NCBI GenBank assembly: GCA_044346845.1
Contig: JBIIYK010000003.1
Location: 1 to 38,854, forward strand
DNA: 38,854 bases
DNA from: Minisyncoccia bacterium
GTDB taxonomy: Bacteria; Patescibacteriota; Minisyncoccia; Phycocordibacterales; GWA1-40-21
Reading direction: 5' to 3'
Part shown: positions 1-38,854 of the stretch, in pieces
Numbering within the stretch: the stretch's first letter is position 1
Layout: each line of letters begins with the position of its first letter
Notes under the pieces: model-generated
The model's input: the letters and a program-made list of their open reading frames with translations, nothing else
Databases searched by the model: none
Told to the model about the DNA's origin: nothing
Made by a program: the position numbers and the translations under genes

Positions 1-238
1 TAAAGTAATCAAGGAAGTGGCTGTACACGCTACAGATACTGGTTCTACCGAAGTACAGGTAGCTGTTTTGAGCAAGAGAATTGATGAATTAGCTCTACAT
101 TTAAAGAAAAATCCAAAGGATAATCACTCCCGCAGAGGCCTTTTAGGAATGGTAGCTGATCGCCGAACTCATTTGAAATACCTAGAAAAGAAAGCTCCAA
201 AGAGATACGCTTCTCTTGTTAAGAAATTAGGATTGTAA
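1..238 (+). CDS. rpsO: 30S ribosomal protein S15 (5' end truncated by window edge)
   Basis: Open frame runs from the window start ([21 protein letters not shown]...). S15 motifs DTGSxEVQVA and HLKxNxKDxHSRRGLLxMV are present. Confidence 0.97.
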
Positions 239-243
239 TTCAG

Positions 244-275
244 AAGTCAGTCCCTCTCGGACTGATTTTTGTTTT
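244..275 (+). terminator. Rho-independent terminator after rpsO
   Basis: Stem TCAGTCC/GGACTGA with loop CTCTC, followed by TTTTTGTTTT. Confidence 0.75.
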
Positions 276-302
276 AATGATATAATACGTAAGCAGGTCG
301 AA

Positions 303-336
303 TCCCACTTCGCTAATATGAATTAGCTACGCGGGA
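303..336. repeat. REP-like imperfect palindrome
   Basis: TCCCACTTCGCTAAT-ATGA-ATTAGCTACGCGGGA: outer stem TCCC/GGGA, inner stem GCTAAT/ATTAGC, TTC/TAC internal loop. Confidence 0.5.
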
Positions 337-369
337 CAAGTTTTTAATAAAAGTTAATTATATTTTTAT

Positions 370-894
370 ATGTTAATAAAACACAAAGATCAAAGAGTAG
401 GTATTTTTATAGATACACAAAATTTATACCACTGCGCCAAAAATTTATATGGTGCCAAGGTTAATTTTGCTCAAGTAGTCAAAGACGCCTTAGCTGATCG
501 CTCTTTAATCAGAGCTATTGCTTATGTTATTACCACAGAGAGTGGTGATGAAAAAAGCTTTTTTGAAGCGCTGACAAAGGCCGGAATAGAAACCAAAACC
601 AAAGATTTACAAATTTTTGCTGGTGGTGCTAAAAAAGCAGACTGGGATGTGGGTCTAGCGGTAGATGCTATTAAAATGGCACCAAAGCTTGATACTGTGA
701 TCATTGTTTCCGGAGACGGGGACTTTGTACCACTTGTAGAATACCTAAAGATGAACGAGGGTTGTCAGGTTGAAGCTATTTGCTTCGGCAAGAGTTCATC
801 TGCCAAACTTATTGAAGCAGTTGATGGATTCATGGATTTAGATGTAAATTCAAGGAAATACCTCATTGGCCCAATAGGAGTTAGAAGAAACTAA
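370..894 (+). CDS. NYN domain (LabA/DUF88, PIN-fold) putative ribonuclease
   Basis: Motifs IFIDTQNLY, KKADWDVGLAVDAI and SGDGDFVPLV carry the acidic catalytic residues of the NYN family. Confidence 0.92.
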   Translation: MLIKHKDQRVGIFIDTQNLYHCAKNLYGAKVNFAQVVKDALADRSLIRAIAYVITTESGDEKSFFEALTKAGIETKTKDLQIFAGGAKKADWDVGLAVDAIKMAPKLDTVIIVSGDGDFVPLVEYLKMNEGCQVEAICFGKSSSAKLIEAVDGFMDLDVNSRKYLIGPIGVRRN

Positions 895-898
895 CCAA

Positions 899-945
899 CC
901 GCCCCGTCTATCAGAATAGACACCCCGCCTTAACTAAGGCGGGGA
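899..945. repeat. Double-hairpin REP-like element
   Basis: GTCTAT-CAGA-ATAGAC (906-921) followed directly by CCCCGCCTT-AACT-AAGGCGGGG (923-944). GC-rich island in an AT-rich intergenic region. Confidence 0.55.
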
Positions 946-958
946 AAGGGGAAGAGAG

Positions 959-990
959 AAAACACTACCAGAATATGGTGGTGTTTTTTC
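959..990 (+). terminator. Terminator after NYN gene (probably bidirectional)
   Basis: AAAACACTACCA-GAATA-TGGTGGTGTTTTTT. Confidence 0.7.
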
Positions 991-1005
991 TTGCTTAATT
1001 ATGTA

Positions 1006-1033
1006 TTGACAATGTAATGACATTGTATATACT
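1006..1033 (+). promoter_or_regulatory. Sigma70 promoter of the TA operon with overlapping palindromic operator
   Basis: TTGACA (1006-1011), 16 bp spacer, TATACT (1028-1033). Inverted repeat ACAATGT-AATG-ACATTGT (1009-1026) overlaps it, as expected for autorepression by a ribbon-helix-helix antitoxin. Confidence 0.75.
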
Positions 1034-1063
1034 TGAGATATATCAACTTAATTAAACAATAAC

Positions 1064-1333
1064 ATGAATACCACCCTTCAAATTAGAATAGATTCTAAAG
1101 ATAAAATTGAGGCTCAAAAAATACTCAAAAAAATGGGTATGGATTTATCTACAGGAATAAAAACTTTTATAAAACAGGTTACTATTGATAAAGCCCTGCC
1201 TTTCCAGCCAAGAACTGCAAACGGCTTTACCCCAGAATATGAAACTATGATGATAAAAGAGTCTAAATGGGCAGAGAAGCACGCTAAAAGATATTCTAGT
1301 GTGAAAGAGATGTTTAAAGACTTAAACAAATAA
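1064..1333 (+). CDS. dinJ: RelB/DinJ family antitoxin
   Basis: N-terminal RHH signature LQIRIDxxxKxEAxxILxxMGMDLSTGIKTFIKQV, then ALPF, and C-terminal YSSVKEMFKDL. Lies directly upstream of a RelE-like toxin. Confidence 0.88.
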   Translation: MNTTLQIRIDSKDKIEAQKILKKMGMDLSTGIKTFIKQVTIDKALPFQPRTANGFTPEYETMMIKESKWAEKHAKRYSSVKEMFKDLNK

Positions 1334-1336
1334 GTC

Positions 1337-1615
1337 ATGTTAAACTTTTACTTCTCAAGGAAATATAAGAAATCTTTTAAAAAACTGAAAAAGTCTGGTA
1401 ATTTTAATCAAGAGAAAGTTAAACAAGTAGTGTTTAGACTAGTAAATAATGGGTTGTTAGATCCAAGACACAAAGACCATCAATTAAACGGTATTTTCTC
1501 AGAACACCGAGAATGCCATATTGAAAATGACCTATTACTTATATATAAAATATCATCAGAAAAAAATTATCTGGAATTGACCGATATCGGCAGTCACTCC
1601 GATCTATTTGAGTAA
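1337..1615 (+). CDS. yafQ: YafQ/RelE family mRNA interferase toxin
   Basis: Motifs KDHQLNG, RECHIENDLLLIY and IGSHSDLF, typical of YafQ. Confidence 0.92.
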   Translation: MLNFYFSRKYKKSFKKLKKSGNFNQEKVKQVVFRLVNNGLLDPRHKDHQLNGIFSEHRECHIENDLLLIYKISSEKNYLELTDIGSHSDLFE

Positions 1616-1617
1616 CT

Positions 1618-1639
1618 AAAGTGAACCATGGTTCACTTT
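1618..1639. repeat. Perfect 22-bp palindrome
   Basis: AAAGTGAACCATGGTTCACTTT is its own reverse complement and starts 2 bp after the yafQ stop. Confidence 0.85.
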
Positions 1640-1712
1640 GAAATATATTTTCTTGCTTAATTTCCACATTTTGCTAGTCTTAAAAAGGAAAAAGGGGGAG
1701 CTATCCCCAATA

Positions 1713-1841
1713 GTGAAGAGCATTATAGCTCTGGCAGTGAAGATACAAGAAGCGGCTGAAAAACAAGCCGACCCGGCCAGGAAAGCCTCAATGACGAATG
1801 ACTTCTATACCTTAATGAGGATACGGTCCAAGTACTCATGA
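1713..1841 (+). CDS. Possible small protein (42 aa, GTG start) or ncRNA
   Basis: Promoter-like TTGCTT-16bp-TAGTCT with extended TG (1653-1680), purine-rich AAGGGGGAG upstream of the GTG, and its own terminator at 1857-1892. No recognisable homology. Confidence 0.3.
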   Translation: MKSIIALAVKIQEAAEKQADPARKASMTNDFYTLMRIRSKYS

Positions 1842-1856
1842 GGAGTAGGGGCAACT

Positions 1857-1892
1857 AGGCCGGGCGATATGAATCGCCCGGTCTGTTTTTTT
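1857..1892 (+). terminator. Strong Rho-independent terminator
   Basis: AGGCCGGGCGAT-ATGA-ATCGCCCGGTCT followed by GTTTTTTT. Confidence 0.85.
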
Positions 1893-1941
1893 AATCCCTG
1901 ATATGCTATTCTGAAATTAGGAGTTTTATTAGTTTATAAGT

Positions 1942-2003
1942 GATTTGCCCCCGGATACGCAGTTTGGAACTTTAAGTTCTAATCTGAAATTCGGTGACAA
2001 GTC
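1942..2003 (+). promoter_or_regulatory. Long imperfect hairpin in the pnp 5' leader
   Basis: GATTTGCCCCCGGAT...CAGTTTGGAACT-TTA-AGTTCTAATCTG...ATTCGGTGACAAGTC can pair over ~60 nt. It lies downstream of an extended -10 TGCTATTCT (1904-1912). Confidence 0.5.
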
Positions 2004-2087
2004 TAATTTTGAAATTATCAAGCCTTAATAAATAGTTCGCGATATGCGAATTAGCAAATTCGAAGCTTGGCAATTTCGCAAAATCAC

Positions 2088-4205
2088 ATGATTAAAAAAG
2101 AGTTTTCGATGGAGCTTAATGGTAAAAAATTAAGCGCTGAGTTTAGTGATTTAGTAGAGAACGCTCATGGGTCAGTGATATTACGTTATGGTAATACCAC
2201 TATTTTAGCCACAGCAGTTATTTCTAAAGAAGAAAAAGCAGCTGATTATCTACCGTTGACCGTAGATTACGAAGAAAAGTTTTATGCTTCTGGCCAAATC
2301 CTAGGCAGCCGTTTTATGAAGAGAGAAGGCAAGCCATCTGATGAAGCTATTCTTTCTGGCCGAGTGGTGGACAGAACTATCCGTCCGCTTTTTGACCAAT
2401 GGATTAGAAAAGATATTCAGGTAGTAATCACCATTCTTTCCATCGAGGAAGATGATCCAGATGTATTGGGAGTAGTAGCCGCATCACTCGCGCTTGGTGT
2501 TTCTAAAATTCCTTTCCATGGACCAGTCTCAGCAGTTAGAATTGGTAAACATAAAACTGACGGTTTTGAAATAAACCCAACATACACCGAGAGAGAAAAT
2601 GAAAACTATGAAATTGATTTAATTGCTTGTGGTAACAATGGAAATATAAATATGATTGAGCTTGGTGGAGATGAGGCTCAAGAAGATGTGATTGTAGAAG
2701 GAATCAAAAAAGCATCTGAGGAAATAGAAAAAATAAACGCTTGGCAGAAAAGTGTGATTGCTGAAATTGGAGCAGAAAAAATATCAATACCAGCTCCAGT
2801 TATGCCAGAAGAAGTGAAGGCACTTTTTGAAACAGAACTTGAACCAAAACTAGAGAGCTATGTTATGAGTGGTATTCCTGGGGGCTCAAAAATAGGGGAG
2901 ATTATGGATATCTGGATGACACTAGCGGCTGAAAAACTACCGAGTATAAAATCTTCTTTTGCTGAACATTTATTTGAAGAGAAGGTTGATGCTATGATTC
3001 ATGAGCAAGTTCTTAAGAACAATAAAAGAGCAGACGGACGAGGAATAGACGAAGTGAGACCACTTTTTGCGCAAGCTGGCGGAATATCACCAATATTACA
3101 CGGATCAGGAATCTTTTACCGCGGTGGTACCCATATTCTGACCGCCTTAACCTTGGGTGGACCAGCCGATGCTCAGATTATTAATGGAATGGAAGAGAGT
3201 ACTGATGGAAAGAGATTTATGCATCACTACAATTTTCCACCATACTCAACTGGTGAAACTGGTAAAATGGGTGGAACAAACAGAAGAATGATTGGCCACG
3301 GCGCCTTAGCAGAAAAAGCTTTGGAGCCAATGATTCCGAGCCAAGCTGTTTTCCCTTATACCGTCAGATTAGTTTCTGAAGCCATGTCCTCAAATGGATC
3401 AACTTCTATGGGTTCAGTTTGTGCCTCAACTATTGCTCTTATGGATGGTGGAGTACCAATCAAGGCCCCAGTAGCCGGTATTGCTTCTGGTCTTATGATG
3501 GATGAGAAAGGTAATTACAAAGTATTAACCGACATTCAAGGTCCGGAGGATCATTACGGAGACATGGATTTTAAAGTAGCGGGAACAAAGAATGGTGTAA
3601 CAGCTATTCAGATGGATGTAAAAGTAGCTGGTGTGCCAATAAAAGCTTTGGCGGAAGCTTTTGAAAAAGCTAAAATGGCTCGCCTAAAGATATTGGATGT
3701 TATTCTAGCAGCGATTCCAGAAGTAAGAAAAGATATCTCGCCAAATGCACCAAAAATATTAGTAATAAAAATTAAGCCTGACCAGATTGGTGGAGTGATT
3801 GGTAGCGGTGGAAAGGTAATAAAAGAAATAAAAGAAAAGACTGGTGCTGATATTGATATTGAAGATGATGGAACCGTTTATTGTACTGGTAAGGATGGTG
3901 CCGCTGAAAAAGCCAAGGCCATTATTGAAGCTATGACTCATGAATACAAAGCGGGGGAAAGATATGAAGGAGAAGTAGTTAAGATTGCTGACTTTGGGGC
4001 TTTTGTTAAAATAGGGGATGGTAACACAGAAGGTTTGGTACACGTTTCAGAAATCGCTACCTTTAGAGTAGAGAACGTCAGTGCAATTCTAAAAGTGGGA
4101 GATAAAGTACCAGTAGCAGTGAAAGGGGTGGATGAAAAAGGTAGACTAAGCCTTTCTATCAAACTCGCAGATCCAGCTTGGGCTAATAGAAAGATGGGGA
4201 AGTAA
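2088..4205 (+). CDS. pnp: Polyribonucleotide nucleotidyltransferase (PNPase)
   Basis: Two RNase PH domains (PLTVDYEEK, RVVDRTIRPLF, HYNFPPYSTGE, SNGSTSMGSVCA, GDMDFKVAGT), a KH domain (IGGVIGSGGKVIK) and an S1 domain. ATG at 2088 preferred over TTG at 2067. Confidence 0.98.
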   Translation: MIKKEFSMELNGKKLSAEFSDLVENAHGSVILRYGNTTILATAVISKEEKAADYLPLTVDYEEKFYASGQILGSRFMKREGKPSDEAILSGRVVDRTIRPLFDQWIRKDIQVVITILSIEEDDPDVLGVVAASLALGVSKIPFHGPVSAVRIGKHKTDGFEINPTYTERENENYEIDLIACGNNGNINMIELGGDEAQEDVIVEGIKKASEEIEKINAWQKSVIAEIGAEKISIPAPVMPEEVKALFETELEPKLESYVMSGIPGGSKIGEIMDIWMTLAAEKLPSIKSSFAEHLFEEKVDAMIHEQVLKNNKRADGRGIDEVRPLFAQAGGISPILHGSGIFYRGGTHILTALTLGGPADAQIINGMEESTDGKRFMHHYNFPPYSTGETGKMGGTNRRMIGHGALAEKALEPMIPSQAVFPYTVRLVSEAMSSNGSTSMGSVCASTIALMDGGVPIKAPVAGIASGLMMDEKGNYKVLTDIQGPEDHYGDMDFKVAGTKNGVTAIQMDVKVAGVPIKALAEAFEKAKMARLKILDVILAAIPEVRKDISPNAPKILVIKIKPDQIGGVIGSGGKVIKEIKEKTGADIDIEDDGTVYCTGKDGAAEKAKAIIEAMTHEYKAGERYEGEVVKIADFGAFVKIGDGNTEGLVHVSEIATFRVENVSAILKVGDKVPVAVKGVDEKGRLSLSIKLADPAWANRKMGK

Positions 4206-4226
4206 AGAGATAAAAATATAACGAAT

Positions 4227-4256
4227 AAAAAAACACCGATTTCTCGGTGTTTTTTT
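4227..4256. terminator. Bidirectional terminator after pnp
   Basis: AAAAAAACACCGA-TTTC-TCGGTGTTTTTTT. Confidence 0.85.
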
Positions 4257-4315
4257 ATGGTTTGTTTTTTGGTTTTGAAAAAGAAGAAAAGAGTATGTTA
4301 TAATAGAGATTGAAT

Positions 4316-5425
4316 ATGCCTCCACCAGAAAATAAAAATAATACTTCACCAAATGTCAGTCCTTTCCAAACTGGTATAGACCCAATTTTTAAAGGTAATC
4401 AAGGACAACAGACGAGCCCACCCAAAACTCCAGTAAGCGCCTTTAATGTACTTAACAATCAAAAATATACCCCAACAGAAACACCAGTAACTCACACCGC
4501 GCCGATAGTAGAAAATCCAACTGGACCAAAATCTATTGTTCGAACTTACAAAAGTGATTTGGAATCAGCTATCCAAACTAATCACCTTTCTTCAATAAAT
4601 ATTGCCATTGCGGAAAACCAAAAAATGCACCGAGTAATCCTACCAGAACAATCTGGAGTAGATTCAGAAGATAATGGTTCCGCCGGTAATCCTAAAAATA
4701 GAAAAATTTTAATACTAAGCGCTATATTAGTAATTTTTGGAATTATCGCCATTATCACCGTCTACTTATTAAGTGTTTCTACCACTCAACAAGCCATAAT
4801 TACCAGAGAGTTTCCCGCCTTAATTACGACTGAAGTTACGAACGAATCAAACCTGGAAACTATTTCTAAAAATATATTAATAGACACCTTGTCTGGAAAA
4901 ATAAACAGCACAAAAGTACCCCAGAATAATTTTTACGCCACTTTTATCACAACAGGGTCCACCACCGCAAAAAAATTAATAAGCTCCACAGAATTTATTA
5001 CTCTGACCAAGCTTGATGTGCCAAGTCTACTAAAAAGAACTCTTCTCCCTAACTATCTGCTTGGGGCCTATTCTTATGGTGTAAATTTCCCCTTTATTAT
5101 TTTCAAAACATCTTCCTTTGAAAATACCTACACGGGGATGCTTGATTGGGAAAAGAGCCTAGAAAAAGACCTCACAATTTTATTTAGATTACCGGGTTAT
5201 GATAATCCAAGAGGTATCGCCGAACAATTAACAGCTGTTAATTTTAAAAAATTTGAAGACGCAATTGTGAGCAATAAAGACGTTAGACTAATAAGGAGTG
5301 AGGCCGGAAAAATAATTCTGATATACGGAATAGTAGACAAAACTACCGTTATCATTACCACTAGTGATACTGCCTTTAAAGAGATAGTGAACCGTCTAAA
5401 TAAGGAGAAGGCAATACCAAGATAA
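4316..5425 (+). CDS. Hypothetical bitopic membrane protein
   Basis: Pro-rich disordered N-terminus, RTYKSD motif, one TM helix (ILILSAILVIFGIIAIITVYLL), and a C-terminal globular domain. Extended -10 TGTTATAAT at 4296-4304 supports ATG 4316. Confidence 0.8.
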   Translation: MPPPENKNNTSPNVSPFQTGIDPIFKGNQGQQTSPPKTPVSAFNVLNNQKYTPTETPVTHTAPIVENPTGPKSIVRTYKSDLESAIQTNHLSSINIAIAENQKMHRVILPEQSGVDSEDNGSAGNPKNRKILILSAILVIFGIIAIITVYLLSVSTTQQAIITREFPALITTEVTNESNLETISKNILIDTLSGKINSTKVPQNNFYATFITTGSTTAKKLISSTEFITLTKLDVPSLLKRTLLPNYLLGAYSYGVNFPFIIFKTSSFENTYTGMLDWEKSLEKDLTILFRLPGYDNPRGIAEQLTAVNFKKFEDAIVSNKDVRLIRSEAGKIILIYGIVDKTTVIITTSDTAFKEIVNRLNKEKAIPR

Positions 5426-5506
5426 ACACTAAGGACCTCTAAAGTTGGGCTCCTTATCCTTTTAACTTCTGTGTTGCTTATTTTGCTTTTATGCTATTAT
5501 TAAAGT

Positions 5507-5860
5507 ATGAAAAACTTAAAATACAAAAAAATATTGGAGGAAGAAAAAGCTAAGTTAATAAGTGAGCTAGAAAGCATTGGTCAGAAAAACACCAGCAGTC
5601 CAAATGGTTGGGAGGCCAAGGAAACAGATTTAGACTCTGACAGTGCTGATGAGAACGAAGTAGCTGATGAGATAGAGGATTACGAGGAAAATCAGGGCAT
5701 TTTAGATAAATTAGCTATTCAATTAACTATTGTAGAAGCAGCCTTAGGAAAGATAGAAGCCGGCACTTACGGCAAATGTAATATCTGTGGAGAAGAAATT
5801 CCAGAAGGTAGATTAGACGCTAACCCAGCCTCTTTGACTTGCCTAAAGCATACTAAATAA
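5507..5860 (+). CDS. TraR/DksA family zinc-finger protein
   Basis: Acidic coiled-coil tip (DSADENEVAD) and C-terminal ALGKIEAGTYGKCNICGEEIPEGRLDANPASLTCLKH (CxxC...CxxH). Confidence 0.9.
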   Translation: MKNLKYKKILEEEKAKLISELESIGQKNTSSPNGWEAKETDLDSDSADENEVADEIEDYEENQGILDKLAIQLTIVEAALGKIEAGTYGKCNICGEEIPEGRLDANPASLTCLKHTK

Positions 5861-7482
5861 TGGGTTTTGCTAAAACATACAGTGCGCAACCGTCCGTATT
5901 AGGGGCGAGGATTATTGATGTGGAAGTAGATATTTCTAAAGGCTTAAATGCTTTCACTGTAGTTGGCCTTGGTGATAAATCAGTGGAGGAAAGTAAAGAT
6001 AGGATGGCCTCCGCCATAAAAAACTCCGGCTTCAAATCACCCAAACAATCAAATCAAAAAGTGGTTATCTCTCTGGCACCGGCTGATTTAAAAAAGGAAG
6101 GACCAGTTTTTGACCTAGCAATGGCTATAGCATATTTAACCGCCAATGAAGAACTCTTTTTTAATCCTAAAGGAAAAATATTTTTAGGTGAACTCTCATT
6201 AGATGGAAACCTAAGAAGAATTAGCGGGGTCTTACCAGCTGTAGCTGAAGCTAAACGCAAAGGTTTCACTGAAATATATTTACCAAAGGACAACGCCAGA
6301 GAGGCTGCTTTAATCTCAGATATTTTAATCTACGGGGCTGAAACATTGGAAGAAGTTATAACTCACTTATCCTTGTCAGCCGAAAATAGTTCAAAGAAAA
6401 AATTTGAGGAAACAATAGACCCAGAATGTTTTGAAGCCAGTGAAACTTCAAACCGGTTTCACAAAAATTTAAAAAAGATTCCTTGTCAGCCCAGAACTAA
6501 AATAGAGCAACCAGATGAAGAAAATGAAATAGATTTTTCTGATGTGGTGGGTCAGGAGAGCGCTAAAAGGGGACTGGAAATTGCGGCCGCCGGTGGGCAC
6601 AATATTGCTATGTACGGGCCACCAGGAACTGGAAAAACTATGTTAGCCAAAGCTTTCTCTGGTATTTTGCCACCACTCTCTTTTGAAGAAATTATAGAAA
6701 TCACTGGTATCCATTCTGTAGCTGGTACCCTACGGGGTGACTTAGTCAGTGTTCCCCCTATCAGAGCGCCACATCACACCGCTTCTTATGTTTCACTCGT
6801 TGGTGGCGGAACTATACCAAAACCAGGTGAAGTTACACTGGCACACAGAGGGGTTTTATTTTTAGATGAATTCCCAGAGTTTGATAAAAAAGTTTTAGAA
6901 ACACTACGCCAACCTTTAGAGGAAAGAGAAATAAGTATTTCACGCGCTCGTGGCTCTATCACCTTTCCAGCCAATTTTATTCTAATTGCGGCCATGAATC
7001 CTTGTCCTTGTGGAAATTATGGTTCTAAAAATAAAGAGTGTATTTGCCGAGCGATAGATTTGCTCAAGTATCAAAGAAAAATATCCGGTCCTATTATGGA
7101 TAGAATAGATATGTGGGTGGAAGTTTCACAAATAAATCACGCTGATCTGTCTGGTAGAAAAAGTGACAACCAAATTAAAAATAATCCAAAAATACGGGCC
7201 AGAATTTCCACAGCAAGAACTAGGCAAGCAGAAAGATTTCTTAAATTAAAAAAGAAAATAAAAACCAATAGCGAAATGAATTCTAAAGATATTTCTAATT
7301 TAATTGATTTATCTAAAGAAGTAAAAGAAGTGCTGGACAAAAGTGCAGTAAAACTTGCCCTCTCAGCCAGAGCCTATCACCGAGTTATCAAACTAGCACG
7401 CACCATAGCTGACCTAGAGAACAAAAAAGAAATAGAATTGCCACATATTTTAGAAGCGCTTCAATACCGCCCTAAAAATTAA
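5860..7482 (+). CDS. comM: ComM/YifB Mg-chelatase-like AAA+ ATPase (competence helicase)
   Basis: Lon-like N domain (VGLGDKSVEESKDR, LAPADLKKEGPVFDL, GELSLDG), Walker A GPPGTGKT, RAPHHTAS, Walker B LFLDEFPEF, AAMNPCPCG and ARTIADL. Start overlaps the upstream stop (TAATG). Confidence 0.95.
   Translation: MGFAKTYSAQPSVLGARIIDVEVDISKGLNAFTVVGLGDKSVEESKDRMASAIKNSGFKSPKQSNQKVVISLAPADLKKEGPVFDLAMAIAYLTANEELFFNPKGKIFLGELSLDGNLRRISGVLPAVAEAKRKGFTEIYLPKDNAREAALISDILIYGAETLEEVITHLSLSAENSSKKKFEETIDPECFEASETSNRFHKNLKKIPCQPRTKIEQPDEENEIDFSDVVGQESAKRGLEIAAAGGHNIAMYGPPGTGKTMLAKAFSGILPPLSFEEIIEITGIHSVAGTLRGDLVSVPPIRAPHHTASYVSLVGGGTIPKPGEVTLAHRGVLFLDEFPEFDKKVLETLRQPLEEREISISRARGSITFPANFILIAAMNPCPCGNYGSKNKECICRAIDLLKYQRKISGPIMDRIDMWVEVSQINHADLSGRKSDNQIKNNPKIRARISTARTRQAERFLKLKKKIKTNSEMNSKDISNLIDLSKEVKEVLDKSAVKLALSARAYHRVIKLARTIADLENKKEIELPHILEALQYRPKN
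6370..6491. repeat. Palindromic insertion inside comM flanked by 12-bp direct repeats
   Basis: TCCTTGTCAGCC at 6370-6381 and 6480-6491. Between them AAATTTGAGGAAAC (6400-6413) imperfectly complements GTTTCACAAAAATTT (6456-6470), with an inner TTTGAAG/CTTCAAA stem. Confidence 0.55.
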
Positions 7483-7497
7483 ATAACAAAATAGAAA

Positions 7498-8334
7498 CTA
7501 CCTGATTGCTTCCTTCTTCCTTTTTAAATCATTAATCTGTTTCTTTTTTTCTGCTTCCTCCTGCTCTAATTTAGTAAGATCCCGAGCCATATCTTCAGCT
7601 TGACTGGCAAGCTGATCGGCAGCTCTTTTTTTAAGAAATAAGTCCTGTTCCTCTTTTTTTATTTCTCGTTCTTTAGACTCTGTATCTTTTGAAATACGTA
7701 ATCCAGCACCAGAGACCTGTTTAGTACTCATCTCTATATTTTTAGAGGCTAAGGTTAATCTATTCTTTTCAGACTCCTTACGCTTAACCGCTTCTTGGTC
7801 TTCCTCAACTTCCTTTTCTAGAGCCTTGGTCTCAGTCAGCATCTTAGCAAGTTCTTCCTTGAGCTTATCAGTCTTTTTTGTCAGATCATCAAGAGCCGAC
7901 TTATCTTTATCACGTTCTGCCTCGAGCGTAGCCTTATCTTTTTCAACCGTCGTAATCTGCAATCTAGTCTTCTCTAAATCCGACTCAACGGCATTAGTCC
8001 GAGTATCGTGAGTAGCAACTTCAGCCTTAAGATAACCCAGACCTCCCTCATTTTCTTTAATTTGTTTCTCCAACAGAAAAATCGCCGTCTTGGCTTCTTC
8101 AGCTTTTCTCTTGGCACCTAAAAGTAGATTCTTTTTAGTTTGTAATCCACCAGTAAAACGAATAAGTTCCCTCTCTAAATTATCTATCTGCAATTGTAGC
8201 TTCCTCCTCTCTGTCTCAGCCTGATCTTTTTTTATTTTCTCTTGGTCTATCCTAGCTTCTTCAGCTAGCTTTTTTTTATTAAAAGGATCTACATCACCAG
8301 TTTTTACTCTTGAATTGCTTGAGTTATATAACAT
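7498..8334 (-). CDS. Hypothetical long coiled-coil protein
   Basis: K/E/Q-rich heptad pattern over nearly the whole length, no TM or ATPase motif. ATG at 8334 lies 6 nt downstream of TGTTATAAT on the minus strand. Confidence 0.8.
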   Translation of the reverse strand: MLYNSSNSRVKTGDVDPFNKKKLAEEARIDQEKIKKDQAETERRKLQLQIDNLERELIRFTGGLQTKKNLLLGAKRKAEEAKTAIFLLEKQIKENEGGLGYLKAEVATHDTRTNAVESDLEKTRLQITTVEKDKATLEAERDKDKSALDDLTKKTDKLKEELAKMLTETKALEKEVEEDQEAVKRKESEKNRLTLASKNIEMSTKQVSGAGLRISKDTESKEREIKKEEQDLFLKKRAADQLASQAEDMARDLTKLEQEEAEKKKQINDLKRKKEAIR

Positions 8335-8374
8335 AAGACTATTATAACAAGAATCCACTCAGAAAAGAAATAAC

Positions 8375-8400
8375 AAAAAACCAGGCGCTCTTATCCTGGT
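8375..8400 (-). terminator. Terminator of LysM-M23 gene
   Basis: Minus strand ACCAGG-ATAAGAGCG-CCTGGTTTTTT. Confidence 0.6.
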
Positions 8401-8420
8401 CTTCAAAAAGTTTTTTAAAA

Positions 8421-9491
8421 CTAAAAAGGATTCTTGGCTCCACGAACCTCAAAGTGTAAGTGTGGGCCAGTTGACCGGCCGGTATTACCAGAATAACCAA
8501 TTGTTTGACCTTGAGTAACAGACTGACCGACTGTGACTACTACATCACTCATGTGACCATAAACAGTTTGGGTGTTATTTGGATGTTTAATAACGATATA
8601 TTTACCATAGCCTCCGTTGTAACCAGAATTTTTACTGATAATAACGGTACCCTGAGCCGCCGCATAAAGGGTGGTTCCCACCGGCATACCATAATCAACA
8701 CCGTTGTATCCATGAATACCTTGAGACTTATGACCGCCAACAAAAGGCTTTATGTAATAACCAGCATAAGATGGGCCGCTAGCGTAATTTATTTTAGCAC
8801 CTGAAGAGTTAGAGGAGGCTGATGGTCTGATAGAGGATGAAACTTGTCCATCAGGAATCATAATAACATCACCCACGGCCAACTTGGCAGTTATTGCCAA
8901 ATCATTAAAACTAGCAATTTCATCTATATCACCATTATATTTGCTAGCAATTTTAACCAACGTATCACCAGAAACCACGGTATGTCTAACTCCAGAAATT
9001 GGGAGGATAACTAAATCTTGACCAATCTTAAGCACGGACCCTTTTGTCATATCATTGGCCCACAAAATAGTATTTACAGAAACGTCAAACATCTCGGCGA
9101 TTGAGGCCAAAGTATCACCACTCCTAACTATATAAGTACTAATCTGATCATTGGAGTTAGTCATCTTTTCTGGCTCATCCGTTGATGGGCCAACTTCTGG
9201 TAACAAAGCTTCACCATTATCAATGATCACATCTGACCCTGCTTTTACTGATAAATCAAAATTTGTAGCTGGTTCGAGTAAAACCATGGTCTGAGAACTT
9301 GTCTCTACTACAGTCTCAGCCTGAGCAGAAACACTTTGACCACCAAAAATATCTGAGAAGAAGGATGCAACACTAGCATGAGTAATAATAGGTATAAAAA
9401 CAAGACTGATTAAAAAAGAAAAAAAGAAAATAGGCCTTCCTAAAGAAAGCCGAAAGTCGTTATATATTTTAGTGTTTGATTTAAAATCCAT
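8421..9491 (-). CDS. LysM-domain M23 peptidoglycan endopeptidase
   Basis: N-terminal hydrophobic anchor/signal, two LysM repeats (YIVRSGDTLASIAEMFDVS; HTVVSGDTLVKIASKY), and M23 zinc motifs HGYNGVD and GPHLHFEVR. Confidence 0.93.
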   Translation of the reverse strand: MDFKSNTKIYNDFRLSLGRPIFFFSFLISLVFIPIITHASVASFFSDIFGGQSVSAQAETVVETSSQTMVLLEPATNFDLSVKAGSDVIIDNGEALLPEVGPSTDEPEKMTNSNDQISTYIVRSGDTLASIAEMFDVSVNTILWANDMTKGSVLKIGQDLVILPISGVRHTVVSGDTLVKIASKYNGDIDEIASFNDLAITAKLAVGDVIMIPDGQVSSSIRPSASSNSSGAKINYASGPSYAGYYIKPFVGGHKSQGIHGYNGVDYGMPVGTTLYAAAQGTVIISKNSGYNGGYGKYIVIKHPNNTQTVYGHMSDVVVTVGQSVTQGQTIGYSGNTGRSTGPHLHFEVRGAKNPF

Positions 9492-9567
9492 AATCGAGGC
9501 AGTTTGTAAAACTGTGATTCGGTCATCTATCAGGCAAAGTCATAAAGACTGGTGAACCGCCTACCCT
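9492..9567 (-). promoter_or_regulatory. Structured 5' UTR of LysM-M23 gene (candidate cis-regulatory RNA)
   Basis: Upstream promoter TTGATT-17bp-TACTCT on the minus strand. The leader has several competing stems (see findings). Confidence 0.4.
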
Positions 9568-9784
9568 TATAGAGTAACAAAAATAGACCCCATAATCAAT
9601 GAATAAGGGATTGGGCTGTGGATATCTCCAAATGAATATATGGCTCAAAATAAGGTTATTATATTTAGTTTATATTGACGGATATCATATTTTTATTGTA
9701 AAGTAAAAAATAAAAGATGAGGCTTTTATGAAATAATCATGAAGTAAAATATGAGGCTTACCTCTTCCATGCTATATTATGCAA

Positions 9785-11752
9785 ATGAACCCAAATTCAA
9801 TCGAAAATAATCATCTAGTAGGCCTAAATGAACACCAAAAAGAAGCGGTTTTACACACAAAGGGGCCACTTTTAATCTTTGCTGGAGCGGGGGCAGGTAA
9901 AACCAAAACCGTCACTTGTAGAATAATGCATTTAATTAAAACGGGGATAGAGCCCAAAAATATTCTAGCTATCACTTTTACTAATAAGGCCGCCAAGGAG
10001 ATGCGGGACCGGGTTCTAACCGCCATAGAAAAAGAAAGAGGACTAATAGGAAATTATCAGACTGAAAAGCCTTTCATTAGCACCTTCCACTCGCTTGGCG
10101 TGTATATTATAAAAGAAAACAGTCGAGAGCTGGGGCTGACCCGCCATTTTTCTATTTTTGACAAAAATGATTCACAAAAGGTGATTAAAGATATCATCCA
10201 AGAAATGGGTTTAGACCCCAAACAGCATGAGCCAAATAAAATTTTAGGTATAATTTCAAGAGAAAAAGGAGATTTAAAAAATGAGGAAGATTTTACTGAG
10301 TCTATCAGAGGAGAAAACTCTACTGCTCACCATGAGCTTGTAGCCCGTGTTTGGACAGAATACGAGAAAAGACTAAAGGCTGAAAAAGCACTGGACTTTG
10401 ATGATCTTTTACTTAAAACTTATAAACTTCTAAAAAACAAACCGGAGATTCTAAAAAAATATCAGGAGCTTTGGCAATATATTCACATTGACGAGTATCA
10501 AGACACCAACAAGGTTCAATATATGACAGTAAAAATGTTGGCTGAAAGACATCAAAATATTTGTGTGGTGGGGGATATTGATCAAAATATCTACAGCTGG
10601 AGAGGAGCAGATATAAAAAATATTTTAAACTTTGAAAAAGATTATCCAAAAGCTAAAGTAATTCTCCTAGAAGAAAATTACCGTTCAACCCAAAATATTT
10701 TAGCTGTAGCCAATGGCATTATCAAAAAAAATACTAACAGGGTAGAGAAAAATCTATTCACAAAAAATGCTGAGGGTGAAAGAATCAGTCTTTATGCTGG
10801 CTATAATGAGGTAGAGGAGGCTCAATACATTGCTAATAAAAGTAAAGAATTAATTGCCTCTGGTATTTCCGCGCACGAAATTGCCGTTCTTTACCGAGCC
10901 AACTTTCAAAGCCGGGCCCTGGAAGATGCTTTTTTAACTAAAAGTGTGCCGTACCAAGTACTAGGAACAAAATTCTTTGAGAGAAAAGAAGTTAAAGATA
11001 TTATTTCTTTTGTCCGTGCAGGACTAAATCCAGATAGTTTAACAGACATAAAAAGAGTTATTAATGTACCAGCTAGAGGCATAGGTAAAGTAACCATACT
11101 TAAAATATTTTCTGGACAAAAAGAAGATTTACCAATTGGGACTAAAATAAAAGTAGAACAATTTTTTAATTTACTAAAGAGGATAGGTGAACAAGCAGTA
11201 GAGAGTAAGCCGTCTGAAATCATAAAATTTATCATCAAAGAAAGCGGGATTGAAAAAGAACTTCAAGCTGGTAATGACGAAGATAGAGAGAGGCTAGAAA
11301 ACATGAGGGAACTAGCAACCCTAGCTATTAAATATGACCACTTACCCTTGGGTGAGGGGATAGAAAAATTAATTGAAGAGGCGGCCTTGGTAAGTGATCA
11401 AGATAGTTTAGAAAAAAATGAACCAGCTGTAAAACTCATGACCGTTCACGCCTCTAAAGGATTAGAATTTGATTATGTTTTTATCACCGGGCTAGAAGAG
11501 GATTTATTCCCACATCAAAGGATGAATGCCACCAAGAACAAAGAAGATAGTGAGGAGGAAAGGAGGCTTTTTTATGTAGCAATAACCAGGGCCAGAAAGA
11601 AAATATTCCTAACTTATGCTAATACCCGAACTATTTTTGGCTCAACCCAATCAAATACTCCGTCACAATTTATTTCTGATATAGATGAAGATTTATTAGA
11701 AAATGATCAGACATTTGAATATCGGGAGAAAATAATATATCTTGAACTATAA
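9785..11752 (+). CDS. pcrA: UvrD/PcrA superfamily 1 DNA helicase
   Basis: AGAGAGKT, ILAITFTNKAAKEM, IDEYQDTN, VVGDIDQNIYSWRGA, LEENYRSTQNIL, LMTVHASKGLEFD, EEERRLFYVAITRA. ATG 9785 chosen because it lies 6 nt after TGCTATATT. Confidence 0.96.
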   Translation: MNPNSIENNHLVGLNEHQKEAVLHTKGPLLIFAGAGAGKTKTVTCRIMHLIKTGIEPKNILAITFTNKAAKEMRDRVLTAIEKERGLIGNYQTEKPFISTFHSLGVYIIKENSRELGLTRHFSIFDKNDSQKVIKDIIQEMGLDPKQHEPNKILGIISREKGDLKNEEDFTESIRGENSTAHHELVARVWTEYEKRLKAEKALDFDDLLLKTYKLLKNKPEILKKYQELWQYIHIDEYQDTNKVQYMTVKMLAERHQNICVVGDIDQNIYSWRGADIKNILNFEKDYPKAKVILLEENYRSTQNILAVANGIIKKNTNRVEKNLFTKNAEGERISLYAGYNEVEEAQYIANKSKELIASGISAHEIAVLYRANFQSRALEDAFLTKSVPYQVLGTKFFERKEVKDIISFVRAGLNPDSLTDIKRVINVPARGIGKVTILKIFSGQKEDLPIGTKIKVEQFFNLLKRIGEQAVESKPSEIIKFIIKESGIEKELQAGNDEDRERLENMRELATLAIKYDHLPLGEGIEKLIEEAALVSDQDSLEKNEPAVKLMTVHASKGLEFDYVFITGLEEDLFPHQRMNATKNKEDSEEERRLFYVAITRARKKIFLTYANTRTIFGSTQSNTPSQFISDIDEDLLENDQTFEYREKIIYLEL

Positions 11753-11774
11753 GGTTCAGTAATTAAAAGACGAA

Positions 11775-12593
11775 ATGCAAAACATACCAGCAAAAAAATC
11801 GTTAGGGCAAAATTGGCTAAAATCAAAAACAGCTTTATTTAAAATGGTTGAAACAGGGGAGATTTGCTCAACCGATATTATAGTTGAAGTTGGTCCTGGG
11901 AAAGGCGCGCTTACAGAAAATCTATTAGAAAAAGCGGGAAAAGTTATTGCGATTGAAAAAGACCATCGACTAATAGAACTATTAAAAGATAAATTCTCAA
12001 AACAAATTACGGAAGACAAACTAATCTTATTAAGTAAAGATGTTTTGGATTTAATTCCAGAAAAATTTAGATTGTTTGGTGACAGTTACAAAGTCATCGC
12101 TAACATTCCTTATTACATCACCGGGCAATTCCTGCGGAAATTTTTAGAGACCGAGGCCCAACCAGAAAGGATAATTGTAATGGTGCAGAAGGAAATTGCC
12201 GACCGAATTGTGGCGCACGATGGTAAGGAAAGCTTGTTATCTTTAGCGGTCAAAGTCTATGGTCAAGTAAAAAAAGTGATGAAGGTGGATAAAGAAAATT
12301 TTTCCCCCGCTCCAAAAGTTGATTCGGCTATTCTGGCAATCACAAATATCTCTAAGAAGTTTTTTACTGATAACAACATTCCTGAAAAAAAGTTTTTTGA
12401 AATTTTGCACGCCGGTTTCGCTCATAAAAGGAAAATGCTTTTAGGGAATCTGAAAGAGTGGTTTATAAAAAAGGGAAGAAAAGATACCGAAACTTTACCA
12501 AATATCTTTGCTGAAATAAAACTTTCCGAAAAAATTCGGGCTGAAGACATTACCCTTCAAAACTGGGCAGACCTAACAAAAAACCTCCACTAA
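11775..12593 (+). CDS. rsmA: 16S rRNA m6,2A1518/1519 dimethyltransferase
   Basis: KKSLGQNWL, VEVGPGKGALT, IANIPYYITG, MVQKEIADRI, FSPAPKVDSA. Confidence 0.97.
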   Translation: MQNIPAKKSLGQNWLKSKTALFKMVETGEICSTDIIVEVGPGKGALTENLLEKAGKVIAIEKDHRLIELLKDKFSKQITEDKLILLSKDVLDLIPEKFRLFGDSYKVIANIPYYITGQFLRKFLETEAQPERIIVMVQKEIADRIVAHDGKESLLSLAVKVYGQVKKVMKVDKENFSPAPKVDSAILAITNISKKFFTDNNIPEKKFFEILHAGFAHKRKMLLGNLKEWFIKKGRKDTETLPNIFAEIKLSEKIRAEDITLQNWADLTKNLH

Positions 12594-12616
12594 TCAGTGG
12601 AGGTTTTTTGTTAGGT
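12571..12616. terminator. Bidirectional terminator (21-bp perfect inverted repeat) between convergent genes
   Basis: ACCTAACAAAAAACCTCCACT-AATC-AGTGGAGGTTTTTTGTTAGGT. The left arm lies in the last codons of rsmA. Confidence 0.85.
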
Positions 12617-12627
12617 TAAAAAGTGTA

Positions 12628-15600
12628 CTACCACGCCCACCAAGGACGGTCTGGTACGTACTGAGGTAATGGTGTGAGATCGCGTAGTGGTGTCATGTCA
12701 GGCTGAGGTGTTGTTCTATAGGATGTTGGTGTGGGATCAGGCGGCGGCGGATTATTTGGTATTAATTGAATTGGATGTTGGTCATAATAGGCAGGATTAG
12801 TTTTATATAATTCTCCAGCCTCCTCCCAGGTCATCAGTGGTGTAGACGGAGGCGGTGGTGGTAGCTGATCTAGATCATCAGGATCAGCAACAGGAGGTGC
12901 TTCTCTATAATCAAAAGCAGCAGTGTCAGCATCACCATCTTCAACTATCGGCTTAGGGATTTCTTGTGCCGGGACTGGTGGTGGTGTAACAAGACCAGTA
13001 GTAGAAACCTTAACAGTCACAGTGTAGTTCCTTTTATTTCCATTCATACCAGTGACGGTATATTTAACTGGTGAATTAAAGTTCTGGGCTACGCCAGTAG
13101 CTGGGCTAACAGACTTTGAGTCTGCGCTGATAGTGACATCAGGAGCAATCGAGGTAAGATCAATTGGATCTGATAGCGTAACTATAATTTGACCGGAGTT
13201 CTGATTAATTGAAACTGAGGAACCTAGACCAGACACGGTTGGGAAACTAAAACCGGTAATCCTGGCTGATAAATCAGCACACTCACCAGGTTCACTGACT
13301 TCTTTGAGTGCTCCAAGTTGCTTAAGTGGGACTCCGGCGAGGGGATTATTAGTTACTGTATTAAGTGGTAAAGTACCATTACAGATATTCCTTGTCTCAA
13401 GAGCCCAAGCATCACCTGTACCTAAAAGTGTACTACCCGTCCTTTTAAGAGGGTCGTAATCATACGGTGAAGCTACTCTTAATTTCGAGATGGCTGAGCT
13501 TTTTACTATAAGCCACCCTGTACCCTCAGTATTAGGAATAGTTGGGGCACTTCCTGGAGCACGATAGACTGGGCAACTCTCTAGGGTTATGACCTTATAC
13601 GCTAGGTTATTAGAAGTAGAATCCTTTTTACAATCATAAATACCTGTCACCTGACCACCAAAAGGAATATTTGTTATATCTTCAACGGCGCCAGTCCCAG
13701 AACCAGGTTGACCAGGGATTGGTGCATCTGGGTTTGTAAGACCAGAATCAGGCTGGCCAGTGCCTGGCTGCTGACCTGAGTTTGGGAAACCAGAACCAGG
13801 CTGACCAGAACCAGGTTGACCAGAACCAGGCTGACCAGAACCGGTAGCACATGGATCATAGTACCCTCCACTAGGCTGGTTTGCGAAACCATTTGGTTGA
13901 CTACCAAAAGATCCACTTACACCCGCCCCAAAGCCACCAGACCAACCAGTACTAGAATTATACCCCAGACCGCCAGTTGCTCCCACAGAAAATCCATTAC
14001 CAGAATTACCACCAGGATTACACTGACTACCTTGACCGTTACCAAAAGGACTGCCGCCGCCCGATGAACCACTGCCGTCAGGACTGCCGCCGCCCGATGA
14101 ACCTACGCTAGGAAAAGGGCTACTACCAGAACCAGAACCTGGACTAGCACCCCCGCCAAGGCCACTTGTATCTTCTTGAGTATCTTCTTCTGCATCTTCT
14201 TTTCCATCTTTCCCATCCTCATCACCAAAAACCGCTACGGCACAATTTGTCGTTCCAGTTAAAGTACCAGACTTAACAGTTAGATTGGCCTCTTTTGCGC
14301 CAACGGAAGAATAAGTTTTAGTAAGAGTTGACTTTGAACCAGAAAGCCCCTCACCTGACCATTTATATTTATAACTTCCATTTCCACCAGAAGCTTTTGC
14401 TTTCCATGTCACCTTTTCCCCAGTTGAGACAAAGGATGGCTTAGCTTCACAAGTAATAGCTAGATCAGTAGTGGAAGCAGTGGTATCGGTGGTTGTGGCA
14501 ATTACAGTTACAACATAAGACTGGGTGGATCCATTATTAGCACTAACGGTGTAAGAAACGGGATTAGTGAAATTTTGGACTACGCCACTAGCTGGACTAA
14601 CAGACGCTCCAGTAATGACAATAATAGGAATCAAACTGGTAGTAGAGGTGTTAAGAGGAACCCTAACTTCAATGGTGTGTGCTGTTTCGTCGATAACACC
14701 ACTAGCTACTGGATTAGAAAAACCAAAAGAAGTAATCGCCTTATCTGATACAGAGGCATTGGTAACAGTTACAACATAATCCTTAGTAGTACCATCAATT
14801 GCGGTCACCGTATAAGTAACGGGGTTGGTAAAATTTTGGGCCACACCAGTGACTGGACTAACAGACGCTCCTGTTCCCAAAATACTTGGGATTAAAGAGG
14901 TGACATTAGTACCATAGGGGACAACTACAGATATAGCTCCAGAATTTTCATCAATAACGCCAACGGCTGGTGGGGTTACAAAACTAAAATTTGTAATAAC
15001 CTTAACAGCTGAATCTACAACTGAGCTAGAACTTATTCTAGCGCTACAATCAGCTGTTGCTACCATAGAACCAGAAGTTACTCTGAGATAGACAGTTTTC
15101 ACTCCAGGAATTGAGTATTCTCTGGACACTGTCCTGGAACTACCTGAAACATCTCCCGCCCATTCATATCTGTAGCTACCAGTACCTCCATCTGCTTCTG
15201 CCTCCCAAATAACAGTGGAATTTATAGTGGTAGTGGCTGGAGTAGCCTCACAAGAAACCTCTAAATCTCCATCATCGGTAGATCCAAAATTAATCCAAAC
15301 CGAGTCAGTAACTGTCCCCAAAGGACCAGTACAAGAGATACCATAATTACCAGAAGCGTTCACAAAGACCGACTGTGAACCAGAAAGAGGTTTTGAACCA
15401 GAAGTACTTTGACAAGAGGTTACGTTAGCAGAGGTCCAAGTAACAGTCACATTACGAGCTGAATTAACGTTTAGCTGACCACTCTGGCCATTAATTTTTA
15501 AATCAACAAAAGGAGAGGTTCCAAGAGTAGGAGTGTTGCAGTTAAACAGATTTCGAGCTGCTTGTGCTCTGTTTGTTGGAATAACCGCAATACTAATCAA

Positions 15601-16143
15601 AACCTCGGTAAATCTACAAGTAGAAGAGTTTGTGTTGTCAACATAGGACGTAACAGTTGTGGCGGGAATTACTGTTTGGGCTACCCTACTTGGCCTATTT
15701 TGAGGTAAACCAATAGAATCTGGTGTAGTCATTACCCCAAGCAAGAGATTCAATTTTGTTCGGGTCAATTTATCAAGATTACCAGTACCAGTGGTTAATC
15801 CATTAGGAGTTAAGATAGAATCCTTGTATTTATTCTGAAATTTAATAACGGCGGACTTGGTCAAAGGACCAAAATAAGTACCCTCGTTACCAAGAGAGCC
15901 AACATCATCCGTATTTAGGGTGACAATAGTGTCCACGGAGGAATTTAGGACACGCTGAAGCTCTTTTACATCTGGATCAGTGTCTCCAAGCATTAAATCC
16001 TTCTTGAAGGAAAAATCAGAGGAAACAACAGTCCTTAAACTACCCACATTTTGGGCCTTAGCCACATTTACAAAAGAAATGGAGCTGATTAACAAAATTA
16101 AGACTAATAAAAGAGTGGAGACAAATGAACTTATTTTTTTCAT
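12628..16143 (-). CDS. Large secreted surface protein: peptidoglycan-binding domain, PKD/Ig-like and DUF5018-like repeats, Gly/Ser- and Pro-rich regions
   Basis: Signal peptide (..VNVAKA), PG-binding-like LMLGDTDPDVKELQRVLN...YFGPLTKSAVIKFQ, two PKD-like modules (WxAxAxGGxGSYxYxWxG), and three repeats of SVSPxxGVxQNFxxPVxYTV. Also GQPGS repeats and a Pro-rich C-terminus ending PWWAW. Confidence 0.85.
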   Translation of the reverse strand: MKKISSFVSTLLLVLILLISSISFVNVAKAQNVGSLRTVVSSDFSFKKDLMLGDTDPDVKELQRVLNSSVDTIVTLNTDDVGSLGNEGTYFGPLTKSAVIKFQNKYKDSILTPNGLTTGTGNLDKLTRTKLNLLLGVMTTPDSIGLPQNRPSRVAQTVIPATTVTSYVDNTNSSTCRFTEVLISIAVIPTNRAQAARNLFNCNTPTLGTSPFVDLKINGQSGQLNVNSARNVTVTWTSANVTSCQSTSGSKPLSGSQSVFVNASGNYGISCTGPLGTVTDSVWINFGSTDDGDLEVSCEATPATTTINSTVIWEAEADGGTGSYRYEWAGDVSGSSRTVSREYSIPGVKTVYLRVTSGSMVATADCSARISSSSVVDSAVKVITNFSFVTPPAVGVIDENSGAISVVVPYGTNVTSLIPSILGTGASVSPVTGVAQNFTNPVTYTVTAIDGTTKDYVVTVTNASVSDKAITSFGFSNPVASGVIDETAHTIEVRVPLNTSTTSLIPIIVITGASVSPASGVVQNFTNPVSYTVSANNGSTQSYVVTVIATTTDTTASTTDLAITCEAKPSFVSTGEKVTWKAKASGGNGSYKYKWSGEGLSGSKSTLTKTYSSVGAKEANLTVKSGTLTGTTNCAVAVFGDEDGKDGKEDAEEDTQEDTSGLGGGASPGSGSGSSPFPSVGSSGGGSPDGSGSSGGGSPFGNGQGSQCNPGGNSGNGFSVGATGGLGYNSSTGWSGGFGAGVSGSFGSQPNGFANQPSGGYYDPCATGSGQPGSGQPGSGQPGSGFPNSGQQPGTGQPDSGLTNPDAPIPGQPGSGTGAVEDITNIPFGGQVTGIYDCKKDSTSNNLAYKVITLESCPVYRAPGSAPTIPNTEGTGWLIVKSSAISKLRVASPYDYDPLKRTGSTLLGTGDAWALETRNICNGTLPLNTVTNNPLAGVPLKQLGALKEVSEPGECADLSARITGFSFPTVSGLGSSVSINQNSGQIIVTLSDPIDLTSIAPDVTISADSKSVSPATGVAQNFNSPVKYTVTGMNGNKRNYTVTVKVSTTGLVTPPPVPAQEIPKPIVEDGDADTAAFDYREAPPVADPDDLDQLPPPPPSTPLMTWEEAGELYKTNPAYYDQHPIQLIPNNPPPPDPTPTSYRTTPQPDMTPLRDLTPLPQYVPDRPWWAW
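13789..13842. repeat. 15-bp coding tandem repeat (GSGQP x3.6)
   Basis: ACCAGAACCAGG(C/T)TG repeated at 13789, 13804 and 13819, partial at 13834. Confidence 0.9.
14048..14103. repeat. 23-bp direct repeat, 33-bp period (GSSGGGSP x2)
   Basis: GGACTGCCGCCGCCCGATGAACC at 14048-14070 and 14081-14103. Confidence 0.9.
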
Positions 16144-16327
16144 ATTAAAAAATTAATAAATTAATAAAGATTAATAAAAAAGTATAAATAAATACACAAT
16201 ATTTACTTCCACATTATACCATAATACAAAAAAGTTACACAACAACTAATTCAAAATAGCTTAGTCTTATAAACCACAGCCAATTACTATACTTGAGAGT
16301 AAGAATTTGATACAATATAGAAATTAT

Positions 16328-17377
16328 ATGAATAAATACTTGCCATCAAAAAAATTTATTTCTATCCTCCTATCTATTGTTGTTGCTTTAGGAATTATTT
16401 TTATCTCTCTTCCACCAAATAAACAAAAAAAGACAAACACAAATAACAACAAGGCAGCTCAGACAGAAAACAATATCACAAAGCTAAGTATGAATAGTGC
16501 AGATACTGACGAAGATGGTCTAAAAGATTGGGAAGAGACTCTCTGGGGAACAGACTCTAAAAAATCAGATACTGATGGTGATGGGACTACTGACGGCAAC
16601 GAAATAAAAGCCGGACGTGACCCATTGAAGCCAAATACTAGCACAAAAGGCAAGGAACCTAACGACACATTGGAAAACCAAAAAATAATTGCTCAAAAAA
16701 AAGCTGAGGAAGATTTTAAAAACCTGACCGTAACAGAAAAGGTAAGCCATGAACTGTTATTACAATATTTAAAGACAGGAAAAACTGACTCAAAACTAAC
16801 AGATGTAGAGGTTCAAACCATTGTAAATAAGGCCCTGACTTATTTACCGACAATTACTTATAAAACCCACAGCCAAAGGGATTTAGGAGTAATAAATTCC
16901 TCAACCAATGAAGTCCTGAGAGACTATGCTAATAATGTGGCCAAAATTATTTTAGATAACTTAATGACAAAAACAGAGAGTATTAATTCGATAATCGCCG
17001 ATACTGGGGACATCAACAATGATGAAAAATTGACAGAAGAAACTAAAATAATTTTCAAAAGATTTGACCCACTAATAGCTAAAAATAAAAAAACTGTCAC
17101 AAGCTTATTAAATGTTTCTGTTCCAGAAATATTTTTAACTAAACACCTGGAATTAATAAACTCTTTTGAGGAAATTTACGAAAAGCAGGTCCTGATGCAA
17201 AAGTCCGCGGAAGATATAGCAGTTTTAGTACTTGTAAAAGGGAACTATTACGAGAGTGTTCAAGAACTATCAACTGTTTTAATAAAAATAGCTGCCCAAG
17301 TGTCTGCTATGAAAATAAAATTTGTGAGCGAAAATGATTATGGTTATCAGCTTTTTAATGTTATAATTCCAAGATAA
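16328..17377 (+). CDS. Membrane-anchored protein with bacterial TSP3-like Ca-binding repeats
   Basis: N-terminal TM helix, DTDEDGLKDWEE..GTD...SDTDGDGTTDGNE..AGRDP motif, helical C-terminus. ATG 16328 follows TGATACAAT. Confidence 0.8.
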   Translation: MNKYLPSKKFISILLSIVVALGIIFISLPPNKQKKTNTNNNKAAQTENNITKLSMNSADTDEDGLKDWEETLWGTDSKKSDTDGDGTTDGNEIKAGRDPLKPNTSTKGKEPNDTLENQKIIAQKKAEEDFKNLTVTEKVSHELLLQYLKTGKTDSKLTDVEVQTIVNKALTYLPTITYKTHSQRDLGVINSSTNEVLRDYANNVAKIILDNLMTKTESINSIIADTGDINNDEKLTEETKIIFKRFDPLIAKNKKTVTSLLNVSVPEIFLTKHLELINSFEEIYEKQVLMQKSAEDIAVLVLVKGNYYESVQELSTVLIKIAAQVSAMKIKFVSENDYGYQLFNVIIPR

Positions 17378-17390
17378 TAAAATATCATTT

Positions 17391-19019
17391 ATGATGAAAT
17401 CTAAATTAAACTTAAAGAAATTAATAATCTTAGTTATTTTCTTAATCTCTTCGTCTATAAGTCAACTAGCTATTGCTGACCTACCCGTGGAAGATTCTGT
17501 GGTACGAGATAACACTAGCGCTATAAAAGCAGCGACGGATGCAATAAACAGGACGACTGAAGGAATAAAGACAGCGGTAGATAGTATAAATAAAAATACT
17601 GAAGGGCTTAAAACAGACAGTGAGACCTTGGTGGCTAACACAGACGAGATAGCCTCTATTTTAGCTGGTGATAAACCGGGCGCCCAGTATGATAATATTC
17701 AAGCTGGAAAAACGCTAGTGGAAATTAAACTTCTTTTAAGAAAACTAACTGACAGCATTGCTACGTTTGCCAAAAGTGGTTTTGAAGGAAATCCAGCTTT
17801 TATTACTAATACCGGTGTATATCTGCAAAAAACTGAAGACGTAACAATTAACAATTTTATAACCGGTAATTCTCTTGATTCTGTTTGTCCATCCTTTAAA
17901 ACTTCAGTTAAACAAGCTGTGGGGGATAACTATACTACTTTTGATAAAAAAATTGCCTGTACTATCACAGACCCAGTGACGTTAAGTAATGACAACTTTA
18001 TTGAAAGCGGTGGCTGGCCTACTTTTGTAGAAAGAAACACCAAACCACAGAACAATGTTATGGGGGCAACTTATCTGGCCCAAATGGAATTAGACCGCCG
18101 GGTTGGAGAGAGCCGAACAAATGCCCAACTTGAAGCTTCCTGGGGAGGTGGTTTCAAATCTTGGAAAGATTGCTCTGATATAGCCAATGCTGATTATAGC
18201 CGTGGTTATGACGGCTGTGTAATAAAAACCCCAGGGTCAGTGATTCTTAATAAGGTAAACTGGGCGGATACAGCTTCAGTCAGAGAGTTGGAACTGGCTG
18301 ACAACTTTAACACCATAACCTACGTTGCTAGCCAAAGTGTCTACAGTTATTCTTCATTGGGATCCCTTTCCTCTTCTGGTTCAGGTGGTGGAGGTCTTTT
18401 GGGTTCAAACACCTCTTCAGTAAGTGCTTCTAGTAGAAATGATATATATAACCGTTACAAAGAATATTTATGCACCCTAAACCCAAGTTATTGTGATAAC
18501 AACCCTAATCCAATTGTTAACCGGGAGACAGCCATAACTATGATTAATTATAAAATCAATACGGAAACGAACTATCTAGCTGCTCAAAACAATATTCTGA
18601 ACTTATTAAACACCACTAGACAGACCTTTGCTTCTTCAACAATTTCTTCTCCCACCTGCCCTTCTTTAATTATAGACGGAATAGTTGCACAGATTGATGG
18701 AACCGCCACTGGAACTAAAACATTAATTTGGAACAAACTTGATGTCTTATCCACAATTAACACCATCTCTCTTAATCTTACCGCCTTAAATAACGCCAAG
18801 ACAGCCCTAGGTAATCCAGGTCTAACTGACCCGCAAATAGTACAGATCTACCAAAATGCTATCACGCGTGGCAATTTAAGTACTGAGGCAGATGTGGTCT
18901 CTTTCACTGTCGGCGTAAAATATATAGCCATCAAAACCTGGATCCAGGACAAAGTTACCGCTTACAAAACAGCCTGCACCCTTAATACAAGTCCGTTTTC
19001 CACTTGGGGGATAGAGTAG
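17391..19019 (+). CDS. Secreted protein of the T4SS-like cluster (possible VirB5/TrbJ-like)
   Basis: Signal peptide followed by LPVED (PVxD, as at the mature N-terminus of VirB5/TrbJ), a coiled coil and several paired Cys. Sits immediately upstream of the VirB6-like gene. The VirB5 call is inference. Confidence 0.6.
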   Translation: MMKSKLNLKKLIILVIFLISSSISQLAIADLPVEDSVVRDNTSAIKAATDAINRTTEGIKTAVDSINKNTEGLKTDSETLVANTDEIASILAGDKPGAQYDNIQAGKTLVEIKLLLRKLTDSIATFAKSGFEGNPAFITNTGVYLQKTEDVTINNFITGNSLDSVCPSFKTSVKQAVGDNYTTFDKKIACTITDPVTLSNDNFIESGGWPTFVERNTKPQNNVMGATYLAQMELDRRVGESRTNAQLEASWGGGFKSWKDCSDIANADYSRGYDGCVIKTPGSVILNKVNWADTASVRELELADNFNTITYVASQSVYSYSSLGSLSSSGSGGGGLLGSNTSSVSASSRNDIYNRYKEYLCTLNPSYCDNNPNPIVNRETAITMINYKINTETNYLAAQNNILNLLNTTRQTFASSTISSPTCPSLIIDGIVAQIDGTATGTKTLIWNKLDVLSTINTISLNLTALNNAKTALGNPGLTDPQIVQIYQNAITRGNLSTEADVVSFTVGVKYIAIKTWIQDKVTAYKTACTLNTSPFSTWGIE

Positions 19020-19061
19020 CTAGTAGATTTTAAAGTTTTTTTAAGCTAAAATAAAGTTTGA

Positions 19062-21131
19062 ATGAAGAAAATTTCTTCGAAAATTATCGTATATCTATTG
19101 CTTGCAATTTTCCTATGGACAGGAGCAGGAACTTTTGGAACACCCCTGGCGCATGCAGGGTGGTTCTCCGACACCGCGCAAGACTTTGTAATGGGCCTTA
19201 ATGGAGCCATATTACAGATGCTTGCCATTCCATTGTTTTCAATAATTCTAAGAATAACCGCAGCGATACTGGATATGTCTATTAATTTTACTCTTTCTAC
19301 TGAGATTTTTAAAAATTCAGCACTGGGGGTGAATACAATCTGGGCTATGATTAGAGACGTTTGTAATATTACCTTTATTTTTATTCTTCTCTGGACAGCT
19401 ATTCAAACAATTGTTGGTGTAGCTGGAGCAAAAACAAAAGAAGTTATTGCTCATGTTGTTGTTGCCGCTTTATTAATTAATTTTAGTCTTTTCCTAACCA
19501 GGCTCGTTATTGACTTTGGTAATATGTTTGGTGTTTCTTTATATAACCAAATTATGAGCACTGACCCAACAGGGCAAGCTAGTCTTAGTGCAATATTAAT
19601 GAGTAAACTGGGTATATCGATAGTGTCTGGCCATGCTGAAGCGGCGGCGGTTGGAGGGGGTATATTAAAAACCGAATACGGCATAACTTCTTGGTTACAA
19701 CTGGTGACAATCATAACTGCCTTTTTGGTTTTTCTATATGCTATGTTGCTAATGGTTGTGAGAAGCGTGGTCTTAATATTCCTTGTGGCCATATCACCAA
19801 TTGGTTTTATGGGAGACGTTTTACCCAAATTCAAGGAATACTCAGAAACGTGGCGCACGACCCTCTATGGGCAAGTGATGATTGCTCCTACCTTTCTTCT
19901 CTTTCTTTATTTAATAGTAAAAGTTGGTGACAGCTTTAACTCTAACACTGGTACTCCACTAGGAAATAGTGACACACTTAAATATTTGGCATATTTCAAA
20001 TATGTGATGATAATTACATTATTAATTATTGCTGTTAAAGTAACTAAAAAAATGACCGGGGCTGTTGGCTCTGCTATAGAAAAATTTGGAATGCTGGCTG
20101 TCGGTGCCGCTGTTGGTGTGGCTTCTGGTGGAGCAGCCTTAGCACTAAGACAATCCTTAGGTAGATGGAGTGGCAACCAACTCGAAGGCGAAAAAGGTGC
20201 TAATTTAAGAGCTAGAGCAGCCTCTGGAGATAAAGGCGCAAGAATAAAATTAGCTATGCTTGAAAAAGGTAAAAATAGTTCATTTGATGCAAGAAATGCT
20301 CCAGGTGCTAGCCTGGCAAGTAAGGCAGCTGGTATGGTTGGTGGCAGTTTGGGAGTAAAAGTGCCTACTGCAGGTACACCAGGTCAAGCATTTAAGACCG
20401 CATCCGCAATACCATTCGTTGGAACTACCTTAGGAAGACTCGGTGGAACAACGACAGAGATTAAAGCGGCAGAACAAGAAGCTGAAAATAAGAGATATAA
20501 TGATCTAAACGCGAGTGTCACAAACAAACAAAAATTGGCAGCCAATGAAGCAGTTCAAATCAGAGACGCGGTAGTAAAAACAAGACTAGCCGCTGACGCC
20601 AGATATTCTGGTCCAACAGGAGCTAAGACCAAAAAAGATGGCTTATTAAACGTTGAGGCCCAGATGCCTACCCACGTTGAGTGGGAAAACGTGAAGAGAG
20701 ATCACGCCATTGCTCTTGCCCAACAGACAGCAGCGGTAACATCAGGTAATGCTAAAGATATTGCAGATGCAAACAGAAACGTCAATGCTGCAGAAAGAAC
20801 CATGAAGGGCAAAGAAAAAGAGTTGCAGGAAGAACTTAAGAAGAAATACGCAGGTGAAATAGCAGAATTAGATGAACAAATAAAAGCAATAAAAACTCAG
20901 ACAGAAGTGGATGTCGAAAAAGATACGGCAATAATAACTCCAGATCAAAGGCAGAAACTAGATGTTATAAATAAGGCAAGAAATTATGCAGCTTCAGTCC
21001 GAGCTGGTAGATTAGGCCATCCTGGCGGTATTTCATCAATGGCTAGCGGGACAAGGTTGGATATTAGGAGGGAAAGGCGTGAAGAATTAGCAAATAAGAT
21101 GGAGAATCAGCGCGAAGAAAAAATAAAATAA
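19062..21131 (+). CDS. VirB6/TrbL-like polytopic membrane protein
   Basis: About 7-8 TM segments with WxMIRDxxN, AALLINFSLFLTRLVID and RxVxLIFLVAISPIGF, then a Gly/Ala-rich linker and coiled-coil tail. This is TrbL-like architecture. Confidence 0.72.
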   Translation: MKKISSKIIVYLLLAIFLWTGAGTFGTPLAHAGWFSDTAQDFVMGLNGAILQMLAIPLFSIILRITAAILDMSINFTLSTEIFKNSALGVNTIWAMIRDVCNITFIFILLWTAIQTIVGVAGAKTKEVIAHVVVAALLINFSLFLTRLVIDFGNMFGVSLYNQIMSTDPTGQASLSAILMSKLGISIVSGHAEAAAVGGGILKTEYGITSWLQLVTIITAFLVFLYAMLLMVVRSVVLIFLVAISPIGFMGDVLPKFKEYSETWRTTLYGQVMIAPTFLLFLYLIVKVGDSFNSNTGTPLGNSDTLKYLAYFKYVMIITLLIIAVKVTKKMTGAVGSAIEKFGMLAVGAAVGVASGGAALALRQSLGRWSGNQLEGEKGANLRARAASGDKGARIKLAMLEKGKNSSFDARNAPGASLASKAAGMVGGSLGVKVPTAGTPGQAFKTASAIPFVGTTLGRLGGTTTEIKAAEQEAENKRYNDLNASVTNKQKLAANEAVQIRDAVVKTRLAADARYSGPTGAKTKKDGLLNVEAQMPTHVEWENVKRDHAIALAQQTAAVTSGNAKDIADANRNVNAAERTMKGKEKELQEELKKKYAGEIAELDEQIKAIKTQTEVDVEKDTAIITPDQRQKLDVINKARNYAASVRAGRLGHPGGISSMASGTRLDIRRERREELANKMENQREEKIK

Positions 21132-21132
21132 T

Positions 21133-21903
21133 ATGCAAAACCCAAAAACAACTCAGGAAATAATAGATGAGCAAGTTAAAAAACTACCTAAAGAAGTAAG
21201 AGATGCAATTGTTTCAGTGGATTATAATACAAAACTTGAAGAAATCTATAAGAGACAAAAGTTGTTAATTGATCAATCGGCTAAACTTGAAATGGAAACT
21301 TCTCTAGTAATGATTGGTCTAGAGCCAATAACTTTGTATACAGAAAATTTACAGAGAGAATTAAATCTACCAATAATGCGAGTTAAAGAAATAGCAATGG
21401 ACGTCAATGAACATATTTTCAAACCAATTCGTGATTCATTGCAAAAAATGAGTGAGGGGTTGTTTGAAGAAGAAAATACTAATGAGAACAAGGGTACTGA
21501 ACCAGGCGTAAAGTCCACTACTGCTGAAGACATAGATTTGGATCGAGATCAAATTTTAAATGAAATTGAAAATCCAGCTACTATTGATAAGGGGGATAGA
21601 ACCATGGCCTTTACTCAATCAAACCCTCCACACGCTAATCCGATCAAGACTACTGAATTAGAGATAAGACCAGAACAAGAAATTGAAATTATTCCAGGAG
21701 AGGAAGCAAAGGACGTTAAAGCAGAAGTAAAAAAAGAGGAGAAACCCGTCCAGAAAAATATAGATGTAGTTCAATCTAAAATGTCCGGCCCCACCGTAAC
21801 CTCACAACAAATTATTGACGTTAAACCAGAAATAAAATTACCTGAGATAGAAAAAAAGAGACCAACCAGCGGGATAGATCCTTATCGTGAACCTTTAATA
21901 TAA
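21133..21903 (+). CDS. Conserved hypothetical cytoplasmic protein with C-terminal DPYREP motif
   Basis: Helical N domain (LPKEVRDAI...IFKPIR), acidic/Pro linker, ends DPYREPLI. Its stop abuts the prgI start (TAAATG). Confidence 0.8.
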   Translation: MQNPKTTQEIIDEQVKKLPKEVRDAIVSVDYNTKLEEIYKRQKLLIDQSAKLEMETSLVMIGLEPITLYTENLQRELNLPIMRVKEIAMDVNEHIFKPIRDSLQKMSEGLFEEENTNENKGTEPGVKSTTAEDIDLDRDQILNEIENPATIDKGDRTMAFTQSNPPHANPIKTTELEIRPEQEIEIIPGEEAKDVKAEVKKEEKPVQKNIDVVQSKMSGPTVTSQQIIDVKPEIKLPEIEKKRPTSGIDPYREPLI

Positions 21904-22326
21904 ATGAGATTTCAAGTTCCACAATTTATAGACATTGAAGATAAGATATTTGGTCCATTAACCATCAAACAATTTGTGTATATTGCCGGTGGGGCAGGTC
22001 TGGCTTTTATCTTGTTCCGGGCTATTCCTTTTGTTGTTATTTCTATCCCTTTAATGCTTTTGGTGATTATCTTTTCTCTAGCCCTGGCCTTCTATCAGGT
22101 AAATAACAAACCTTTGCTTAACATGATCCAAAGCGCTTTTGGTTATGCCATTTCCAGCAAATTATATCTATGGAAGAAAAGTGATAAATCTCCAGAAAAA
22201 ACTCCTCAAGCCGTCACTAGCCAAGCCCCCATCTATGTTCCAAAATTATCACAAAGTAAATTACATGATCTAACCTGGAGTCTTGATATAAAAGAAAGCT
22301 TGGATTCTACCACCAAGGAAAAATAA
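21904..22326 (+). CDS. prgI: PrgI family (VirB3-like) membrane protein
   Basis: Signature MRFQVPQFIDIEDKIFGPLTIKQF followed by two TM helices. Confidence 0.88.
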   Translation: MRFQVPQFIDIEDKIFGPLTIKQFVYIAGGAGLAFILFRAIPFVVISIPLMLLVIIFSLALAFYQVNNKPLLNMIQSAFGYAISSKLYLWKKSDKSPEKTPQAVTSQAPIYVPKLSQSKLHDLTWSLDIKESLDSTTKEK

Positions 22327-22375
22327 AGATGGTTTTTTTAGCTAAAAAGAGGGAATTAAGTTATAATAAAACAGT

Positions 22376-23008
22376 ATGGCCGTATCAAAAACAACTCAAG
22401 AATTTGTTCCTATAAAAGAAGTTCGTGATGGAATAATAATAATGAAAGACGGCTCAATGCGAGCGATTGTTTTATCCTCCTCCTTAAACTTTGCCCTAAA
22501 ATCTAGCGATGAACAAGAGGCAATTATTTATCAATTCCAAAACTTCTTAAATTCCTTAGATTTTTCTGTTCAAATCTCCATTCAATCTAGAGAGCTAGAC
22601 ATTAGACCATATTTAAATACCCTAGAAAAACGCTACACGGAGGAGGTTAATGATTTATTAAAAATTCAAATAAAAGAATACCTCCAGTTCGTCAGAAACT
22701 TTACTGAGACCCAAAATATCATGACTAAAACATTTTTTATAGTTATTCCCTTTAACGCTACCCTACTAAACTCCAAATCTAGTGGCGGAATTGGCGGAAT
22801 TTTTAGTTCCACCAAAGGTTCAACCACTCAAGCCAAGGCAGATAATTTTGAAGAAAACAGAACACAGCTAGAACAAAGAGTTTCCGTTATTCAACAAGGT
22901 TTATTACGTTGTGGTGTCCGTAGCGTCAGTCTAGGAACAGAAGAGGCAATTGAGTTGTTTTACAAGCTATTTAATCCTGGTGACACAGAGAAAGCGATTA
23001 AAATTTAA
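22376..23008 (+). CDS. TraC/VirB4 N-terminal-like protein
   Basis: IKEVRDGIIIMKDG, NFALKSxDEQEAII, FQNFLNSLDFSVQI and LYKLFNP-like end. Resembles the N-terminal region of monoderm VirB4 (PrgJ/TcpF) proteins. No Walker motifs. Confidence 0.7.
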   Translation: MAVSKTTQEFVPIKEVRDGIIIMKDGSMRAIVLSSSLNFALKSSDEQEAIIYQFQNFLNSLDFSVQISIQSRELDIRPYLNTLEKRYTEEVNDLLKIQIKEYLQFVRNFTETQNIMTKTFFIVIPFNATLLNSKSSGGIGGIFSSTKGSTTQAKADNFEENRTQLEQRVSVIQQGLLRCGVRSVSLGTEEAIELFYKLFNPGDTEKAIKI

Positions 23009-23013
23009 AATGT

Positions 23014-24831
23014 ATGGGTATATTTGATTTTATAAAAAAGAAAAAGGAAAGCGAACCATCACTCACATCTTTCTTACCCCAAGAAATATACGAGAGCGGT
23101 GTTTTAGAGTTACAAGACATCATTGCTCCCTCAGCCTTAAAAGTAACACCCAACCAAATAAATTTGGGAGAGAAAATAGCCAGAACATTCTTTGTTATTT
23201 CTTATCCTCGTTTTTTAACTGAGAGCTGGTTTGCTCCCATTATAAACTTAGATAAAGTTTTTAATATTTCAATTTTTATTCACCCCATTGAAACAGTAAA
23301 GGTTCTCCGCCAATTTCAAAAAAAGGTGGCTGAAGTTCAAAGCCAAATCAACGCCAGAGAAAGTAGGGGATTAGTTCGTGATCCCATCTTGGATACTGCC
23401 TATCAAGATTTGGAGTCTTTGAGAGACAATCTACAACAAGCCCAAGAAAAACTTTTTGATGTTGGGGTTTATATTACTATCTATGGTAAAAACGAAGAAG
23501 AATTAGAAAATTTGGAAAAGGAAATAAAATCCGTTCTAGAATCAAGGTTAGTATACTTGAAGCCGGCTCTTTTCCAACAAGAACAAGGCTACAAGAGCAT
23601 TTTACCAATAGCCACAGATGAATTGAACGTTCACTCTAAATTAAATTCTTCTCCTTTATCTAGCATTTTCCCTTTTGTCTCATTTGACCTTACTTCAGAT
23701 AAAGGTATTCTCTACGGTATAAACCGCCACAATAATAGCTTGGTGCTTTTTGACAGGTTCTCCCTTGATAACTACAACTCGGTAACTTTTGCTAAATCTG
23801 GTTCAGGTAAAAGCTACTGCACCAAATTAGAGATTCTTCGTTCTCTTATGTTTGAAATTGAAGTGATTGTTATTGATCCTGAAAAGGAATACAAATATTT
23901 GGCTGAGGCGGTGGGTGGTAAAAACTTTGATATCTCTTTAAACTCAGACAATCATATCAATCCGTTTGATTTACCAGTGGCCCGTGAAGATGAATCTCCC
24001 GCTGACGTTCTACGTTCAAACATCATAAACCTAGTTGGCCTTTTCCGTATTATGTTTGACGGACTATCCCCAGAAGAAGACGCTATTGTTGACCGAGCCA
24101 TCAGTGAAACCTACGCCTTGAAGGACATAACTCCAGAATCTGACTTTGCCAACCTAGAACCACCCCTACTTTCTGACTTTGAATTAGTACTTTCTGGAAT
24201 GGAAGGAGCGGAAGGATTGGTTCAAAAACTTTCCAAGTATACTCGTGGATCTTGGGCCGGCTTTATAAACAGACCAACAAACGTTGATATTAATGCCAAA
24301 TTAGTAGTATTTTCCATTCGTGATATGGAAGATGATCTTAAGCCGGTAGCTATGTATATTATTACTCACTATATCTGGACAGCCGTTAGAAAAGAGCTTA
24401 AAAAAAGACTACTAGTGATTGATGAGGCTTGGTGGATGATGAAATCTGAAGACACAGCTTCTTTCTTGTTCAGTTTAGCCAAAAGAGGTAGAAAATACTT
24501 TCTTGGTTTGGCCACTATTACCCAGGACGTAGATGATTTCTTACGCTCTCCATATGGTTTACCAATCCTCACAAACTCTTCCATCCAAATTCTCTTAAAA
24601 CAAAGCCCCTCAACAGTAGATAACCTACAAAAAATATTCAACTTAACAGATGAGGAAAAATTTCTACTCCTAGAGTCAGATGTTGGGGAAGGCTTATTCT
24701 TTGTTGGACAAAAACATGTTGCCATTAAGGTTATCGCTTCTTATACTGAGGATCAAATCATGACGTCTGACCCATCTCAACTATTATCTATAAAGAGGGC
24801 CCGAGAAGAACTGGAACAAAGCAACCAATAA
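23014..24831 (+). CDS. virB4: VirB4-like type IV secretion ATPase
   Basis: GILYGIN, Walker A AKSGSGKS, VIDPEKEY, INPFD, Walker B LLVIDEAW, KRGRKY, TQDVDDF, GEGLFF. Confidence 0.93.
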   Translation: MGIFDFIKKKKESEPSLTSFLPQEIYESGVLELQDIIAPSALKVTPNQINLGEKIARTFFVISYPRFLTESWFAPIINLDKVFNISIFIHPIETVKVLRQFQKKVAEVQSQINARESRGLVRDPILDTAYQDLESLRDNLQQAQEKLFDVGVYITIYGKNEEELENLEKEIKSVLESRLVYLKPALFQQEQGYKSILPIATDELNVHSKLNSSPLSSIFPFVSFDLTSDKGILYGINRHNNSLVLFDRFSLDNYNSVTFAKSGSGKSYCTKLEILRSLMFEIEVIVIDPEKEYKYLAEAVGGKNFDISLNSDNHINPFDLPVAREDESPADVLRSNIINLVGLFRIMFDGLSPEEDAIVDRAISETYALKDITPESDFANLEPPLLSDFELVLSGMEGAEGLVQKLSKYTRGSWAGFINRPTNVDINAKLVVFSIRDMEDDLKPVAMYIITHYIWTAVRKELKKRLLVIDEAWWMMKSEDTASFLFSLAKRGRKYFLGLATITQDVDDFLRSPYGLPILTNSSIQILLKQSPSTVDNLQKIFNLTDEEKFLLLESDVGEGLFFVGQKHVAIKVIASYTEDQIMTSDPSQLLSIKRAREELEQSNQ

Positions 24832-24874
24832 AACGGTTTCAACTAAAAATGGTTTATGTTATAATTTGTCTGGT

Positions 24875-25879
24875 ATGAAAATAAAGAAAATTTTTGTTTA
24901 CCTGCTGGTACTATTCATTTTGACAGCTTTTTCTCCTTCTCTTTCTTTTAGCCAAACAACTCAGGCTGGTAATTTTTTAGAGATATCTATGGTCCCAGAA
25001 AACCCAGAGCCATTACAGGGTGTTAAACTTACTCTAAAAAGCTCTGCTTATGATTTAAATCGCTCAACTATAACCTGGTCTGTTGATAATAAGGTGAAGG
25101 GGACAAATATTGGCCTAAAAGAACTAAACATCCTGGCTGGTAAAAATGGACAAAAAACTAACATAAAAGTCTCCGTCAAAACACCAAATGATGGAGAAAA
25201 GACCCTTGAGGCCTTCTTCATTCCTTCGCTGGTTGATTTAATTTACGAAACTCACTCTTATGTTCCTCCCTTTTATAAAGGTAAGTCCTTAAATCCTAAT
25301 CAGGGCGTGGTTTCTGTGACCGCCATCCCAGAGTTAATTAACAACCAAGGGGTAAGAATCCCAACTCAAAATATTCTCTATTCCTGGAAGAAAGACGGGG
25401 AAGTCCAAGAATCTTCTTCAGGAGTTGGTAAAAACACCTTCACCTTTAATGGAACCCTGCCAATCAGAGACGTCATTATTTCCGTGAATGCTTCATCTTT
25501 AGACGGAAATATCTACGCAGCCAAACAAATAAAAATCACCAGCATTTACCCAAAAGTAATATTTTATGAAAACCATCCACTCTACGGTCTTATGTTTAAC
25601 CAAGCTATTAAAAACACCGTTAAAATGACGGAGGCTGAATTTAGTGTTTTAGCTATACCTTACTTTTTTAGTACTGGCTATGCTAATAATCCCGACATAG
25701 AATATAACTGGAGGATGAACGAAAACTCTCTTCTGAATCAGGAACCAAGAAACGCTTTTACGGCCAAAATTGAGAACACTTTATCTGGCACGGCGGGTAT
25801 TAGTCTAAAAACTAGCGACATAAACAGACCTTTCCAATATAGTAGCAGTAGCTTCGTTATAAACTTTCAAAAAAGATAA
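24875..25879 (+). CDS. Secreted beta-rich (Ig/PKD-like) hypothetical protein
   Basis: Signal peptide, three beta-sandwich-like units with (Y/I)xW motifs, YVPPFYKGK motif. ATG 24875 follows TGTTATAAT. Confidence 0.75.
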   Translation: MKIKKIFVYLLVLFILTAFSPSLSFSQTTQAGNFLEISMVPENPEPLQGVKLTLKSSAYDLNRSTITWSVDNKVKGTNIGLKELNILAGKNGQKTNIKVSVKTPNDGEKTLEAFFIPSLVDLIYETHSYVPPFYKGKSLNPNQGVVSVTAIPELINNQGVRIPTQNILYSWKKDGEVQESSSGVGKNTFTFNGTLPIRDVIISVNASSLDGNIYAAKQIKITSIYPKVIFYENHPLYGLMFNQAIKNTVKMTEAEFSVLAIPYFFSTGYANNPDIEYNWRMNENSLLNQEPRNAFTAKIENTLSGTAGISLKTSDINRPFQYSSSSFVINFQKR

Positions 25880-26272
25880 ATGAAATACTTTATAAATAAA
25901 TTATTTATATTCAGTGCTGGGACTTTTTTCCTTCGGTCTGTATTTTACCCAATAATTTCCTTGGCGGCAGAAAAAATAGAATATACCGCCCTGGAAAAGG
26001 AGGCGTTTGAAGGCTTTACAACCAACAGCGGTGGTGGCCAATTGAGTGATTTTTTATCACAATCTTTCAGTTTTGGGTTAGCTTTGGCGGTGGCCTTAAC
26101 GGTTATAATGATTGTTTGGGGCGGGCTCGAAATAATGCTATCAGAATCCGTTTTTAATAAAGAAGCTGGCAAAAAAAAGATAAACGAAGCTCTTTTAGGT
26201 CTAGGTTTAGCTCTTGTATCATGGCTTATTCTATACATCATAAACCCAGAGATCTTAAATTTTAAAATATAA
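25880..26272 (+). CDS. VirB2/TrbC-like T4SS pilin
   Basis: Signal region, then two hydrophobic helices separated by a short charged loop (LAVALTVIMIVWGG...GKKKINEALLGLGLALVSWLILYIINP). This is the T4SS pilin pattern. Confidence 0.8.
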   Translation: MKYFINKLFIFSAGTFFLRSVFYPIISLAAEKIEYTALEKEAFEGFTTNSGGGQLSDFLSQSFSFGLALAVALTVIMIVWGGLEIMLSESVFNKEAGKKKINEALLGLGLALVSWLILYIINPEILNFKI

Positions 26273-26276
26273 AAGT

Positions 26277-27521
26277 ATGATGTCTAAACAAACAGCAATA
26301 ATACTTATCTTGGTGGTCTTTCTGGGGGCTATAGGGGCCTTGCTTTGGTTTTATTTCACAGTTAATACCGTAACTCCAATTAATCAGAACTCCTTCTCTG
26401 ATTCTACTGTTTATAACCCTTTTGAAGTGAAGCCGCTAGACGACCTCTCTTCAACAAGCACTACTGAAGAAATAACCCCCGACCAAGAAAACATCACTGT
26501 TTTTGGAAAACTAAGTAAAATGTCTGAGGAATTAATTTCAGGTTTTTCTGTTATTAAAAACAACAAAACCCAAAAAACCAATATTCATTATATTCTTCGC
26601 TCAAACGGAAACATATACGAAGCCTATACAGACTCCCCAGAGACAAAAAGACTTTCTGGTACCACCATTCCAAAGGTTTATGAATCTGTCTGGCTGTCTG
26701 ATGGTGAAAAATTAATAATAAGATATTTAAAAAGTGATTTGGAAAATATAGAAACCTTTTCTGTTAAGATAAATCCAGCCACCACCACCTTAAATGAATT
26801 TGCCGGAGGAATAGACGGTAACTATTTACCAGAAAATGTAACCGCCCTAGCTATAAATCCGGCGGGGGATAAAATATTTTACTTAAAAAATAACCTGACC
26901 GGTTCTACTGGTTATGTTTCCAAACCAGACGGCACTGAAAAAAAGAGTATATTTGAGTCTCCACTCACTGAGTGGATGGTTTCTTGGCCTAAAGAAAATA
27001 TTATCACCTTAAACACCAAAGCTTCTTCTAATGTTCCAGGCTATCTCTATTTTTTAAACAGCCAAACTGGTGTTTTCTCTAGAGCACTGGGTAATATAAA
27101 TGGTTTAACAACTAAAACAAATAAAGAGGCCTCAGAAATTCTTTATTCTGACAGCACAAGATCTGTCCCTAGGCTGTATTTGTATAATGTAAAAAACGGT
27201 GAAAGTAAGCTCTTGCCTTTTAGCTCCTTGCCAGAAAAATGTCTTTGGAGTAACACTGACAATAAAACTGTCTACTGCGCTGTCCCAAAAACCTTTCCAA
27301 GTGGTGATTATCCAGACATTTGGTATCAAGGCTTAATCTCTTTCAACGATGATATTTGGATGGTAAACACTGAAACTATGGCCTCTACCTTAATAATGGA
27401 TATTGAAAAAGAAGCTTCTAAAAATATAGACGCTGTAGAATTACAGCTGGACTCCAGTGACAATTATCTTTTCTTTATCAACAAAACAGACCTTTCTCTT
27501 TGGAATCTAAAACTTAAGTGA
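26277..27521 (+). CDS. Membrane-anchored beta-propeller (TolB-like) protein
   Basis: N-terminal TM helix and repeats such as WLSDGEKLI, INPAGDKIFY, WPKENII and LDSSDNYLFF. Confidence 0.75.
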   Translation: MMSKQTAIILILVVFLGAIGALLWFYFTVNTVTPINQNSFSDSTVYNPFEVKPLDDLSSTSTTEEITPDQENITVFGKLSKMSEELISGFSVIKNNKTQKTNIHYILRSNGNIYEAYTDSPETKRLSGTTIPKVYESVWLSDGEKLIIRYLKSDLENIETFSVKINPATTTLNEFAGGIDGNYLPENVTALAINPAGDKIFYLKNNLTGSTGYVSKPDGTEKKSIFESPLTEWMVSWPKENIITLNTKASSNVPGYLYFLNSQTGVFSRALGNINGLTTKTNKEASEILYSDSTRSVPRLYLYNVKNGESKLLPFSSLPEKCLWSNTDNKTVYCAVPKTFPSGDYPDIWYQGLISFNDDIWMVNTETMASTLIMDIEKEASKNIDAVELQLDSSDNYLFFINKTDLSLWNLKLK

Positions 27522-27539
27522 GTTAAATTATTAAAATAG

Positions 27540-28004
27540 TTAAACGGATAGATACTTTACCTTTACTCTTCTTTCTCTACCCTCACCAACAGATTCTGTG
27601 CTGATATCAGGATCATCAGCTAAGGTGCTGTGAACTACCATCCTTTCATAAGAAGACATGGGGTCCATAGTCACATCCATTTTTAAGTTTTTTGCCTCCT
27701 GGGCAGCACTCAGGGCTCTTACTTTTATCTTATCATCGGTTTTGGATTGTTGATTGTTGATGTCTATTGTACATTTAAAAACATCCTCTCCGGGCTTGGC
27801 ACTCCTGTTAAACATCCTCTTTAGGATATAAACAAAATCTTTGGCTAAATCACTATTTTCAGAAGAAACTTTTTCAAATTCTACACTAACGATAGAGAAA
27901 ATATGCCCGCGCTTAGGATCGGCAGAGTAGGTAATAGACTCAGTTGTTACTCCAATAAGCGTAAAAACTTGTTCTATTATTTTTTTGGCTTGTTCAGTGT
28001 TCAT
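27540..28004 (-). CDS. jag: Jag/KhpB-like R3H domain RNA-binding protein (short form)
   Basis: R3H motif PMSSYERMVVHSTL...TESVGEGRERRV, located downstream of yidC. ATG 28004 preferred. Confidence 0.85.
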   Translation of the reverse strand: MNTEQAKKIIEQVFTLIGVTTESITYSADPKRGHIFSIVSVEFEKVSSENSDLAKDFVYILKRMFNRSAKPGEDVFKCTIDINNQQSKTDDKIKVRALSAAQEAKNLKMDVTMDPMSSYERMVVHSTLADDPDISTESVGEGRERRVKVKYLSV

Positions 28005-28014
28005 AATATTTTTC

Positions 28015-28767
28015 TTATTTTTTAATATCTCCGTCCTCAATGGCAATTTTCTTCCTCATATATAACTCCTGTACGATGGCAAACACACTGGCGGTAATAA
28101 GATAGAGAGAAACTAGTGAGGCAAAGCTACGAGCAACAAAAAACATAAATATTGGCATGACGTACTTCATTTGGGTACTCATGCTCCTAGCCAACTCACC
28201 TTGAAAAGAAGTATCCTTCTTTTCCCCTTCAGCTTTTTTGGGTGCTGCGGGCATAGTAAACTTTATTTGGAAGAACTGCCCAACGGCGACTATAACAGCC
28301 AGTATAGTGTTTTTCTGTGTTATGTCAAAAATACCTAAGAAAAATGTATTAATTTCGTCCGGGACCTTAATAAAAGAGTAGAGCATATCGGTATTTATGT
28401 TTGTCAAACCTCCTTTGTAAAAAACCATATACAAGGCAATGAGGATTGGGAGTTGAATTAAAGCCAAAAAGATTCCCGCAAAAGGATTAACGCCTTTTTC
28501 TTTATACAAAGCCATGGTTTTCAAGGCTTGTTCCTGCTTATTGTCCTTATATTTAAGCTTAATATTATCAATATCTGGCTGAATCTTCTTCATCTCAATC
28601 TGGCTGCGCACGGACTTTTGGGATAGGGGGAACAGAATGAGTTTTATAATTATAGTAAAAATAATAACCACAATACCGGCATCTACCCAGGGAAAAGTAC
28701 CTATAAAGCCAATAAAGGCGTTATAGAGGGGTTTATATAAAATAAGATTATAAACATAAGAAATCAT
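28015..28767 (-). CDS. yidC: Membrane protein insertase YidC (short form)
   Basis: IKLILFPL, MKKIQP, MALYKEKGVNPFAG, LIQLPILIALY; located in rpmH-rnpA-yidC-jag. Confidence 0.95.
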   Translation of the reverse strand: MISYVYNLILYKPLYNAFIGFIGTFPWVDAGIVVIIFTIIIKLILFPLSQKSVRSQIEMKKIQPDIDNIKLKYKDNKQEQALKTMALYKEKGVNPFAGIFLALIQLPILIALYMVFYKGGLTNINTDMLYSFIKVPDEINTFFLGIFDITQKNTILAVIVAVGQFFQIKFTMPAAPKKAEGEKKDTSFQGELARSMSTQMKYVMPIFMFFVARSFASLVSLYLITASVFAIVQELYMRKKIAIEDGDIKK

Positions 28768-28794
28768 AGAGATGAGTATACATCAAACACCCCC

Positions 28795-29142
28795 CTAATT
28801 CAACTTCAATATTCCAGCTTTTACTAGCAGATCTAGAATCTCCTGTTTCATCTCCTTGTGGGGTAGAGTGGAAAAATCTTTTTTAGCAAAGATAATAACA
28901 GAAAAACCAACTTTTAAATCCAATAATACAGACTCTACCGTCGCGCTCATCTTTCTTCTGAGTAGGTGGCGCCCGACAGATTTCTTTTTAACCTTAATTG
29001 GCACCACAAAAGAAAAGAGGGTGGGCAGAGAATCACCTCTATTACAAAGCCGCAAGTAAAAATTTACAGAGTGCACAAACACCCCTTCTTTCATTATTTT
29101 CTCGAAAGATTCCTTTTTTATCCTTCTGTTAAGAGGTAACAT
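28795..29142 (-). CDS. rnpA: Ribonuclease P protein component
   Basis: MLPxxRRIKK..F, FSFVV.xKV.KKSVGRHLLRRK (variant of the RNR motif); position between rpmH and yidC. Confidence 0.9.
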   Translation of the reverse strand: MLPLNRRIKKESFEKIMKEGVFVHSVNFYLRLCNRGDSLPTLFSFVVPIKVKKKSVGRHLLRRKMSATVESVLLDLKVGFSVIIFAKKDFSTLPHKEMKQEILDLLVKAGILKLN

Positions 29143-29149
29143 ATAAGAT

Positions 29150-29287
29150 CTAGACGGTGCTTAGGCGCTTTCTGCCTTTCTGTAGCCTTTTCTTAAGTAC
29201 TCTTTTACCGTAAGATGTACGGCTTCTAGACAAAAAACCATGTTTCTTAGCTCTTTTTTTCTTCTTTGGGCTATATGTAAATGACAT
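29150..29287 (-). CDS. rpmH: 50S ribosomal protein L34 (absent from ORF track)
   Basis: Manual translation MSFTYSPKKKKRAKKHGFLSRSRTSYGKRVLKKRLQKGRKRLSTV (45 aa), divergent from dnaA. Confidence 0.96.
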   Translation of the reverse strand: MSFTYSPKKKKRAKKHGFLSRSRTSYGKRVLKKRLQKGRKRLSTV

Positions 29288-29295
29288 AATGAAAG

Positions 29296-29324
29296 AGTAT
29301 AGTTTATTTTTAACTAAACGTCAA
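29296..29324 (-). promoter_or_regulatory. Sigma70 promoter of rpmH
   Basis: Minus strand TTGACG-17bp-TATACT, 8 nt upstream of the ATG. Confidence 0.75.
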
Positions 29325-29340
29325 ATCCCAACCGTAAAAG

Positions 29341-29390
29341 TTCTCCACCACTTTCCCACAACTTATGAACATATAAAGATCTTTTCCACA
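29341..29390. promoter_or_regulatory. DnaA-box cluster upstream of dnaA
   Basis: TTCTCCACC, TTTCCCACA, TTATGAACA, TTTTCCACA: near-matches to TTWTNCACA. Confidence 0.65.
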
Positions 29391-29429
29391 ACTTGGCCAT
29401 TTCAAAATTCAGTATATAATCTATGAAGC

Positions 29430-30773
29430 ATGACAGAAGAAAATAAAAAACTTTGGCAGAGTGTACTTTCTGAAGTAGAACTTTCTATTTCTAAAGCCAA
29501 CTTCAATATGTGGTTCAAAGACACTTTTATTAACAAGCAGGAAGAGGGGACGGTTTTTGTTGGAGTACCAAATGTGTTTGTAAAGGACTGGTTAATTAAT
29601 AAGTACCATAAAAACATTCTAAAGAGTTTGCGTAGTTTTGGCGAACACATCCACGCCATTGAGTATTTGGTAATAAAGCCCGAGGGCAAGAAGGAGGTGA
29701 TCAAAGAAAGCCCTAGTGACACCCACAACGAACTACCGCTACAGGATTTTTACATAAACAAAGAAGATAATCTAAATTCTAAATATACATTTGATACTTT
29801 TGTGGTTGGGCCCTTTAACGAACTAGCCTTTGCCGCCACTCAAGCAATAATAAAAAGGACTGCTATTTATAACCCCCTCTTTATATATGGAGGAACTGGT
29901 CATGGTAAAACTCACCTTGTCCAAGCAGTAGGGAACCATATTAAAAACAGCGCGCCTAACAAGAAAATTTATTACCTGACCTCAGAAAAGTTCACCTTAG
30001 ACCTAATGAATTCTATTCATGCCGGCACAGCCAATCAATTTAAGGAAAAGTACAGAAAATATGACTTGTTGATTGTAGATGATATCCAATTCTTTGCCGG
30101 TAAACAAAAAACCGAAGAAGAGTTTTTTCACCTATTCAACAGTTTTTATGACAACAATAAACAAATTATTTTTTCTTCCGACAAACACCCAAACTTTATC
30201 GTTGGCCTAGAAGACCGCTTAAAATCAAGACTTAATTCCGGCATGATAGTGGAAATTCCCAGCCCAGACCTGGAATCCCGCATTCAAATATTCAAAATCA
30301 AATCAACAATGTTAAACTTTGCCCTGTCGGCTGAAATTATTGAGTATCTAGCGTCTTCTGTTGAGGGCAACATTAGAGAGCTAGAGGGCGTTCTAAACTC
30401 CATAATCTGTCAAAGTAAACTAAAAGGACGAGACTTAACTATTACCGAGATAAAAGATTTGATAAAGAACAACCTTAAACCAAAGAAAAATTCCTCAATA
30501 AAAGAAGTAATAAAGACAATTGCCGAATTTTATGGAATTACAGAGGGTGAGGTATATGAAAAAACCAGAAAAAAGGAGGTTGTTAAGCCAAGACAGGTTA
30601 TTATGTATATCTTAAGAGAAGATTTTGACGTCTCGTATCCAACAATTGGTGAAAAACTGGGCGGTAAGGACCACACCACCGTTATGCACTCCTATGAAAA
30701 GATAAAAGAGGAGATAAAAACAGACTCATCCTTAATTAGAGAGCTTAGTCAGATTCGTTCCATGTTAACCTAG
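29430..30773 (+). CDS. dnaA: Chromosomal replication initiator DnaA
   Basis: YTFDTFVVG, YNPLFIYGGTGHGKTHL, LLIVDDIQF, EEFFHLFN, NIRELEG, GGKDHTTVMHS. Confidence 0.99.
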   Translation: MTEENKKLWQSVLSEVELSISKANFNMWFKDTFINKQEEGTVFVGVPNVFVKDWLINKYHKNILKSLRSFGEHIHAIEYLVIKPEGKKEVIKESPSDTHNELPLQDFYINKEDNLNSKYTFDTFVVGPFNELAFAATQAIIKRTAIYNPLFIYGGTGHGKTHLVQAVGNHIKNSAPNKKIYYLTSEKFTLDLMNSIHAGTANQFKEKYRKYDLLIVDDIQFFAGKQKTEEEFFHLFNSFYDNNKQIIFSSDKHPNFIVGLEDRLKSRLNSGMIVEIPSPDLESRIQIFKIKSTMLNFALSAEIIEYLASSVEGNIRELEGVLNSIICQSKLKGRDLTITEIKDLIKNNLKPKKNSSIKEVIKTIAEFYGITEGEVYEKTRKKEVVKPRQVIMYILREDFDVSYPTIGEKLGGKDHTTVMHSYEKIKEEIKTDSSLIRELSQIRSMLT

Positions 30774-30983
30774 AGGAAAAACTGTGGAAAAGGGAGGGAT
30801 TAAATGTTAAAAATTTCTGGATAAAAAATAAAAAGCTGAAGATAGAAAAATAGTTAAAGGTAATTATTAACAAGATTAAAAAAATATTTTCTTAAAAACC
30901 AATCAAAATAAAGTTAAAAAAACTTATCCACTTATCCACCCTTATAATAATAATATTCTTTATAAATTTAATAAAATAAAAAA
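30774..30983. other. Putative replication origin (oriC unwinding region)
   Basis: AT-rich dnaA-dnaN spacer with TGTGGAAAA (30783), TCTGGATAA (30816), tandem TTATCCACT/TTATCCACC (30924-30940), then TAATAATAA trio-like repeats (30945-30953). Confidence 0.75.
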
Positions 30984-32084
30984 ATGAAAGCGGAGTGTAT
31001 AAAAGAAAAATTTTGCGCGGCGGTTTCCAAGGCAGAAAAGATTACTGGTAAAAACATGTCCCTACCTATTCTTTCCTGTATCTTAATTGAAGCCAAGAGC
31101 AATTTTTTGATTTTAAGAGCCACTAATTTGGATTTAGGAATAGAGATCAGGGTTCCGGCCAAAATAACCAAGGAAGGGACGGTAGCGGTTCCAGGGGCTA
31201 TTCTTAACAGCTTTCTTTCAAACTTATCTGGGGACAACAACCTTAACTTAGAGGAAAAAGATGGAAACCTACATGTTTTGGGGTCACATAGTCAGACTAT
31301 TATAAAAAGTTATCAAGCCGAGGATTTTCCAACTATACCAAAGGTTTTAAATGGTAAAATTTATGATATAGAATCAGTAAATTTAGTTAGGGGTCTAAAG
31401 GCGGTTTGTTATAGTGCCTCACTTTCTAATATTAAACCAGAGCTGTCCAGTATTTATATTCACTCAAAAGATGACGGTCTGGTTTTTGTGGCCACAGACT
31501 CGTTTCGTTTAGCTGAAAAGGTTGTTAAGTTTAAGAAAACTAGTGATTTTGAACAAATATTGATTCCTTTTAAGAATGTTGCCGACTTACTAAAAATCAT
31601 AAACGATGAAAAAGATAGTTTGGCTATAAATTTTACCAAGAATCAAATTTCTTTTGAATACAAAGATATTTATATTGTCTCTAGGGTCATTGACGGTGTT
31701 TTTCCGGACTACCAACAAATTATTGCCAAGGAATTTAAAACCGAGGTAATTGTTCTTAAGCAAGACCTAATTAATGTTTTAAAACTCTCCAATGTTTTTT
31801 CAGATAGTTTTAATCAGATTAATATAAAAGTTTCACCTAAAGATAAAACATTAGAAATAAAATCAAAAAATTCTAACGTTGGGGAAAATGTTAACAAATT
31901 ATCCGCCACAATTTCAGGGGAGGAGATTGAGATTAATTTTAACCACAAATACATCATAGACTGTTTCCAATCTATAGACTCTGATAGCGTTTCTCTTTCT
32001 TTTAACGGACTAAATAAACCAATGGTTATTCATGGCGTATCTGATAAGAGCTTTACTTACTTAGTTATGCCTATGAATAAGTAG
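30984..32084 (+). CDS. dnaN: DNA polymerase III beta sliding clamp
   Basis: LPILSCILI, ATNLDLGI, VATDSFRLAE, SRVIDGVFPDY, YLVMPM. Confidence 0.98.
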   Translation: MKAECIKEKFCAAVSKAEKITGKNMSLPILSCILIEAKSNFLILRATNLDLGIEIRVPAKITKEGTVAVPGAILNSFLSNLSGDNNLNLEEKDGNLHVLGSHSQTIIKSYQAEDFPTIPKVLNGKIYDIESVNLVRGLKAVCYSASLSNIKPELSSIYIHSKDDGLVFVATDSFRLAEKVVKFKKTSDFEQILIPFKNVADLLKIINDEKDSLAINFTKNQISFEYKDIYIVSRVIDGVFPDYQQIIAKEFKTEVIVLKQDLINVLKLSNVFSDSFNQINIKVSPKDKTLEIKSKNSNVGENVNKLSATISGEEIEINFNHKYIIDCFQSIDSDSVSLSFNGLNKPMVIHGVSDKSFTYLVMPMNK

Positions 32085-32088
32085 TTCT

Positions 32089-32346
32089 ATGTTTAATATC
32101 GCTGATTTTTTAGGTAAATTTAAAAATTTAGGCCTCAATGAGAGGTTGTTGAAAGAGGTGATTAAGGAAGTTGTAAAAGATGTGACCAACCTTGATTTAG
32201 AAGTAAAAAATATTTTAGTTAGGGGTGATGAAATTATTTTTAAGGTTTCACCAGCCATAAAAAATGTTCTCTATATTAAGAAACAATTGATTTTAGACAA
32301 AATAAAAGAGCGTGGTATGAAGGAGCATATTAATAATTTTTTCTAA
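32089..32346 (+). CDS. Small hypothetical protein, possible DciA (DUF721)-like helicase loader
   Basis: 85 aa directly after dnaN with a helix-beta-beta-helix pattern (ILVRGDEIIFKVSPAIKNVLYIKKQLILDKI). Functional call is inference. Confidence 0.6.
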   Translation: MFNIADFLGKFKNLGLNERLLKEVIKEVVKDVTNLDLEVKNILVRGDEIIFKVSPAIKNVLYIKKQLILDKIKERGMKEHINNFF

Positions 32347-32347
32347 C

Positions 32348-34846
32348 CTAATCTTTTAAGTCGAAGTCAGTTTCTACCTCACTTTTGTTATAGACGGAAT
32401 CAGTGGCCACTATTTTTAGGGTATTTCTTTGTGTGATGGATTTTATCTCCGCTGGGGTGAAAGAGAAAAGAAATGGATAGTTATTAGATGAACCAATAAA
32501 AGTACCGTTCATATAGAAATCTAGTTTGTTTAATGGATATGCGCTTTGAATATCTGTTTGTATTGTGATTTTTTCGTCCCTATTATAAGCAACTCCTTCT
32601 ATAGGATTGATTATAGATATTTTTGGTTTGGTAAATCTTGTGTGAATGTCATCGTCCCTTGAAGGTTTTATTGGGTCAGGAATGTTTTGAGTTTGTAGCC
32701 ACTTCATTACCGGGTACTCCCAATGATTGTATTGAGGGTCTTGAGCGGGATCATCCGGCACCGCACCGTATGGGTCAGATTTGCTAACCCAATGTAGTAT
32801 TTCGTGAACATCTGGAAGAAACACCTCTTGTTGTGTTTCTGGAGGAGTGAGTTCAGTAGCTAACTTACCAGAAATCTTATCTATAATAAAAGAATCATAA
32901 CCCTGCCAAACACCACGAAAAACAGGTTTTATTTCTTTTGAGGTTGGTTCTGGTTCACTGAAATATTCTTTAGGAAAAGAAGGCAGAGCTTCATCCATGA
33001 AGGCTCGCCACATTGGGGCAATAACCAGCCCGGCCACCTTTTTATCTATTGCCGTGTTGTCATTGTTTCCGGCCCAAGCACCTACCACCAGGTTTGGGGT
33101 ATAGCCAATTATCCAAACATCACGGAAATCGTTTGTGGTTCCTGTCTTAACTGCTACTGGGCGGTCATTAAACTGAAGAGGGGAATTAGTGCTATAGGCT
33201 GGAAGGCGAGCGACTTTATCTGATAATATGTTAGATATTTGATTTGATATTTGTTCAGAGATAACCTGTTCAGGATGAAGTGAAGATTGTTCCAAGATTT
33301 CTCCAGTAGAGTTTTCTATTTTTAGTATTGAGATATGTGGGTTTCTAACCCCAGAGTTAGCAAAAACACCGTAGGCGCTAGTTATTTCAAGTGGTGAGAC
33401 TTCGCCACCACCAAGAACCAAGGTTAAACCATATTGATTTGAATCACCTAGACTAGATATACCCATATTTCTTGCTGTATCAAGGGAGTCTTTTATACCA
33501 GCAAGGTATAATGTTTTAATTGATGGAATGTTTCTTGATTGAGCTAAAGACTCTCGTAAGGTCATTGGCCCAAAATATTTTCCATCATAGTTTTCTGGCA
33601 TGTAACAATCATCTTTGTTAGTGCTACCAAGCGGCCTACCTTGAGGGTCACAAGTTGTCTGAAATTCGGTTGGTAAATCAAAAAGTACTGTGTCGGGAGT
33701 GTAGCCTTTCTCAAATGCGGTGGCGTAAACAAAAGGTTTAAAAGTTGATCCTGGTTGTCTTTGGGCGAGGGCGACATTAAAATTACCATCGATTTCTTTA
33801 TCAAAGTAGTCTCTAGAGCCTACCATAACTAAAATTTCTCCTGTTTTTGGATCTATCCCTACCATCGCAGCATTTTCAGCGTTAAAATTCTTTTTATTTT
33901 CAAAGGCATATTTTTTTACTACGGCCTCTGCTTTTTCCTGCAAGTCATAATTCAGGGTGGTTGTGATTTTTAAACCGCCCTCTCGAACCATCTTTTCTCC
34001 GTAAGTTTTTTCAAGATATTGCCTAACATATTCAACAAAGTGTGGAGCTTTTAAGCTGTTTGTTTGTCTTGATTGAAAAGAGACGATTTCTTTTTTTGCT
34101 TTGTTATATTCAGCCTCAATAATAAAGTTGTTTTCTAGCATTTTTTGCAAAACTAAATCCTTTCTGACATTTAATTTATCTTTATTGTTTCCATAAGGAG
34201 AATAGTAGGTCGGAGCATTTGGTATGGCCGCAAGGTATGCCGCCTCAGCCAAAGTCACATCGCTAGATTTTTTACCAAAAAAGGTTTGTGCCGCCTCTTC
34301 CACACCATAAATACTACCACCATAAGGACTCTCATTTAAATAAATAGAAAGGATTTCGCTCTTGGTCATTATTTTTTCCAATCTTACAGCTAACACCCAC
34401 TCCTTTAGTTTTCTAGAAATAGCTTTTTCTGAAGTTAGTAATGAATTCTTTATAACTTGCTGAGTTATAGTTGATCCTCCCTGGCTAAAACTACCACCGG
34501 TTAGGTTGGCAAAAACAGCTCTAATAATGGCTTTGACTTGTATTCCACCGTGACTATAAAAGCTAGCATCCTCTATGGCTACCGTAGCGTTTTTAACATA
34601 TTTAGATATGTCCTCGTAAGGCACAGTTCTTCTTTTTATATCTTTATTTAAGTCAAAAAGTAGGACCTCGCCTGTACGGTCATAAATTTTTGTCCCCTGA
34701 GAGACAGAACGCTGTTCAAAAGACTGTAAATCTGGCATTTTAAAGGTAGAAATCCAAAAAATTAAGATTCCTAGAACAATAAAGCCTAAACTAATTAGGT
34801 AAATAAGGGTTTTATTTATATATTTTTTATTTTTATGCTTATTCAT
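32348..34846 (-). CDS. Class A penicillin-binding protein (PBP1A family) with C-terminal Ig-like domain
   Basis: TM anchor; transglycosylase motifs AIEDASFYSHGG, GGSTITQQ and RKLKE; transpeptidase motifs STFK, SRN and KTG. ATG 34846 follows TGTTATAAT. Confidence 0.95.
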   Translation of the reverse strand: MNKHKNKKYINKTLIYLISLGFIVLGILIFWISTFKMPDLQSFEQRSVSQGTKIYDRTGEVLLFDLNKDIKRRTVPYEDISKYVKNATVAIEDASFYSHGGIQVKAIIRAVFANLTGGSFSQGGSTITQQVIKNSLLTSEKAISRKLKEWVLAVRLEKIMTKSEILSIYLNESPYGGSIYGVEEAAQTFFGKKSSDVTLAEAAYLAAIPNAPTYYSPYGNNKDKLNVRKDLVLQKMLENNFIIEAEYNKAKKEIVSFQSRQTNSLKAPHFVEYVRQYLEKTYGEKMVREGGLKITTTLNYDLQEKAEAVVKKYAFENKKNFNAENAAMVGIDPKTGEILVMVGSRDYFDKEIDGNFNVALAQRQPGSTFKPFVYATAFEKGYTPDTVLFDLPTEFQTTCDPQGRPLGSTNKDDCYMPENYDGKYFGPMTLRESLAQSRNIPSIKTLYLAGIKDSLDTARNMGISSLGDSNQYGLTLVLGGGEVSPLEITSAYGVFANSGVRNPHISILKIENSTGEILEQSSLHPEQVISEQISNQISNILSDKVARLPAYSTNSPLQFNDRPVAVKTGTTNDFRDVWIIGYTPNLVVGAWAGNNDNTAIDKKVAGLVIAPMWRAFMDEALPSFPKEYFSEPEPTSKEIKPVFRGVWQGYDSFIIDKISGKLATELTPPETQQEVFLPDVHEILHWVSKSDPYGAVPDDPAQDPQYNHWEYPVMKWLQTQNIPDPIKPSRDDDIHTRFTKPKISIINPIEGVAYNRDEKITIQTDIQSAYPLNKLDFYMNGTFIGSSNNYPFLFSFTPAEIKSITQRNTLKIVATDSVYNKSEVETDFDLKD

Positions 34847-34909
34847 ACGTTCCGATATTATAACACAAACCTTCAAGACAAAGTGAAAAAAATATGCTAG
34901 ATTTTATAT

Positions 34910-36127
34910 ATGAAAATAAACACGGATCTTAAAAAAATTGAGGAATTATTGGAGCGTAGTGTGCAAAACATATTACCATCCAAAGACTTATTAAAAAAGG
35001 AATTGTTAAGTGGTAAAAGATTGCGTATCTATGTAGGGGCTGACGCCACTGGTTCTAAACTCCATATCGGCCACTCCACAAACTTTATGATTTTGGAAAA
35101 GTTGAGACAACTTGGCCACGAAGTAATTCTTTTGTTTGGAGATTTTACCGCGATGATTGGAGACCCAACTGGTAAAGGGGTGGCTCGAGTGTCTTTAACT
35201 AATAAGCAGGTAAATGATAACTTAAAAACTTGGAAGGGCCAGGTTTCCAAGATCCTTAAAATTGGTTATTTTGGCAACGGGGCAAGGCTAGTAAGAAATA
35301 GCTCCTGGTTATCCAAGATGAATTTTTCTGATGTGGTAGAACTCGCCTCAAATTTTACCGTTCAACAAATGATTGAAAGAGATATGTTTCAGAAGAGATT
35401 AGAAGAAAAGAAACCAATTTATCTTCATGAGTTTTTTTATCCTTTAATGCAAGGCCATGATTCGGTTGTGCTTGATGTAGATTTAGAAATCGGAGGTAAT
35501 GATCAAACCTTTAATATGATGGCAGGTAGAACATTACAAAAAATAGCCAGAAATAAAGAAAAGTTTGTAATGGCTACTACCTTACTTATTAATCCTAAAA
35601 CTGGAGGAAAACTCATGAATAAGAGCGAGGGCAACGTGATTGGGTTAGATGATGAACCAGATGATATGTTTGGTAAAACCATGTCTTTACCAGATGAGGC
35701 TATTATTCCAATATTTACTGACTGCACCCATGTTCCGTTAGAAGAGATTGAAAAAATAAGACAAAGCATTCAATCTGGAACAAATCCTAGAGATATTAAA
35801 GTAAGACTGGCCAAGGAGATTGTATCTATGTATCACAATAAAGGAGCGGCTGATAAAGCCGAAGAGAATTTTGTTAAGACATTTAAAAGCGGTGGACTAC
35901 CAGAAAAGATAGATGAGGTGACGGCGGTAAATGGTGAACCCTTGGCCGAGCTTTCAGTGAAAGCTGGTCTGGTTAAATCTAAAGGTGAATTTAGGCGGTT
36001 GGTTTTAGAGGGGGCGGTTAATAATCAAGAAACTAGTGATAAGATAACTGATCCAAACCATAAGGTTATTTCTACCAGCATATTTAAAATAGGGAAAAGA
36101 AGATTTCTGAAAGTGATAGTTAAATAA
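34910..36127 (+). CDS. tyrS: Tyrosine--tRNA ligase
   Basis: LHIGH, GDFTAMIGDPTG, YPLMQGHD, GGNDQTFN, KMSKS-equivalent LMNKS, and C-terminal S4 domain (SKGEFRRLV..GAV, IGKRRF). Confidence 0.97.
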   Translation: MKINTDLKKIEELLERSVQNILPSKDLLKKELLSGKRLRIYVGADATGSKLHIGHSTNFMILEKLRQLGHEVILLFGDFTAMIGDPTGKGVARVSLTNKQVNDNLKTWKGQVSKILKIGYFGNGARLVRNSSWLSKMNFSDVVELASNFTVQQMIERDMFQKRLEEKKPIYLHEFFYPLMQGHDSVVLDVDLEIGGNDQTFNMMAGRTLQKIARNKEKFVMATTLLINPKTGGKLMNKSEGNVIGLDDEPDDMFGKTMSLPDEAIIPIFTDCTHVPLEEIEKIRQSIQSGTNPRDIKVRLAKEIVSMYHNKGAADKAEENFVKTFKSGGLPEKIDEVTAVNGEPLAELSVKAGLVKSKGEFRRLVLEGAVNNQETSDKITDPNHKVISTSIFKIGKRRFLKVIVK

Positions 36128-36134
36128 AATTGAT

Positions 36135-36184
36135 ATTAAAAAAGGAGATAGTTTACTTTTAAAAGTCTAATCTCCTTTTTTAAT
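36135..36184. terminator. Bidirectional terminator between tyrS and the acidic sORF
   Basis: 15-bp perfect inverted repeat ATTAAAAAAGGAGAT / ATCTCCTTTTTTAAT. Confidence 0.75.
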
Positions 36185-36354
36185 TAGAAATTATCTACAT
36201 CATTGTATTCACTGAAATCATCAGTGAACCCATCCTCAATAATAGAAGGGTCTATAACCCCACCATCTTCACTGGGGGAATCTTCATCAGAGTCCTTACC
36301 CACTTTTTTCTTTTCTATAATTTCTTCACTTTCGCTGTTTTTTTTCTTGGCCAT
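36184..36354 (-). CDS. Small acidic protein, 56 aa (absent from ORF track)
   Basis: Manual translation MAKKKNSESEEIIEKKKVGKDSDEDSPSEDGGVIDPSIIEDGFTDDFSEYNDVDNF. ATG start, and the stop coincides with the terminator. Confidence 0.7.
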   Translation of the reverse strand: MAKKKNSESEEIIEKKKVGKDSDEDSPSEDGGVIDPSIIEDGFTDDFSEYNDVDNF

Positions 36355-36476
36355 ATGCTTATTTTTTTCTTATAAATTTTCCGTTCGTCACGGAGCTTTT
36401 TATGATTTTTATATTAATAGCAGGGTTTAAAAATGTTTGCAAGGGGTTAAAAACTATTGGCTGTGGAAAACTCTTC

Positions 36477-36607
36477 GCCAAAGCTAGGTAATGCTTTTTC
36501 TTTGCACGATAATAATTTTGTCGTCACAAAATTATTTCTCTACTCCCTCAGTTTTTTGCTAAAAACTTCAGTCCGTAAGGCACGAAAAAGCATTACCTAG
36601 CTTCGGC
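36477..36607. mobile_element. MITE-like element with 24-bp terminal inverted repeats
   Basis: GCCAAAGCTAGGTAATGCTTTTTC / GAAAAAGCATTACCTAGCTTCGGC (23/24 match), two internal hairpins, no transposase. Confidence 0.6.
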
Positions 36608-37079
36608 TTGCTCTATAACTAGCAAAAAAAGTGAGACCAACAGCAATGGCATCATATTCATCGTCGTATTTTATCGGTCTTTTTATTTCAATTAATCTCT
36701 TCACCATTTCTGTTACTTGATTCTTATCGCTCTTGCCGTAACCAGTCACGGCCACCTTAATCTGAAGAGGGGAGAATTCTACAAGTTTTAGATTATTTTT
36801 GGCGGCTTCATATAACATTACTCCTCTAGCTTCGGACACTTTCATAGCGGTCTTGGCATTAGTTTTAAAAAACAAAGTTTCAATGGTCATGGCATCTGGC
36901 TTATATTTTTTAATCAAAGCGCTAATTCCTTCTCCAATAATTTTCAACCTTTCTTCGTGAGGAATTTTAGGGTCAGTTTTTAGACAGTCTGAAAATAGCA
37001 AAATTTCTTTGCCTGTTGTCTTTTCTACTATAGCAATACCCAGTCTCTCGTAACCAGGATCAATGGCAATAATACGCAT
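36597..37079 (-). CDS. ruvC: Holliday junction resolvase RuvC
   Basis: IAIDPGYERLG, IETLFF, EARGV, IKVAVTGYGKSDKNQV, DDEYDAIAVGL. Confidence 0.97.
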   Translation of the reverse strand: MRIIAIDPGYERLGIAIVEKTTGKEILLFSDCLKTDPKIPHEERLKIIGEGISALIKKYKPDAMTIETLFFKTNAKTAMKVSEARGVMLYEAAKNNLKLVEFSPLQIKVAVTGYGKSDKNQVTEMVKRLIEIKRPIKYDDEYDAIAVGLTFFASYRASRS

Positions 37080-37116
37080 GTATACAGTATACAGTATTGA
37101 GTATGGAGTATGAAGT
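37080..37116. repeat. Heptamer array GTATnnA x5
   Basis: GTATACA GTATACA GTATTGA GTATGGA GTATGAA. Confidence 0.9.
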
Positions 37117-37117
37117 C

Positions 37118-37480
37118 CTAGGGCCGGTCGACGGCAGACTTAATTAAACCAGAAATGAGTCTTGAATTTTTATCAAACATTTGCTTACTAGTATTAAACT
37201 CAACGAGGGTTACATAGTTTAGATCCAAAGCAATTCTTAATTGGCTCTCCGCTTCATATAACGAGCCTTTAGATATGGCATAGAATTGAAGTTTATCTTT
37301 TCTTGAGTTCCTACCAAAACCTTCAGCAATATTTGATGAAATAGAAACAGCGGACCTTTTAATTTGAGATGTTAAACCAAATTTTTCATCGTCCGGGAAG
37401 TTCTTTGTAAGTTTATAAATATATAGTAATAACTTATGACCTTCCTGCCAAGCAATTAAATCTGTAAAACTTTTTATCAA
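37118..37480 (-). CDS. Four-helix-bundle protein (23S rRNA IVS protein / Avd-like family)
   Basis: SFTDLIAWQ, FPDDEKFGLTSQIKRSAVSISSNIAEGFGR, ISKGSLYE. Only a TTG start is available. Confidence 0.92.
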   Translation of the reverse strand: MIKSFTDLIAWQEGHKLLLYIYKLTKNFPDDEKFGLTSQIKRSAVSISSNIAEGFGRNSRKDKLQFYAISKGSLYEAESQLRIALDLNYVTLVEFNTSKQMFDKNSRLISGLIKSAVDRP

Positions 37481-37489
37481 TTTGTATTT

Positions 37490-37524
37490 TTTATACTAAA
37501 TACTCAATACCTATACTGAATACA
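37490..37524. repeat. Heptamer array TnnATAC x5 (reverse complement of the 37080 array)
   Basis: TTTATAC TAAATAC TCAATAC CTATAC TGAATAC. Confidence 0.9.
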
Positions 37525-37528
37525 CTCT

Positions 37529-38056
37529 TTACTCCGCATTTGTATAAACTTCCTGCACCTCATCATTATCTTCTAGTTCTTCAATAATAGCTTCAAGTTT
37601 TGAACCGTCTTCTTCAGAGATGGGGACAGTCATGTTTGGTACCCAGCCCTCTTCCATATTCTTTGTAAAAGCCCAAGAAGCACTACCAGGAGCCGCCAGG
37701 GCAGAACCATTTCCTGATAAAATATGTTTTACTTCACCCGCCGCTTTATTACGATTATCTGTTAAGACGTCAATAATAATTGCTACTCCACCCGGGCCAT
37801 AAGCTTCATAAGTAATAGCTTCCATCTCTGTTGCATTATCATTTTTCTTTAAAGCTCGTTCAATGTTTTCATTTGGCACACTGGCTTCATGAGCTCTTCT
37901 CACCGCTGCCACTACATTGGCCGCGTTTCTATCACCATTAGCTTTTTTTATTTCCATACCAATAAGTTTAGCCATCTTGGTGTAGATTTTACTTTTTTTA
38001 CCATCAGAGAGGGCTTTCTTAACTTTAATTTTTGACCATTTGTTATGTCCAGACAT
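37529..38056 (-). CDS. yebC: YebC/PmpR family protein (shortened)
   Basis: MSGHNKWSKIK, YEAYGPGGVAIII, TDNRNK, LEDNDEVQEVYTN. Confidence 0.95.
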   Translation of the reverse strand: MSGHNKWSKIKVKKALSDGKKSKIYTKMAKLIGMEIKKANGDRNAANVVAAVRRAHEASVPNENIERALKKNDNATEMEAITYEAYGPGGVAIIIDVLTDNRNKAAGEVKHILSGNGSALAAPGSASWAFTKNMEEGWVPNMTVPISEEDGSKLEAIIEELEDNDEVQEVYTNAE

Positions 38057-38069
38057 ATTATTTATATTA

Positions 38070-38854
38070 TTATAATAATTTATTCTTATTTTTTAAATTC
38101 AAATGTTTTTTAGCTCTATCAGTAATTATTCTTCCGCGGGTAGTTCTTTCAATAAAGCCAAGTTGTAAAAGATATGGCTCGTAAACATCCTCAATGGTAG
38201 CCATCTCTTCAGACAGGGCCGCTGCTAGGGTATTGAGACCTACAGGGCCACCGTTAAACTTTTCTTCAATAACTGTCAGTAAGGCTCTATCAGCGGCATT
38301 AAGCCCCTCGTCATCAATACCAAGTAAATTTAAGGCTTCCACAACTATTTCTTTCGATAGCTTACTTTCTCGAACCTGAGCCAAATCACGACTCCTTTTC
38401 AAGAGATAGTTGGCGGTTCTTGGTGTAAAACGGCTCCTCTTAGCGATTTCTTGTTTGGCTTCATCCGCTATTTCTACTTCAAGCAATTTAGCGGAGCGAT
38501 TTATAATTTGTCCTATTTCGTCATTAGTATAAAATTCCAATTTAAAAACTCCTCCTGAAAAACGAGAACGAAGCGGGGCAGAAAGTAAGGCAATACGTGT
38601 GGTAGCGGCAATTAAAGTAAAAGGTGGAAGATCAAGTTGGATTGTCCTAGCCGATGGACCCTTACCGATGATGATATCCAGTGAACCACTTTCCATAGCA
38701 GGGTAGAGGACTTCTTCAATAGTTTTATTTAAGCGGTGGATTTCATCAATAAATAAAATATCACCAGGAGAAAGATTTGTTAAAATAGAAGCCAGATCTC
38801 CAACTTTTTCTATGGCCGGGCCAGAGGTGGCTTTGAGTTGAGATCTTGTTTCTT
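38070..38854 (-). CDS. ruvB: Holliday junction helicase RuvB (5' end beyond window)
   Basis: Frame is open to the window edge: [68 protein letters not shown]. Confidence 0.98.

Follow-up and report, generated by a model that had tools for sequence, protein, structure and literature searches.

The systems closest to the element described here are the intervening sequences (IVSs) of 23S rRNA genes. According to the portions of PMC4990558 drawn on here, the helix-45 IVS of Coxiella burnetii carries an S23p ORF preceded by three to four tandem GACAGAT heptamers, the number of heptamers differs among strains, and both heptamers and ORF lie within a 28-bp stem that is cut by RNase III. The authors of that study regard the S23p ORF as decaying and probably untranslated, and the same portions of the paper describe a pentameric ring of a PF05635 protein, citing Lin et al. 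2006. Insertion sequences in the 16S and 23S rRNA genes of CPR bacteria encode 23S_rRNA_IVP, and the available sections of that preprint describe them at rRNA sites only, with neither heptamer arrays nor operon junctions (bioRxiv 10.1101/2024.02.27.582315). Heptamers have been reported in intergenic regions as well. Among the periodic repeats of prokaryotic intergenic regions, the SPADE survey found tandem heptamers to be the most abundant (bioRxiv 10.1101/309039), and paired heptanucleotide elements occur in Geobacter metallireducens (PMC2700814); in the parts of both sources used here, the function of the repeats is unexplained and no link to a four-helix-bundle gene is stated. Our literature search, the supplementary data of the Geobacter and CPR studies excepted, found no paper on PF05635 with inverted heptamer arrays outside rRNA.

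We conclude that the window, by which we mean the whole stretch of DNA analysed (38,854 nucleotides), contains a real acquired IVS-type four-helix-bundle (4HB) cassette at an operon junction outside rRNA, in a packaging that, judging from the loci compared, appears to be common to the family in many bacteria. The window belongs to a genome of 591,824 bases that is 90% complete (G000; other G and L numbers denote compared genomes and loci). At its right end, ruvB, yebC and ruvC follow one another in this order on the minus strand, all co-directional, with the cassette between the last two. The 3' part of ruvB (38070-38852; Pfam RuvB_N, AAA_lid_4 and RuvB_C) extends past the window end, yebC (37529-38056; Pfam TACO1_YebC_N and Transcrip_reg) encodes 175 aa and stops at 37529-37531, and ruvC (36597-37079; Pfam RuvC, E = 4.6e-40) starts with an ATG at 37079-37077. 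In transcript sense, and again on the minus strand, the cassette consists of a 5' arm of five GTATnnA units (37490-37523), the 4HB gene (37118-37480; 120 aa, TTG start) and a 3' arm of five TnnATAC units (37080-37114) that directly adjoins the ruvC ATG. The 5' arm ends 9 nt ahead of the 4HB start codon; it has stop codons in all three frames just past yebC, and the 3' arm has none in any sense frame.

An earlier note on this DNA had described a four-helix-bundle ORF between inverted heptamer arrays that fill the yebC-ruvC junction, with one array of five units adjoining the ruvC ATG and the other, also of five, ending 5 nt from the yebC stop. Sequence and repeat searches bear this out in full, one unit of the array next to yebC being a 6-mer. 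Read on the plus strand, the units at 37080-37114 are GTAT followed by ACA, ACA, TGA, GGA and GAA, and the 6-mer is the fourth unit of the inverted array. In Tandem Repeats Finder output, rows of period 7 appear at 37080-37097, 37093-37116 and 37493-37523, and the arms pair with each other in an inverted-repeat search (I1, 21 nt at 86%; I3, 13 nt at 92%). A regular expression for at least three GTAT/ATAC cores spaced 6-8 nt apart matched twice in the 591,824 bases, both times at the cassette arms. A chance origin of the arrays was ruled out, as there are two in 592 kb and both flank the sole PF05635 gene. Whole-genome Tandem Repeats Finder output gave no second inverted heptamer pair in G000 and no GTAT-type unit in any other period-7 row, and the four period-7 rows viewed in context, on contigs C5, C22, C52 and C53, had no inverted partner.

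Some features of the window lie apart from the cassette. YebC is short, 175 aa here and in every relative examined (matches span residues 1-175), and the Pfam model of its second and third domains finds its best stretch in the first 55 of 160 positions only; the protein looks like a shortened lineage form. A tandem 15-nt repeat occupies 13789-13842 (3.6 copies, 94% matches) and 12-nt repeats lie nearby at 13999-14217, both probably within a coding region.

Like the ORF-bearing 23S IVSs of Coxiella and of Leptospira and others, as these are cited in the portions of PMC4990558 used, the window cassette encodes a PF05635 protein and no transposase. As in the Coxiella IVS described there, tandem heptamers stand just ahead of the ORF, and the ORF is enclosed by complementary ends that pair into a long stem, which in the present case is a predicted one of similar length. 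Unlike rRNA IVSs, the cassette lies in a protein-coding run, and a search of Rfam returned no family at gathering score in the whole window, nor at E <= 1 in 36300-37700. It differs from the Coxiella IVS also in that one of its arms matches a promoter for the next gene, and RNase III cleavage is here an analogy. With the CPR rRNA insertions, as presented in the available sections of the preprint, it shares the phylum-level host group and the protein domain. At one of the loci compared (L019, G052:C1, approximately 1430-1870), a 16S rRNA gene is host to a PF05635 gene flanked by inverted arrays of the CTGGAnn type; the upstream flank reads as the 16S 5' region. This location links the cassettes of operons with the elements described in CPR rRNA genes.

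PF05635 is a very large family for which, to our knowledge, no function is known. The 4HB ORF matches its model with E = 3.9e-37 and 127.1 bits, against a gathering cut-off of 33.8, over positions 2-105 of 106. It is the only PF05635 gene in G000 and the only ORF within the cassette, which contains no catalytic domain. The protein also matches PDB 2GSC (E = 1.1e-20) and 2RLD, each of which was deposited with 5 chains, and by these matches it is predicted to form a pentameric four-helix-bundle ring. Nine residues are invariant in an alignment of 30 cassette proteins (Q39, R42, N50, E53, G54, R57, F66, S73 and E76 in window numbering). The earlier note had assigned the protein to the rRNA-IVS family and considered it related to Avd, the accessory protein of diversity-generating retroelements (DGRs). 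Family membership was confirmed, and the relatedness to Avd shows as a match to bAvd (PF22296) below threshold only (E = 1.3e-6, 29.3 bits against a cut-off of 40). The window protein resembles Avd in its fold family, and a homology between 2GSC and 4DWL is stated in the part of PMC10053308 seen here. It is unlike a DGR accessory in that no reverse transcriptase (PF00078) was detected in the 90%-complete G000 and no template/variable repeat pair is present. An ortholog in a second genome of the genus (G011) is 88% identical, and its start codon is at the same place, GTG in G011 and TTG in G000. Between the two genes dN/dS is 0.07 and pS is 0.58, so the protein is under purifying selection, unlike the Coxiella ORF that is regarded as decaying in the portions of PMC4990558 used.

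Is the cassette an insertion? We sought ruvC loci in 36 relatives and obtained 30, and in 24 of these yebC is directly upstream of ruvC on the same strand. The gap between the two genes is -1 to 30 nt at nine of the 24 junctions, the tightest within the genus being 5 nt (G013); the empty alleles that the earlier note had proposed to look for are thus present. The PF05635 cassette occupies two junctions (G000 and G011), gene-less inverted heptamer hairpins of other heptamer types occupy three (G008, G020 and G039), and another short repeat is found at eight, namely a GC-rich hairpin element at seven (also in the 771-nt gap of G006) and, in G012, a copy of a hairpin repeat of about 110 nt. The remaining two junctions, G015 (61 nt) and G018 (676 nt), fall outside these classes. 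The idea of a compact cassette with no transposase inside, occupying a junction that is normally tight, is therefore supported, and comparison with the empty sites showed no visible target-site duplication.

The yebC-ruvC junction acts as a hot spot where small inserts of several kinds are found. The GC-rich hairpin element is 80-190 nt long in the seven genus relatives (L032, L034, L038, L039, L040, L042 and L050) and has at its end a TGTTATAAT-type box, 6 nt ahead of the ruvC ATG. One DNA contig of a related strain from another lake metagenome (run X2) has the GC-hairpin allele directly after the yebC stop (37528). In the window itself, a copy of the structured hairpin repeat of about 110 nt is located just downstream of ruvC (36485-36600) and is extended by a 24-bp outer inverted repeat. 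Seven further copies occur in G000 at 88-93% identity (C1, C7 with two, C13, C24, and C53 with two); the repeat has no Rfam match, and its depth in lake metagenomes is very high, about 770 versus 40. In another relative, a solo GTAT-type array, unaccompanied by an inverted one, separates a TyrRS-like gene from ruvC (L043, G016:C2, 1990-2040); the upstream ORF ends at a TAG within the array, and PF05635 was not detected in that genome.

An alternative to acquisition is that the 4HB gene is a vertically inherited, domesticated small gene, that the repeats are slippage-prone spacers, and that nothing at this junction was ever mobile. Each unit of the G000 arrays has its homologue in G011, both genomes having five units per arm with a 6-mer as the second, which is what vertical descent would give, and the purifying selection on the gene is in keeping with it. 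The distribution of the cassette points the other way. Within the genus it is present at two of 14 junctions, in species that are not sisters; in a tree of YebC and RuvC, G000 is sister to G008 (99/99 support) and G011 is in another clade. The flanking genes of G000 and G011 are synonymously saturated (pS 0.75 for yebC and 0.80 for ruvC), and since the pS of the 4HB gene is below that of its flanks, the cassette is younger than the flanks or was exchanged between lineages, a comparison that rests on 119 codons and on flanks that are saturated. Patchy and multi-copy occurrence of the family and the presence of related cassettes at many differing junctions also speak against strict inheritance. 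We therefore disfavour this alternative and consider it very improbable, and a history of vertical descent with several losses could nevertheless be substituted for acquisition, which counts, as does the small number of codons, against our preferred explanation.

Of 61 relatives, 27 carry PF05635, and so do 141 of the 301 genomes sampled across the phylum; a single genome may have as many as 14 copies (the tally of 141 includes an unpublished genome, G214, of which the other results are independent). Loci from the relatives and the phylum yielded 64 distinct cassette ORFs, and with two left out for an N in the flank, 62 were analysed. For each, the 170 nt upstream were aligned to the reverse complement of the 170 nt downstream, with a threshold score of at least 25. 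This score was reached by 46 of the 62 cassettes, versus 8 of 260 control ORFs whose flanks are clear of cassettes and 13 of 180 whose flanks touch one. A wider scan of Bacteroidota, Planctomycetota, Acidobacteriota, Proteobacteria, Firmicutes and other phyla, with one genome per species, gave 80 loci, and 57 of the 73 that were analysable reached the same score. A strict criterion, at least three units of one exact 4-mer core on both sides, had retained 24 of 62 cassettes and 9 of 477 controls; since a chain of exact cores is interrupted wherever a unit has 6 or 8 nt or a degenerate core, the alignment score was used in its place.

Inverted 7-mer arrays, for which the earlier note had proposed to test, thus surround most other family members, with types that differ by cassette (GTAT, GTAG, TAGCT, AAGTT, TAGG, GGGnnnn and others). 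The two arms of any one cassette are always of the same type, and the type tracks the protein clade across differing sites and genomes; therefore, gene and arms move as one unit. Both the family-wide architecture and the mobility as a unit are well supported. An arm typically has three to six units, most often four. Among the 46 cassettes whose arms are clear, both neighbouring genes are on the same strand as the cassette in 42 of 45 cases. Relative to the upstream stop, the start of the 5' arm falls between -21 and +12 nt in 40 of 44 cassettes, and the arm often includes that stop codon; relative to the downstream start, the end of the 3' arm falls between -12 and +15 nt in 31 of 42. Stop codons in three frames are found in 18 of 46 5' arms versus 5 of 46 3' arms. 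Although the heptamers are unrelated, the arms share a polarity: in the inward direction they are rich in G and poor in C, as seen in 38 of 43 informative cassettes and, in the wider scan, 54 of 55. A Shine-Dalgarno role was rejected as the cause of the G-richness of the 5' arm, because G000 shows no Shine-Dalgarno enrichment and the TTG start has no such word ahead of it. Five cassettes of differing heptamer type (L002, L003, L005, L007 and L014) are located directly upstream of homologous genes, the products of which start MRFQ.PQFIEIEDKIFGPLT; the position before this conserved small gene is a recurrent insertion site.

How ruvC tolerates an insertion flush with its start codon is a question that the 3' arm itself may answer. 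The arm contains a promoter-like site (37086-37114, minus strand) in which TTCATA is followed by 17 nt, TATACT, 6 nt and the ruvC ATG, a match at 9 of 12 positions, and the TATACT box is formed by the last two units of the arm. Throughout G000, the spacing between -10-like hexamers and start codons peaks sharply at 6 nt, with 53 of 405 long ORFs as against 3-25 for other spacers, and Shine-Dalgarno-like 4-mers before starts are not enriched, a pattern that suggests leaderless mRNAs to be widespread in this genome. A TATAAT or TATACT box lies 6-7 nt before the ruvC ATG at 13 of 14 loci of the genus versus 1 of 16 outside it, and the 13 include all three heptamer-occupied junctions of the genus, where array units form the box. 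It is thus probable that ruvC keeps its own expression by way of a -10 box that the arm supplies. As caveats that count against this explanation, the promoter matches only 9 of 12 positions and other heptamer types are unlike -10 boxes. The arm promoter would nonetheless be the best current explanation for the tolerance of ruvC toward the cassette, and it would need no RNA looping.

The earlier note had proposed neutralisation at the RNA level, by looping out or excision of the cassette from the message, and had estimated a stem of about 28 bp that reaches the ruvC AUG. The prediction gives slightly more than this. When the minus-strand RNA from 37545 to 37060 is folded, the arms pair over 30 bp, made up of blocks of 6, 19 and 5 bp, and the outermost pairs include the A and U of the ruvC AUG. 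The minimum free energy is -108.1 kcal/mol versus -94.7 (sd 5.8) for shuffled sequences (z = -2.29; 0 of 100 shuffles as stable). The RNAfold stem of the G011 ortholog also has 30 pairs, in another register (z = -2.04), and a gene for RNase III is present in G000. To this extent the proposal holds. A sense-RNA stem under selection would predict arm mismatches that favour G-U over A-C, and no such excess was seen (38 versus 34 in the 46 cassettes; 40 versus 54 in the 57), the mismatches being mostly transversions (102 and 133, respectively). Mirrored order of the units was assessed by permuting units with the arrays kept contiguous, and permutation barely lowers the summed arm-to-arm score (877 observed versus 821, sd 18); the excess is driven by three near-perfect cassettes, and for the window cassette 38 of 200 permutations attain the observed score. 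Two other permutation tests had given a strong mirrored-order signal that was rejected as biased (aligned-window selection; broken contiguity). No compensatory change was found between G000 and G011, the variable dinucleotides of which differ on both arms. No covariation, which the earlier note had suggested looking for, supports a defined stem, and RNA-level action is plausible while lacking its expected evolutionary signature.

Transcript data from this region are sparse. Two metatranscriptome runs each gave a single contig of 151 nt at a depth of 2 (37371-37521 and 37391-37541), the second of which bridges the 5' arm into yebC, and both may reflect DNA carry-over. A further metatranscriptome piece is 92 nt long with 3 differences, and four sequencing runs, with sparse RNA coverage, contained no joint that skips the cassette. 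What is conserved is one heptamer family in inverted orientation, which by itself ensures a slippery, imperfect stem without proving that the stem is selected. The DNA-level promoter route seems to fit ruvC expression better than neutralisation of the RNA does.

The same stem invites another interpretation, in which the 4HB ring recognises heptamers in the mRNA that encodes it and opens or stabilises a stem that hides the AUG, thereby tuning the translation of ruvC and of the 4HB gene itself. The pairing of the A and U of the AUG would suit such a switch, as would the short distance between the 5' arm and the 4HB start and the conservation of the protein. Against it, related cassettes precede unrelated genes and the design is hence not specific to ruvC, ruvC has a leaderless-type -10 box of its own in the arm, and covariation backs no defined stem. 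We consider a switch of this kind quite improbable.

Heptamer arrays also occur with no gene between them. In G008, the sister of G000, the triple GTAGAT/GTATAT-type unit has 119 matches with at most two mismatches, versus 9 for the reversed control. Most of these copies form gene-less inverted pairs with a spacing of 40-100 nt, which enclose terminator-like GC hairpins at the ends of genes, and the sole strong 4HB cassette of that genome (L006) has the same heptamer type. Arrays of the G008 type also surround two ordinary genes at L219 (G008:C6) and L221 (G008:C14), a DprA-like ORF (290 aa) and a HAD-type ORF (192 aa). The arms may thus be able to enclose cargo of other kinds, or each gene may have a separate half-element on either side. 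Thirteen genomes have at least three matches to the pattern GTAKAY x3 at no more than one mismatch, and in seven of them (G016, G022, G027, G029, G036, G037 and G058; completeness 94-100%) no PF05635 gene was found at E <= 0.001. A dependence of the arrays on the gene is therefore not supported. The heptamer arrays are plausibly the target of the 4HB protein, and this reading is weakened by the occurrence of arrays where a PF05635 gene goes undetected.

The gene-less copies recall miniature inverted-repeat transposable elements (MITEs) and REP/BIME sequences, which likewise are short inverted-repeat hairpins at junctions, multiply in one genome, as in G008, and persist without a coding partner. 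They differ from these in that the arms are tandem 7-nt arrays and not a unique terminal inverted repeat, that the cassette has no transposase or RAYT-type gene, and that a target-site duplication is not visible. The heptamer arrays in general also resemble the SPADE and Geobacter repeats, as far as the sections used describe these, in being arrays of four to five heptamers that often form inverted pairs at gene boundaries; the likeness to the Geobacter arrays is one of description.

It is possible that the arms act as DNA, either as terminal arrays of binding sites or as single-strand hairpins that drive insertion, copying or recombination. The arms would be read by a host factor or by the 4HB pentamer acting both in cis and in trans. 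Any pairing of the RNA would then be a by-product, and cassettes and gene-less hairpins would be related as autonomous and non-autonomous mobile elements. Such a role would accommodate the missing wobble signature and the weak mirrored order, and also the inward G-rich, C-poor polarity, which a plain stem does not predict. The abundance of mostly gene-less arrays in G008, of the same type as its one cassette, fits as well, and so do the five chains of the two solved relatives beside arms of typically three to six units. Set against this are the array genomes that lack a resident PF05635 gene, the converse case of G000, which has the gene and yet no gene-less copies, and a cassette in which we see neither a catalytic domain nor a duplicated target. 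The co-orientation with the host genes, moreover, points to dependence on host transcription. On balance we regard a DNA role of the arms as unlikely, though as the likeliest of the alternatives to our preferred explanation.

The explanation we prefer, and hold to be somewhat more probable than its negation, is that an rRNA-IVS-type cassette was acquired at this junction and that its arms make the insertion non-polar, with a promoter and possibly an RNA stem. A promoter-less PF05635 gene with two inverted five-unit GTATnnA arrays would have been inserted where the yebC stop meets the ruvC start, gene and arms, by comparison with other loci, travelling as a single unit. The host would tolerate the insertion through its arms. 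The 5' arm, with the stops seen in its sequence, shuts all three reading frames right after yebC, and the TATACT box of the 3' arm, 6 nt before the ATG and thus in leaderless geometry, would let ruvC retain its expression. Where RNA reads through the cassette, the two arms may form an imperfect stem of about 30 bp in which the ruvC AUG takes part, and by analogy with the Coxiella 23S IVS this stem could be a substrate from which RNase III releases the 4HB message.

A broader proposal goes beyond the window. The 4HB ring could be a sequence-specific reader of heptamers that, together with the gene-less hairpins, forms a transposase-free mobile system, the arms of which are built or kept up by repeat addition or hairpin templating. 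A process of this sort is hinted at by the G-rich-inward polarity, which is constant across unrelated heptamers. We put this forward as a speculation that is rather unlikely to be right; if true, a single mechanism would link rRNA IVSs with the cassettes at operon junctions and with the unexplained heptamer repeats that are widespread between prokaryotic genes.

The cassette described here shows insertion polymorphism at a housekeeping junction, has gene-less derivatives, and carries arms with stop codons and, in this instance, a putative promoter. For the organism, this suggests that small genomes that make no use of Shine-Dalgarno sequences may be able to absorb insertions within operons without polar effects. 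For the family, a defined cassette now ties PF05635 to tandem heptamers, and this connection may help to explain the 7-base repeats that are common in bacteria.
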